A stretch of DNA of 64,000 nt from Betaproteobacteria bacterium (GCA_046341655.1 JBKDQY010000153.1:13856-77855); one strand, 5' to 3'; counted from the stretch's first letter, positions 1 to 64,000 are shown. The notes: generated from the letters alone by a model not told the origin. Numbers and translations: made by a program.

Positions 1-742
1 GCGTCTTGTCGTTGAAGTAGTCCTCGGCCGGCAGGCCCAGCGCGCGTGCCTTCACGCGCATGTTGATGTCCTTGGACACCAGCACCACCTCGCGCGCCGG
101 GTAGCGCTCGCGCAGGCTCTGCACGACGCCCAGGATCTGATTGTCGGCCTTGCCCTGCGGCAGGCCGGCGGGCAGCTTCACGTCGAGCAGCGTGGTCTGG
201 AAGAACAGCTTGCCGCCGGCCTCGCGGTGGCCGGTCTTGGCCAGCGGGATGCCCTCGGCGGCGTCGCTGCCGCCGGCACCCTTGTCGAAGCTGGCCAGCG
301 CGTCGAGTTCGCGGCTGACCTGGCGCACGTTGCGCGACACCTCGCTCATGCCCTTCTTGTGGCCGTCGAGTTCCTCCAGCGTGATCATCGGCAGGAAGAC
401 GTCGTGCTCCTCGAAGCGGAACAGGCTGGTCGGGTCGTGCATCAGCACGTTGGTGTCGAGCACGAACAGCTTCGCCGGGCCCGTGCTGCGAGGCTTGCGA
501 GGCCTGGCGCGCGACTCGGCAGGGGCCCGGGGCGCCGCGGCAGCGGGGGCGGCCGGGGCGGTGGCGGCCACGGGTCGCGCGGCCGGGGCGAGGCCGCCGT
601 CGCGCAGTTCCAGCGGTGCCGGCGTGGCGTCGGCAGCGCGCGACTTCACCGAGCGCTTCTCGGCGCGGGGCGCCGCCTGCGCTTCGTAGTCGGCGGCTTG
701 CAGCAGGTCACCCTTCTTCGACGGTGGCTTGGGCAGGGGCAT
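1..742 (-). CDS. PhoH-like ATPase with N-terminal PIN domain (PhoH2/YlaK type); only the 5' part lies in the window, the C-terminus runs off the left edge
   Basis: My own minus-strand translation from the ATG at 742: MPLPKPPSKKGDLL..., an Ala/Pro-rich linker, then KLFVLDTNVLMHDPTSLFRFEEHDVFLPMITLEELDGHKKG and ...NQILGVVQSLRERYPAREVVLVSKDINMRVKA, typical of the PIN domain of PhoH-like proteins. It is absent from the ORF track because it is open at the window edge. Confidence 0.75.
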   Translation of the reverse strand, partial: MPLPKPPSKKGDLLQAADYEAQAAPRAEKRSVKSRAADATPAPLELRDGGLAPAARPVAATAPAAPAAAAPRAPAESRARPRKPRSTGPAKLFVLDTNVLMHDPTSLFRFEEHDVFLPMITLEELDGHKKGMSEVSRNVRQVSRELDALASFDKGAGGSDAAEGIPLAKTGHREAGGKLFFQTTLLDVKLPAGLPQGKADNQILGVVQSLRERYPAREVVLVSKDINMRVKARALGLPAEDYFNDKT

Positions 743-781
743 GGGGACTGGTCCGGGCTAGAGGGGGTTTGCGCGGGCGTG

Positions 782-812
782 AAAAAAGCCGCGTCGGCAG
801 CGCCGCGCGGCT
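782..812 (-). terminator. Rho-independent terminator downstream of bcp
   Basis: On the minus strand: stem AGCCGCG, a 12-nt loop, CGCGGCT, then TTTTTTC, about 70 nt after the bcp stop. Confidence 0.5.
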
Positions 813-879
813 GGGGAGGTGAGGGCGTCGGCGGCGGGGCGCCGGCGTCCGGCCCTCGGGCATCGTGCCGGGGGATGCT

Positions 880-1356
880 TCAAGCGGCCTTCTTGAGCGC
901 CTTCACGGCCTTGAGCACCTCGTCGACGTGGCCGGCGACCTTGATGCCGCGCCACTCGGCCCGCATCACGCCCTCGGCGTCGATCAGGAAGGTGCTGCGC
1001 TCGATGCCCTTGACCTTCTTGCCGTACATGATCTTGTTCTTGACCACGCCGAACATGTGGCAGAGCTTCTCTTCGGTGTCGGCGATGAGTTCGAAGGGCA
1101 GCTCGAGGTTGGCCTTGAACTTCTCGTGGCTGACCATGTTGTCGCGGCTCACGCCGAAGACCACCGCGCCGGCCTTGAGGAAATCCTTGTGCTGGTCGCG
1201 GAACTGCATGGCCTCGGTCGTGCAGCCGGGGGTGTTGTCCTTGGGGTAGAAGTACAGGACGACGGCCTTGCCGAGGTGGGACTGGGGCGTGAACTTGACG
1301 CCGCCGGTGGCCAGTGCTTCGAATTCCGGGAGTGCTTTGTTGATGACAGGCGTCAT
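880..1356 (-). CDS. bcp: Thiol peroxidase / peroxiredoxin Bcp
   Basis: 158 aa from the internal Met of ORF 880..1950. Contains the YFYPKDNTPGCTTEA peroxiredoxin active-site motif and an AhpC/TSA-like sequence throughout. Confidence 0.9.
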   Translation of the reverse strand: MTPVINKALPEFEALATGGVKFTPQSHLGKAVVLYFYPKDNTPGCTTEAMQFRDQHKDFLKAGAVVFGVSRDNMVSHEKFKANLELPFELIADTEEKLCHMFGVVKNKIMYGKKVKGIERSTFLIDAEGVMRAEWRGIKVAGHVDEVLKAVKALKKAA

Positions 1357-1466
1357 GGAGGATGTTCTCGGAAGTTCCCTGGGCGGCCCTGGCATGGCCG
1401 AAGCCGAGTGCCAACTCGAATTATAGGTCGGTCCGCAGGGCCATCCGCCGCGGCGGCGCCCCGAAC

Positions 1467-1844
1467 TCAGGCTGGCTCGAGAACCAGGGCGGCCACCACC
1501 GAGCGGCCCTCGCTCGCCAGCACGTTGAAGGTGCGGCAGGCGGCGGCGGTGTCCATTGTTTCCAGCCCGATGCGCCGCTCGAACAACACCCGCGACAGCG
1601 ACGGCGGCGGGAACACCAGTCGCGGGCCGCTGCCGTACACGACGAGTTCGGGCTGCAAGGCCAGGATCAGCTCGAAATGGGAAGCGGCCAGTTCCGCCGC
1701 CGCGGCCGGCGGCCAGGCCCGCACCGGGCCCCGCCACGGCACGAGCACGCTGGACTCGTGCGGCACGCTGCCCACCCAGAGCCGGTGGCGCTCGAGGCGC
1801 GTGATGGCGTTGGTGCCGGCGAGCGTGTCGGGCTGGAACTTCAT
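1467..1844 (-). CDS. Mth938/DUF498-domain protein (NDUFAF3-like)
   Basis: 125 aa. ...PELVVYGSGPRLVFPPPSLSRVLFERRIGLETMDTAAACRTFNVLASEGRSVVAALV matches the Mth938-like family signature. Confidence 0.75.
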   Translation of the reverse strand: MKFQPDTLAGTNAITRLERHRLWVGSVPHESSVLVPWRGPVRAWPPAAAAELAASHFELILALQPELVVYGSGPRLVFPPPSLSRVLFERRIGLETMDTAAACRTFNVLASEGRSVVAALVLEPA

Positions 1845-1915
1845 GGATGGATAATTCTAGGTTCCTCCGCCGCGGGCCTGGGCCTGTGGCCCGGGCCCTT
1901 CGAACCGCCGCCGCC

Positions 1916-3144
1916 ATGAAGCCGATCGTCAAGTCCGTCAAGCTCGCCAACGTCGGCTACGACATCCGCGGCCCCGTGCTCGACAAGGCACGGCAGATGG
2001 AGGAGGAAGGCCAGCGCATCATCAAGCTCAACATCGGCAACGTGGCCGCGTTCGGCGTGATGCCGCCCGACGAGATCGTGCAGGACATGATCCACAACCT
2101 GCCCTCACAGGTCGCGGCGGGCTACACCGACAGCAAGGGCCTGTTCGCGCCGCGCAAGGCGGTGATGCACTACACGCAGGAGAAGGGCATCGCCGGCGTC
2201 GCCGTCGACGACGTCTATCTCGGCAACGGCGCCAGCGAGCTCATCGCCATGAGCATGAACGCGCTGCTCGACGCCGGCGACGAGGTGCTCATTCCCAGCC
2301 CCGACTACCCGCTGTACACCGCGGTCGTGAGCCTGTCGGGCGGCTCGCCCGTGCACTACCGCTGCGACGAAGGCTCCGGCTGGCTGCCCGACCTGGACGA
2401 CATCCGCGCCCGCGTCACGCCGCACACGAAGGCCATCGTCGTCATCAACCCCAACAACCCCACGGGCGCGCTGTACCCGGTCGAGGTGCTGCAGGGCATC
2501 GTCGACATCGCGCGCGAGCACGGACTCGTCGTCTTCGCCGACGAGATCTACGACAAGACGCTGTACGACGGCGCCACGCACACCAGCATCGCCAGCCTGG
2601 CCGATGACGTGCTGTTCGTCACCTTCAACGGCCTGTCCAAGAACTACCGCGCCTGCGGCTACCGCTCGGGCTGGATGGTGGTCAGCGGCGCCAAGCGCTC
2701 CGCCCGCGACTACGTCGAGGGCCTGAACATGCTGGCCAGCATGCGGCTGTGCGCCAACACGCCCGGCCAGCTGGCCATCCAGACGGCGCTGGGCGGCTAC
2801 CAGAGCATCAGGGACCTCGTGGCCCCGGGCGGGCGGCTGTGCAAGCAGCGCGACCTGGCCTACCAGCTGCTCACCCAGATTCCCGGGGTCAGCGTGGTCA
2901 AGCCCAAGGCGGCGCTGTACATGTTCCCGCGTCTGGACCCCAGGCTCTATCCCATCGCCGACGACCAGCAGTTCGCCTACGAATTGCTGGCCGAGCAGAA
3001 GGTGCTCATCGTGCAGGGCACCGGCTTCAACTGGCCCGAGCACGACCACTTCCGGCTCGTCTTCCTGCCCAGCGTCGACGACCTCACCGAGGCCATCGGC
3101 CGCATCGAGCGCTTCCTCCACGGCTACCGCAAACGCCACTCCGC

Positions 3145-3148
<4 letters not shown>
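1916..3148 (+). CDS. alaA: PLP-dependent alanine/glutamate-pyruvate aminotransferase
   Basis: Near-colinear with E. coli AlaA: KLANVGYDIRGPVLDKA..., NPNNPTG, FNGLSKNYRACGYRSGW (PLP Lys), ASMRLCANTPGQ. Start taken at the internal ATG 1916 (MKPIVKS). Confidence 0.9.
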
Positions 3149-4457
<1,309 letters not shown>

Positions 4458-4458
<1 letters not shown>

Positions 4459-5873
4459 TGAAGTACATCAGCACGCGCGGTGAGGGCACGCTCCGCGGCT
4501 TCTCCGACATCCTGCTTGAGGGCCTGGCGCCCGACGGCGGCCTGTACCTGCCCACGCACTATCCGCGGGTCGACGCGGCCACGCTGGCGCGATGGCGCGG
4601 GCTGGCCTACGCCGACCTCGCCGTCGAGATCCTCGGCCTGTACGTCGACGACATCCCGGAGGCCGACCTGCGGCGCCTGGTGCGTGCCACCTACACGGAG
4701 GCCGTGTTCGGCACGGCGGCGATCGCGCCGCTGAAGCGCCTGGACGACGGCCTGCACCTGCAGGCCCTGTCCAACGGCCCGACGCTGGCGTTCAAGGACA
4801 TGGCGATGCAGCTGCTGGGCCAGCTCTTCGAGTACGAACTGGGCCGCCGCGGCGAGGCACTGAACATCCTGGGCGCCACCAGCGGCGACACCGGCAGCGC
4901 CGCCGAGTACGCCATGCGCGGCAAGCGCGGCATCAGCGTGTTCATGCTCAGCCCGCACGGCCGCATGAGCCCCTTCCAGCAGGCGCAGATGTTCAGCCTG
5001 CAGGACGCCAACATCCACAACCTCGCCGTGGAGGGCGTTTTCGACGACTGCCAGGACATCGTCAAGGCCGTCAGCAACGACCTCGCCTTCAAGCGGCGCT
5101 GGCGCATCGGCACCGTCAACAGCATCAACTGGGCGCGGCTGCTGGCCCAGGTGGTCTACTACTTCGCGGGTTACTTCCAGGCGACACGGTCCGACGACGA
5201 GTCCGTGAGCTTCACGGTGCCCAGCGGCAACTTCGGCAACGTCTGCGCCGGCCACGTGGCGCGCATGATGGGCCTGCCGATCCGGCGCCTGGTGGTGGCC
5301 ACCAACGAGAACGACGTGCTCGACGAGTTCTTCCGCACGGGTTCGTATCGCGTGCGCGGCAGCGCCGAGACGCAGGAGACCTCGAGCCCGAGCATGGACA
5401 TCAGCAAGGCCAGCAATTTCGAGCGCTTCGTGTTCGACCTGCTGGGCCGCGACGGCGCCGCCACGGCGCACCTGTTCGGCGAGGAGGTGCCGCGGCAGGG
5501 TGGCTTCACGCTGGATGCCGCCACCATGGCGCGTGCCCGCGGCGAGTTCGGCTTCGCCAGCGGCCGCAGCACGCACGCCGACCGCCTGGCCACGATCCGC
5601 CGCTGCTGGCAGCAGCACGGCACCCTCGTCGACACCCACACCGCCGACGGCCTGAAGGTGGCCTGGGAGCAGCGCGAGAGCGGCGTGCCCATGATCGTGC
5701 TCGAGACGGCGCTGCCGGCCAAGTTCGCGGCCACCATCCGCGAGGCCACGGGCATCGATCCCGAGCCGCCCGCGGGGCTGCGGCACCTGGAGTCGCTGCC
5801 GCGCCGCTTCACGGTGGTGCCGCCCGACGTGGCGGCGGTCAAGGCCTACCTCCAGGAACACGCCATCGCATGA
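4458..5873 (+). CDS. thrC: Threonine synthase
   Basis: MKYISTRG..., PTLAFKDMAMQ (PLP Lys), GATSGDTGSAA, SGNFGN. The start overlaps the hom stop. Confidence 0.95.
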
Positions 5874-7111
5874 ACGCACCGCGCCCCCTCCTGCCGCTGG
5901 ACGATGCCCTGCAGCGCCTTGCCGCGGCCGCCGCGGCCCACCGCATCACCGACGCGGAGACGGTCTCGACCTTCGAGGCCCGGGGCCGCGTGCTCGCGGC
6001 CGAGGTGCGCGCCACCATCGCCGTGCCGGGCGCCGACAACTCGGCGATGGACGGCTACGCCCTGTGCAGCGCCGACGTGCCTGCAGCCGGCACCGTGCTG
6101 CCGGTGTCGCAGCGCATCGCTGCCGGCCACGTGGGGCAGCCGCTTCAGGGCGGCACCGCTGCACGCATCTTCACCGGCGCGCTGGTGCCCGAGGGCGCCG
6201 ACGCGGTGGTGATGCAGGAGCAGTGCGAGGCGCTGGACGGCGGCGCTGCGGTGCGCGTGAACACCGTGCCCGGGTCGGGGCTGGCCATCCGTCGCCGCGG
6301 CGAGGACGTGGCCGAGGGCGCCGTGGTGCTGGCCGCGGGCTTGCGGCTGCAGCCGCAGGCGCTGGGCCTGGCAGCCTCGGTGGGCGTGGCGGCGCTGCCG
6401 GTGCTGCGGCGCCCGCGCGTGGCCATCCTGTGCACCGGTGACGAACTGGCCATGCCGGGCGAGCCGCTGAGGCCCGGGGCCCTGTACAACAGCAACCGCT
6501 TCACGCTGCGCGCCCTGGCCGAGGCTGCCGGATGCGTCGTCACCGACCTCGGCAACGTGCCCGACCGGCTGGACGCCACGCAAGAGGCCCTGCGCCGGGC
6601 TGCCGCGGGGCACGACCTCATCGTCACCAGCGGCGGCGTCTCGGTGGGCGAGGAAGACCACCTGAAGCCCGCCGCCGAGGCCGAGGGCCGGCTGGAGAAC
6701 TGGCAACTCGCCATCAAGCCCGGCAAGCCGCTGGCCTTCGGCGCCATCCGCCGCCCCGACGGCAGCGAGGCGCTGCTGGTGGGCCTGCCAGGCAACCCGG
6801 TGTCGTCGTTCGTCACCTGGCTGCTGGCCGTGCACGAGGTGCTGGCCGCCCTGCAGGGGCTGCCGGGCGGCCTTCCGCCGGCGCTGCCGCTGGTGGCGGG
6901 CTTCGACTGGCCGCGCCCCGACAGGCGGCGCGAGTTCCTGCGCGTGCGCGTGGGCGCCGAAGGCCGGCTGGTGCTGTTCGGGAACCAGGGCTCGGGCGTC
7001 CTGACCTCCACCGTATGGGCCGATGGGCTGGTGGACGTGCCGTCGGGCCAGGCCATCCGGGCCGGCGACACCGTGGCCTACCGGCCGCTCGCAGGCTGGC
7101 TCAACGCCTGA
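5870..7111 (+). CDS. moeA: Molybdopterin molybdenumtransferase
   Basis: NSAMDGYA, TGALVPEGADAVVMQE, VTSGGVSVGEEDH, LAIKPGKPLAFG, GLPGNPVSS. The ATG overlaps the thrC stop. Confidence 0.9.
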   Translation: MNAPRPLLPLDDALQRLAAAAAAHRITDAETVSTFEARGRVLAAEVRATIAVPGADNSAMDGYALCSADVPAAGTVLPVSQRIAAGHVGQPLQGGTAARIFTGALVPEGADAVVMQEQCEALDGGAAVRVNTVPGSGLAIRRRGEDVAEGAVVLAAGLRLQPQALGLAASVGVAALPVLRRPRVAILCTGDELAMPGEPLRPGALYNSNRFTLRALAEAAGCVVTDLGNVPDRLDATQEALRRAAAGHDLIVTSGGVSVGEEDHLKPAAEAEGRLENWQLAIKPGKPLAFGAIRRPDGSEALLVGLPGNPVSSFVTWLLAVHEVLAALQGLPGGLPPALPLVAGFDWPRPDRRREFLRVRVGAEGRLVLFGNQGSGVLTSTVWADGLVDVPSGQAIRAGDTVAYRPLAGWLNA

Positions 7112-7252
7112 GGCTGCATCTCGCCCCGGCAGGCTCCGTCCGCAAGGGTGGCCCGGTCGCCAACCCGGGCTCCGGCGCGGCGCCAGCGCCGGTGCGGGGG
7201 CGCCGCTAGCATCGAGATTCCTGGCGCGGGATTCGCGCCTGCCGAATCCCCG

Positions 7253-7507
7253 ATGCTCACCGTCCAAGTCCGCTACTTCGCCGCCCTTCGCGAGGCGCTG
7301 GGGCCGCAGGAGGCCGTATCCCTGCCTGCCGGTGCAACCGTCGGCAGCCTGCGCAGGCTGCTGGCCGCCCGCGGCGGTCGCCACGCCGAGTTGCTGGCGC
7401 CCGGCCGGGCGGTGCGCGCCGCGGTCGCGCAGGCCGTCTGCGGCGACGACACCGCGCTCGCCGAAGGCGACGAGGTGGCGTTCTTCCCACCCGTCACGGG
7501 GGGCTGA
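7253..7507 (+). CDS. moaD: Molybdopterin synthase sulfur-carrier subunit
   Basis: 84 aa. Begins MLTVQVRYFAALREALG and has the C-terminal FFPPVTGG diglycine end typical of MoaD. Confidence 0.85.
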   Translation: MLTVQVRYFAALREALGPQEAVSLPAGATVGSLRRLLAARGGRHAELLAPGRAVRAAVAQAVCGDDTALAEGDEVAFFPPVTGG

Positions 7508-7508
7508 G

Positions 7509-8009
7509 ATGGCTGCTCCCGTGCCGCGCGTGCGCATCCAGACCGCCGACTTCGACCTTGGCACCGAACTGGCGGCGCTGCGCGAGGGCGACCTCGGCGT
7601 CGGCGCCGTCGCCAGCTTCGTGGGCACGGTGCGCGAGCGCGGGCACCCTGGTGCCGGCGAGCCCGTGCGGGAACTGGAGCTCGAGCACTACCCGGGCATG
7701 ACCGAGAAGTCGATCGAGGCGATGATCGAAGCCGCCGGGCGCCGCTTCGACATCCGCGGCGCCCGCGTGGTGCACCGTGTCGGCCGGCTGCTGCCGGGCG
7801 AGCAGATCGTGCTGGTGGCGGTGAGTTCGGCGCACCGCGGGCAGGCCTTCCAGGCCTGCGAGTTCATCATGGACTACCTGAAGACCCAGGCCCCGTTCTG
7901 GAAGAAGGAAACCACCCCGTCTGGCGCCCGCTGGGTCGATGCGCGGGTGGCCGACGACGAAGCGCTGGCGCGCTGGGGTATCGAGGCGCGCAATGCAGGC
8001 GGGCGCTGA
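7509..8009 (+). CDS. moaE: Molybdopterin synthase catalytic subunit
   Basis: GAVASFVGTVRE, LEHYPGMTEKS, AVSSAHRGQAFQACEFIMDYLKTQAPFWKKE. Starts 2 nt after moaD. Confidence 0.9.
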   Translation: MAAPVPRVRIQTADFDLGTELAALREGDLGVGAVASFVGTVRERGHPGAGEPVRELELEHYPGMTEKSIEAMIEAAGRRFDIRGARVVHRVGRLLPGEQIVLVAVSSAHRGQAFQACEFIMDYLKTQAPFWKKETTPSGARWVDARVADDEALARWGIEARNAGGR

Positions 8010-8511
8010 GCCCGTGGCGCCCGACGCCGCGGCGCCGGACACGCGCCGGCTGCGCGCTGCGCTCGGCCGCTTCACCACGGGCGTGACCATCGTCACCTGC
8101 ACCGACGTCGCCGGCGAGCGCGTGGGCCTGACGGTCAACTCCTTCAGCTCCCTGTCTCTGGAGCCCCCCCTGGTGCTGTGGTCGCTGCGGCGCGAGAGTC
8201 CCTCGGCGGCTGCCTTCTCGGCCGCCAGGCACTTCGCCGTCAACGTGCTGGCCGAGTCGCAGGTGGGTGTGTCGCGCCGCTTCGCCGCGCGGCGTGCCGA
8301 TCGCTTCGCCGAGGGCGAGTGGTCCGCAGGCCTGCACGGCCTGCCGGTGCTGGCCGGCACCGCGGCGGTGTTCGAGTGCGAGAGCGTTTCGGCGCAGGAC
8401 GCCGGCGACCACCTGCTGTTCATCGGCCGCGTGCTGGCCTGCTGCGACAGCCCCGTGGCGCCGCTGCTGTTCCAGGCCGGCCACTACCGCACCATCGGGC
8501 ACCCGCTCTGA
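7993..8511 (+). CDS. Flavin reductase-like (FMN-binding split-barrel) protein
   Basis: LRAALGRFTTGVTIVTC...GLTVNSFSSLSLEPPLVLWSL...GDHLLFIGRV is the flavin-reductase domain pattern. The start is uncertain; 7993 overlaps the moaE end by 17 nt. Confidence 0.8.
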   Translation: MQAGAEPVAPDAAAPDTRRLRAALGRFTTGVTIVTCTDVAGERVGLTVNSFSSLSLEPPLVLWSLRRESPSAAAFSAARHFAVNVLAESQVGVSRRFAARRADRFAEGEWSAGLHGLPVLAGTAAVFECESVSAQDAGDHLLFIGRVLACCDSPVAPLLFQAGHYRTIGHPL

Positions 8512-8610
8512 AGCGGGCACGACCGATCGGCGACCCGTTCCAAGTGGGGATGCCGCAAAGGCCGGTTTCTTGCGATCATCGTCACCGTTGATGCTGGTGA
8601 GGAGCCGACC

Positions 8611-9363
8611 ATGTCCCGATTGACTCGCCGTCTCGTCTCGTCGACAGGCTTTGCGCTCGTCCTCGCTGCCCAGGCTGCCCAGGCACAGCAGCTGCTGGTG
8701 GACGGTTTCACCTCACCGACGGCTCCGGTGCCGAGCGTGTTCCTGGGCACCGGCGAGCGCAGCTTCAACGATTCCGCCGCCGACGTTCTGGGCGGCGTTC
8801 GCAGCGTCTATCACCACGTCTTCCGCAATCCTCTGCCCAGCGTGTCCGTCGCGGTTGCGGGCAACGGGGTGCTCAGCGTCAGCGACGGCGTGGGCGCGAC
8901 CAGCGAGCTGCTCGCGAGCTACGGGGCGTTCGCAGGGGGCGCCGACCCCGCTTGGCAGGGGCCGCACCTGAACCTGGACGCCCGCCCCTACGACAGCTTC
9001 GAGCTGGTGTTCAAGGGCGTTCAGATCGCCATGAACATCAACGTGGTGCTGTACACCGCCAACCCGCTGGACCCGGCCAACCCCCTCTACTACACGACGG
9101 TGGGCGTCAACGTGGCACCTGCCTTTCCCGGCGGCCCCGTCACCGTGACCCTGCCCTTCGCCTCGGCACCCGACTTCAACTTCGGCGACGTCGACGGGAT
9201 CTCCCTGGTGCTCAACCGGGCCATCGGGCCGCTGACCGGCAACGGGTACACCCTCGACAGCTTCTCGCTGGTGACGGCCGTGCCGGAGCCGGGCAGTGCG
9301 GTGCTGATGCTCGGCGGCGCGCTGCTGCTGGCGGCGCGCCTGCGTCGCCGCGCGGACTCCTAG
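8611..9363 (+). CDS. Secreted PEP-CTERM sorting-domain protein, otherwise unknown
   Basis: Signal peptide (...LAAQAAQAQ). The C-terminus VPEPGSAVLMLGGALLLAARLRRR has the PEP motif, a TM helix and a basic tail. SD GGTGAGGAG lies before the ATG. Confidence 0.8.
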   Translation: MSRLTRRLVSSTGFALVLAAQAAQAQQLLVDGFTSPTAPVPSVFLGTGERSFNDSAADVLGGVRSVYHHVFRNPLPSVSVAVAGNGVLSVSDGVGATSELLASYGAFAGGADPAWQGPHLNLDARPYDSFELVFKGVQIAMNINVVLYTANPLDPANPLYYTTVGVNVAPAFPGGPVTVTLPFASAPDFNFGDVDGISLVLNRAIGPLTGNGYTLDSFSLVTAVPEPGSAVLMLGGALLLAARLRRRADS

Positions 9364-9442
9364 CCCCCGGGCCCCGGCGCGGGGCTTGGTTGATCGATGT
9401 CAAAGGCGGCTCGGGCGCGTCCTCCGGTGCGCCCGCGTCGGG

Positions 9443-9470
9443 CGTGAAAGCCCGACGCCGCGCCTCACAT
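9443..9470 (+). promoter_or_regulatory. Candidate sigma-32 (RpoH) heat-shock promoter of clpB
   Basis: cGTGAAA, 13 nt, CCTCACAT compared with the E. coli consensus CTTGAAA-N13-15-CCCCATNT. It ends 25 nt upstream of the clpB ATG, with SD GGAGG in between. Confidence 0.4.
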
Positions 9471-9495
9471 CCAGCGCAGACCGGAGGTTCATCCC

Positions 9496-12087
<2,592 letters not shown>

Positions 12088-12134
12088 GCCGTGCCCCGGC
12101 GCGGGCCCGTGCCGCGGGCCGCGCCGGGCTGGCG

Positions 12135-13556
12135 TCAGTCCGGCACGTCGATGCGGTCGATCTGCAGGCGGGCCAGCGTCAGGTTGCTGCCGTGGGCCTG
12201 CAGCACCACGTGCAGCGCCACTCCCGGGTGGCGCGGCACCGGCTTCAGGATGAGGTGGTGGTGCGCTGTGCTGATGGCGGCTTCGGGTTGCGGCGAACCC
12301 AGCCCCAGTGCCCGCGACGCGTCCAGCAAGGAGGCCAGCAGAGCCGCGCCCTGCCGCGCGAGCCGTTCAGGTGCTGGCGCGTCGCCCGAGGAGGCCATCA
12401 CGGCCATCGAGTGCACGTCGAACACGCAGCAGGCCTGCACGCCCTTGACGAGTGCGCAGCGCTGGGCGTAGGCCGCCCAGCTCGACGCGCCGGGCACCGG
12501 CATCGGCATGATGGCGGTGGGGGTGGCGAAGGCCGCCGCCGGCACCGCCAGTGAGGCCGGCATGGTCAGGGCCGTCGGTGCCGTCGCGGCCATGGGCGCC
12601 GCCGGTGCCGGCGGCTCGCCCCGGGCAACCTGGGCCCTCGGCGCCTTGGGTGCAGGCGGCGCCATGGGCGCGGTGCTGGCGGCGCGCAGCGGCCGCAGCT
12701 GGCGCAGCGACTCCAGCGGCATCGGCTCGGTCATGGCCTCGGTGGCCGGCACCGGAGGCCTCGGCACGGCCCGCGACAACTCGGTCGGCAACGCGCGCTC
12801 TCCTCCGGGCATGCCGTGGAGGCGGTTCCAGGCGCCGCCGACGAAGGTCCACACATGCTTGGGCTTGGCGGCGTGCGGCGCCACGTGCACGGCCACGGGC
12901 GTCTGGTGCGCCAGCTGCGCGCTGGGGCCGGCCAGACCGATGCTGGAGCCCAGCGGCACCAGCAGCAGGTCGCGGTTGGGCCAGTTGCGGCCCTGCATGG
13001 CCTGATGCAGCGGCGCGAGCTGCGCCGTCAGCGCGTGCGCGGGCAACTCGCCCACCATCAGCACGCCCAGCCTGCTGTGAGCCAGGAGCACGCGCGCCAG
13101 CGCCGCCCGGGTGGGGCCGTCGGCCTGCACCTCGGTGCTGTAGACGCGCACCGGGCTGTCGTCCGCCAGCTTGACCTCGACGAAGAGCATCACCGCCAGC
13201 GCCGCGCCCTGGCCCTGCCGGCGGATGGACAGGCGCTGCACGCGCGCGCCCGCTGGCACCACCATGCTGTTCAGCAGGCGCACCGAGGCCGCGAGGCCCA
13301 CGTCGTGCAGGGCGATGAACTCGGGCGCCAGGCGCTGGAACTCGGCCTGCAGCGACATCGCGGCGTCGCCGCCCACGAAGAACTCGACCTGGTCGTCCGA
13401 GATACGGCGGCCGACATCGCCCGTGGCCTCGCCCAGATAGGCGTCGCTGTCGCGCACGATCTGGGTGGCCGGCGCGGCCAGGTCGTCGCGGGCCGGCCGG
13501 GCGGGCAGCACGCGATGTGTGTCGGGCCAGTTGTCGGGTTCGCGCGGGGCGGGCAT
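12135..13556 (-). CDS. Conserved hypothetical protein; unknown N-domain, Pro/Ala linker, Roadblock/LC7-like C-terminal domain
   Basis: 473 aa from the internal ATG 13556 of ORF 12135..13643. GC3-rich coding pattern. The C-terminal ~110 aa (LVKGVQACCVFDVHSMAVMASSG...HHHLILKPVPRHPGVALHVVLQAHGSNLTLARL) resemble the Roadblock/MglB fold pattern. Confidence 0.6.
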   Translation of the reverse strand: MPAPREPDNWPDTHRVLPARPARDDLAAPATQIVRDSDAYLGEATGDVGRRISDDQVEFFVGGDAAMSLQAEFQRLAPEFIALHDVGLAASVRLLNSMVVPAGARVQRLSIRRQGQGAALAVMLFVEVKLADDSPVRVYSTEVQADGPTRAALARVLLAHSRLGVLMVGELPAHALTAQLAPLHQAMQGRNWPNRDLLLVPLGSSIGLAGPSAQLAHQTPVAVHVAPHAAKPKHVWTFVGGAWNRLHGMPGGERALPTELSRAVPRPPVPATEAMTEPMPLESLRQLRPLRAASTAPMAPPAPKAPRAQVARGEPPAPAAPMAATAPTALTMPASLAVPAAAFATPTAIMPMPVPGASSWAAYAQRCALVKGVQACCVFDVHSMAVMASSGDAPAPERLARQGAALLASLLDASRALGLGSPQPEAAISTAHHHLILKPVPRHPGVALHVVLQAHGSNLTLARLQIDRIDVPD

Positions 13557-13682
13557 CCGTAGGTCTCTGGTGGGTCTTGTTCTGGTAACGGCAGGATGAT
13601 AGGCGGCCGGCGGCCCGTCCCGGGGGCTGTCGGCAGGACCCACTCCCTAGAATCGACCTCCGCAGCAGCTGGGCGAAGGCCG

Positions 13683-15332
13683 ATGAACGAAAGACAAACC
13701 TTGCGGCCGGTGGTCGTGGTGGGGGCCGGGCTGGCCGGCCTGACGGTCGCCCTGGAACTGGCGCGTTCGCGGCCCGTGGTGGTGCTGGCCAAGCGCGACC
13801 TCGACGAGAGCGCCACCGCCTGGGCACAGGGCGGCATCGTCGGCGTGCTGGGCGCCGACGACAGCGTCGAGAGCCACGTCCGCGACACGCAGGAGGCCGG
13901 CGCCGGCATCGTCGACGAGCACGCCGCGCGCTTCATGGCCGAGCACAGCGCCGCAGCCGTGCAGTGGCTGGTGGAGCAGGGCGTGGGCTTTTCGCCCGAT
14001 CCCGAGGGCCCGCTCGGCCTGCACCTCACGCGCGAGGGCGGCCACGCGGTGCGCCGCATCGCCCACGCCGCCGATGCCACCGGCCGCGCGATCCACGACG
14101 CCTTGCTGGCGCGCGCCCGCGCCCACCCGAACATCGTGCTGCGCGAGCGCTGGGTGGCGGTGGACCTGATCACCGGGCGCCACCTGGGCCCGCCCGGCGG
14201 CGCACCGCGCTGCCACGGCGTCTACGCCCTCGACATGGACCGCGGCCGCGTCGAGACGCTGGCTGCCGACGCGGTGGTGCTGGCCACGGGCGGCGTCGGC
14301 AAGGTCTACCGCTACACCAGCAACCCCGACACCGCCACCGGCGACGGCATCGCGATGGCCTGGCGCGCAGGCTGCCGGGTGGCGAACATGGAGTTCATCC
14401 AGTTCCACCCCACATGCCTCTACCACCCCCAGGAGCGCAGCTTCCTCATCACCGAGGCCCTCCGCGGCGAGGGTGCGGTGCTGACGCTGCCGTCCACCGG
14501 GCCGGGCGACCCCGGAGGCCGGCGCTTCATGCCGGCGCACGACGAGCGCGCCGAACTCGCGCCGCGCGACATCGTGGCCCGTGCCATCGACTTCGAGATG
14601 AAGAAGCACGGCCTCGACCACGTCTGGCTCGACGCACGCCCCATCGTCGCGGCCAAGGGCGAGGGCTTCCTGAAGGAACACTTCCCGACGATCCACGCGC
14701 GCTGCGGCCAGCTGGGCATCGACATCGCGCGCCAGCCCATCCCGGTGGTGCCGGCGGCGCACTACACCTGCGGTGGCGTCGTCACCGACCTGGACGGCCG
14801 CACCGACCTGCCGCGCCTGTTCGCGGTGGGCGAGACCACCTACACCGGCCTGCACGGCGCCAACCGGCTGGCCAGCAACTCGCTACTGGAGTGCGTGGTG
14901 CTGGGACGCAGCTGCGCGGAGGCGATCGCGCGGCTGCCCGCGGCCGCTGCGCCCGAGCCGCCGCCCTGGGACGAGAGCCAGGTCGAGGACGCCGACGAGC
15001 AAGTGGTGATCGCGCACAACTGGGACGAGCTCCGCCTGCTGATGTGGAACTACGTCGGCATCGTGCGCACCACCAAGCGGCTGGAGCGAGCGCTGCACCG
15101 CATCAAGCTTCTGCGCGGCGAGATCGACGACTACTACGCCAACTTCCGCGTCAACCGCGACCTGCTGGAGCTGCGCAACCTGGTCGTGTGCGCCGAGCTG
15201 ATCGTGCGCAGCGCGCTGCGCCGGCACGAGAGCCGAGGCCTGCACTACAGCCGCGACTTCCCGCAGACGCTGCCGGTGAGCTTCCCGACCGTGCTGACCA
15301 GGCCGGCGCGCAGCATGTCGCGGGGCGGGTGA
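13683..15332 (+). CDS. nadB: L-aspartate oxidase
   Basis: [14 protein letters not shown] motif, [42 protein letters not shown]. Start at the internal ATG 13683. Confidence 0.95.
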
Positions 15333-15354
15333 AGCGCGTGCCGCTGCGGCCCGC

Positions 15355-15645
15355 TCAGCCCCGGGCCTTCATCGCCGTGCGGGCCTGGACGAAGCCGAAG
15401 GCGTACTCCACCGCCTCGGCGAGATGCCGCTCGCTCTCGCTGCGTTCGCGCTCGCTCAGGTAGAAGACGAAATCGACCTCGTGGCGGATGTACCTCGGAG
15501 CCAGCCGGTTCAGCGCCACGCAGGCCACGTCGGCCAGCAGTTCGTCGTCGTGGACCAGCCCGGGGTACTCCGGCGCCAGTTGCCGCACCGCGTCGAAGAC
15601 GGCGCGTTCGTTGTGGTTGCGGACGGTGGTGAAGTCGGTGCTCAT
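15355..15645 (-). CDS. ComFB-family small protein
   Basis: 96 aa. NHNERAVFDAV...DDELLADVACVALNRLAPRYIRHE matches the ComFB (late competence development) family signature. Confidence 0.7.
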   Translation of the reverse strand: MSTDFTTVRNHNERAVFDAVRQLAPEYPGLVHDDELLADVACVALNRLAPRYIRHEVDFVFYLSERERSESERHLAEAVEYAFGFVQARTAMKARG

Positions 15646-15729
15646 GTCGGATCCTGCCCCCGGCTGAGGCTTCGGGGCTCAGAGGGGCTTATCGGCCCGC
15701 AGGGCCCGGCCTGAAGCGACCCGGCCCGG

Positions 15730-16857
15730 TCAGGCCGCGCCGATGCCCCGAACCAGCCCGGCGGGGGCGCCGCGCTGCGGCGTGGCCAGGGCCCCGGGAT
15801 AGGCCTTCACGAAGTCGAGCATGCGCTCGATGCAGCCCGCGGCGCGGGCGCGCACCGGTTCGGGCAGGACGATCTCGCCCTGGCCCTGCTCCAGGCACCC
15901 GAGCACGCCCTGCAGGGCGTTCATCGCCATCCAGGGGCAGTGCGCGCAGCTCTTGCACGTGGCGCTGCGGCCGGCAGTGGGGGCCTCGATCAGCGTCTTG
16001 CCCGGGGCCAGCTGCCGCATGCGGTGCAGGATGCCGTTGTCGGTGGCCACGATGTACTCGCGCGCCGATCCCTCCACCACGGCCTTCAGCAGCTGCGAGG
16101 TGCTGCCCACCACGTCGGCCAGGGCCACCACGGGCGCGGGCGATTCGGGGTGCACCAGCACCTGCGCGCCGGGGTGCTCGGCCTTGAGCAGTTCCAGCTC
16201 CAGGCCCTTGAATTCGTCGTGGACGATGCAGGCGCCGTTCCACAGCAGCATGTCGGCGCCGGTCTGCTCCTGGATGTAGCGGCCGAGGTGGCGGTCGGGC
16301 GCCCAGAGGATCTTCCGGCCCTGGGCCTTCAGGTGCTCGACGATGGCCAGCGCGCAGGAACTGGTCACCATCCAGTCGGCGCGCGCCTTCACGGCGGCGC
16401 TGGTGTTGGCGTAGACCACGACCTCGCGGTCGGGGTGGGCGTCGCAGAAGGCCGCGAAGGCCTCGGGCGGGCAGCCCAGGTCGAGCGAGCAGGTGGCCTC
16501 CAGGTCGGGCATCAGCACGCGCTTGTGCGGGCTGAGGATCTTCGCCGTCTCGCCCATGAAGCGCACGCCGGCCACCACCAGCGTCTGCGCGGGGTGGTCG
16601 CGCCCGAAGCGCGCCATCTCCAGCGAGTCGGCCACGATGCCGCCGGTGGCCAGGGCGAGGTCCTGCAGGTCGCCGTCGACGTAGTAGTGGGCCACCAGCA
16701 CGGCCCCCCGGGCCTGCAGCAGCGCGGCGGCGCGCTCGCGGGCCGCGGCACGCTCGGCTGGCGGCAGCGCCGCCGGCACCTTGGCCCAGGCGTGCTGGGT
16801 GCTGCAGGCGCCGGCGGCGTCCTGGCGGGTGTAGTCGAACAGCACGGCGTCGCTCAT
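15730..16857 (-). CDS. nadA: Quinolinate synthase A
   Basis: 375 aa. [16 protein letters not shown], the C...CPWM cluster region ([14 protein letters not shown]) and the three-domain NadA layout. Confidence 0.95.
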
Positions 16858-16921
16858 GGCGTCCTCGGCATCGGGTATGGGAATGTGGGGTGCGCAGCGC
16901 GGCCGTCAAGCCATGGCGGCG

Positions 16922-17812
16922 TCAGGCGGAGGCGAAGAAGCGGCTCGGCGGCACGCCCACCGAGCGCCGCACCATGGCCGAGAAGGCGCTGGCGCTGGCG
17001 TAGCCCAGCTCGGCGGCGATGTGCGCCATGGGCCGCCGGCGCGCGGCCATCGACAGCGCCTTGGCCAGCAGCACCTGCTGGCGCCACTCGGCGAAGGTGG
17101 TGCCGAGCTCCTGCCGGAACAGGCGCGCGATGGTGCGCACGCTGGCACCGCACTCGGCGGCCCAGCCGGCCAGCGTGGCGTGGCGCGCGGGGTCGTCAAG
17201 CACGGCTTCGCACAGCACGCGCAGCCGCTTGTCGGCGGGCAGGCCCACGCCCAGGGGCACCGGGCGGGCTCTCGCGAGCTCGTCCTGCACCAGGGCCGCC
17301 AGGCAGGCCTCGCGCGCGGCGGCGGCGGGCGGCTGCACGAATTGCTCGACCAGTTCGCGCAGCAGCGGCGAGACCTCCAGCACTCGGCACTGCCGCCAGC
17401 CGCCGCCGTCGTCGCCGCGGCCGCCGCCCAGGCCGGCCGGGCCGCAGGCGCCGGCTGCCTGCCACAGGTACAGCGTGCGCAGCTCGGCGTCCTCGACCAC
17501 GGTGACCACGTGCTCGACGCCGCTGGGGATCCACACCGCGCGCGACGGCGGCACGATGTAGGTGTGGCTGCCGGCACTGACGCGCAGCACGCCCGTGGCC
17601 GACCAGGCCACCTGCGCCCAGGCGTGGCGGTGCGGCGCGATGCGCGACGCCGCCGTCATGCGCCGGGCGCGCACGCGCAGCGGGTGGGCGGCCGTGGGGG
17701 CGAAGTCGGCGGGCCCCGGGGCCGGCACGTGGTCGTGCACCGGTGGCCGCGCGCCCGGGCCGCGGCGCTGCGGGCGCTGCGGTGCCGGACGGCTGGATGC
17801 GGGGCGTGCCAT
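16922..17812 (-). CDS. AraC-family transcriptional regulator (cupin N-domain plus HTH)
   Basis: HRHAWAQV...IPSGVEH cupin part and a C-terminal AraC HTH (...IAAELGYASASAFSAMVRRSVGVPPSRFF). The start codon is uncertain. Confidence 0.8.
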   Translation of the reverse strand: MARPASSRPAPQRPQRRGPGARPPVHDHVPAPGPADFAPTAAHPLRVRARRMTAASRIAPHRHAWAQVAWSATGVLRVSAGSHTYIVPPSRAVWIPSGVEHVVTVVEDAELRTLYLWQAAGACGPAGLGGGRGDDGGGWRQCRVLEVSPLLRELVEQFVQPPAAAAREACLAALVQDELARARPVPLGVGLPADKRLRVLCEAVLDDPARHATLAGWAAECGASVRTIARLFRQELGTTFAEWRQQVLLAKALSMAARRRPMAHIAAELGYASASAFSAMVRRSVGVPPSRFFASA

Positions 17813-17881
17813 GGCGCGATTTCGACAGAACTTGGCCGACTATCGTAACCCGGCCGCTGCAGCGGTCGCTAGGCTGCGGGC

Positions 17882-19144
17882 ATGTCGTCCCTCGCTTCCA
17901 AGCCGCCTGCGCCGCCGGCCGGCGCCCGCGCCGATTTCACGGTGATCGGCCTCGTGGGCCTGGCCCACGCCACCTCGCACTTCTTCCACCTGCTGCTGCC
18001 GCCGCTGTTCCCGGTGTTCATGCGCGAGTTCGGCCTGAGCTATTCCGAGCTCGGGCTGCTGGTGTCGGTGTTCTTCGTCATCAGCGGTGTCGGGCAGGCG
18101 ATGTCCGGCTTCCTCGTCGACCGTGTCGGCGCGCGGCCGGTGCTGCTGGCGGCGCTGGGCTTCTTCGTTGCCGCGGCGCTGGCGGCGGCCTCGGCGCAGG
18201 GCTATGCAGGCCTGGTGCTGGCGGCGGTGCTGGCGGGCGTGGGCAACGCGCCGTTCCACCCGGCCGACTTCACCATCCTCAACAAGCGCGTGTCGCCGGC
18301 GCGGCTGGGCCACGCGTTCTCGGCGCACGGCATCTCGGGCAACCTGGGCTGGGCGGTGGCGCCGGTGCTGCTCATCGGCGTGGCAGAGCTCTCGGGCCAG
18401 TGGCGTGCCGCCTATCTGGCTGCGGCGCTGTGGGCGCTGGCGGTGCTGGTGCTGCTGGCCCTGCGCCGCGACGACATCGACGACCGCCTGGTCGGCGCCG
18501 GCCAGGGGCCCCGCGTCGGCGCCTCCACCGCCCCGGCCGAGCACCCGATGGCCTTCCTGCGCCTGCCTTCGGTGTGGCTGTGCTTCGGTTTCTTCTTCTG
18601 GAGCACGGCGGCGCTGGCCGCGATCCAGAGCTTCGCCAGCCCGGCGCTGGCGGCGCTGTACGGGCTGCCGCTGTCGGCCACGGCCTTCGTTGTCACCGGC
18701 TACATGCTGTGCGGCGCAGCCGGCATGGTGATCGGGGGCTTCGTGGTGGCGCGGGTGCAGCGGCTGGAGCTCACCATCGGCGTGGCCATGGCCGGCGGGG
18801 CGGCGCTGCTGCTGCTGGTGGGCAGCGGGGCGCTGCCGCCCTGGCTGGCCGCCGGCGTGGCGGCCCTGGCCGGCTTCGGCACCGGACTGGCCGGGCCCTC
18901 GCGCGACATGCTCATCAAGCGCGCGGCGCCGCCGGGGGCCACCGGGCGCGTGTACGGCACGGTGTATTCGGGCCTGGACGTGGGCTTCGCGCTGGCCGCG
19001 CCGGTGTTCGGCTGGCTCATGGACCACGGTCACGCCGGCGGCGTGTTCGCGGGCTCGGCGCTGGCGCTGCTGATGGGCGTCGGCTCGGCGTCGCTGGTGG
19101 CGCTGCGGCTGCGGGGGCCGCGCGCGGCAGCGGCCGCGGCCTGA
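17882..19144 (+). CDS. MFS transporter
   Basis: 420 aa, about 12 hydrophobic segments, MFS loop motif GFLVDRVGARP. Divergent from the AraC gene. Confidence 0.85.
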   Translation: MSSLASKPPAPPAGARADFTVIGLVGLAHATSHFFHLLLPPLFPVFMREFGLSYSELGLLVSVFFVISGVGQAMSGFLVDRVGARPVLLAALGFFVAAALAAASAQGYAGLVLAAVLAGVGNAPFHPADFTILNKRVSPARLGHAFSAHGISGNLGWAVAPVLLIGVAELSGQWRAAYLAAALWALAVLVLLALRRDDIDDRLVGAGQGPRVGASTAPAEHPMAFLRLPSVWLCFGFFFWSTAALAAIQSFASPALAALYGLPLSATAFVVTGYMLCGAAGMVIGGFVVARVQRLELTIGVAMAGGAALLLLVGSGALPPWLAAGVAALAGFGTGLAGPSRDMLIKRAAPPGATGRVYGTVYSGLDVGFALAAPVFGWLMDHGHAGGVFAGSALALLMGVGSASLVALRLRGPRAAAAAA

Positions 19145-19181
19145 ACCTGGCCCGGGCCCCGGGCCGCTACAGTGAGCGCCC

Positions 19182-20900
19182 ATGTCCTCGCCGTCCACAC
19201 CCTCCCGCCTGGCCGGCCACGCGCTGGTGCAGGCGCTGATCGAACAAGGCATCACCACCTGCTTCGGCGTGCCCGGCGAGAGCTACCTCGCCGTGCTCGA
19301 CGGCTTCCACGAGCACCGCGAGCGCATCCGCTTCGTCGTCTGCCGTCAGGAAGGCGGCGCGGCCTTCATGGCCGAGGCCCAGGGCAAGCTCACCGGGCGC
19401 CCCGGCGTGTGCCTGGTGACGCGTGGGCCCGGCGCCACCAACGCCAGCATCGGCGTGCACACCGCGTTCCAGGACTCGACCCCGATGATCCTGTTCGTCG
19501 GCCAGGTGGCCAGCGACCAGCGCGACCGCGAGGCCTTCCAGGAACTGGACTACCGGCAGATGTTCGGCCCTGGCACGCTGGGCCTGGCCAAGTGGGCGGC
19601 GCAGGTCGACAGCGCCGACCGCCTGCCCGAGTACGTGGCGCGCGCCTTCCACACCGCGATGCAGGGCCGGCCGGGCCCGGTGGTGCTGGCGCTGCCCGAG
19701 GACATGCTCACCACGCCCACCGCCGCACCCGTGCTGCCTCGCGTGGAGCCCGTGCGCGCCTGGCCGGCGCCGGGGGCGCTGCGCGAACTGCGGGCGCGGC
19801 TGGTGGCGGCCGAGCGGCCCATCGTCATCGCCGGCGGCCCCGGCTGGGACGCCGAGTCAGCCGCGGCGCTGCAGCGCTTCGCCGAGAACTGGCAGCTGCC
19901 CGTGGCCTGCGGCTGGCGCTTCCAGGACACCTTCGACAACCGCCACCCGCTGTACGCGGGTGACGTCGGCATCGGCATCAACCCCCGGCTCGCGGCGCGC
20001 ATCCGCGAGGCCGATCTGGTGATCGCCCTGGGCGTGCGCCTGGGCGAGATGACCACCGGCGGCTACACGCTGCTGGCCGCGCCGCGGCCGGCGCAGGCGC
20101 TGGTGCACATCCACCCTGGGCCCGAGGAGCTGGGCCGCGTGTACGCCGCCGACCTGCCGATCCAGGCCGCGATGCCGGCGGCGGCCAAGTCGCTGGAGGC
20201 CCTGACCGCCCCGCCCGAGCTGCGCTGGCGCGCTCACGCCGAGGCCGCGCGGGCCGACTACGAGGCCAACCTCGAGGCCCCTGTCGTCGAGCCGATGGAC
20301 CTGGCCGTGGTGGTCAAGACGCTGCAGCGGCTGTTGCCCGAGAGCACGGTCTACACCAACGGCGCCGGCAACTTCGCCGGCTGGCTGCACCGCTACGGCG
20401 TGCTGCCGGGCCTGCAGCACCACGGGCGCACGCAGCTGGCGCCCACGAGCGGCGCCATGGGCTACGGGCTGCCGGCGGCGGTGGCCGCGAGCCTGCTGCA
20501 GCCGCAGCGCTGGGTCGTCAACCTGGCCGGCGACGGCGACTTCCTGATGAACGGCCAGGAGCTGGCCACCGCCACCGGCTACGGCGCGAAGCGGCTGCTG
20601 AGCATCGTCGTCGACAACGGCACCTACGGCACGATCCGCATGCACCAGGAGCGCGAGTACCCGGCACGCGTGAGCGGCTCCGACCTCTTCAACCCCGACT
20701 TCGCGGCGCTGGCGCGCGCCTATGGCTGGCACGGCGAGTTCGCCGCCACCACGGCCGGCGCGGTGGCGGCGCTCGAGCGCTGCATCGCGGCGGCCGGGGC
20801 CCAGGGCCGCCCGGCCCTGCTGCACCTGAAGCTGCCGGCCGACGTGATCACGTCGCGCACGACGCTCGGTGCGATCCGTGAAGCGGCACTGAAGCGCTGA
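19182..20900 (+). CDS. Thiamine-pyrophosphate-dependent enzyme (acetolactate synthase-like family)
   Basis: 572 aa. N-terminal TPP-Pyr domain (GVPGESYLAVLDG...TRGPGATNA) and C-terminal GDGDFLMNGQELAT TPP-binding motif. Confidence 0.85.
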   Translation: MSSPSTPSRLAGHALVQALIEQGITTCFGVPGESYLAVLDGFHEHRERIRFVVCRQEGGAAFMAEAQGKLTGRPGVCLVTRGPGATNASIGVHTAFQDSTPMILFVGQVASDQRDREAFQELDYRQMFGPGTLGLAKWAAQVDSADRLPEYVARAFHTAMQGRPGPVVLALPEDMLTTPTAAPVLPRVEPVRAWPAPGALRELRARLVAAERPIVIAGGPGWDAESAAALQRFAENWQLPVACGWRFQDTFDNRHPLYAGDVGIGINPRLAARIREADLVIALGVRLGEMTTGGYTLLAAPRPAQALVHIHPGPEELGRVYAADLPIQAAMPAAAKSLEALTAPPELRWRAHAEAARADYEANLEAPVVEPMDLAVVVKTLQRLLPESTVYTNGAGNFAGWLHRYGVLPGLQHHGRTQLAPTSGAMGYGLPAAVAASLLQPQRWVVNLAGDGDFLMNGQELATATGYGAKRLLSIVVDNGTYGTIRMHQEREYPARVSGSDLFNPDFAALARAYGWHGEFAATTAGAVAALERCIAAAGAQGRPALLHLKLPADVITSRTTLGAIREAALKR

Positions 20901-21169
20901 GAGTGTGAGAGGCAATCCAATGCACCCGCGTAGGCCCCCAGAGCAGCCCCAATCTAGGCGCGAAACGAAGCCGGGTCGGGGACCCGGCGAGGCTTCGCAA
21001 CGACGAGTGGGGCTGTTCTGGGGGCCTACCCGAAGGGCTGGGGTGTTCAAGGGCCCTGCGCGTCGTTGTGTCGCTAGCCCGCACAGGCGTGCGGGCGTCG
21101 CGCCACGCCTAGCTCAGGGCCCTTGCACACCCCAGCGCGGGCGCATTGGGTTGCCTCTCACACTCTGAG
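20897..21169. repeat. 273-bp nested-palindrome element (MITE/REP-like or structured RNA)
   Basis: Outer 34-nt arms 20897-20930 / 21136-21169 (3 mismatches) enclose two further long stems: 20930-20951 / 21008-21029 (21 of 22) and 21038-21058 / 21115-21135 (20 of 21). Each stem caps a smaller hairpin. The left arm contains the TGA stop of the upstream CDS. Confidence 0.7.
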
Positions 21170-21183
21170 CGCCCGCCCGGCCC

Positions 21184-22092
21184 ATGTGCGCGGACACGAC
21201 GTTCTGGCGACGGGCCCTCCGGCGGGCCGTCCTGCTGCTGGCGGTGGCGCTGCCCGCCCACGCCGCGCTCGTGGAGCAGGTCATCGAGGTGCCGGTCAAG
21301 GTCACCAACGCCTATGGCCGCGTCGTCGAGCAGCCCATCGTCGTCAGCGTCTACCACGACAGCACCAGCCCGGTGCCGAGGCCCATCGCGCTCATCAACC
21401 ACGGCCGGGCGGCGGACGCGGCCCAGCGGGCTGCGTTCGGGCGGGCCACCGCCATCACCAACGCGCGCTGGCTCGCCGGCTTGGGCTTGCTCGTCGTCGT
21501 CCCCACACGGCTCGGGTACGGGGTGAGCGGCGGCGAGGACGTGGAGGACACCGGCCCCTGCGCGCGTAAGCGGTACCCGCCGGGCTACGAGGCCGCAGCC
21601 GTGCAGACCCTTCAGGTGCTCGACCAGGTGCGGCAGCGGCCCGATGTGCAAGCCGACCGCGTGCTCGTGCTGGGCCAGTCGTTCGGCGGTGCCACCGCCA
21701 TCGCCGTGGCGGCCAAGGGCGCGCCGGGGATCGTGGCCGCCATCAACTTTGCCGGCGGCGGCGGCGGCAATCCGCTGACCCAGCCGCAGCAGCCTTGCGA
21801 CACGCCGGGGCTGCGTGACCTGTTCGCCGGCTACGGGCGCACCGCCCGCATCCCCACCCTGTGGGTGTACGCCGAGAACGACCAGTGGATGGGCCCGGTG
21901 TACCCGCGGCAATGGTTCGATGCCTTCCAGGCGGCCGGCGGCGTGGGCGAGTTCGTGCTGTTCCCGCCCAATGGAAAGGACGGCCACGGGCTGTTCACCC
22001 AGGATCCATCGGCTTGGCGGCCCACGGTGCTGGACTTCCTCCGCAAGCACATGGACCCCGGGCTGGCGACAAAGGGCGCCGAGAAGCGCTGA
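21184..22092 (+). CDS. Secreted alpha/beta hydrolase (dienelactone-hydrolase-like)
   Basis: Signal peptide ...LLLAVALPAHAA. Nucleophile elbow GQSFGG. C-terminal ...DGHGLF supplies a His. Confidence 0.7.
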   Translation: MCADTTFWRRALRRAVLLLAVALPAHAALVEQVIEVPVKVTNAYGRVVEQPIVVSVYHDSTSPVPRPIALINHGRAADAAQRAAFGRATAITNARWLAGLGLLVVVPTRLGYGVSGGEDVEDTGPCARKRYPPGYEAAAVQTLQVLDQVRQRPDVQADRVLVLGQSFGGATAIAVAAKGAPGIVAAINFAGGGGGNPLTQPQQPCDTPGLRDLFAGYGRTARIPTLWVYAENDQWMGPVYPRQWFDAFQAAGGVGEFVLFPPNGKDGHGLFTQDPSAWRPTVLDFLRKHMDPGLATKGAEKR

Positions 22093-22152
22093 GTGCCAGG
22101 TCCGCGACCCCGCCGCCACGGGGTGCGCCCTGCACGGTCTGCGCCGGGGCCC

Positions 22153-22938
22153 TCAGCGTCCGCCAGGGGCGGCGGCGCTAGCGGCGGTGGCCGGGGCGGG
22201 TGGCAGCTTCCAGAGCTTGCCGCACAGGCCGCGGTACACGAACGCACCGCCAGGCTGCACAGGCAGGCTGCCAGCAGCCTCGGTGGAAACGGCCAGTTCG
22301 ACGGCGTGGAAGAACACGCGCTCGGCCGGCTGTGCCAGAGGCGCACTGGCGAACGTGCCGTTGGGTATCGGGCCGACCGGCCGCACCGCGCCCTGCTTGT
22401 CGATGGTCCAGAGGAAGAGGGTCTGCCCCTGCGCCAGCGCCGGCGGCGCGCTGACCTGCTTGAGGTCGACCACCTCTCCGCGCCGCAGGCTGGACACGAT
22501 GAGCCCAGGGCGCCCATGGGGGTCGGCGAGCACGCCGACGTAGCTCTCGGGCAGTTGGGTCTCCTGCGTCGCGCGGTCTGGCCGCAGCATGGGCAGCAGG
22601 GGCGCCGACAGGTGGCCGAACAACAGCCCCACGGCCAGCGCGCCGGCAGGGACTGGCGCCAGCCACCGACGCCACCAGGGCGGCGGCGTCACCCGGGGCG
22701 TGCGGAACAGGCGGTCGTGCAGTCGCTGCCACGATTGCGGCGGGATCGGTGATGGCGGCTGGGCCGCCAGCACCCCGCCCAGCCGGGCGTGCCACGCCCA
22801 CACGGCTTGCTCGACGTCGACCCGTTGCCGCATCAAGGTCTCGAAGCGCCTGCGCGCGGGTCCCCTCAAGGTGCCCAGCGCGTAGCCCGCGGCCATGCGG
22901 TCCACCGTCTGCGGGTGCTGGTGCCAGAAGACCGTCAT
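22153..22938 (-). CDS. Anti-sigma factor, RskA-like (single TM, periplasmic C-domain)
   Basis: 261 aa from the internal ATG 22938, which overlaps the sigma gene stop (ATGA). N-terminal AAGYALGTL...RRRFE, one TM helix (WLAPVPAGALAVGLLFG), and a C-terminal ...YVGVLADPHGRPGLIV...LFLWTID pattern as in the RskA domain. Confidence 0.7.
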   Translation of the reverse strand: MTVFWHQHPQTVDRMAAGYALGTLRGPARRRFETLMRQRVDVEQAVWAWHARLGGVLAAQPPSPIPPQSWQRLHDRLFRTPRVTPPPWWRRWLAPVPAGALAVGLLFGHLSAPLLPMLRPDRATQETQLPESYVGVLADPHGRPGLIVSSLRRGEVVDLKQVSAPPALAQGQTLFLWTIDKQGAVRPVGPIPNGTFASAPLAQPAERVFFHAVELAVSTEAAGSLPVQPGGAFVYRGLCGKLWKLPPAPATAASAAAPGGR

Positions 22939-23501
22939 GCCGCTTCCATGCAGGCCCGAAGCGACAGCAGGCTGCGGCGCGTCCAGGCCTTGACGGTGCC
23001 CAGCGGGCGCCGAAGCCGGGCCGACAACTCGCCGTGGGACAGGCCCTCGGCGTAGGCCAGCAGCAAGGCCTGGCGCGGCCCGGCCTCGAGCCGCTCCAGG
23101 CAGGCGCGCAGCTGCCGCTCGTCCTCTTCGAAGCGCAGCTGCTCGAACACGCCAGGCGCATCGCTGGGCGCGTCGTGATGCAACTCGTCGCCATCGTCGG
23201 AGTGCAGCTGAAGGGGCAGCTCCGGCGGCTGCCGGCGCAGGCGGTCGATGGCCTTGTTGCGGGTCACCACACACAGCCAAGCGAAGCTGCGCACGGCCGG
23301 CGCGCGCGGTGTCGAGTCGCCGTGCCACAGCCCGGCGAACACATCGTGCACGACGTCCTCGGCGGCGCCACGGTCGTGCAGCACGCGGTCCGCGGTCGTC
23401 AGCAGCACGCCGGCAGTGAGTTCGTACAAGGCCTCGAAGGCGCGGCGGTCCCCCTGGCCCACGCGCGCCAGCAGGGTCTCGATCTCTTCACGTCGGGCCA
23501 T
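22935..23501 (-). CDS. ECF-type RNA polymerase sigma factor
   Basis: 188 aa. Region 2 (AFEALYELTAG...AEDVVHDVF...WLCVVTRNKAIDRLRR) and region 4 (RQALLLAYAEGLSHGELSARLRRPLGTVKAWTRRSL). Confidence 0.85.
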   Translation of the reverse strand: MARREEIETLLARVGQGDRRAFEALYELTAGVLLTTADRVLHDRGAAEDVVHDVFAGLWHGDSTPRAPAVRSFAWLCVVTRNKAIDRLRRQPPELPLQLHSDDGDELHHDAPSDAPGVFEQLRFEEDERQLRACLERLEAGPRQALLLAYAEGLSHGELSARLRRPLGTVKAWTRRSLLSLRACMEAA

Positions 23502-23549
23502 GGGGCGATTGTCCGTGCATTGCGGGCCGTCGAGCACGGGGAGGGTCCC

Positions 23550-25070
23550 TCAGCGTGGCAGTTCGTGCAGGCGCACGGCGCCGTCGCCCACCTCGCTGAA
23601 GCGCTGACGGATCTCGTCGAAGCTCTTCACACGGACGCGCTCGAAGTCGCCCCAGCGCAGCGGCGGCGGCAGGTCGCCGTAGACCTCCGTCGGCGCGTGC
23701 AGGCAGGCATAGGACGCCGCCGGGTTCAGCACGAACCGCGCCGCGCCGGGCACCCGCAGGCGCTTGCCAGCCTCGATGCGGGGATCGGTCGCGAAGCGGT
23801 TGGGGAAGATGCGGACGATCTCCTGCGTCACCGGGTCCTGGGCGTAGCAGTACACGTAGCCGGCAACAGCGCTGCTCACGTTCAGCTGCAGGCTGCCTCG
23901 TTCGACGGCACTGGACAGCTGCAGCGCCCGCGAAGCCCCGGTGGCCGGGGCCTGCGCGGCGCCACTTGCCGCCACGGCGGTGGCCGCCGCGCCGCGCGCC
24001 TGCCCCCCGCGGGGAACCTTGCGCGCGACGAAGGCATGGAAGAACTCGAGGTCCACCGCACCTTCGGGCGGCAGGCCCAGGGCCCGCCGGTAGGTGCGCA
24101 GCGCGGCCGTGAACGCAGGGCCAGCCTCGCCGTCCACCGGGCCGTCGTAGTAGCGGCGCTCGCGCATGCGCTCCTGCAGGTGTCGCACGCGTTCGCTGCC
24201 GTCCATGGCGAGGAACCAGTCCTCGACCTCGCGACGCACCTCTGGGTCGTCGTCGGCGACCTGCAGGCACTGCCAGTAGGGCAGCCGCAGCAGCTTGCCG
24301 ACCAGCTCGACGGCCGCCAGCTCGACCATGTTGCGCGCCGCCTGGGACGGGCCTTCGGAGCGCGACGCGGAAAACGAGAACACCATGTCGAGGCCGGGAT
24401 TGCGCAGCTGCGCCTGCCCGTCCCCGGCGCTCGAATCGCGGCTGGCCAGCACGGTGAGGTTCTTCGAGGAAACGCCCGCGAGCAGCGTCATCGATTCGGT
24501 GTCCACCAGCGCCGCATCGAAGCCCAGCACCGCAAAGCGCGTCTCGCTGCCCAGCCGGAGCCCCAGCAGGCGCGCGGGCAGGCTCAGGCCGATCGAGCCG
24601 CCGCGCTTGCCCACGCTGTCGTCGAGCTGGCTGACCGTGCCGCGCAGGGCGTATCGCGGCACCACGGCGAACGCGGTCTGGCGTTGCGCCTGCTGCAGAA
24701 GCTGCGCCAGGTTCTGCTGGTCGCTGCCGAACACCGACAGCCTGACGGCCCGGGAGCGGCGGGTCATGTCCGAGATGGCCGAGGTCATCATGTCGCGGGC
24801 CGATATCGGCACGCGCTGGGTGGCGTCGCGCATCTCCTCCATCATCAGGGTCACGTCGCGCACGCCGGTGTCGTGCAGCAGCTCGTCCATGCAGCGCAGC
24901 GCGGGCGTGAAGTTCGTCACCGCACGCGTGCTGCGGTCGACCGGGTTGAGCCGGCCACGCACCTCGGCGCTGGCTTGTGCGTTGGGCTGCGTGCCGCAGG
25001 CGCTCAGCAGCATGCAGGCAGCCAGCAGGGCGGATGCGGCAGGGCCGCAGGTTCGGTGCGCGGGCTTCAT
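23550..25070 (-). CDS. Lipoprotein with CsgG-like N-domain, PG-binding-like repeat and C-terminal DUF4384-like domain
   Basis: 506 aa from ATG 25070. Lipobox LLSA|C. N-half colinear with CsgG-family hallmarks (...PRYALRGTVSQLDDSV..., AVLGFDAALVDTESMTLL, ARNMVELAAVELVGKLLRLPYWQC). Middle YYDGPVDGEAGPAFTAALRTYRRALGLPPEGAVD. C-terminus GYVYCYAQDPVTQEIVRIFPN. Confidence 0.7.
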   Translation of the reverse strand: MKPAHRTCGPAASALLAACMLLSACGTQPNAQASAEVRGRLNPVDRSTRAVTNFTPALRCMDELLHDTGVRDVTLMMEEMRDATQRVPISARDMMTSAISDMTRRSRAVRLSVFGSDQQNLAQLLQQAQRQTAFAVVPRYALRGTVSQLDDSVGKRGGSIGLSLPARLLGLRLGSETRFAVLGFDAALVDTESMTLLAGVSSKNLTVLASRDSSAGDGQAQLRNPGLDMVFSFSASRSEGPSQAARNMVELAAVELVGKLLRLPYWQCLQVADDDPEVRREVEDWFLAMDGSERVRHLQERMRERRYYDGPVDGEAGPAFTAALRTYRRALGLPPEGAVDLEFFHAFVARKVPRGGQARGAAATAVAASGAAQAPATGASRALQLSSAVERGSLQLNVSSAVAGYVYCYAQDPVTQEIVRIFPNRFATDPRIEAGKRLRVPGAARFVLNPAASYACLHAPTEVYGDLPPPLRWGDFERVRVKSFDEIRQRFSEVGDGAVRLHELPR

Positions 25071-25162
25071 GGCGATACCTCGGCGTCCTGTTCGTGGGGT
25101 TGGGCGGGTCCGGTCCGATCGGGCCGGCGGCCGCTGCGGCAGCCGCCGGCCCGACCTCGCGG

Positions 25163-25555
25163 TCACTGGTTGCGCACGGTGATGTCGCCGCGCGTCGTGC
25201 GCCGCTCGGACTTGACGCAGCGGTCGGCCCCGTTGCGCACGATGCGGTTTCGGGCGTCGGGGCCGTAGCTGAGCTTGCAGTCGAGGGCAGGGCCCACGAG
25301 CAGCGAGTTCAGCGGCGTGGCCGTGCCCTGGCACATGTCGCCGCCGTCGGAGGCTTCGGTGCCGACGCGGCGGCCGTCCAGCGCGCACTTGCGCGGACCC
25401 AGGTCGTCTTCGACCGTCTCGGTCCTGACGCAGACCGCGCGGTCGTTGCCCTGCACCTGGATGGCGAAGCCGCTTTCGCAGACGGCCACGTCGGCGGCCT
25501 GCGCGGCACCGGCGCTGAGGACGAACAGGGTGGCGGCGAGGATGCGGATGAGCAT
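25163..25555 (-). CDS. Small secreted six-cysteine protein, unknown family
   Basis: 130 aa from ATG 25555 (MLIRILAATLFVLSAGAAQA|AD signal peptide). Six spaced Cys residues. Same strand and immediately upstream of the lipoprotein gene. Confidence 0.55.
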   Translation of the reverse strand: MLIRILAATLFVLSAGAAQAADVAVCESGFAIQVQGNDRAVCVRTETVEDDLGPRKCALDGRRVGTEASDGGDMCQGTATPLNSLLVGPALDCKLSYGPDARNRIVRNGADRCVKSERRTTRGDITVRNQ

Positions 25556-25844
25556 GTTGATCTCCAGAGGAAGTGAATTGATGTCGTTCAACGAAAGAGG
25601 AGAAGAGGCAACCGGGGGGCCGTGGCCGGCGTGCGCCGCCCGCGGCGTGGCCCGGGCTCAAGGGGGGTGGCGTGCGGGCGTCATGAAGGCCTCCTTGTGC
25701 GTTGCTGGCGGCCGCCACGCGTTTCGTGGCGCCTGCTTCAGGAACGCGGGCCCGATCGCCTTGGATGCGCGCCGCGGTGCGGCGGGCTGGCGATGGCCTC
25801 CCCAGGGCAGTGGAGGCTGCCTGTCGGGCTTGCGGCGTTGACGA

Positions 25845-26774
25845 TCAGCGCCGCGTGGGCCGCAGCAGCAGCAGCACGCCGGCGCACACCAGCGCGGCGG
25901 CCAGCCACTCGCCTGTCGTAACCACCTCGCCGCCCAGGGTGACGCCCAGCACGAGGCCGATCACCGGGTTGACGAAGGTGTAGCTCGACGCCAGCGCGGT
26001 GCTGGTGCGTTGCAGCAGCACCATGTAGGCCGAGAAGGCGACGAGGCTGCCGGCCACCACGAGGTAGGCCCACGACATCAGGGCGCGGCTCTCGGGCGGC
26101 CAGGCCGGGCGCTCGCCGGCAGCCAGCGCGGCCAGCGCAAGCAGCGCGCCGCCGGCCAGCATCTGGCTGGCATAGCCGGCCGCGCCCGGCGCCATCGCCA
26201 GCGCGCCGCCACCCAGCGCGCGGGGCAGGCCATGGCGGGCCCAGACGCTGCCCACGCTCCAGGTGACGCAGGCCAGAGTCAGCCACAGCAGGCCCGGCAG
26301 CGACGCGGCGAAGCCCGCGCCGCGCGACAGCAGCACCACGCCCACCAGGCCCAGCGCGATGCCGGCGGCCACGCGCCGGCTCGGGCGCACGCCGTAGGGC
26401 CACTCCGCCAGCGCCACCAGCGCCGGCACCACGGCGATGAAGGCCACCACGAGGCCGGAGCTCACCGTGGTCTGCGCCACCGCGGTGGCGCCGAAGCCGC
26501 CGCCCAGCATCAGGGCGCCCAGCACGACTGCGCTGACCCACTCGGCCCGCGTCGGCAGCCGCGCGCCGCGCAGCAGCACCCAGGCCATCAGCAGGCCCCC
26601 CGCCGCCAGGAAACGCGTGCCCATCTGGAAGAAGGGCGGGAAGCTCGGCAGCGCCCACTTGATGGCGAGGTAGGTCGAGCCCCAGATCAGCCAGGTGGCC
26701 GCCAGGCAGGCGGCGATCAGCGGCGCGCCAGGCGCGGACGATGGCAGAGGAGACGGCGGAGCGGCGTTCGGCAT
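25845..26774 (-). CDS. EamA/DMT-family transporter
   Basis: 309 aa, about 10 TM segments, duplicated EamA pattern (WGSTYLAIK..., SVWARH...). Confidence 0.85.
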   Translation of the reverse strand: MPNAAPPSPLPSSAPGAPLIAACLAATWLIWGSTYLAIKWALPSFPPFFQMGTRFLAAGGLLMAWVLLRGARLPTRAEWVSAVVLGALMLGGGFGATAVAQTTVSSGLVVAFIAVVPALVALAEWPYGVRPSRRVAAGIALGLVGVVLLSRGAGFAASLPGLLWLTLACVTWSVGSVWARHGLPRALGGGALAMAPGAAGYASQMLAGGALLALAALAAGERPAWPPESRALMSWAYLVVAGSLVAFSAYMVLLQRTSTALASSYTFVNPVIGLVLGVTLGGEVVTTGEWLAAALVCAGVLLLLRPTRR

Positions 26775-26831
26775 GAGGGCGCGAGGCTAGGCTCGACGCG
26801 ACGCCCCGCCGGGGCACGGACGCGCCACTCC

Positions 26832-27329
26832 ATGAACGACGTCGCCACCAGCGCCCTCTGCGACCCCTTCCGCGACGACCCCACCGCGCTGCGCGTGCTG
26901 CCCCCCGCGTGGCACGACTACGGCGGCCTGCCGCGCTTTGCAGGCCCCGTGGCCACCGTGCAGTGCGTGGAGGACAACGTGCTTGTGAAGGCCCTGCTCG
27001 ACAGCCCCGGCCAGGGCCGGGTGCTGGTGGTGGACGGCGGCGGCAGCCTGCGCACGGCGCTGGTGGGCGGCAACCTGGCGGCGGCGGCGGCCCGCAACGG
27101 GTGGGCGGGCATCGTGGTCGACGGCGCGGTGCGCGACGTGGCCGAGCTTCGCGCCACCGCCGTGGGCGTGCGCGCGCTGGCGCTGTGCCCAATGCCGCCG
27201 GCCAAGCGCGGCAGCGGAGCGCAAGGCGGGCCCGTGCGGCTGCGCGGCGTGGTGGTGCGGCCGGGCGACTGGCTGTACGCCGATGCCGACGGCATCGTCG
27301 TCAGCGAGCGGCCGCTGCACGCCGGCTGA
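26832..27329 (+). CDS. rraA: RraA-family protein (RNase E regulator / HMG-oxaloacetate aldolase family)
   Basis: 165 aa. GRVLVVDGGGSLRTALVGGNLAAAAARNGWAGIVVDGAVRD and DADGIVV are RraA hallmarks. Confidence 0.85.
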   Translation: MNDVATSALCDPFRDDPTALRVLPPAWHDYGGLPRFAGPVATVQCVEDNVLVKALLDSPGQGRVLVVDGGGSLRTALVGGNLAAAAARNGWAGIVVDGAVRDVAELRATAVGVRALALCPMPPAKRGSGAQGGPVRLRGVVVRPGDWLYADADGIVVSERPLHAG

Positions 27330-27347
27330 CTAGAATCCGCCTCACGT

Positions 27348-27424
27348 CGGGGTGTAGCGCAGCCTGGTAGCGCAATTGCTTTGGGAGCAATGGGTCGAAG
27401 GTTCGAATCCTTTCACCCCGACCA
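27348..27424 (+). tRNA. tRNA-Pro (anticodon TGG)
   Basis: Manual cloverleaf: acceptor CGGGGTG/CACCCCG, anticodon stem ATTGC/GCAAT with loop TTTGGGA, T-arm GGTTCGAATCC, encoded CCA. Confidence 0.9.
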
Positions 27425-27457
27425 CTCGCTGCTGGGCCGCCGAGCCCGCCTTCGCGG

Positions 27458-27994
27458 TCAGGCGGCGCCGCGCAGCGGTGCCGTGGCGGCATTGATGCGC
27501 CGCGCCAGGGCAGGGTCGTGCGGCTCGACGGAGGCAGGCTTCTCGGCCGCGGCGGGCCGCCGCATCCCGGCGAGCGTGTCGTCGATCTCGTTCGCCAGCC
27601 TGCTGGCCAGTTGCTGGGCCATCGGCACCAGCCAGCCGCCGACGTCGCGGTCTTCGCGGGAGTCCTGCTCCAGGAAGCGGTCGGCCGCCTTGGCCGCCGC
27701 GTGCAGCTGGTGGGCGCGGGCGCGCAACGGCACCAGCTTCTGCTGCAGGGCCGCCTCGGCGTTGCGTTCCTTCAGCGTGCGCGCCAGCCCGTCCAGGTCG
27801 GCGGCCAGGTCCTCGGCCAGCGTCACGGCGCTGCTCAGCAGCCAGGCCCCCGTGTCGTGCTCGGCACGGGCCTCCTGGGCCAGGTAGTGGTCGGCCGCGC
27901 GCGTGGCGGCGCGCAGCTGGTGGGCACGCGCGCCCAGCGATCGCATCAGGCCCGGCAGCGTGTCGGCGGGGCGGGGTTCGGCGCTGGTGCTCAT
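27458..27994 (-). CDS. Hypothetical helical protein with two tandem ~55-aa repeats
   Basis: 178 aa from ATG 27994. Repeats RAHQLRAATRAADHYLAQEARAEHDTGAWLL...DLD and RAHQLHAAAKAADRFLEQDSREDRDVGGWLV...EID. Lies 35 nt downstream of the helicase gene on the same strand. Confidence 0.5.
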   Translation of the reverse strand: MSTSAEPRPADTLPGLMRSLGARAHQLRAATRAADHYLAQEARAEHDTGAWLLSSAVTLAEDLAADLDGLARTLKERNAEAALQQKLVPLRARAHQLHAAAKAADRFLEQDSREDRDVGGWLVPMAQQLASRLANEIDDTLAGMRRPAAAEKPASVEPHDPALARRINAATAPLRGAA

Positions 27995-28028
27995 GGGCGT
28001 CCTCGGGGTGGCAACGGTGCGGTCGGCC

Positions 28029-30119
28029 TCATTGTGCCCAGCCGGCGCGGCGCTGGCGGGCCAGTTCGGCGAGCAGGCCCCCCAGTTCGGATGGTTCGGT
28101 CGAGGGCGCCGGGGCGGGTGGCACCTCCGCGCCGGGCATGCAGGTCGGGGCGTCCTCGGCGTCGGGCAGGGGCGCGACGGCATCGAGCGCGGCCATCACC
28201 GCGTCGTCGATGAAGCGCGAGCGCAGGGCCGTGACGTGGCGCCCGCCCCAGGCGCGCTGCTGCGTGACGTGGAAGTTCTGCGGCGCCCACAGCGCCAGCG
28301 TGTCGCGGGCGCGGGTCATGCCCACGTAGAGCAGGCGCCTTTCCTCGTCGATCTCGTCGGCGTGGCCGGTGGCCAGGTCGGAAGGGATGGCGCCGTCGAC
28401 GACGCGCAGCACGTGCACCGCGCTCCACTCCTGGCCCTTGGCCGAGTGCAGGGTCGACAGCGTGAGCCAGTCGTCGTCGAGCAGCGGCCGGCCGGCCTCG
28501 GCGCCGTGGGCCGCTGGCGGCTCGAGCAGCAGTTCGGTCACGAAGGACAGGCGGTCGCGCTGCCTTGCGGCGCCGGCGGCCATCTGCTGCAGCTCGGTGG
28601 CGCGCTGCGTGGCGTCCGCGTGCAGCCGCTGCAGGTGCGGCTCGTACCACGCCAGCACGCGGTCCAGGTCGTCGGGCCAGCGCGACTGCGGGCCGCGCAG
28701 CGCCGCCATCAGCGCGCGCAGCGCCTGCCACGGCGCGGCGGCCGCGCGCGGCGGCTCGAAGCCGGCGAGGTCGTGGCCGATGGCCGCGAAGCGCTGCAGG
28801 GCCGCCGGCCCGATGCCGGGCACCAGCCGCGCCACGCGTTGCGCGGCCAGCGCGGCCGCCGGGTTGTCGGCCCAGCGCAGCACCGCCAGCACGTCCTTCA
28901 AGTGGGCGGCTTCCAGGAAGCGCAGGCCGCCGAACTTGACGTAGGGCACGCGCCGGCGCAGCAGCTCCAGCTCCAGGGCCTGGCTGTGCGTGGCGGTGCG
29001 GAACAGCACGACCTGGCGGCGCAGCGCCAGGCCGCCTTCGCGCGCCTCGAGCACGGCGCGGGCCACGCCGCGGGCCTCGGCCGCCTCGTCGGCCACCGCG
29101 TGCAGCGTGGGGCGCGCGCCGGCCGGCCGAGTGCTGGTCAGCGTCTTGGCGAAGCGCTCGCGCGCCTGGGCGATGACGGCATTGCCCGCGGCCACGATGT
29201 CGGGCGTGCTGCGGTGGTTGCGCGTGAGCGTGAGCACGCGCGCCGCGGGCGTGCAGCGAGCCGGGAATCCCAGCATGCCGGCCACCGCGGCGCCGCGGAA
29301 ACCGTAGATGGCCTGCGCGTCGTCGCCCACCGCCGTCAGCCCGGAGCCCCCGGGGCGCAGGGCCTCGACGATGTGCCACTGCAGCGGGTTGAGGTCCTGC
29401 ACCTCGTCGACGAGCACGTGGTCGAAGCGCGCGCGCAGCCGGCTCGCCACGGGCTCGTGGCGCAGGGCCAGGTGCCAGGCGTCGAGCAGGTCGTCGTAGT
29501 CGAGCAGGCGCTGCTGCAGCTTGGCGGCGCCGTAGGCCTCGAAAAGCGCTGCCAGTGCGCGGCCGTCCTCGTCGCCGGGTGGCCGGCACCAGGGGAAGTG
29601 GCGGCGCAGCACCTCGGCCAGGGGCTGGCGCGTGCCGATGCAGCGCGAGTGGATGGCCATGCAGGTGGCCGGCGTGGGCACGCGGTGCTCGGCCACGGAT
29701 CGGGCGGCCAGACCCAGTGCCAGGCGCTGCTGCGCCATCAGTTCCTCGGCGTCGGCGGCGTCGAGCACCGAGAAGCCGGGGTCCAGCCCCAGCGCCGCGG
29801 CCTCGTCGCGCAGCAGCCGCGCCGCGACGCCGTGGAAGGTGCCGCACCAGGGCAGCCTTGGCGCGGCCGTGGTGGCGTGCAGGCCGAGCGCGGCGTGCAG
29901 ACGGGCTGCGGCGCGCTCGGCCAGTTCCTGGGCCGAGCGGCGGGAGAAGCTCAGCAGCAGGATGCGCTGCGGGTCGGCCCCGCGACGGACCAGTTCGGCC
30001 ATCCGGGCCGAGAGCATGGTCGTCTTTCCGCTGCCGGCGCCGGCCACCACGAGCAGCGGCGCGTCACCGTGGGCCACGGCGGCCTGCTGTTCGGCTGTGA
30101 GGGTGGGCGCCATCGTCAC
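28029..30119 (-). CDS. UvrD/Rep-family (SF1) ATP-dependent DNA helicase paralogue
   Basis: 696 aa. Walker A AGAGSGKT, VDEVQDLNPLQ, GDDAQAIYGFRGA, TRNHRS, LSTLHSAKGQEW, LLYVGMTRAR. Confidence 0.85.
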   Translation of the reverse strand: MTMAPTLTAEQQAAVAHGDAPLLVVAGAGSGKTTMLSARMAELVRRGADPQRILLLSFSRRSAQELAERAAARLHAALGLHATTAAPRLPWCGTFHGVAARLLRDEAAALGLDPGFSVLDAADAEELMAQQRLALGLAARSVAEHRVPTPATCMAIHSRCIGTRQPLAEVLRRHFPWCRPPGDEDGRALAALFEAYGAAKLQQRLLDYDDLLDAWHLALRHEPVASRLRARFDHVLVDEVQDLNPLQWHIVEALRPGGSGLTAVGDDAQAIYGFRGAAVAGMLGFPARCTPAARVLTLTRNHRSTPDIVAAGNAVIAQARERFAKTLTSTRPAGARPTLHAVADEAAEARGVARAVLEAREGGLALRRQVVLFRTATHSQALELELLRRRVPYVKFGGLRFLEAAHLKDVLAVLRWADNPAAALAAQRVARLVPGIGPAALQRFAAIGHDLAGFEPPRAAAAPWQALRALMAALRGPQSRWPDDLDRVLAWYEPHLQRLHADATQRATELQQMAAGAARQRDRLSFVTELLLEPPAAHGAEAGRPLLDDDWLTLSTLHSAKGQEWSAVHVLRVVDGAIPSDLATGHADEIDEERRLLYVGMTRARDTLALWAPQNFHVTQQRAWGGRHVTALRSRFIDDAVMAALDAVAPLPDAEDAPTCMPGAEVPPAPAPSTEPSELGGLLAELARQRRAGWAQ

Positions 30120-30164
30120 GATGGCGCCGACTGTATAGGCATCCAGCCCTCTGGTGCGACCGGC

Positions 30165-30241
30165 TGGCCTGCCCGGAGGGACTCGAACCCCCGACCTGCG
30201 GCTTAGAAGGCCGCTGCTCTATCCAGTTGAGCTACGGGCAG
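30165..30241 (-). tRNA. tRNA-Arg (anticodon TCT)
   Basis: Manual cloverleaf on the minus strand: acceptor CTGCCCG/CGGGCAG, D-arm GCTCAACTGGATAGAGC, anticodon loop CTTCTAA, T-arm GGTTCGAGTCC, encoded CCA. Confidence 0.9.
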
Positions 30242-30279
30242 ATGGCGCGGATTGTCCGCCAGAGGTAACGCAGGCCGCT

Positions 30280-30972
30280 TCAGCGCTTGCGGTACTGGCC
30301 CTGGCCGAACAGCAGGTCGCGGGCCTTGTCGTCGGTCAGCGGCCTGCGCGCCGAGGCCAGAACCTCGCAGCCGCGCTGCACCGCGGGCCGCGCGCCGATC
30401 TCGTCGAACCAGGCTCGCAGGTGCGGAAACTCGTTCCAGTCGATGCCCTGGTTCTTCCAGTTGCGCAGCCAGGGGAACACGGCGATGTCGGCGATGGAGT
30501 ACTCGGGGCCGCCCAGGTAGGGACTCTTCGCGAGCCGCTTGTCCATGACGCCGTACAGGCGCTTCGCCTCGTTGGTGTAGCGGTCCACCGCGTACGGGAG
30601 CTTCTCGGGCGCATAGATGCGGAAGTGGTGCACCTGGCCCAGCATGGGGCCGACGCCGAACATCTGGAACATCAGACACTGCAGCACCTCGTACCGGGCG
30701 GCCGTGCCCGGGGGCAGGAAACGGCCGGTCTTGCCGGCCAGGTACAGCAGGATGGCGCCGCTCTCGAACAGCGAGATCGGCGCGTCCTCGGGCCCATCGG
30801 GGTCGGTGATGGCGGGGATATTGTTGTTGGGGCTGATCGCCAGGAACCCGGGCTCGAACTGGGCGCCCGCGCCGATGTCCACCGGGTGCACCCGGTAGGG
30901 CAGCCCGCACTCCTCGAGCATGATGTGGACCTTGTGGCCGTTGGGCGTGGGCCACGAATACACTTCGATCAT
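30280..30972 (-). CDS. Nu-class glutathione S-transferase (YfcG-like)
   Basis: 230 aa from ATG 30972. Colinear with E. coli YfcG: PTPNGHK, ISPNNNIPAI, LFESGAILLYLAGKTG, GPMLGQ.HHF, YSIADIA. Confidence 0.85.
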   Translation of the reverse strand: MIEVYSWPTPNGHKVHIMLEECGLPYRVHPVDIGAGAQFEPGFLAISPNNNIPAITDPDGPEDAPISLFESGAILLYLAGKTGRFLPPGTAARYEVLQCLMFQMFGVGPMLGQVHHFRIYAPEKLPYAVDRYTNEAKRLYGVMDKRLAKSPYLGGPEYSIADIAVFPWLRNWKNQGIDWNEFPHLRAWFDEIGARPAVQRGCEVLASARRPLTDDKARDLLFGQGQYRKR

Positions 30973-31008
30973 CGTCTCGTCTCCTGGCCGCCCTCTGGAT
31001 TCTGAACC

Positions 31009-31743
31009 ATGCTGAAAGGACTGAAGCGGCTGTTCTCCGGCTCCTCCGGCCAGGCCGACGCCAGCCACGACTGGGAGGGCGTGGCGCTGTGGGCCCAGCA
31101 GCGGCAGTACGGTTTCCGCGTCGTGCACAACGAGGGCTTCGTCGTCGATGGCCGCCTCGGGGCCACGCCGTGGCGGCTCGAGTGGGGGCCTTCCCAGCGC
31201 CCGTACATCGCCGGCCACGAGTTGCGCATCCGCGCCGAGATGGGCCTGAACCCCGACCTGCAGATCGTGGTGATGAACGTGTCGCTCCAGGAACAGATGG
31301 AGCGCGACGTCTTCGACCAGTACGTCGAGGGCGTGCAGACCCGCATCGACAACCAGACGCCGCCCGAGATGCGCTGGCTGGTGATGTTTCCCAAGCTGGC
31401 CGAGAAGGACCTGGGCGAGCTCGCAGGCCGCTTCGTGGGGCTTTCCAGCATCAGACCCTGGCTGCTGCAGTGGCTGGCCGGCCCGCTGTCGCAGTCGCTG
31501 GCGGCGCTGCGCAACGAGCCTGCGTTGCCCGTGGTGCTGATGATCGGTCGCGGCCGGCTGATGCTGCGCACCGCGCTCGCCGACCCCGCCCTGCCGGCGC
31601 TGCAATCCTGGCTGCGGCTGTTCGAGTGCGCGATGCGCGAGGCCAGTCGGGTGTCCAGCGAGAGCGGCGACGCCAGCGCGCCGAGCACGCAGGCAGGCCC
31701 GTGGAGTTCCAGCGCCTTGCCGGGCGACGAGCGCGAGAAGTAG
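31009..31743 (+). CDS. Conserved hypothetical protein
   Basis: 244-aa ORF with normal amino-acid composition (not the Arg/Gly/Pro-rich artefact type). Divergent from the GST gene. No recognisable motif. Confidence 0.55.
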   Translation: MLKGLKRLFSGSSGQADASHDWEGVALWAQQRQYGFRVVHNEGFVVDGRLGATPWRLEWGPSQRPYIAGHELRIRAEMGLNPDLQIVVMNVSLQEQMERDVFDQYVEGVQTRIDNQTPPEMRWLVMFPKLAEKDLGELAGRFVGLSSIRPWLLQWLAGPLSQSLAALRNEPALPVVLMIGRGRLMLRTALADPALPALQSWLRLFECAMREASRVSSESGDASAPSTQAGPWSSSALPGDEREK

Positions 31744-31761
31744 CCGGCCCCGGGCCGAAGG

Positions 31762-33021
31762 TCACGCCTTGGGCATGACCTTGCCCAGTTCGAGCTTGGC
31801 GATGGCGTTGCGGTGCACCTCGTCGGGCCCGTCGGCGAAGCGCAGCGTGCGCGACAAGGTGTAGAAGTAGGCCAGCGGCGTGTCCTGGCTCATGCCGGCG
31901 CCGCCGAAGACCTGCATCGCCCAGTCGATGATCTGGCAGGCCATCTGCGGCGCCACGACCTTGATCATCGCGATCTCGGCCTTGGCGCTCTTGTTGCCCG
32001 CACGGTCCATCATCCAGGCGGCCTTCAGCGTGAGCAGCCGGGCCTGGTCGATCATGCAACGCGCCTCGGCGATGCGCTCCTGCGTCACCGTCTGCTGCGC
32101 GATGGTCTTGCCGAAGGCGGTGCGCGAGACGGCTCGCTCGCACATCAGCCTGAGCGCGCGCTCGGCGATGCCGATCAGCCGCATGCAGTGGTGGATGCGG
32201 CCGGGCCCGAGGCGGCCCTGCGCGATCTCGAAGCCGCGGCCCTCGCCGAGCAGGATGTGGTCGGCCGGCACGCGCACGTTCGCGAAGTCGACCTCCATGT
32301 GGCCGTGCGGCGCGTCGTCGTAGCCGAACACGGTCAGCGGGCGCAGCACGGTAATGCCGGGGGTGTCGGCGGGCACGACGATCATCGACTGCTGCGAGTG
32401 CCGGGGCGCCTGCGGGTCGGTCTTGCCCATGAAGATGTAGACGGCGCAGCGCGGGTCGCCGGCGCCGCTGGTCCACCACTTGCGGCCGTTGATGACGTAG
32501 TGGTCGCCGTCGCGGCGGATGTCGGCCTGGATGTTGGTGGCGTCCGAGCTGGCCACGGCGGGCTCGGTCATCGCGAAGGCGCTGCGGATCTCGCCGGCCA
32601 GCAGCGGCTCGAGCCATCGCTTCTTCAACGCCGGCGTGGCGTAGCGCGCGAACACCTCCATGTTGCCGGTGTCGGGCGCGCTGCAGTTGAAGACCTCGCT
32701 GCTCCAGGGAACCGCACCCATGATCTCGGCCAGCGGTGCGTAGTCCTGGTTGGACAGGCCGAAGCCGTACTCGGATTCGCCGCGCGCCAGGGCCGCCTGC
32801 CCGTCGGCCGTGGGCGGCAGGAACAGGTTCCACAGCCCGGCCGCGCGTGCCTTGGGCTTGAGCCGCTCGATGGTCTCCAGCGGCGTCCAGCGCCGGCCGG
32901 CGCGCGTGTTGGCCTCGATCTCCGCGAAGTAGGCCGGCTCCGCCGGATACACGTGCTCGGCCATGAAGGCGTTGAGCTTGTCGGCCAGCTGCCGGGTGCG
33001 GGGGGAGTACTCGAAGTCCAT
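31762..33021 (-). CDS. Acyl-CoA dehydrogenase, ACAD10/11 (FadE2-like) subtype
   Basis: 419 aa from ATG 33021. [50 protein letters not shown]...[13 protein letters not shown]. Confidence 0.9.
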
Positions 33022-33056
33022 GGTGTCGTCTCCTTTGGGATCGGGTGCGTGGGCGC

Positions 33057-34136
33057 TCAGCCGGCGCGCTGCGCGAAGGCCCAGGCCATCTGCGCCAGCG
33101 TGCGCGTGGCGTCGCCGGTGGCTCGGGCCTCGGCGCTCGAGGCGATGCCGTCGACCACGCGCCGCGCGATGCCCTGCGTGATGCTGCCCAGCCTGAACAG
33201 GTTGTAGGCGAGGTAGAAGTTCCAGTCGGCCATCAGCGCGGCCGGGTCGCCGCGGCCGGTGCGCTGCGCATAGCGGCGCACGTACTCGGCCTCGTCGGGA
33301 ATGCCCAGCGAGGCGAGGTCGAGCCCGCCGATGCCACGGAACACGCCCGGCGGGATGTGCCAGGCCATGCAGTGGTAGCTGAAGTCGGCCAGCGGGTGGC
33401 CCAGCGTCGACAGTTCCCAGTCCAGCACGGCCAGCACGCGCGGCTCGGTCGGGTGGAACACCAGGTTGTCGAGTCGGAAGTCGCCGTGCACCACCGAGAC
33501 CTGGGTCTCGTCGCGCGCGCTGGCCGGCAACCGTGCGGGCAGCCACTCGATAAGGCGCTCCATCTCGGGGATGTCCTCGGTGCGCGAGGCCAGGTACTGC
33601 TTGCTCCAGCGGCCGATCTGGCGCTCGAAGTAGCTGCCGGGCTTGCCGTAGTCCGCCAGGCCGGCGGCCGCCACGTCCACCTGGTGCAGCGCGGCGATGA
33701 CGCGGTTCATCTCGTCGTAGATGGCCGCGCGCCCGGCCTGCGTCATGCCCGGCAGGGACTGCTCCCAGAGCACGCGGCCTTCGACGAACTCCATCACGTA
33801 GAAGGCGCGGCCGATGACGGACTCGTCCTCGCACAGCAACTCCATGCGCGGCACGGGGAAGCCGCAGCCGCCGAGCGCCCGCATGACGCGGAACTCGCGC
33901 TCGATGGCGTGTGCCGAGGGCAGCAGCTTGGCCACCGGCCCCGGCTTGCTGCGCAATGCCCAGCGGCGCGAGGGCGTGGCCAGCAGGTAGGTGGGGTTGC
34001 TCTGGCCCCCTTTGAACTGCGACACCTGGAGCGGGCCGGCGAAGCCCGGCAGGTGCTGCGACAGGTGGCGCTCGAGCGCGGCCACGTCGAAGGCGTGGCT
34101 CTCGGCCATGGGCCGGGTGCCGGTGAAGCGCTCCAT
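33057..34136 (-). CDS. Phosphotransferase (APH/ChoK-like kinase) family protein
   Basis: 359 aa. [31 protein letters not shown] (catalytic HGD.R.DN), [15 protein letters not shown]. Confidence 0.85.
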
Positions 34137-34188
34137 GCTCGGGGTCTCCGTGTCGTGGTGGATGGGCCGGCGCCGCGCCCTCAGCGGC

Positions 34189-34902
34189 TCAGCGTTCGGC
34201 GGCGGCCATCAGCTTCTCTCGCGAGACCACCACCAGGCGTGTCGGCTCGACGCGCACCGCGCCGTCGCGCTCGAAGCCCTTGAGCTCCTGGTTCACGCGC
34301 TGGCGCGAGGCGCCGAGCAGCTGGGCCAGGTCCTCCTGGGCGAGCGCCAGCCCGATGCGGATCTCGCTGCCCTCGGGCCCGTGCGCGACGCCGTAGCTGC
34401 GCGCCAGCAGCAGCAACTGCTTGGCCAGGCGCGCCTGCAGCGGGCGGGTGTTGAGGTCTTCGAAGCTGTCGAACATGAGCCGCAGGCGGCGACAGTTCAG
34501 GCGAAGCAACGCGTCGTACAGCTCCACGTGGCGTTGCAGCAGGGCACGGAAATCGGCCTTGCGCACGGTCAGCAGCGTCGTCGGGCCGTGGGCGTCGGCA
34601 TCGTGGGTGCGGGGCAGGCCGTCGAACAGCGCGATGTCGCCGAACCAGGTGCCCGGCTCGGCGTAGGTGAGCGTGACCTGCTTGCCCGACAGCGACACCG
34701 AGCTGATGCGCACCGCGCCCCGCGCCACGCCGCACCATTCCTCGGCCGGTGCGCCGCGACTGGCCAGCGGCTCGCCGGCGGCGAGCCGCCGCACCGAGGC
34801 GCGCGAGAGGATGTCCGCGCGCAGGGAGGCCGAGAGCTTGCTGAACCACGCGCCGCTGTCGATGTTGTGCTGTTCGTCGAGTGTAAGGACCGGGGTATTC
34901 AT
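34189..34902 (-). CDS. Crp/Fnr-family transcriptional regulator
   Basis: 237 aa from ATG 34902. cNMP-binding-like beta-roll (GTWFGDIALFDG) and C-terminal HTH (QEDLAQLLGASRQRVNQELKGFE). Confidence 0.8.
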   Translation of the reverse strand: MNTPVLTLDEQHNIDSGAWFSKLSASLRADILSRASVRRLAAGEPLASRGAPAEEWCGVARGAVRISSVSLSGKQVTLTYAEPGTWFGDIALFDGLPRTHDADAHGPTTLLTVRKADFRALLQRHVELYDALLRLNCRRLRLMFDSFEDLNTRPLQARLAKQLLLLARSYGVAHGPEGSEIRIGLALAQEDLAQLLGASRQRVNQELKGFERDGAVRVEPTRLVVVSREKLMAAAER

Positions 34903-34963
34903 GGCTTGTCGTGCGCGCGACAGGCGCGCAGCATGCATTGTCGTCCTGCCCAATGCGCCACCG

Positions 34964-35749
34964 ATGAGCACCCAGCCCGCATCCGCCCATGCCCGCCCCG
35001 CCCACGTCGACGACACCGAGTGGCGGCTGCGCTGCGACCTCGCCGCCGCCTACCGGCTGGTGGCGATGTTCGGGTGGGACGATCTCGTCTTCACGCACAT
35101 CAGCGCGCGCGTCGACGACGCCCGGGGCGAGCCCACCGGCGCCTTCCTCATCAACCCCTACGGCCTGATGTTCGAGGAGATGACCGCATCGAGCCTCGTG
35201 AAGGTGGATGCGCGTGGCGTCAAGCTCGAGGACTCGCCGCACGCCGTGAACCCGGCCGGCTTCGTGATCCACAGCGCCGTGCACGAGGCCCGGCACGACG
35301 TCGGCTGCGTGCTTCACACCCACACCCTCAACGGCGTGGCGGTGTCCGCGCAGCGGGGCGGGCTGCTGCCGATCTCGCAGCACTCGATCTTCGTGCTCTC
35401 GTCGCTCGGCTACCACGACTACGAGGGCGTGGCCCTGCGCGACGACGAGAAGCCGAGGCTGGTGGCCGACCTCGGCACGAACACGAACCTGATGCTGCGC
35501 AATCACGGCCTGTTGACCGTGGGCCGCACGGTCGCGGACGCCTTCCTGGCGATGTACTTCTTCGAGGCCTCGTGCAGCATCCAGGTGCGCGCCCAGGCCG
35601 GCGGCGGCGAACTCGTCGCCATCGAGCCCGGCATCGTGGCCACCGCCCGGCAGCAGGCCGGCACGGCCACCCGCGGCCAGGGTGCGCAACTGGCGTGGCC
35701 CGGGCTGTTGCGGCGGCTGTCGAATCGGTTCCCGGGCTGGGACTGCTGA
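34964..35749 (+). CDS. Class II aldolase/adducin-family protein
   Basis: 261 aa from ATG 34964. THISARV, GFVIHSAVHEARHDVGCVLHTHT, LRNHGLLTVG. Confidence 0.85.
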   Translation: MSTQPASAHARPAHVDDTEWRLRCDLAAAYRLVAMFGWDDLVFTHISARVDDARGEPTGAFLINPYGLMFEEMTASSLVKVDARGVKLEDSPHAVNPAGFVIHSAVHEARHDVGCVLHTHTLNGVAVSAQRGGLLPISQHSIFVLSSLGYHDYEGVALRDDEKPRLVADLGTNTNLMLRNHGLLTVGRTVADAFLAMYFFEASCSIQVRAQAGGGELVAIEPGIVATARQQAGTATRGQGAQLAWPGLLRRLSNRFPGWDC

Positions 35750-35899
35750 CGCTTCCCGACAACGCCGGGCCTCACCCAGTCCGCCAGGGCAAGACATAAG
35801 CCACGCTTGGGAGCCGCCGTGCGGCCTTGTCCGGAGCAGTGACGCTGGCGTCCTCTGCTAGAGTGAATCGAGCGCTCGAACCCGACACCAGCCCATCGC

Positions 35900-38077
35900 A
35901 TGCAACGCCGCCGGTCCACGTTCGCAAGGAGCGCGGGCGGCGCCCTTTCCGGGGTGTCGGCCCTGATGCTGCTGGCGTGGTCCGTCCAGGCCGGGGCCGC
36001 CGGGCTGGGGCTGGGCGACGCCGGCGCAACCATGGGCCAGCCGCTCAACTTCGCCGTGGCCGTGCGCCTGGACCCCGGCGAGGCACTGAGTCCCGAGTGC
36101 GTGGGGGCAGAGGTCGTCGTCGGCGACCGCCGGGTGCCACCGCCCCTGGTGCGCACCGTGATCGAGATGACCAGCGCCACCACGGCACGCGTGCGCGTGC
36201 TGACCCAGAGCAGTGTCGACGAGCCCGTGGTGCAGGTGCAGCTGGGCGTGGGCTGCAGCAACCGCATCTCGCGCAGCTACGTGGTGCTGGCCGATCCGCC
36301 GGGCACCAGCCTGGCGCCACCGCCGTCTCTGCCACCCGCGCTGGCGCAGGCGGCCAGCCCGCCCGCGGTCGCCGTGCAGGAGCCGGCTGCCCCGGCGCCG
36401 AGGGCCTCTGCCTCAGAGCCCCCGGGTGCGCTGCCGGCCCAGGCAGCGGCGCTCACGCCCGAGCAGATCCGTGCCCGCGACGAGCGCAGCGCGCGCCAGC
36501 GCGAGCAGCGGCTGGCCAGGCAGCGCGCCGCCCGCGAGGCGCGCGAGGCGCGTCAGCGCACCGAATCCGGGCGGTCTGCCGCCACGCCGCGCCTGCAAAT
36601 CGACCTGACCGAGCCTGCGCCCAGCCGCAGTGCCGGGACCGCCCAGTCCGAGGCCCTGGCCCGGGCCCTGGCCGCCGCGGCCGAGGCCACCAGCGCTGCC
36701 GAGGCCGCGGCCTCGGCCGCCTCGGCCTCGGCGCTGCGTGTGGCGTCGCTCGAGCAGCAGCTGGCGCAGCTTCGCATCGAGGGCAAGTCCAGCCGTGACC
36801 TCGTCAGCGCGCTGCGCGAGCAGCTCGTCGAGGCGCGCGCGTCCTCGCTGTGGACGACGCCGCTGACCCTGGCCTCCCTGCTGCTGGCCGCGCTGGCGGC
36901 CTGGCTGGCCTGGCGCCTGGGCCGCGTGCAGGCCGCGCAGCGCCAGCAGTGGCAGAAGGCTGCTGCCGGATTCGGCGGCAACGGACCGGCCACCTCGGTA
37001 TCGGGCATGGGCGGCTTCGACGCACCCTCGACGCGCTCACGCTCTTCCCCGCCCCCGTTCCTCGGCCCCGAGGCGCGCAGCACCGTCATCGTCAGTCCCG
37101 AGGCCCCCGCCGTGCCGGCCACCGTTGCGCTGCCCAAGGCTGCGGCCGCGGCGCGCGCCAACCGGGCCTGGCCGCCGCCGGCGCCGCCAGTGGCCTGGCC
37201 GGCGCCGCCTACCACGCTGTCGCCCGATGAGGCACCCGTGACGGTGCCCGGCCTGCACCCCGACGTGAAGGGCGCCATGCGGCCGGCGGACTCGCCCCTG
37301 TTCGAGCCCGACACCCAGGCCGAGCCACCGATGCAGCGCACCAACACGTTGCCTGCAGGTGGCCGCAGCGACGAGACCTCGCCGCGCGACGTGTCCATCG
37401 AGGAGTTGATCGACCTCGAGCAGCAGGCCGAGTTCTTCGTGGTGCTCGGCCAGGACGAGGCCGCCGTGGACCTGCTGGTGGAGCACCTGCGCACCACCGG
37501 CGGCGGCAGCCCGCTTCCCTACCTGAAGCTGCTGGAGATCCACCGCCGCCGCGGCGATCACGAGGCCTACGAGCGCACGCGCCAGCGCTTCAACCACCGC
37601 TTCAACGCCTACGCCCCCGAGTGGGGTGTCGACCTGACCACCGGCCGCTCGCTGGAGGACTACGTCGGCGTCATCCCCCGGCTTCAGCAAGTGTGGGCGC
37701 GACCGCTGGATGCCATGGCCGAACTCGAGGCGCTGCTGTTCCGCAAGAGCCGTGGCGAGCTGTTCGAGCTGCCGGCATACCGCGAGGTGCTGTTCCTGTA
37801 CGCACTGGCCAGGGATCTGCTCGACCGCTCGGCCGTCGATACCGGCAGCGTGGACCTGCTGCTGCCCATGCGAGACCTCGAAGACGAGGGCGCGGGCGAC
37901 GGGAACTCGGCGGCGACACCCCTCGGGCTCGAGCACGACGCCTTCAAGGACACGATGCCGCCGGAGGACATGCTGCCCGCCTCGCCGCTGGACTTCGACG
38001 TCACGAACTCCGATCCGCCAACCAGCATCTTCCGCCTGATCGGCGAAGAGAAGCGCTCGCGCGATCCGCGCAAGTGA
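35900..38077 (+). CDS. FimV/HubP-family-like envelope protein (N-terminal FimV domain, long low-complexity middle, one TM, C-terminal FimV-like motif)
   Basis: 725 aa. Signal peptide. LGLGDAGATMGQPLNFAVAV...VRVLTQSSVDEPVVQVQLGVGCSNRISRSYVVLADPP parallels the FimV N-domain. TM helix WTTPLTLASLLLAALAAWLAW. C-terminal IDLEQQAEFFVVLGQDEAAVDLLVEHL resembles the FimV C-terminal motif. Confidence 0.6.
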   Translation: MQRRRSTFARSAGGALSGVSALMLLAWSVQAGAAGLGLGDAGATMGQPLNFAVAVRLDPGEALSPECVGAEVVVGDRRVPPPLVRTVIEMTSATTARVRVLTQSSVDEPVVQVQLGVGCSNRISRSYVVLADPPGTSLAPPPSLPPALAQAASPPAVAVQEPAAPAPRASASEPPGALPAQAAALTPEQIRARDERSARQREQRLARQRAAREAREARQRTESGRSAATPRLQIDLTEPAPSRSAGTAQSEALARALAAAAEATSAAEAAASAASASALRVASLEQQLAQLRIEGKSSRDLVSALREQLVEARASSLWTTPLTLASLLLAALAAWLAWRLGRVQAAQRQQWQKAAAGFGGNGPATSVSGMGGFDAPSTRSRSSPPPFLGPEARSTVIVSPEAPAVPATVALPKAAAAARANRAWPPPAPPVAWPAPPTTLSPDEAPVTVPGLHPDVKGAMRPADSPLFEPDTQAEPPMQRTNTLPAGGRSDETSPRDVSIEELIDLEQQAEFFVVLGQDEAAVDLLVEHLRTTGGGSPLPYLKLLEIHRRRGDHEAYERTRQRFNHRFNAYAPEWGVDLTTGRSLEDYVGVIPRLQQVWARPLDAMAELEALLFRKSRGELFELPAYREVLFLYALARDLLDRSAVDTGSVDLLLPMRDLEDEGAGDGNSAATPLGLEHDAFKDTMPPEDMLPASPLDFDVTNSDPPTSIFRLIGEEKRSRDPRK

Positions 38078-38101
38078 TCGGCGCGGGCAGGGCGCCCCGG
38101 G

Positions 38102-39268
38102 TCATAGCCGTGCCAGGCGCTCGATGGCGCGCTGCAGCGTGTCGTCTTTCTTGGCGAAGCACAGCCGGGCCAGTCGCTGCTCGAAGCCGCCCTCGTAGAA
38201 GGCGCTCAGCGGGATCGCGGCGACGCCCGCCTCGGTGGTGAGCCAGCGGCAGAAGGCGAGCTCGTCGAGGTCGCTCACCGCCGAGTAGTCCACCAGCTGG
38301 AAGTAGCTGCCCTCGCTGGGCAGCAGGCGCAGTCGCGAGCGGGCCAGGCCGGCGCGGAAGAGGTCGCGCTTGCGTTGGTAGAAGCCGGGCAGCCCCGTGT
38401 AGGGCGCGGGGTCTGCCAGGTAGCGTGCGAGGCCGTGCTGCACCGGCGTGTTGACGGTGAACACGTTGAACTGGTGCACCTTCCGGAACTCGGCCGTCAG
38501 CGCCGCCGGCGCGGCCACCGTGCCCACCTTCCAGCCCGTGACGTGGAAGGTCTTGCCGAAGCTCGACACCACGAAGGCGCGCGCGGCCAGCGCCGGGATG
38601 CTGCTGGCGCTGACGTGGGGCTGGCCGTCGAACACCATGTGCTCGTAGACCTCGTCGCTGATCAGCAGGGCCTCGGTGGGTGCCAGCAGCGAAGAGAGGA
38701 GCTGCCACTCGGCCTGCGTCCAGACCGTGGCGCTGGGGTTGTGCGGGCTGTTGACGATGATCAGCCGCGTGCGCGGCGTCAGCGCGGCGGCGATGCGCGC
38801 GAAGTCGGGCCGGAAGCTGCCCGGCGTGAGCGGCACGCGCACCACGCGTCCGCCGGCGAGCTCGATGTTGGGGGCGTAGCTGTCGTAGCAGGGCTCGAGA
38901 ACGATGACCTCGTCGCCCGGGTGCACGACGGCCAGGATGGCCGTGAGGATGGCCTGGGTGGCGCCGGCGGTGATGGTGATCTCGGTGTCGGCGTCGTAGC
39001 GTCGGCCGTAAAGCGCCGCGATCTTGTCGGCCACGCGCTGCCGCAGCAGCGGCACGCCGGCCATCGGCGGGTACTGGTTCAGGCCCTCGCGCATGGCGGC
39101 CTGCACGGCGTCGAGCAGGGCCGGGTCGCAGTCGAAGTCGGGGAAGCCCTGCCCGAGGTTGACCGCGCCGTGCTCGGCGGCCAGCGCCGACATCACGGTG
39201 AAGATGGTGGTGCCCACCTGCGGCAGGCGGCTCGTGAGCGTGGGCGTGCGGACGGCGGTCTCGGCCAT
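38102..39268 (-). CDS. ybdL: PLP-dependent methionine/glutamine aminotransferase
   Basis: 388 aa colinear with E. coli YbdL: LPQVGTTIFTVMSALA, NLGQGFPDFD, NSPHNPSATVW, SSFGKTFHVTGWKVG. Confidence 0.9.
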   Translation of the reverse strand: MAETAVRTPTLTSRLPQVGTTIFTVMSALAAEHGAVNLGQGFPDFDCDPALLDAVQAAMREGLNQYPPMAGVPLLRQRVADKIAALYGRRYDADTEITITAGATQAILTAILAVVHPGDEVIVLEPCYDSYAPNIELAGGRVVRVPLTPGSFRPDFARIAAALTPRTRLIIVNSPHNPSATVWTQAEWQLLSSLLAPTEALLISDEVYEHMVFDGQPHVSASSIPALAARAFVVSSFGKTFHVTGWKVGTVAAPAALTAEFRKVHQFNVFTVNTPVQHGLARYLADPAPYTGLPGFYQRKRDLFRAGLARSRLRLLPSEGSYFQLVDYSAVSDLDELAFCRWLTTEAGVAAIPLSAFYEGGFEQRLARLCFAKKDDTLQRAIERLARL

Positions 39269-39278
39269 GGGATGGGTG

Positions 39279-40223
39279 CTAGAGGTTGAAGTCGGTGCCG
39301 TCGCCCTGCATCGCCCGCTCGATCAGCGGTTGCGACAGCCGCGGCGACAGGAGTTCGGCGAAGGCCACCACGTAGCGTCGCAGCCAGGCGCCGCGCTTGA
39401 AGGCCACGCGGGTGAGGTTGCTGCCGAACAGGTGGCCCAGCGGCCGCGCCACCAGGTCGGTGTCGGGGCGCTCGGCGGCCATCGCGCCCTCGGCGACGAT
39501 GCCGATGCCCAGCCCGAGGCGGACGTAGGTCATGATGACGTCGGAATCGATGGCCTCGAGCGCCACCCGGGGGCTGAGGTGGGCGCGTGCGAAGGCCTGG
39601 TCGATGCGCGTCCGCCCGGTCACGGTGGGGTGGTACAGCACCAGCGGCTCGGCGGCCAGCTGCTCGAGCGTGGGGCGCTCCACCGACGCCAGCGGGTGCG
39701 ACGGCGGGACCACCAGCACGTGCTGCCACTCGTAGCAGGGCAGGGTCACCAGGCCATCGTGCCCCGCCAGGGCCTCGGTGGCAACGCCTATCACGGCCAC
39801 GTCGTCGAGCAGCAGCCGCGCCACCTGCTCGGGCATGCCCTGGTGCAACTGCACCTGAACCTTGGGGAATCGCCGTCGCAGCTCGGCCACCGGTCCCGGC
39901 AGGAAGTAGCGCGCCTGGGTGTGCGTGGTGGCGATGGACAGCAGCCCTGCATCCTGCTTGGAGAACTCCTCGCCGATGCGCTTGAGGTTGGCCAGCTCGC
40001 GCAGGATGATGTCCACCGAGCGCAGCACCTGCTGCCCAGGCTCGGTGACGCGCCGTATGCGCTTGCCGTGGCGCGCGAAGATCTCGACGCCGAGTTCCTC
40101 CTCGAGCTCGATGATGGCCTTGCTGATGCCTGGCTGCGAGGTGTGCAGCGCCTTCGCCGCCTCGGTCAGGTTGAGGTTGCGGCGCACCGCCTCCTGCACA
40201 AAGCGGAACTGCTGCAGGTTCAT
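39279..40223 (-). CDS. cysB: LysR-type regulator of the CysB/Cbl subfamily
   Basis: 314 aa from ATG 40223. MNLQQFRFVQEAVRRNLNLTEAAKALHTSQPGISKAIIELEEELGVEIF is the CysB-type HTH. Confidence 0.8.
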   Translation of the reverse strand: MNLQQFRFVQEAVRRNLNLTEAAKALHTSQPGISKAIIELEEELGVEIFARHGKRIRRVTEPGQQVLRSVDIILRELANLKRIGEEFSKQDAGLLSIATTHTQARYFLPGPVAELRRRFPKVQVQLHQGMPEQVARLLLDDVAVIGVATEALAGHDGLVTLPCYEWQHVLVVPPSHPLASVERPTLEQLAAEPLVLYHPTVTGRTRIDQAFARAHLSPRVALEAIDSDVIMTYVRLGLGIGIVAEGAMAAERPDTDLVARPLGHLFGSNLTRVAFKRGAWLRRYVVAFAELLSPRLSQPLIERAMQGDGTDFNL

Positions 40224-40606
40224 GCCGCGGGCTCCGCGGCCGGCAGCCGGGCCAGCGCGGCGGCGGCCATCGCGGCAACGACGCTGTCGATCTCGCCCAC
40301 CGCGGGCTGCAGCGCCACCTGAAGGCCGGCGTGGGCGGCGCGCAGCTCGTCCAGCAGCAGGGGCAGGTCCTGGCGGACGTGGCCCCCGGCGCCCAGGAAC
40401 ATCGGCAGCACCGTCAGGTGCGAGCAGCCCGCGGCGACGAGCTCGCTGCCGGCCTCGTGCAGCGTGGGTGCCATGAACTCCAGGAAGGCCAGCCGCACCG
40501 GCAGGCCGGGCCGAGCCGCGCGCACCGTGGCGGCCACGGCCTCGAACGGCGCGGCCCAGCGAGGGTCGCGCGCGCCGTGGGCAAAGAGGATCAGGCCGTG
40601 CGTCAT
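40220..40606 (-). CDS. cbiX: CbiX/SirB-type (short) sirohydrochlorin chelatase
   Basis: 128 aa. GLILFAHGARDPRW...LTVLPMFLGAGGHV is the CbiX-small pattern. The stop overlaps the cysB start by 4 nt. Confidence 0.75.
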   Translation of the reverse strand: MTHGLILFAHGARDPRWAAPFEAVAATVRAARPGLPVRLAFLEFMAPTLHEAGSELVAAGCSHLTVLPMFLGAGGHVRQDLPLLLDELRAAHAGLQVALQPAVGEIDSVVAAMAAAALARLPAAEPAA

Positions 40607-40624
40607 GGGGCAGGAGGTGGGGCG

Positions 40625-41752
40625 TCAGCGGTAGCGGACCAGCCACGCGAACGCGGCCATCGACATCAGCAGGTACACCAGGCTGGGCACCGCGGCGGCC
40701 ACCCAGGGCGTCCAGCCCTGCAGGTTGCCGACGTGGCCCGTCAGATTGTTCAGCAGCACGAAGCTGATGCCCAGCATGATGCCGCCAAAGACCTTCAGGC
40801 TCACGCCCCCGGCGCGTGCATGCAGGTAGGCGAAGGGCAGGGCCAGCGCCATCATCACCAGGCACGACAGCGGGTACAGCGCCTTGCGCCAGAAGCGGAT
40901 GCGCTGGCTCTGGCTGGCCTGCTCCTGGTGCGAGAGGTGCTCGCTGTAGCGCCACAGCTCCAGCGTGCTCATGGTGCTCACGGGCAGCACGGCGGCGGCC
41001 ACGACGCCCTCGTCCAGCGTGCTGGCCCACTCCAGCGTGGCGTGGCGGCTGACCTCCACGCGCGGCGGCCCGTCCGCCCGCGCGGACGGCCAGCGGGTGA
41101 GCTCGGCGTCGCTGAGCGTCCAGGTGCCGTCGCGGTCCACGCGGGCCTGCGGCGCCGCGATGCGCGCGACCAGCGCGCCGTCGTCGTCGAACTCGAAGAT
41201 GCGCACGCCCAGCAGCGTGCCGCCGCTGCCGGTGGCCGAGACGTTGACCGACACGTTGCGCCCGCCCGGCTTGCCGGTGCCGCCGGCGCCGTCGCGCCGC
41301 TCCTTCAGCCAGGCCCCCGCGCCGCCGATCGACAGGCCGCCGGAAAAGCGCGCCTTGAGCTGCACGCCCTGGCGCTCGGACCAGGGCGCGACGAAGTCGC
41401 CGACGACGAAGGTCGCGGCGCCGAAGGCCACCCCCAGCGTCGCCAGCAGCGCCAGCGCCCGCCCGGGGCCCAGGCCGCCGGTGCGCAGGATGGTGAACTC
41501 GGAGGTCTGCGCCAGCCGCGACAGCGTGTAGATGCTGCCGATGAGCACGGCGATAGGCATCAGCTCGTACAGGTGGCCGGGCAGCTCGAGCAGCGCCGCC
41601 AGCGCCGCGTGCCAGGCCGTGCGCCCGCGCTGGCCCACGCCTTCGAGCGCGTCGACGAAGTCGACGAAGAAGAACAACGACAGGAAGGCCAGCGCCACGA
41701 ACAGCACCGAGGCGACGATGTCGCGGTAGAGCAGGGCGCGGACGGTCCTCAT
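40625..41752 (-). CDS. lptG: LPS export ABC permease LptG
   Basis: YjgP/YjgQ-family topology; second gene of the pair. ATG 41752 overlaps the lptF stop (ATGA). Confidence 0.85.
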   Translation of the reverse strand: MRTVRALLYRDIVASVLFVALAFLSLFFFVDFVDALEGVGQRGRTAWHAALAALLELPGHLYELMPIAVLIGSIYTLSRLAQTSEFTILRTGGLGPGRALALLATLGVAFGAATFVVGDFVAPWSERQGVQLKARFSGGLSIGGAGAWLKERRDGAGGTGKPGGRNVSVNVSATGSGGTLLGVRIFEFDDDGALVARIAAPQARVDRDGTWTLSDAELTRWPSARADGPPRVEVSRHATLEWASTLDEGVVAAAVLPVSTMSTLELWRYSEHLSHQEQASQSQRIRFWRKALYPLSCLVMMALALPFAYLHARAGGVSLKVFGGIMLGISFVLLNNLTGHVGNLQGWTPWVAAAVPSLVYLLMSMAAFAWLVRYR

Positions 41753-42846
41753 CGCGCGCGCCGCCGCCCCGGCAGGGGCCAGTGGGTGACGCTGGCGTGG
41801 TCGCGCCACCACAGCAGCGCCAGCGCCAGCGCGAACACCCCTCCGTGCAGGCCCGCCAGCGCCAGGCCCAGGCTCATGCGGCCGTCGGCCACCCAGGCCT
41901 GCGACAGGTTGATGAGGTTGTAGTACGAGACGAAGGCCAGCAGCGCGAACAGCAGGTTCCAGTTGCTGGCGCGCCGCGGCTGCGAAGCCGCCAGCGCAAT
42001 GCCCAGCAGCAGCAGGTTGGCCGCCCCCAGCACGAGGCCGATGCGCCAGGCCAGCTCGGCCTGGTGTCGCGCCGTGGGCTGGGCCAGCAGCTCGGCCGTG
42101 GGCACGGTGCGCGGCGAGCGGCTCTCGGCCGAGCGCACCGCGCGCTCGCCGGCCAGCAGCCGGTAGCTGTCGAAACTGGCGAGCACGCGATCGCCGCTGG
42201 CCAGGTCGGCGCTGTTGCGCTGGCCGCGCTCGAGCACGAGGAAGCGGTCGTCGCCCTCGCGCTCCAGCCGTCCGGCACGCGCCGAGGTCACCGACTCGGT
42301 GTGGCCGCTGCGCGTGAGAATGAACACGTTGCGCGCGTTCACGCCGTCAAGGCTCTCGCGCTCGACGAAGAACACGCGGCTGCCGTCCGACGAGGTCTGG
42401 AACACGCCGGGCGTGACTCGGGCGAGGTCGCTGCGCTGCTGGTAGCGCTCGCGCAGTTCCAGGCTCGCGCGGTTGCCCCAGGGCCACACGAAGAGCACCA
42501 GCAGCGCCACGACCAGCAGCACCGGCCAGGCCGTGCGCAACACCGGGCGCACGAAGCGGCCGATGCCCACGCCGCTGGCGAACCAGATGATCATCTCGCT
42601 GTCGCGGTACATGCGAGACAGCGCGACCACCACGGCGATGAACAGCGACAGCGCCAGCAGCGTGGGCAGCTGGCCGAGCGTGACGTAGCCCAGCAGCAGC
42701 ACCACGTCCTGGGGCGCCACGTTCCCGCTGGCCGCCTGCCCCACCGAGCGGATAAGCGCATTGGTGATCACGATGGTCAGGATGACGACGAGGGTGGCTC
42801 CGAAGCCCCGGGCGAGCTCCTTGCGGACGGTCGAATCGAATACCAT
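41749..42846 (-). CDS. lptF: LPS export ABC permease LptF
   Basis: 365 aa from ATG 42846. YjgP/YjgQ family. Divergent from pepA, as in E. coli. Confidence 0.85.
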
Positions 42847-42874
42847 TTCGCGCTTTACCTGCCCCTTCTGCATT

Positions 42875-44332
42875 ATGGACTTCAAGACAAGCACGGCCGG
42901 CACGGCCACCACGGCCGTCGCCGATGCGCTGCTGGTCATCGTCGCCTCGGCCGAGGCCGCTGCCGCACTCGACAAGCCGCTGGCCGACGAGTTCGCGCGG
43001 GCCGTGCGCGAAGGGGACCTGGACACCAAGCCCGCGCAGGTGCTGTACGCGCACCGCGTGGCGGGCGTGAAGGCCGCGCGAGTGGCCTTCGCCTTCGCCG
43101 GCGGCGCCACGGCGCGGGCCTTCCGCCGTGCGCTGGCCGCGGGCCTGGCTGCGCTCAAGGGCGGCGGCTCGCGCACGCTGGCCGTGTGCCCGGCCGGCTT
43201 CGGCACCCTGGCGGCCAGCCATGGCGAGGCCGTGGCCGCGGTCGCCGCCGAGGCCACCTACCTGTACCGCGAGACCAAGCCCAGCGCGCCGGCGCCGTCG
43301 CGCCTGAAGACGCTGACGGTGCTGTGCACCGACAAGGCCGAGGCCGGCGCGGTGGCCGAGGGCCTGCGCACGGGCCATGCGCTGGCCGAGGGCGTGACGC
43401 TGGCGCGCGAGTGGGCCAACCGCCCGGGCAACCACTGCACGCCCACCCACCTTGCGCAGCAGGCGCAGGCCATGGCCCGCAGCCACGGCCTGAAGGTCGA
43501 GGTGCTGGAGCGCAAGGACTGCGAGAAGCTCGGGATGGGCTCGTTCCTCGCCGTGGCGCAGGGCTCGGAGCAGCCGCCCAAGTTCATCGTCTTGCGCTGG
43601 ATGGGGGGCGCCAAGACCGATGCGCCGGTGGTGCTCGTCGGCAAGGGCATCACCTTCGACACCGGCGGCATCAGCCTCAAGCCCGCTGCCGAGATGGACG
43701 AGATGAAGTTCGACATGGGCGGCGCCGCCAGCGTGCTGGGCACCATGGCGGCCGTGGCGCGCCTGAAGGCCCGGGTCAACCTGGTCGGCATCGTCGTGGC
43801 CACCGAGAATATGCCCGGCGGCCGCGCCGTCAAGCCGGGTGACGTCGTCACCAGCATGAGCGGCCAGACCATCGAGATCCTCAACACCGACGCCGAGGGC
43901 CGCCTCATCCTGTGCGACGCGCTGACCTACGCCGAGCGCTTCAAGCCGGCGGCGGTGGTGGACATCGCCACGCTCACCGGCGCCTGCGTCATCGCGCTGG
44001 GCCACCACCGCAGCGGCCTGTTCAGCCCGGACGACGCCCTCGCCGCCGAGTTGCTGGCGGCCGGAGACGCCGCCTTCGACCCCGCCTGGCGCCTTCCGCT
44101 GGACGACGAGTACGACGAGGCGCTGAAGAGCCACTTCGCCGACATGGGCAACGTCGGCGGCCGCGCCGGTGGTGCCGTGACGGCGGCCATGTTCCTCAAG
44201 CGCTTCACCGGCAAGCTGCGCTGGGCGCACATCGACATCGCCGGCACCGCCTGGAAGAGCGGCGCCGCCAAGGGTGCCACCGGCCGCCCGGTGCCGCTGC
44301 TGACGCACTTCGTGCTCGGCCGCGCGCGCTAG
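42875..44332 (+). CDS. pepA: Leucyl aminopeptidase (M17)
   Basis: [33 protein letters not shown] and DIATLTGA are M17 signatures. Confidence 0.92.
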
Positions 44333-44375
44333 GCGGCCCGGCCGCCTGGCAACGCCGCCGCACGGGCCGCAGGGC

Positions 44376-44756
44376 GTGGAAATCGAGTTCCACACCGGCC
44401 TGGCCGAGCCGCTGGATCACGCCGCGCGGCTGCTGCGCAAGGCTCTGCGGGCCGGAAGTCGCGTGTGCGTGGCTTCGCCGCATTGGGAGGCGCTTTCGCG
44501 CCACCTGTGGGTGTCCGAGCCGCGGGAGTTCACGGCGCACGCGCGCCCCGGCGTCGCTGCCGCGGTGTGGCGCCGAAGCGCGCTGTGGCTGCTGCCGGCC
44601 TTCGATGCGGGCGTCGACGCGTCGCCCAGGCCCACGGTGTGGATCAACCTCGGCGCCGACGCGCCCTCGCGGCTCGATGGATGCGAGCGCCTCATCGAGC
44701 TCGTGGGCCAGGCCGCCGACGACGCTGCCGCCGGACGCCAGCGCTGGCGTGCCTAA
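44376..44756 (+). CDS. holC: DNA polymerase III chi subunit
   Basis: 126 aa with a GTG start. (V)EIEFHTGLAEPLDHAARLLRKALRAGSRV..., and the position right after pepA, match the holC pattern. Confidence 0.7.
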   Translation: MEIEFHTGLAEPLDHAARLLRKALRAGSRVCVASPHWEALSRHLWVSEPREFTAHARPGVAAAVWRRSALWLLPAFDAGVDASPRPTVWINLGADAPSRLDGCERLIELVGQAADDAAAGRQRWRA

Positions 44757-44910
44757 AAGGCGCAGGGCCTCGAGCCTGTTGTGCGTTACGACGGTCGCTG
44801 TAGGCGTCGCAGCGGGTGTGCCGCGAGGGTCCCTAGCGCTAGTCCGGATGGCACGGGGGATGGCGTGCCTACAATCCACGGGTTTTTCGTCCCCCCAGGA
44901 GGATTCCTTC

Positions 44911-46098
44911 ATGAACTTCAAGCTCTTCGCCGCCTCGGCGATGACCGTCGCCCTGCTCGCCGCCTGCGGCAAGAAGGAGCCGGCGCCTGCTCCCGCCGCT
45001 CCCGCTGCACCCGCGGCGGCGCCGGCCCCGACCACCATCAAGATCGGCCACGTCGGTCCGACCAGCGGCACCATCGCCCACTTGGGCAAGGACAACGAAA
45101 ACGGCGCCCGCATGGCGATCGACGACCTGAACGCCAAGGGCCTGACGATCCAGGGCGTGAAGGTCAAGTTCGAGCTGCTGGCCGAAGACGACGCCGGCGA
45201 CCCCAAGCAGGGCACGGCCGCGGCGCAGAAGCTGGTCGACGCCAAGGTGCACGGCGTGATCGGCCACCTCAACAGCGGCACCTCGATTCCTGCGTCCAAG
45301 ATCTACAGCGACGCCGGCATCCCCCAGATCAGCCCCTCGGCCACCAACCCGAAGTTCACCCGCCAGGGCTACGCAACCACCTTCCGCGTGGTGGCCGATG
45401 ACGTCCACCTCGGCGGCACGCTGGGCAAGTACGCCGTCACCGAGCTGAAGGGCAAGAGCATCGCCGTCATCGACGACCGCACCGCCTACGGGCAGGGCGT
45501 GGCCGACGAGTTCGAGAAGGGCGTCACCGCCGCGGGCGGCAGCGTCGTGGGCCGCGAGTTCACCAACGACAAGGCCACCGACTTCACCGGCATCCTGACC
45601 AGCCTGAAGGCCAAGAAGCCCGACGTCGTGTTCTTCGGCGGCATGGACGCCGTGGCCGGCCCGATGATGCGCCAGATGAAGCAGCTGGGCATCAAGGCCA
45701 AGTTCATGGGTGGCGACGGCATCTGCTCGGGTGAACTGCCCAAGCTGGCGGCGGGCGCGATGGCCGACGGTCAGGTCGTCTGCGCCGAGGCCGGCGGCAC
45801 CGACGAAGCCGGCAAGCCTGCGATGGACAAGTTCAAGGCCGACTTCAAGGCCAAGTTCAACGCCGACGTGCAGATCTACGCCCCGTACGTGTACGACGCC
45901 GTCAACGTGATGGTCGCGGCCATGCAGAAGGCCGACTCGGCCGACCCCAAGAAGTACCTGGCGGCGCTGAAGGCCATCGACTACCAGGGCGTGACGGGCA
46001 AGATCGCCTTCGACGAGAAGGGCGACATCAAGAACGGCGCCCTGACGCTGTACACCTACAAGGGTGGCAAGCGCGAGGCGCTGGGCATCGTGCGCTGA
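44911..46098 (+). CDS. Branched-chain amino-acid ABC transporter substrate-binding protein (LivK/LivJ family), lipoprotein form
   Basis: 395 aa. Strong SD AGGAGGA. Lipobox LLAA|C followed by an Ala/Pro linker, then IKIGHVGPTSG...GHLNSGTSIPAS...FGGMD, typical of Leu/Ile/Val-binding proteins. Confidence 0.9.
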   Translation: MNFKLFAASAMTVALLAACGKKEPAPAPAAPAAPAAAPAPTTIKIGHVGPTSGTIAHLGKDNENGARMAIDDLNAKGLTIQGVKVKFELLAEDDAGDPKQGTAAAQKLVDAKVHGVIGHLNSGTSIPASKIYSDAGIPQISPSATNPKFTRQGYATTFRVVADDVHLGGTLGKYAVTELKGKSIAVIDDRTAYGQGVADEFEKGVTAAGGSVVGREFTNDKATDFTGILTSLKAKKPDVVFFGGMDAVAGPMMRQMKQLGIKAKFMGGDGICSGELPKLAAGAMADGQVVCAEAGGTDEAGKPAMDKFKADFKAKFNADVQIYAPYVYDAVNVMVAAMQKADSADPKKYLAALKAIDYQGVTGKIAFDEKGDIKNGALTLYTYKGGKREALGIVR

Positions 46099-46122
46099 CC
46101 GGCGCGCGTTCCCGACCGACGA

Positions 46123-46150
46123 GGGCTCCCTGCGGGGAGCCCTTTTTCTT
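46123..46150 (+). terminator. Rho-independent terminator of the SBP gene
   Basis: GGGCTCCC-TGCG-GGGAGCCC followed by TTTTTCTT, 25 nt after the stop. Confidence 0.7.
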
Positions 46151-46172
46151 GCGGCGACCGGCGCGCGGGGCA

Positions 46173-46206
46173 GAAGAAAACCCGCGCCGACGGGCGTCGG
46201 GGCGGG
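46173..46206 (-). terminator. Rho-independent terminator of rpmB-rpmG
   Basis: Minus strand: CCCGCCCCGACG..CGTCGGCGCGGG stem followed by TTTTCTTC, about 25 nt after the rpmG stop. Confidence 0.55.
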
Positions 46207-46232
46207 TTTCCGGAAGGAAGTGCCGGTGCGGC

Positions 46233-46403
46233 TTACTTCAGCTTCACTTCCTTGTAGAGCACGTGCTTGCGCGCCTTGGGGTCGAACTTCAGGAACTCGA
46301 GCTTCTCGGGCGTGGTCTTCTTGTTCTTGCTCGTGGTGTAGAAGTGTCCGGTGCCGGCCGTCGACTCCAGCTTGATCTTCTCGCGTCCGCCTTTGCTGGC
46401 CAT
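46233..46403 (-). CDS. rpmG: 50S ribosomal protein L33
   Basis: My own translation (too short for the ORF track): [56 protein letters not shown]. Confidence 0.9.
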
Positions 46404-46422
46404 GGTGATGCTCCTTCGCTGA

Positions 46423-46656
46423 TCAGGCTTCGCCGCGCGCGCGCAGGTCGGCCAGGACGACGTCGATACCCTTCTTGTCGATCAGACGCAGGGCGGCATT
46501 CGTGACGCGCAGGCGCACGAAACGGTTCTCGCTCTCGACCCAGAAGCGGCGGTACTGCAGGTTCGGCAGGATCCGGCGCTTGGTCTTGTTGTTGGCGTGG
46601 GACACGTTGTTCCCGACCATCGGGCCTTTGCCCGTGACTTGGCAGACGCGTGACAT
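46423..46656 (-). CDS. rpmB: 50S ribosomal protein L28
   Basis: [28 protein letters not shown]..., 77 aa. Confidence 0.95.
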
Positions 46657-47111
46657 GGGTCACCTCTCCATGAACAGCCGGCACCCCGGGGCGTTTGGCT
46701 CGTCCCGCAGGACGTGGATGCCCGACGGCGGTGTGTTGCGGCTTGACCTCGCCAGAAGTGCAGGTGGCGGTTTCCTGTGCTACCCCGACGGCAGCAAAGC
46801 CCGCAAGTATAGACCGGATGGTGCCCCCCGATGATCGTCCGCCCGGTGTTGCGGGCCTCGGCACGGGACGGACCCAGCGCCCGCGCGTGCGGCGAGATGA
46901 CCTGGCGCCCGCAGAGTGGCTGCGTGCCGGTCGCCGCCAGCGCCTCGACAAGATAGCCGTCGGCTCGCAGGCGCTCGATCACGCGATCGGCGGCAACCCC
47001 CGCGGGCACGGAAAGCTTGAACAGGACCTGGCGCGGCGACTCGAGATCGATGCCTTGGCTGGCCAGTTCCTGCAGCGCCAGGTAGTCGGCCCTGTCCTCG
47101 GTGAGAACCAT
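46482..47111 (-). CDS. RraB-like (regulator of ribonuclease activity B family) protein; the 3' end is doubtful because the ORF runs on through rpmB
   Basis: The first ~100 aa from ATG 47111 ([50 protein letters not shown]...RTIIGG) follow the RraB pattern. The remaining ~105 codons are Cys/Arg-rich and overlap the rpmB promoter and CDS. Confidence 0.35.
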
Positions 47112-47355
47112 AGACCACGATGCGAACGCCGCCAAGGCCCTCAGGCCCCGTGAAGGAGACAGGCTTGCGAGCAGGCGATCCAGGAGCGGGCGCTGGAGAT
47201 TGACGATCACTGGAGTCGGCGTAGGTGATCTGCCGTCCACCGGCGAACAGCCCCCACGGCCGCGTGCGACGCGCTCAGCCCTGCTGCTGCTCCAGGAAGC
47301 GCTGCGCGTCCAGCGCCGCCATGCAGCCGGTGCCGGCCGAGGTGATGGCCTGGCG

Positions 47356-49079
<1,724 letters not shown>

Positions 49080-49118
49080 GCCCGGGCCTGCCGGGCCCCC
49101 GGCCCGGCATCGGCCAGA

Positions 49119-51455
49119 ATGCCGGGCATGAGTTTCCCCCTCGGTTCGCTGCAGGGCGATCCCGGCGACGCGATCGTCTCGGGTGCAGTCGCCGACGCCA
49201 ACGGCGCGACCGGCTGGCGTCGCAGGGTCCGCCTGGGCCTGGGAGCGCTGGCGCTGCTCCTGTTCTTCCTGGCGATGGCCACCCGGCACGCGGGCGACCC
49301 GGCGTTTTCCACCTCGGGCACGGGCGAGCCGGTGCGCAACGCCGTGGGCCTGCTGGGCGCGCGGGTGTCCGACCTGGCGCTGTTCCTGTTCGGCTGGTCG
49401 GCTTGGTGGCTGCTGCCGGTGGCGTTGCGCGCCTGGCTGGGATCGCTGGCGCGCGCGCTGCGTGGCGAGCCCGCGCCGACACCGGCCGCCCGGGCGCAGG
49501 TGCTGCTGGGGCTGGCGCTGCTGCTGGCGGCCAGCTGCGCGCTGGAGTGGACGCGCCTGTACCGCTTCGAGCCCGTGCTGCCCGGCCACGCGGGTGGCGT
49601 GCTCGGGTGGTGGCTGGGGCCGATGTCGATGCAGTGGCTGGGTTTCGCCGGCTCGGGCGTGCTGTGGATCGCGGCGCTGCTGGCCGGCAGCGCGCTGGCG
49701 CTGCGCTTCTCGTGGCTGTCGGTGGTCGAGTCGGTGGGTGCCTGGGTCGACCGCCTTCGGGAGCGTCGCGTCGAGACCCGCGAGCGCGCGGAAGACGTCC
49801 GCCTGGGCGAACTGGCCGCGCGCGAGCGCGAGCACGTCGTCGTCGAGGAGCGCCAGGCAGTCGAGGAACACCCGCCGCTGGTGGTGGCGCCCCCCGCCGC
49901 ACCCCCTGCGCCCTCGGCCCGCGTGGCCAGGGAGCGCCAGCAGCCGCTGTTCGCCGAACTGAGCGACACGCGGCTGCCGCAGGTGGACCTGCTCGATGCC
50001 GCCGGCAACCGCCAGGAGACGGTCACGCCCGACTCGCTGGAGATGACCAGCCGACTCATCGAGAAGAAGCTCAAGGACTTCGGCGTCGAGGTGCGCGTGG
50101 TGGCCGCCAGCCCAGGCCCCGTGATCACGCGCTACGAGATCGAGCCCGCCCCAGGCGTGAAGGGGGCGCAGGTCGTCAACCTGGCCAAGGACCTGGCGCG
50201 CTCGCTCAGCCTCGTGAGCATCCGCGTCGTCGAGGTCATCCCGGGCAAGAACTACATGGCGCTGGAGCTGCCGAACGCGCGGCGGCAGACCATCCGCCTC
50301 TCCGAGATCCTGGGCTCGGAGGTCTACAACGCCAGCGCCTCGCTGCTGACCATGGGCCTGGGCAAGGACATCGTCGGCCACCCCGTGGTGGCCGACCTGG
50401 CGAAGATGCCGCACTGCCTGGTGGCCGGCACCACCGGCTCGGGCAAGAGCGTGGGCATCAACGCGATGATCCTGAGCCTGCTGTACAAGGCCGAGGCGCG
50501 CGACGTGCGGCTGATCCTGATCGACCCGAAGATGCTCGAGATGAGCGTCTACGAGGGCATTCCGCACCTGCTGGCGCCCGTGGTCACCGACATGAAGCAG
50601 GCCGCCAACGCGTTGAACTGGTGCGTCGGCGAGATGGAGCGCCGCTACAAGCTGATGAGCAAGCTGGGCGTGCGCAACCTGGCCGGCTACAACCGCAAGA
50701 TCGCCGAGGCCGCCGAGCGCGGAGAGAAGATCGGCAACCCCTTCAGCCTGACGCCCGAGGAGCCCGAGCCGCTGGAGCGGCTGCCGCACGTGGTGGTGGT
50801 GATCGACGAACTCGCCGACCTGATGATGGTGGTGGGCAAGAAGATCGAGGAACTGATCGCGCGGCTGGCGCAGAAAGCCCGCGCCTCGGGAATGCACCTG
50901 ATCCTGGCCACCCAGCGGCCCAGCGTCGACGTGATCACGGGCCTGATCAAGGCCAACATCCCCACCCGCATCAGTTTCCAGGTCAGCAGCAAGATCGACA
51001 GCCGAACCATCCTCGACCAGATGGGCGCCGAGGCGCTGCTGGGCATGGGCGACATGCTCTACATGGCCAGCGGCACCGGGCTGCCGGTGCGCGTGCACGG
51101 CGCGTTTGTCTCCGACGACGAGGTCCACCGCGTCGTCGAGTACCTGCGGCAGCAGGGCGAGCCCAACTACGTGGAGGGCATTCTCGAAGGCGGCGTGCTC
51201 GACGGCGAGGGCGATGCCGCGCAGGGCGGCGGCGCGGCGGCGGGCGGCGCGGGCGAGGGCGACTCCATGTACGACCAGGCCGTGGCCGTGGTGCTGCAGC
51301 ACAAGCGCGCCAGCATCTCGCTGGTACAGCGCCACCTGCGCATCGGCTACAACCGGGCGGCCCGACTGCTGGAGCAGATGGAGCAGAGCGGGCTGGTCTC
51401 GCCGATGGGCCACAACGGCAATCGCGACATCCTCGTGCCCAAGCGCGACGAATGA
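49119..51455 (+). CDS. ftsK: DNA translocase FtsK
   Basis: 778 aa. N-terminal TM helices, linker, motor domain ([40 protein letters not shown]) and gamma domain (...[23 protein letters not shown]). Confidence 0.95.
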
Positions 51456-52084
51456 AGACTGTCCCTGCCGGCCGCCGTGCCCTTTTGATCGCCGCCGCGG
51501 GTCTGGTGCTCGCTCCCGTGGCGCGCAGCCAGGACGCGGTGGAACGGCTGCGCGCCTTCGTGCGCGACACGCGCAGCGGCCAGGCCCAGTTCACGCAGAC
51601 CGTGACCTCGCCCGACGGCCAGCGCCGCCGCACCAGCAGCGGCGAGTTCGCGTTCGCGCGGCCCGACCGCTTCCGCTTCGTCTACCGCAAACCTTTCGAA
51701 CAGACGTTGGTGTCCGACGGCCGCAAGGTCTGGCTGCACGACCCCGACCTCAACCAGGTGAGCTCGCGCGCGCTGGGCCAGGCGCTGGCGTCGACGCCGG
51801 CGGCGCTGCTGGCCGGCGGCGCGCTGGAGCCGGCTTTCAGCCTGAGCGCCGAGGCCGCGGCGGAGGGCCTGGACTGGGTGCGCGCCACGCCGCAGGCCCG
51901 CGACGGCGCGTTCCAGTGGATGCGCGTGGGCTTCCGCGGCAACGAACTGGCCGTCATCGAGGTGCAGGACGGCTTCGGGCAGCGCACGCGGCTGGTCTTC
52001 ACGCGATTCGAGGCCAACGTGGCGCTGCCGCCCGAGCACTTCCGCTTCGTCGTGCCGCCGGGCGCGGACCTCGTCGAGCAGTAG
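51452..52084 (+). CDS. lolA: Outer-membrane lipoprotein carrier LolA
   Basis: 210 aa. Signal peptide, then ...[10 protein letters not shown]...[15 protein letters not shown]...[17 protein letters not shown]. The ATG overlaps the ftsK stop. Confidence 0.9.
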
Positions 52085-52096
52085 CGCGGCGAGCGC

Positions 52097-53452
52097 ATGG
52101 CGCAGGAAGGGCTGTTCGAAGACCCCCCGGCGGCCGGCCCGCCGGCCCCCGGCACCGTGCCGCTGGCCGAGCGCCTGCGGCCGCGCACGCTGGACGACGT
52201 GGTCGGCCAGCGCCACCTGCTCGCGCCGGGCAAGCCCCTGCGCGTGGCCTTCGACGCCGCGCGGCTGCCGTCGATGATCCTCTGGGGCCCGCCCGGCGTC
52301 GGCAAAACGACGCTGGCGCGGCTTCTGGCCGGCGCCACCGACGCCCACTTCATCGTGTTGTCGGCCGTGCTGTCGGGCGTGAAGGAGATCCGCGAGGCCG
52401 TGGAGCAGGCGCAGCGGCTGGCCCGCCAGGGTCGCGCCACGGTGCTGTTCGTCGACGAGGTGCACCGCTTCAACAAGGCCCAGCAGGATGCGTTCCTGCC
52501 GCACGTGGAGGCGGGCCTGTTCAGCTTCATCGGCGCCACCACCGAGAACCCCAGCTTCGAGGTGAATGCCGCGCTGTTGTCGCGCGCGGCGGTGTTCGTG
52601 CTGGAGCCGCTGACCGAGGCCGACCTCGGCGAGCTGCTCGACCGCGCCCGCGCGGCCACCGGCGGCCCCGCGCTGGACGGCGCCGCGCGCGCGCAGCTGA
52701 TCGGCTTCGCCGACGGCGACGGGCGGCGGCTGCTCAACGGCTACGAGAGCGCGGTGGCCGCCAACCCGGGCGCCGCCACGCTCGGCCCGCCGCAGCTCGA
52801 GGCCGCGCTGGGCCGGCTGCTGCGCCGCGGCGACAAGGGCGGCGACGTCTTCTACGACCTGATCTCGGCGCTGCACAAGAGCGTGCGCGGATCCGACCCC
52901 GACGCCGCCCTGTACTGGCTGGCACGCATGCTCGATGCCGGCATGGATCCGCGTTATGCCGCGCGCCGGCTGGTGCGCATGGCCAGCGAGGACATCGGCC
53001 TGGCCGACCCGCGCGCGCTGGCCCTGGCGCTGGACGCCGCGGCGGCTTACGAGCGCCTGGGCTCGCCCGAGGGCGAACTGGCGCTGGCGCAGGCCACGGC
53101 CTACCTGGCCGTGGCGCCCAAGTCCAATGCCGTCTACAAGGCCTGGGGCGCGCTGCGCGAACAGGTGGGCCGCGACGGCACCCACCCGGTGCCCGTGCAC
53201 CTGCGCAACGCACCCACGGCGCTGATGAAGTCGCTGGGCCTGGGCGCCGGCTACCGCTACGCGCACGACGAGCGCGACGGTTACGCGGCTGGCGAGACCT
53301 ACCTCCCGCCCCACCTGGCGGGCCGACGCTTCTACGAGCCGGTGCCGCGCGGGCTGGAGCTGCGCATCGGCGAACGCCTGGCCGAGTGGCGCCGCCGCGA
53401 TGCCGAGGCCGACGGGAAACCCTCGGGAGAAGCGCGGGGTGCCGACACCTAG
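52097..53452 (+). CDS. rarA: Replication-associated recombination protein A (MgsA/RarA AAA+ ATPase)
   Basis: PLAERLRPRTLDDVVGQ.HLL, GPPGVGKTT, FVDEVHRFNKAQQD, ISALHKSVRGSDPDAALYWLARML, HLRNAPT. Confidence 0.93.
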   Translation: MAQEGLFEDPPAAGPPAPGTVPLAERLRPRTLDDVVGQRHLLAPGKPLRVAFDAARLPSMILWGPPGVGKTTLARLLAGATDAHFIVLSAVLSGVKEIREAVEQAQRLARQGRATVLFVDEVHRFNKAQQDAFLPHVEAGLFSFIGATTENPSFEVNAALLSRAAVFVLEPLTEADLGELLDRARAATGGPALDGAARAQLIGFADGDGRRLLNGYESAVAANPGAATLGPPQLEAALGRLLRRGDKGGDVFYDLISALHKSVRGSDPDAALYWLARMLDAGMDPRYAARRLVRMASEDIGLADPRALALALDAAAAYERLGSPEGELALAQATAYLAVAPKSNAVYKAWGALREQVGRDGTHPVPVHLRNAPTALMKSLGLGAGYRYAHDERDGYAAGETYLPPHLAGRRFYEPVPRGLELRIGERLAEWRRRDAEADGKPSGEARGADT

Positions 53453-53516
53453 AATCCGCCCGATCGACCCCGGGCCGGGTTCTTGCATGACTCCCCGGCC
53501 AACGGAGAACCCCCGA

Positions 53517-54440
53517 ATGGAAATCTTCCTCCAGCAGATCATCAACGGTCTGGTCCTGGGCAGCATGTACGCGCTCGTGGCCCTGGGCTACACGATGGTC
53601 TACGGCATCATCAACCTCATCAACTTCGCGCACGGCGAGGTGCTGATGTTCGGCGCGCTCACCAGCTGGACGGTGGTGACGCTGCTGGTCGACAGCGGGC
53701 TGCCCGGCTGGGCGCTGATGCTGGTGTCGCTGGCCTGCGCGGTGGTGGTGTGCGCGGCGCTGAACTTCGCGATCGAGAAGCTGGCCTACCGGCCGCTGCG
53801 CAATGCGCCGCGACTGGCGCCTCTGATCACCGCGATGGGCATGAGCCTGCTGCTGCAGACCATCGCGATGATTATCTGGAAGCCCAACCCCAAGCCCTAC
53901 CCGCAGTTGCTGCCCACCGAACCCATCGACCTCGGCGGCCCGGTGATCACGGTCACGCAGGTGCTGATCCTGGGCGTCACCGCCATCGTGCTGGCGGTGC
54001 TGATGTACATCGTCAACCGCACCAAGCTGGGCCGCGCCATGCGCGCCACGGCCGAGAACCCGCGCGTGGCGGCGCTGATGGGCGTGAAGCCCGACTTCGT
54101 GATCTCGGCCACCTTCGTGATCGGGGCCGTGCTCGCGGCGGTGGCCGGCATCATGTGGGCGGCCAACTACGGCACGGTACAGCACACCATGGGCTTCCTG
54201 CCCGGCCTGAAGGCCTTCACGGCCGCGGTGCTGGGGGGCATCGGCAACCTGGCCGGCGCCGTGGTGGGCGGCCTGCTGCTGGGCCTGGTGGAGGCGCTGG
54301 GCGCCGGCTACCTGGGCGCGCTGACCGGCGGCGTGCTGGGCAGCCACTACGCCGACATCTTTGCCTTCGTGGCGCTGATCCTCGTGCTCACGCTCCGGCC
54401 GCAGGGCCTGCTGGGCGAGCGCGTGGCCGACCGCGCCTGA
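53517..54440 (+). CDS. livH: Branched-chain amino-acid ABC permease LivH
   Basis: 307 aa from ATG 53517. MEIFLQQIINGLVLGSMYALVALGYTMVYG.INLINFAHGE is the canonical LivH N-terminus. Confidence 0.9.
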   Translation: MEIFLQQIINGLVLGSMYALVALGYTMVYGIINLINFAHGEVLMFGALTSWTVVTLLVDSGLPGWALMLVSLACAVVVCAALNFAIEKLAYRPLRNAPRLAPLITAMGMSLLLQTIAMIIWKPNPKPYPQLLPTEPIDLGGPVITVTQVLILGVTAIVLAVLMYIVNRTKLGRAMRATAENPRVAALMGVKPDFVISATFVIGAVLAAVAGIMWAANYGTVQHTMGFLPGLKAFTAAVLGGIGNLAGAVVGGLLLGLVEALGAGYLGALTGGVLGSHYADIFAFVALILVLTLRPQGLLGERVADRA

Positions 54441-54453
54441 GGGAGGAACCGCT

Positions 54454-55580
54454 ATGCCGTCGATGCAGAGCAAGATCGTGGTCTTCGTGCTGTGCGCGCT
54501 GGCGCTGCTGGCGTTGCCGCTGGTGATGCAGTCCGTGGGCCTGGGCAACTTCTGGATCCGCATCCTGGCCACGGCGCTGCTGTACGTGCTGCTGGCGCTG
54601 GGGCTGAACATCGTGGTCGGCTACGCCGGCCTGCTCGACCTGGGCTTCGTCGCGTTCTACGCGGTGGGCGCCTACATGTACGCGCTGCTGGCGAGCCCGC
54701 ACCTGTTCGAGACCTTCCCGGCCATCGCCGCGATGTTCCCCAGCGGCCTGCACACTCCGATCTGGATGGTGATCCCCCTGGCCGCGGGCCTGGCGGCGAT
54801 CGCCGGCGTCCTGCTGGGCACGCCGGTGCTCAAGCTGCGGGGCGACTACCTGGCCATCGTCACGCTGGGCTTCGGCGAGATCATCCGCGTGTTCATGAAC
54901 AACCTCGAGCACCCGGTGAACATCACCAACGGGCCGCGGGGGCTGGACCGCATCGACCCCATGACCATCGGCCCGCAGGCCGACCCCTGGATCAACCTCG
55001 GCAAGCCGCTGGTGGTGGGCGGGTTCTCGATCCCCTCGGTGACGCTGTACTACTACCTGTTCCTGGTCCTGGTGGTGGCCAGCGTCGTCATCTGCCACCG
55101 CCTGGAGACGAGCCGCATCGGCCGCGCCTGGATGGCCATCCGAGAAGACGAGATAGCGGCCAAGGCCATGGGCATCAACACGCGCAACATGAAGCTGCTG
55201 GCCTTCGGCATGGGCGCCACCTTCGGAGGCGTCAGCGGCAGCATGTTCGCCGCCTTCCAGGGCTTCGTCAGCCCCGAGAGCTTCAGCCTGATGGAGAGCG
55301 TGATGATCGTCGCCATGGTCGTTCTCGGCGGCATGGGCCACCTGCCGGGCGTCGTGCTGGGCGCGCTGCTGCTGGCGGCGCTGCCCGAGGTTCTGCGCGC
55401 CGTGTCGGGCCCGTTGCAGCAGTTGTCGGGCGGGCGGCTCGACGCGTCCATCCTGCGGCAGCTGCTGATCGCGCTGGCCATGATCTCCATCATGCTCTTG
55501 CGACCGCGCGGCCTGTGGCCGGCGCGGGAACACGGCAAGGCGGCTTCGCAGGCGGCGGGCAGCGATGGAGCGGCCAAGGC

Positions 55581-55584
<4 letters not shown>
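54454..55584 (+). CDS. livM: Branched-chain amino-acid ABC permease LivM
   Basis: 376 aa. LNIVVGYAGLLDLGFVAFYAVGAY and LKLRGDYLAIVTLGFGEI. Confidence 0.9.
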
Positions 55585-56378
<794 letters not shown>

Positions 56379-56385
56379 GGAAGCG

Positions 56386-57117
56386 ATGACGTCCAGCGAC
56401 AAGGGCGAGGCCCTGCTCAAGGTCAGCGGCCTGAAGGTGGCCTACGGTGGCATCCAGGCCGTCAAGGGCGTGAGCTTCGAGGTTCGGCCGGGCGAGCTCG
56501 TCAGCCTCATCGGTGCCAACGGGGCCGGCAAGACCACCACGCTCAAGGCGGTGACCGGCACGCTGCCGGCGGCCGACGGCGAGATCCACTACCTGGGCAA
56601 GCCCATCCGCGGGCAGGGCGCGTGGGACCTGGTCGCCCAGGGCCTGGTGATGGTGCCCGAGGGCCGCGGCGGGTTCGCGCGCATGACCATCGTCGAGAAC
56701 CTGCAGATGGGCGCCTTCGTGCGCAACGACAAGGACGGCATCGCCGCCGACATCGAGCGCGTCTTCGGCATCTTCCCGCGGCTGAAGGAACGGGCCGCGC
56801 AGCTGGCCGGCACCATGAGCGGTGGCGAGCAGCAGATGCTGGCCATGGGCCGGGCACTGATGGCGCAGCCCAAGGTGCTGCTGCTCGATGAGCCGAGCAT
56901 GGGCCTGTCGCCGATCATGGTGGACAAGATCTTCGAGGTCGTGGCGGACATCCACGCCCGCGGCACCACGGTGCTGCTGGTCGAACAGAACGCCAGCCGC
57001 GCGCTGGGTCTGGCCGACCGCGGCTACGTCATGGAGTCGGGCGAGATCACGATGGCGGGCGAAGCCAAGGCGCTGCTCTCCGACCCCAAGGTGCGCGCGG
57101 CGTACCTGGGCGAATGA
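56386..57117 (+). CDS. livF: Branched-chain amino-acid ABC ATPase LivF
   Basis: GANGAGKTT, MSGGEQQMLAMGRAL, LLDEPSMGLSP, C-terminal VRAAYLGE. Confidence 0.92.
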   Translation: MTSSDKGEALLKVSGLKVAYGGIQAVKGVSFEVRPGELVSLIGANGAGKTTTLKAVTGTLPAADGEIHYLGKPIRGQGAWDLVAQGLVMVPEGRGGFARMTIVENLQMGAFVRNDKDGIAADIERVFGIFPRLKERAAQLAGTMSGGEQQMLAMGRALMAQPKVLLLDEPSMGLSPIMVDKIFEVVADIHARGTTVLLVEQNASRALGLADRGYVMESGEITMAGEAKALLSDPKVRAAYLGE

Positions 57118-57222
57118 CGGCAGGTCCGGCGTCGGGGGGATGGCCGGGGCCCTGCCAGCCGTCATAGAGTAGAGGGTGATGTGCTGGTCGATGTCCGACC
57201 TGCGCCTGAAGAGGATCGCACC

Positions 57223-58077
57223 ATGAACGCTCGAACCGACAGCCGCAGGCGCCGCTGGGGCGCGTCTTCCGCCTGGCCGCTGGTTGCCGTCCTGCTGATG
57301 CTGCAGGGCTGCATCGCCACGGCGCCCAAGATCGGTGGTGGCACGTCCTCAGCCGGTGGTGCGGCGGGCGGCGGGACGGCCCAGAACCAGAACAAGGATC
57401 TCGAACGCTGCAACGAGCCACTGGGCACCATGGCGATGGAGGAGGACCAGAACGCAGCCTGGTACTCCGCGATGCGCGGGTACCAGCTGGGCTCGACGCT
57501 GCCCGTGCTGCGGCTGATGATCCAGCAGAGCAACTGTTTCGTGATCGTCGAGCGCGGTAGCGGCCTCAACGACGTCATGCGCGAGCGGCAGCTGATCCGC
57601 GGCGAAGAGGGCCGCGCCGGCAGCAACATGGGAGGCGGCCAGCTGGTGGCGGCCGACTACCTGATGCGCCCGTCGGTCCAGTTCTCCGGCAATACCGGTG
57701 GCAACCGCGGGGGGTTGGCCGGCCTCTTGCCCGGTGCGCTGGGCTCCATTGCGGGCAGCGTTGGCGTCAACGAGGCCTCAACCACGTTGCTGCTCGTCGA
57801 CATTCGCTCAGGCGTGCAGATCTCGGCTGCTGAGGGCAACAGCAAGAACTACGACTTCGGCCTCTTCGGCGGTGCCTTCACCGGGGGCCTGGCCGTCGGC
57901 GCCAGCGGCTACTCCAAGACGCCGCAGGGCCGCGTGGTCACCGCGGCCTTCGCCGACTCGTTCAACCAGATGGTGCGTGCCCTGCGCAACTACAGGGCGC
58001 AGACGGTTCGTGACGGTCTGGGCACCGGCGGTCGCCTGGGAGTCCAGGGCGGGCAGACGCCCGCGAGCCCGCGCTGA
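57223..58077 (+). CDS. CsgG-family (curli-secretion-pore-like) lipoprotein
   Basis: 284 aa from ATG 57223 (SD GAAGAGGA). Lipobox LMLQG|C. LGTMAMEED..., LRLMIQQSNCFVIVERG, ERQLI, GQLVAADYLMRPSVQFSGN, TTLLLVDIRSGVQI, AFADSFNQMVRAL. Order and spacing are as in CsgG-family proteins. Confidence 0.7.
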   Translation: MNARTDSRRRRWGASSAWPLVAVLLMLQGCIATAPKIGGGTSSAGGAAGGGTAQNQNKDLERCNEPLGTMAMEEDQNAAWYSAMRGYQLGSTLPVLRLMIQQSNCFVIVERGSGLNDVMRERQLIRGEEGRAGSNMGGGQLVAADYLMRPSVQFSGNTGGNRGGLAGLLPGALGSIAGSVGVNEASTTLLLVDIRSGVQISAAEGNSKNYDFGLFGGAFTGGLAVGASGYSKTPQGRVVTAAFADSFNQMVRALRNYRAQTVRDGLGTGGRLGVQGGQTPASPR

Positions 58078-58087
58078 GGGAGCCGGG

Positions 58088-58741
58088 GTGAAGCGGGGCG
58101 TCGCGATGGTCCGGGGCCGGTCGGCGCTGCCGGGCCTGCTGGTCTTGCTGCACGGCCTGAGTGCGCCCGCGCAGGCACAGATGTACCACCTCTACCTGCA
58201 CTGCCAGGGTGAGGTGGCGGCGGGCCCGGGCGCGGCTTCGCCAGCCGCAGCCGGGCTGACCCTGCGGGCCGGGGCTTCCGGCGTCGTGTCTGGCGATCGC
58301 GACAAGGGCGACAAGGGGGACAAGAACCTCGCCGAGGACGACGAGAACCTCCAGGTCCGCGCCCGCGCGGTGCGCACCGCCGCCAAGCGTGGCAACGCCC
58401 ACCTCGAGCTGGCGCTGCGTGACAACAACATGAGCATGCTGGTGCAGCGTTCGAACCTGCTGCCCACGGGCCAACGCATGAAGTACCAGGCCACCCCGAC
58501 GCACTACACCGCGACCTTCCTGCCCCAGACGGCCGGAGCGGCGTTCCGCGAATTCGGGGAAAGCGGTCTGTTCGGCTGGTACCCGCCTTTCCAGAAGATG
58601 GCCGCGACGCGTTTCGCGATCGATCGCCGCAGCGGCCAGCTCGAAGGCGAGGTCGTCGGTCCGGCGGGCGAGGTGCTCGGCCTCGTGGACATGCAGTGCG
58701 AGGCCAAGCGCAACGAGGACGCGCCGGCGCCCCGGTTCTGA
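58088..58741 (+). CDS. Secreted hypothetical protein, no recognisable family
   Basis: GTG 58088 (SD GAGGGAG) or ATG 58106. Signal peptide ...LLVLLHGLSAPAQA|Q. DKGDKGDK low-complexity stretch. The stop overlaps the next start (TGATG). Confidence 0.55.
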   Translation: MKRGVAMVRGRSALPGLLVLLHGLSAPAQAQMYHLYLHCQGEVAAGPGAASPAAAGLTLRAGASGVVSGDRDKGDKGDKNLAEDDENLQVRARAVRTAAKRGNAHLELALRDNNMSMLVQRSNLLPTGQRMKYQATPTHYTATFLPQTAGAAFREFGESGLFGWYPPFQKMAATRFAIDRRSGQLEGEVVGPAGEVLGLVDMQCEAKRNEDAPAPRF

Positions 58742-59841
58742 TGGCGCCGCCGGCAGTGCTGTGGGTGGTGGCGGCCCTGTTGACGGGGCTGCTGACGGCT
58801 GCACCGGTCCAGGCCGCGCGGCTGGCGCTGGTGATCGGCAACGACACCTACCGTCAGGCGCCGGTGCTGCGCAACGCGCGCAACGATGCTCGCAGCATCG
58901 CCGGCGAACTCGAGGCGGCCGGCTTCCAGGTCTCGCGCGTGCTCGACGGAACCCGACGCGACATGAACGCGGCCCTCGACGGTTTCGTGCGCCGGATCGG
59001 CAAGGGCGACGAGGTGGTCTTCTACTTCTCGGGTCACGGCTCGCAGCCGCCGCAGACGGGGCCTTTCCTGCTGCCGGTGGACATCGAGATCAGCAGCGAG
59101 CGCTCGATCCTGCGCGACGGCGTTTCCCTCGAGCAGGTCGTCGACGACCTCGCGCAGCGGGCGCGTTTCGCGCTGGTGATCGTCGATGCCTGCCGCGACG
59201 ACCCCTTCCGCCAGACCTCCGCGGGCCGCTCGCTCGCCCCGGGCTCGAGCCTGTCGCGCATCGAGCCGCCCAAGGGCACGATGATCATCATGGCCGCATC
59301 CAAGGGCCAGCAGGCGCTGGACCGGCTGAGCGACAACGACCCCGTGGCCAACGGGCTGTTCACCCGCGAGCTGGTCAAGCAGATGCGCGAGCCCGGGCTG
59401 TCGGCGGGCGAGATGCTCAAGCGGGTGCGGGCCAACGTCGAGCGCGCCGCGCAGTCGGTCAACCACGCCCAGCGGCCGTCGCTGGTGGACGAGTCCTCGA
59501 GCGACTTCTTCTTCCACCCCGGGCGGCCGGGCACGCCGACCGCGATGCCGCCAGCGGCCGCCGCGGCCGAAGCCGTGCCGCCAAGGCCGCAGCCGGTGGC
59601 CGCCGCCTATGTGCCGCAGCGCGAGTTCGAGGCCTGGGAGCAGGCGACCATGGCCGCCACCAAGGCCGCCTACGAGGGCTACCTGAGCCGCTTCCCGAGC
59701 GGCCGTTACGCGGCGCACGCGCGAACGCGCCTCGCGCTGCTCGGGGGTGCGCAGCCCTTGCCGCTGCCCGAACCGACGCAACGCCCCAGCGGTCGCGAGA
59801 CCCACAGCACGCCACCCGCTTCGCCGAGACCTGCATCGTGA
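58741..59841 (+). CDS. Periplasmic caspase-family (peptidase C14) protease
   Basis: 366 aa. Signal peptide ...LLTAAPVQA|A. ALVIGNDTY, His motif VVFYFSGHG, Cys motif ALVIVDACRDDPF. C-terminal W..A......Y..YL..FP.G.Y module. Confidence 0.85.
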   Translation: MAPPAVLWVVAALLTGLLTAAPVQAARLALVIGNDTYRQAPVLRNARNDARSIAGELEAAGFQVSRVLDGTRRDMNAALDGFVRRIGKGDEVVFYFSGHGSQPPQTGPFLLPVDIEISSERSILRDGVSLEQVVDDLAQRARFALVIVDACRDDPFRQTSAGRSLAPGSSLSRIEPPKGTMIIMAASKGQQALDRLSDNDPVANGLFTRELVKQMREPGLSAGEMLKRVRANVERAAQSVNHAQRPSLVDESSSDFFFHPGRPGTPTAMPPAAAAAEAVPPRPQPVAAAYVPQREFEAWEQATMAATKAAYEGYLSRFPSGRYAAHARTRLALLGGAQPLPLPEPTQRPSGRETHSTPPASPRPAS

Positions 59842-60317
59842 CCCGCACCCCAGCCCTGCGTTCCGCGCTCGCCACGTCGCTTCTGGCCCTGACCGCCAGC
59901 GCCTTCGCGCAGGACTACACGCAGCGGCAACTGCAGGACATCGTCAGCCGCCATCTGGCCGCCGAATCGCTGCGGCCCGAGCTCACGAGCGCCGGCAACG
60001 TGCGATTCCGCAGCCAGGGTCGGACCTACGTCGTCCACATCGACGAGCGCGACCCGCTGTACTTCCGCCTGACCATGGCCTTCGTTTCCGAGGACAAGAG
60101 CGCCGCGGGGCGGCAGCGGCAGCTCGAGGGCTGCAACAGCGCGACCTCCGAAGTCAAGGTCGTCAAGTGCTTCCTCGACGAGGACGGCGACCCGACCTTC
60201 GCGGCCGAGGTGTTCCTCGTCGTGCCCGGTGACTTCACGCTGTTCTTCGACCGCACGCTGCGTGCGATGGACAGCGCCTGGCGCCGCTACACGCGCCGGC
60301 TCGGCGAGTTGCGCTGA
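59838..60317 (+). CDS. Secreted small protein with a YbjN-like (T3SS-chaperone-like fold) pattern
   Basis: 159 aa. GTG 59838 overlaps the caspase stop (GTGA). Signal peptide ...LALTASAFA|[31 protein letters not shown]...[20 protein letters not shown] resembles the YbjN family. This is a pattern-level call only. Confidence 0.5.
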
Positions 60318-60385
60318 GGGCAGACCCGGCCGGCGTCGCGGGCGATACTCCGTCCTTCCCGACCGAGGCCGCCGCGCCGCCGCCG

Positions 60386-61192
60386 ATGCTCCAGCATCCC
60401 CAGTTCGACCCTGTCGCCATCGCCATCGGCCCGCTGGCCGTGCACTGGTACGGCCTGACGTACCTCGTGGCCTTCGGCCTGTTCTGGTGGCTGGGCACGC
60501 GCCGCGTGGCGCTGCCGCACTTCGCCTCGCGCGGCTGGAGCCGACGCGACGTCGAAGACCTGCTGTTCTGGGGCGTGATCGGCGTCGTGGTCGGCGGCCG
60601 CGTGGGCTATGCGCTTTTCTACAAGCCCGGCCAGTACCTGGCCAACCCGCTGGAGATCGCGATGCTCTGGAAGGGCGGCATGAGCTTCCACGGCGGCCTG
60701 CTGGGCGTCATCGCCGCGATGGCCCTGTGGGCCCGCAGCCGCGGCCGCCCGTTCCCGGAGGTCATGGACGTGGTGGCGCCCTGCGTGCCCACGGGCCTGG
60801 CCTCGGGCCGCATCGGCAACTTCATCAACGGCGAGCTCTGGGGCCGCGCGGCCGACCCCGCGCTGCCCTGGGCGATGGTGTTCCCGCAGAGCGGCAGCGC
60901 GCTGCCGCGGCACCCTTCGCAGCTCTACCAGTTCCTGCTCGAGGGCTTGGTGCTGTTCGCGCTGCTGTGGTGGTACGGCCGGCGCGAGCGGGCGCGCGGG
61001 CAGGTGGCGTCGGCCTTCCTGGTGGGCTATGGCGTGCTGCGCTTCGTGGCCGAGTTTTTCCGCGAGCCCGACAGCTTCCTGGGCGTGCTGGCGCTGGGGC
61101 TGAGCATGGGCCAGTGGCTGTGCCTGCCGATGATTGCCGCCGGCGCAGGGCTGTGGCTGTGGTTCGGCCGCCAGGCCGCCGCGGCCCGCTAG
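60386..61192 (+). CDS. lgt: Prolipoprotein diacylglyceryl transferase
   Basis: 268 aa. [53 protein letters not shown]. Confidence 0.93.
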
Positions 61193-61193
61193 C

Positions 61194-61934
61194 ATGGCGG
61201 CCATGCGCCAGATCTTCCTGGATACCGAGACCACGGGCCTGGCGGTGGAGCATGGCGACCGCATCATCGAGATCGCCTGCATCGAGCTCGACAACCGCCG
61301 CTTCAGCGGTCGCCGCTTCCACCACTACGTGAACCCTGGCCGCAGCAACCACCCCGACGCGGTGCGGGTGCACGGCATCACCGACGACTTCCTGGCCGAC
61401 AAGCCGCCCTTCGAGGCCGTGGCCGAAGAGTTGCTGGCCTTCGTGGCCGGCGCCGAGGTCATCATCCACAACGCCGCTTTCGACCTGGCCTTCCTCGACG
61501 CCGAGCTGGCCCGCCTGGGGCACCTGCGATTCGCGCAGCACTGCGCGCAGGTCACCGACAGCCTGCTGATGGCGCGCGAGCAGTACCCGGGCAAGAGCAA
61601 CTCGCTCGACGCGCTGTGCCGTCGGCTGGAGGTCGACAACTCCGGGCGCGACCTGCACGGCGCGCTGATCGATGCCGACCTGCTGGCCCAGGTGTACCTG
61701 GCGATGACGCGTGGGCAGGACTCTCTGGTGATCGATGCGGGGGACGGCGCGTCCGCGCCGGGCGGTGCGGGCAGCCAGGACGCCGCGTCCGACCTGGGCG
61801 GCTTTGCGCTGCCGCTGCTGGCCGCCAGCGCCGCCGAGCGCGACGCGCACGACGAGTTGCTGCGCGGCCTGGACAAGGCCTGCAAGAAGGGCGCGGTGTG
61901 GCGCCCCGCAGAGGCGCCGGCTGCCGTGGCATAA
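61194..61934 (+). CDS. dnaQ: DNA polymerase III epsilon subunit (3'-5' exonuclease)
   Basis: RQIFLDTETTGL (ExoI), IHNAAFDLAFL (ExoII), HGALIDADLLAQVYLAM (ExoIII). Alternative start at ATG 61203. Confidence 0.9.
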   Translation: MAAMRQIFLDTETTGLAVEHGDRIIEIACIELDNRRFSGRRFHHYVNPGRSNHPDAVRVHGITDDFLADKPPFEAVAEELLAFVAGAEVIIHNAAFDLAFLDAELARLGHLRFAQHCAQVTDSLLMAREQYPGKSNSLDALCRRLEVDNSGRDLHGALIDADLLAQVYLAMTRGQDSLVIDAGDGASAPGGAGSQDAASDLGGFALPLLAASAAERDAHDELLRGLDKACKKGAVWRPAEAPAAVA

Positions 61935-61972
61935 TCCCGGGCTTCCCGGAACACGGTGTGTTCACAGATTCC

Positions 61973-62047
61973 GGGCGGTTAGCTCAGCGGTAGAGCACTG
62001 CCTTCACACGGCAGGGGTCGCAGGTTCGAACCCTGCACCGCCCACCA
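61973..62047 (+). tRNA. tRNA-Val (anticodon CAC)
   Basis: Manual cloverleaf: acceptor GGGCGGT/ACCGCCC, D-arm GCTCAGCGGTAGAGC, anticodon loop TTCACAC, T-arm GGTTCGAACCC, encoded CCA. Confidence 0.9.
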
Positions 62048-62165
62048 CGCTTCAGCGGCCCCTGCGGCCTGCGCCCCGACGGCGCCGACGTGTCCACCAC
62101 GCCGGCGCCGTTGTCCTTCCTGGGCCGTCGCCTGGCGAAGCGTCGGAGTTCGTGCGGGTCTGTCG

Positions 62166-62183
62166 TGTATATTGAAGTTGACA
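62166..62183 (+). promoter_or_regulatory. Candidate PpsR/CrtJ operator (TGT-N12-ACA) in the AT-rich bchI promoter region
   Basis: TGTATATTGAAGTTGACA, 33 nt upstream of the bchI ATG. It overlaps a TATATT -10-like hexamer (62168-62173) and a TTGACA hexamer (62178-62183). Only one half-operator pair was seen. Confidence 0.4.
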
Positions 62184-62215
62184 CTTCCAGGGCGCCGGGC
62201 GCCCGCGCAGCCACG

Positions 62216-63241
62216 ATGTCCCACGCGTTTCCCTTCAGCGCCATCGTCGGCCAGGACGAGATGAAGCTCGCCATCCTCGTCGCCGCGGTGGATCCGAGCG
62301 TCGGCGGCGTGCTGATCTTCGGCGATCGCGGCACCGGCAAGAGCACCGCGGTTCGTGCGCTGGCCGCGCTGCTGCCGAAGATGAAGGCCGTGGTCGGCTG
62401 CCGCTACGGCTGCGACCCCGCCCGGCCGTTCTGCAGCAAGGCCGAGCCCTGCGCCGGCCGCGCCGGCGGCAAGAGCGCGCTCGTGGGCGTGCCCGTGGTC
62501 GACCTGCCGCTGGGCGCCACCGAAGACCGCGTCGTCGGCGCGCTCGACATCGAGCGCGCCCTCACCGAGGGCAGCAAGCACTTCGAGCCGGGGCTGCTGG
62601 CGCGCGCGCACCGCGGCTTCCTGTACATCGACGAGGTCAACCTGCTGGAGGACCACCTCGTCGACCTGCTCATCGACGTGGCCGCCTCGGGCGAGAACGT
62701 CGTCGAGCGCGAGGGCCTGTCGGTGCGCCACCCCGCGCGCTTCGTGCTGGTGGGCAGCGGCAACCCCGAGGAGGGCGAGCTGCGCCCGCAGCTGCTCGAC
62801 CGCTTCGGCCTGGCGGTCGACGTGCGTACGCCGCAGGACCTGGCCACGCGCATTGAGGTCATCAAGCGCCGCGATGCCTTCGAACGCGATGCCGAGGCCT
62901 TCGCGGCGCGCTGGAAGAAGGACGAGGACGCAACCCGCCGCAGGCTGGTGCGGTCGCGGCAGCGCCTGCCCGAGGTGCAGCTGGGTGACGAGGCACTGTC
63001 GCGCATCGCCAACCTCTGCATGGGCCTGGGCACCGACGGCCTGCGCGGCGAACTCACGCTGATGCGCGCCGCGCGCGCCTACGCCGCGCTGCAGGGCGAC
63101 GCGGCCGTGGCCGACGCGCACATCCGCACCGTCGCCCGCCCGGCCCTGCGCCACCGCCTGCGCCGCGACCCGCTGGACGACACCGACGCCGGCGTGCGCG
63201 TGGAGCGCGTGCTGGCCGAGGTGTTCGGCACGGCCGCCTGA
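62216..63241 (+). CDS. bchI: Magnesium chelatase ATPase subunit I
   Basis: FPFSAIVGQDEMKLAILVAAVDPSVGGVLIFGDRGTGKST, FLYIDEVNLLEDHLVD, RFVLVGSGNPEEGELRPQLLDRFG. Confidence 0.93.
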   Translation: MSHAFPFSAIVGQDEMKLAILVAAVDPSVGGVLIFGDRGTGKSTAVRALAALLPKMKAVVGCRYGCDPARPFCSKAEPCAGRAGGKSALVGVPVVDLPLGATEDRVVGALDIERALTEGSKHFEPGLLARAHRGFLYIDEVNLLEDHLVDLLIDVAASGENVVEREGLSVRHPARFVLVGSGNPEEGELRPQLLDRFGLAVDVRTPQDLATRIEVIKRRDAFERDAEAFAARWKKDEDATRRRLVRSRQRLPEVQLGDEALSRIANLCMGLGTDGLRGELTLMRAARAYAALQGDAAVADAHIRTVARPALRHRLRRDPLDDTDAGVRVERVLAEVFGTAA

Positions 63242-63265
63242 GCGGCGCAGCCCGCGGCGCCCGCC

Positions 63266-64000
63266 ATGGCCGACGACCGCGAGAGCGCCCGCCAGGCGCT
63301 GGCCCTGGCGGCAGCCCTGCTGGCCGTCGATCCGGCGGGCCTGGGGGGCGCGCGCCTGATGGGCCCGGCCGGCCCCGTGCGCGACGCCTGGCTCGAGACC
63401 CTGCGCCGGCTGCTCCCCGCGAACACGCCCTGGCGCCGCCTGCCCCAGCATGCCCAGCAGGAGCGCCTGTCCGGCGGCCTCGACCTGCAGGCCACGCTGG
63501 CCGCCGGCCGGCCCGTGCTGCAGCAGGGGCTGCTGGCCGCGGCCGATGGCGGCGTGGTGGTGGCGGCCATGGCCGAACGGCTGGCCCCCGGCACCGCCGC
63601 GCAGGTGGCGGCGGCGCTGGACCACGGCCGCGTGCGCATCGAGCGCGACGGCCTCAGCGACGTGGCGCCGGCGCGCTTCGCGCTCGTCGCGCTCGACGAG
63701 GCCGAGGGTGACGACAGCCCGCTGGCGCCCGCGCTGGCCGACCGCCTGTCACTGTGGCTGCCGCTGCGCGGCCTGGGCTGGCGCAGCGCGCCGCAGCCGG
63801 CCGAGGTGGCCGACTGGGCCGCCGCGGTGGCCGAGGCGCGCGAGCGGCTGCCGCGCGTGCAGGTGCCCGACGAGCTGGTGGCTGCGCTGGCTGCCGCCAC
63901 GCTGGCCCTGGGCGTGGACTCGCCCCGCGCGGCTTGGGCCGCGGTGCGGCTGGCCCGCGCATCGGCAGCACTGTTCGGGCGTGACCTTGCCACCGCCGAC
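63266..64000 (+). CDS. bchD: Magnesium chelatase subunit D (5' part; continues past the window end)
   Basis: My own translation from ATG 63266: MADDRESARQALALAAALLAVDPAGLGG.RL.GPAGPVRDAWL..., GGLDLQATLAAGRPV.QQGLLAAADGGVV. This is the degenerate AAA N-domain typical of BchD, directly after bchI. Confidence 0.85.
   Translation, partial: MADDRESARQALALAAALLAVDPAGLGGARLMGPAGPVRDAWLETLRRLLPANTPWRRLPQHAQQERLSGGLDLQATLAAGRPVLQQGLLAAADGGVVVAAMAERLAPGTAAQVAAALDHGRVRIERDGLSDVAPARFALVALDEAEGDDSPLAPALADRLSLWLPLRGLGWRSAPQPAEVADWAAAVAEARERLPRVQVPDELVAALAAATLALGVDSPRAAWAAVRLARASAALFGRDLATAD

Follow-up and report, generated by a model that had tools for sequence, protein, structure and literature searches.

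Protease genes that stand beside the gene of a cognate inhibitor or chaperone are known from staphopain-staphostatin and AprA-AprI. In CsgG of the curli (type VIII) system, the constriction loop is formed by stacked Tyr, Asn and Phe residues (PMC4594475). In the Caulobacter holdfast, the adjacent small secreted proteins HfaA and HfaD need the CsgG homologue HfaB for their localisation to the outer membrane or surface (PMC6707917). Predicted exported bacterial caspase homologues were already noted in 2012, with N-terminal helices that are likely signal peptides and with extracellular domains (PMC3501461), and as such they are not new. The initial annotation of the locus described here knew of no characterised system that combines a CsgG-type channel with a C14 protease. 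This agrees with the literature that we searched (on CsgG with caspases, periplasmic orthocaspases, CsgG-like lipoproteins, YbjN with caspases and DUF4384 with caspases), in which neither the CsgG nor the YbjN pairing is described and the system has no counterpart.

The locus lies in a window of 64,000 nucleotides, by which we mean the whole stretch of DNA that was analysed. Its features are the following (positions in the window):

57223-60317, + strand: four same-strand genes, coordinates re-checked on the sequence
56386..57117, + strand: upstream flank, livF-type ABC ATPase, outside the system
57223..58077, + strand: gene 1, CsgG/HfaB-family lipoprotein, 284 aa, module A
57295..57312, + strand: gene 1 lipobox LMLQG|C with Cys30, read from the translation
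58088..58741, + strand: gene 2, orphan exported beta-rich protein, module A
58223..58390, + strand: gene 2 low-complexity insert, residues about 40-95 (211-aa numbering), long form only, from alignments and the AF2 model
58741..59841, + strand: gene 3, Sec-exported C14 paracaspase-like cysteine protease, 366 aa, module B
59035..59193, + strand: gene 3 catalytic-dyad stretch, FYFSGHG (His99 codon 59035-59037) and VDACRDDPF (Cys151 codon 59191-59193)
59608..59739, + strand: gene 3 C-terminal helical hairpin motif EFEAWEQA...YEGYLSRFPSGRYAAHARTRLALL, conserved, behind a Pro/Ala-rich linker
59838..60317, + strand: gene 4, Sec-exported YbjN/type III secretion (T3SS) class I chaperone-fold protein, 159 aa, module B
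60386..61192, + strand: downstream flank, lgt (prolipoprotein diacylglyceryl transferase), Pfam LGT match on the identical contig

Genes 1 and 2 are separated by a 10-nt gap if gene 2 is taken to start at GTG 58088 (217 aa, the start annotated by NCBI on the identical contig; the other candidate is ATG 58106, giving 211 aa). Gene 3 overlaps gene 2 by 1 nt, its ATG and the stop of gene 2 being contained in TGATG (58739-58743), and gene 4 overlaps gene 3 by 4 nt, with the GTG of the one and the TGA of the other in GTGA (59838-59841). The packing that had been claimed for the four genes is confirmed, with all coordinates and motifs, and its operon-like character is borne out: comparably tight junctions (no overlap or gap exceeding 13 nt) recur in the gene calls of L001, L002 and L004, and stop and start codons which overlap or nearly abut are kept in at least 15 loci. 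The GC content is even across the cluster and the composition is native. From 56900 to 60600, scans for promoters and terminators, Rfam families and repeats detected no mobile-element mark and no regulatory RNA. The lgt neighbour is not kept beside the cluster elsewhere, and the downstream genes differ in other loci. Export of all four products, also proposed at the outset, is likely on indirect grounds: genes 1 and 2 have an invariant Cys pair each, and the N-termini of genes 3 and 4 end in A-x-A.

We surveyed the neighbourhoods of gene 2 in 47 loci from GTDB species-level genomes with a gene 2 alignment, with Aquabacterium, Sphaerotilus, Ideonella, Caldimonas and a Thiobacillus MAG among them. 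In every one of the 47, gene 1 immediately precedes gene 2. Genes 3 and 4 adjoin this pair in eight of them, six in tandem and two convergent; the protease pair is missing from the sequence adjacent to genes 1 and 2 in the other 39, about 35 of which have enough downstream sequence for the test. In each of the 19 metagenome loci that allowed the test, as well as in L056-L059 and L098-L100, gene 3 immediately precedes gene 4. Genes 3 and 4 are found apart from genes 1 and 2 in at least three other contexts. In one of these they lie behind an OmpA-type gene, which shares 4 nt with gene 3, and are followed by a convergent caspase-DUF4384/serpin pair; in another they stand alone. In the OmpA arrangement the gene 3 orthologue shows 54% identity over 334 residues, C-terminal motif included. 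In a neighbour-joining tree of the protease domain the OmpA-linked forms are basal and the CsgG-linked forms make up one derived clade, hence the linkage of pore and caspase looks like a single juxtaposition. In some genomes it was inverted later, and the adjacency of the two modules survives inversion in L014/L015, L072 and L084. The downstream synteny common to L002, which has genes 3 and 4, and L055, which has genes 1 and 2 only, together with the liv genes found upstream in both the window and L055, identifies genes 3 and 4 as the variable part at this site. The initial annotation had presented a dedicated system of a CsgG pore and a caspase, whose four genes would co-occur in related genomes. 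That proposal is not sustained: co-occurrence is limited to the eight loci, genes 1 and 2 mostly lack genes 3 and 4 nearby, genes 3 and 4 also occur elsewhere, and the CsgG-linked proteases form a single derived clade.

We consider it probable that the cluster is a composite operon, built from two gene pairs which are autonomous modules and which were joined a single time, in one lineage of freshwater betaproteobacteria. Each module is conserved on its own, and the tight junction between them is kept within the subclade. Module A would consist of a CsgG/HfaB-family outer-membrane lipoprotein and of the lineage-restricted, disulfide-containing, beta-rich exported product of gene 2. Module B would consist of a Sec-exported, paracaspase-like C14 protease, predicted to be catalytically intact, and of the Sec-exported gene 4 product with its YbjN/T3SS-chaperone fold. 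Module B would have become placed right after module A within a single subclade of Rubrivivax/Leptothrix/Inhella-like Burkholderiales, in which, judging from the gene junctions, the two are predicted to be co-transcribed and translationally coupled.

The assignment of gene 1 to the CsgG-family lipoproteins stands: besides its lipobox, it has a match to Pfam CsgG (PF03783) above the cut-off (E 1e-8, 35.2 bits against 20.8), in which residues 99-255 cover positions 47-202 of the 210 of the profile. Its relatives number 3425, under the NCBI name CsgG/HfaB family, and among the matches listed PF03783 is present in 120 of 120. The Cys pair C63 and C105 is invariant among the homologues aligned. By hhalign the lipobox is aligned to that of E. 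coli CsgG, in a weak and local alignment (residues 21-130, probability 58%); the global alignment of the two proteins was unsuccessful, so that the relationship is one of local alignments. Neither the sequence nor the family profile has any match in the PDB. The likeness to curli lies in a lipidated CsgG-family protein beside a small exported partner (about 130-190 mature residues) and in Gly-rich segments that lie where CsgG has its two transmembrane hairpins: a profile alignment places two Gly-rich insertions, at residues about 157-185 and 208-234, on TM1 and TM2, and in hmmsearch with the family profile the Gly-rich segment falls on TM1. Unlike curli, the locus has no CsgA/B/E/F homologues, gene 2 being the only companion of gene 1 in the 47 loci and having neither repeat or amyloid-type sequence nor detectable similarity to CsgA/B/E/F. 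The similarity to CsgG is weak, and the Tyr/Asn/Phe of the constriction loop are not recognisably conserved: in low-confidence hhalign columns MRGYQLG stands opposite YPASNF of CsgG, that is, Gln-Leu for Asn-Phe. HfaB, as a CsgG-family lipoprotein of a non-curli operon, offers the best functional analogy for genes 1 and 2, but gene 2 is unrelated to HfaA and HfaD, a holdfast polysaccharide locus is absent, and the lineages differ at phylum level. By analogy with CsgG-CsgE/F/A and HfaB-HfaA/D, gene 1 would most likely form an outer-membrane-anchored oligomer which exports, docks or displays gene 2.

Gene 2 had been described as a protein of no recognisable family, and it remains one: Pfam (with its CsgE, CsgF and curlin-repeat profiles), NCBIfam, PADLOC and the PDB sequences yielded nothing significant, and neither did a search of PDB folds (best E 0.04) with the AF2 model (mean pLDDT 73.5, core confident). 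Small beta-barrels (TbpB, NHBA, lipocalin-like) resemble it too weakly for a classification. The family comprises just 36 clusters at 50% identity within 1.84 billion representatives, and the Cys pair C33 and C198 is invariant in its alignments. The low-complexity insert has a pLDDT of 44-56 in its N-terminal part (residues about 41-80) and a predicted basic helix in its C-terminal part (80-90), and short-form homologues of about 162 aa are devoid of it. An ORF of about 162 aa behind gene 1 in Aquabacterium is such a short-form gene 2 (E 2e-30 and 3e-32); homology of this ORF to gene 4 was ruled out by BLASTP (E 0.1). In protease-linked loci the insert closes with the basic run RxRAVRSAAKRG. 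A clean correlation of the insert with the protease, which would mark it as a substrate loop, we rejected: the long form with a basic-rich insert is found also in loci free of genes 3 and 4 (L016-L026, L054, L055). Where the basic motif differs between loci, phylogeny is a confounder.

Gene 3 is indeed a C14 protease with both catalytic motifs intact, as had been read from the sequence: it matches Pfam Peptidase_C14 (E 7.7e-34, residues 27-253), and His99 and Cys151 are, together with Asp49, invariant in 26 orthologues. Among solved structures the MALT1 paracaspase domain comes closest (E 1e-8), and Asp49 (NDA motif) aligns with one of its Asp residues. Given this conserved residue and the likeness to MALT1, gene 3 probably cleaves after Arg or Lys. 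Its C-terminal motif is duplicated in the L056 orthologue; a reading of this motif as a YfiO/BamD-type TPR was not significant (E 0.18). The N-termini of the 26 orthologues consist of a variable hydrophobic stretch and a conserved A-x-A, followed by a conserved mature N-terminus. The protein shares with the paracaspase/metacaspase/orthocaspase branch of C14 the fold, the His-Cys dyad and the acidic residue, but it is Sec-exported, lacks death, Ig and NTPase domains, ends in the Pro/Ala linker and helical hairpin, and has, in every testable locus, the gene of an exported YbjN-fold protein directly behind its own.

Gene 4 itself stays under the Pfam YbjN cut-off (E 0.002, 18.8 bits against 22), and 48 of its 53 relatives match this profile (best E 1.8e-7). 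Its AF2 model (pLDDT 89.5) has the alpha-beta-beta-beta-alpha-beta-beta-alpha fold of T3SS class I chaperones and YbjN, with TM scores of 0.5-0.7; Foldseek finds ExsC 3kxy (E 4e-4, TM 0.60-0.70), and the probability is 1.0 for ExsC, SycT, VecA and YbjN 6vu7. The pattern that had been noticed in gene 4 is thereby upheld. Unlike the known members of the class, which are cytoplasmic, gene 4 carries a signal peptide of cleavable type (in 33 orthologues the N-terminus is hydrophobic and of signal-peptide type, with a conserved AxA|Q site) and has no T3SS nearby, T3SS genes being absent from every locus examined. Distant relatives of gene 4 without signal peptides occur in unrelated tandem arrays. 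Because of the strict gene order, the translational coupling and the habit of this fold of clamping extended peptide segments, we infer that gene 4 most likely binds the gene 3 protease in the periplasm as its cognate partner, be it a holder or an inhibitor. As in the known protease-inhibitor pairs, an exported protease is followed in the same operon, often with translational coupling, by a small partner gene, and sister loci pair a second exported caspase homologue (caspase-DUF4384) with a serpin; the fold of gene 4, however, is not known as that of a protease inhibitor.

The candidate targets of the protease are gene 2, the channel or unrelated envelope substrates. Adjacency after inversion, and the coupling of the basal protease to an OmpA-type peptidoglycan binder, are compatible with a functional link between the modules. 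One integrated envelope machine, in which gene 4 serves the protease as a chaperone and the protease matures or releases cargo such as gene 2 at the CsgG-like pore, would account for the overlapping or nearly abutting stop and start codons kept in so many loci and for modules that remain neighbours even where inverted; the translational coupling to an OmpA-type envelope protein makes the need for an envelope partner conceivable, and the basic run of the gene 2 insert would suit an Arg/Lys-specific protease. We nevertheless hold such a machine to be rather unlikely: genes 3 and 4 are not near genes 1 and 2 in about four fifths of the genomes and also occur without them, the linkage arose once according to the protease tree, the long-form gene 2 with its basic insert is present in the protease-free loci, and in L098 a protease pair belonging to the CsgG-linked clade stands alone. 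A more specific version, in which the protease and its chaperone-fold partner were recruited into a CsgG-type export operon and gene 2 is clipped by the protease within its disordered basic insert, either in the periplasm or at the channel, appears distinctly improbable to us. If true, this clipping would be a proteolytically gated step of type VIII-like secretion, for which the Fap amyloid system, with its outer-membrane pore FapF and putative cysteine protease FapD, is a loose analogy.

Gene 1 might also be no channel at all, but a periplasm-facing scaffold lipoprotein of TolB-N/LpoB/CsgG-like fold, possibly peptidoglycan-associated, with gene 2 as its periplasmic ligand and no secretion. 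Several databases call close homologues 'peptidoglycan-binding protein', gene 1 resembles true CsgG weakly, Gly and Ala are abundant in the putative hairpins, whose hydrophobic alternation is imperfect, and the lipobox Cys30, kept in at least 90% of 30 homologues, is missing from two (L033 and L035). We regard this as unlikely, since the Pfam match exceeds the curated cut-off and covers the hairpin region, and aromatic residues flank the two Gly-rich insertions at TM1 and TM2. Finally, genes 3 and 4 could be a caspase module of abortive infection or programmed cell death, like the cytoplasmic bacterial caspase-like effectors. The PADLOC 'caspase' model does match gene 3 (E 3.6e-12), and so does the NCBIfam EACC1-type caspase, at 55 bits, far under its cut-off of 140, but these matches reflect the shared protease fold only. 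All orthologues of both proteins begin with an N-terminus of signal-peptide type, defence genes such as those of NTPases, sensors or gasdermins adjoin them in none of the contexts examined, and they sit among housekeeping or envelope genes in DNA of native composition. In contrast to the gasdermin-activating and CHAT/EACC1-type systems, gene 3 is exported and its neighbours are CsgG-like, OmpA-like or YbjN-like, and a defence role seems to us highly improbable.

The value of the locus is bounded by its narrow taxonomic range, in uncultured or little-studied freshwater Burkholderiales, and by a coupling of pore and caspase that looks one-off. Hardly anything is known about the roles of exported bacterial caspase homologues or about the cargo of CsgG-family lipoproteins outside curli, and the locus defines two small, sharply delimited and experimentally tractable gene pairs. 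If gene 4 is a dedicated periplasmic regulator, it would represent a new regulatory pairing for caspase-fold proteases and place the T3SS-chaperone fold in a compartment of the cell that is new for it.

Four open reading frames lie on one strand of the window between a livF-type ABC ATPase gene and lgt, and their junctions are precisely those of the initial annotation:

56386-57117, flank on the gene 1 side: livF-type ABC ATPase gene
57223-58077, same strand as genes 2-4: gene 1, CsgG-like lipoprotein
58088 (GTG start) or 58106 (ATG start) to 58741, same strand as genes 1, 3 and 4: gene 2, orphan
58223-58390: long-form insert of gene 2 (residues ~40-95)
58741-59841, same strand as genes 1, 2 and 4: gene 3, C14 caspase-like protease
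59838-60317, same strand as genes 1-3: gene 4, YbjN/T3SS-chaperone fold
60386-61192, flank on the gene 4 side: lgt

The gap between genes 1 and 2 is 10 nt from the GTG start or 28 nt from the ATG start, genes 2 and 3 meet at TGATG (58739-58743) and genes 3 and 4 at GTGA (59838-59841). The motifs previously read in the products (LMLQG|C, FYFSGHG and VDACRDDPF) are all present. A betaproteobacterial MAG, GCA_041442895.1, contains an identical contig with the same four gene calls. The GC content is uniform over the cluster (~0.70), and a search of its coding strand for repeats, Rfam matches and terminators found none. In the window, genes 1-2 (module A) and genes 3-4 (module B) very probably form a single transcript. 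Further downstream, a tRNA-Val gene (anticodon CAC, 61973-62047) follows a dnaQ-like exonuclease gene and precedes a gene resembling Mg-chelatase/AAA ATPases, and at 63200-63800 the GC content rises to 0.81, against ~0.70 around.

The proposed CsgG assignment of gene 1 was confirmed by the Pfam profile (35.2 bits, curated cut-off 20.8). Relatives of gene 1 carry the name CsgG/HfaB family. Similarity to E. coli CsgG is weak, with an hhalign probability of 58% across the region from lipobox to helix 1, and in the local profile alignment the first Gly-rich insertion falls on the CsgG hairpin TM1; searches of PDB sequences gave no match. Together, the Pfam match, the names of the relatives and the local alignment support membership of the CsgG family, the pore being putative. 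Past the Pfam match, at the C-terminus (residues ~262-280), the motif GGLGTGGRLGVQGG-T is almost invariant in 30 homologues having 52-77% identity to the window protein, and is often followed in other species by a Lys/Pro/Ala-rich tail. Two homologues (L033 5013-5951 and L035 4897-5814) have no lipobox cysteine, apparently with an ordinary signal peptide in its place, and by sequence could be unlipidated exceptions in a family that otherwise consists of lipoproteins.

The initial annotation could place gene 2 in no family, and this still holds: it matched nothing in any profile library or among PDB sequences, and its beta-rich model, confident in the core and of low confidence in the insert, gave no significant hit in the fold search (small beta-barrels, best E 0.04). 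A word-based search returned close relatives only, and among 1.84 billion representatives searched exhaustively with HMMER there were just 36 clusters. The reading frame after the gene 1 homologues in Aquabacterium is a short form of gene 2 (37% identity; E 2e-30 and 3e-32). This form, of ~162 aa, occurs in Aquabacterium, Sphaerotilus and others; the long form, to which the window protein belongs, has an extra low-complexity insert of ~55 aa, partly of low confidence in the model. At protease-linked loci the conserved basic helix RxRAVRSAAKRG closes the insert; in long forms without the protease another motif, RAV-PVIKSDG, takes its place.

For gene 3, the Peptidase_C14 assignment is secure (Pfam E 7.7e-34), the MALT1 paracaspase domain being its nearest solved relative, and the active site is intact as claimed, with His99, Cys151 and Asp49 invariant in 26 orthologues. 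The protein also has a Pro/Ala linker and a tail. Gene 4 of the window taken alone falls slightly under the Pfam YbjN cut-off; the profile is matched by 48 of its 53 relatives, and the AF2 model (pLDDT 89.5) matches ExsC, SycT, VecA, SicP and YbjN, each with probability 1.0. The model thus shows a predicted chaperone-type fold, in agreement with the earlier reading. Remote relatives of gene 4 (26-29% identity) occur as tandem arrays at L086 (3307-7951) and likewise at L087-L095, with 6-8 paralogous YbjN-like genes of 172 aa and a period of ~757 bp; as one translated array protein has no signal peptide, these proteins, from an unrelated organism, are probably cytoplasmic.

Export was judged from the evolutionary pattern of the N-termini across orthologues. 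The products of genes 3 and 4 begin with 20-30 residues that differ in sequence between orthologues but are hydrophobic in every case, and A-x-A closes this stretch immediately ahead of a mature N-terminus that is strongly conserved (AA|RLALV(I/V)GND and A|Q(D/T)Y..QQLQ, respectively); for gene 2 the pattern recurs (AQA|QM(Y/F)HLYL). With the invariant cysteine pairs in the homologues of genes 1 and 2, this leads us to accept that all four products are predicted to leave the cytoplasm, as had been proposed.

We then examined 47 loci, obtained from the gene 2 alignment with one genome per GTDB species, their neighbours being identified by local phmmer. In all 47 the gene immediately upstream of gene 2 is gene 1; genes 3-4 adjoin this pair at just eight loci, with a tandem arrangement at six (L008-L013) and a convergent one at two (L014, L015). 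At the others genes 1-2 stand alone, their chromosomal surroundings being of several kinds; the genomes are those of Rubrivivax, Aquabacterium, Sphaerotilus, Ideonella and Caldimonas, plus a Thiobacillus MAG. Reciprocally, a gene 3 orthologue stands directly upstream of the gene 4 relative in 19/19 metagenome loci where the contig allows, and many loci of gene 4 relatives have no genes 1-2. Hence, contrary to what one dedicated system would predict, the four genes do not generally co-occur in related genomes. Without genes 1-2, module B is found by itself amid unrelated genes or in a recurrent order: an OmpA-type gene, whose product is a Sec-exported peptidoglycan-binding protein and which overlaps gene 3 by 4 nt, then gene 3 (54% identity, C-terminal hairpin motif included), gene 4 and sometimes a 248-aa gene, followed by a convergent pair encoding a serpin and a caspase-DUF4384 protein. 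This conserved pair, to which a 230-aa unknown is often added, appears to combine an exported caspase homologue and a partner of the serpin type; it is seen in L073-L083 and at two further loci:

L056 8048-10809, - strand: Peptidase_C14+DUF4384 / serpin pair
L058 6555-9424, - strand: Peptidase_C14+DUF4384 / serpin pair

Since L002, which has genes 3-4, and L055, which lacks them, share their downstream genes, and the window and L055 share the upstream liv genes, the part that varies at this site is genes 3-4. In a neighbour-joining tree of the protease domain, built without bootstrap, the OmpA-linked forms are basal and all CsgG-linked forms make one derived clade, within which the convergent and stand-alone cases are nested. 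Most simply, this reflects a single juxtaposition, then vertical descent with a few rearrangements. The cluster therefore consists of two separately conserved pairs, whose tight junction is kept in one subclade. The dedicated pore-protease system first suggested is supported only in part: the four adjoining genes with products predicted to be exported and the family calls stand, but the pairs occur separately and adjoin in 8/47 loci only.

[quoted passage not shown] The gene 3 protease would be periplasmic and probably Arg/Lys-specific. We infer that gene 4 would hold or inhibit it: folds of this type characteristically clamp extended peptides, the Pro/Ala linker and tail of gene 3 could be the clamped segment, and in the sister loci a serpin accompanies a further exported caspase homologue, a protease-inhibitor arrangement. 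It is possible that the protease clips the basic helix ending the gene 2 insert, which would link the modules directly; we do not favour this, because long-form gene 2 is also found without the protease. That proteolysis gates a CsgG-type export of gene 2 seems to us improbable.

In the literature searched, we found no description of a CsgG-caspase pairing, in keeping with the initial annotation, nor of a pairing of caspase and YbjN or of any exported protein with the YbjN fold; bacterial exported caspase homologues, as a class, were already noted in 2012 (PMC3501461). Hence the locus is a combination of known kinds and not a new category: it joins a non-curli CsgG-family pair to an exported C14 protease and its partner.
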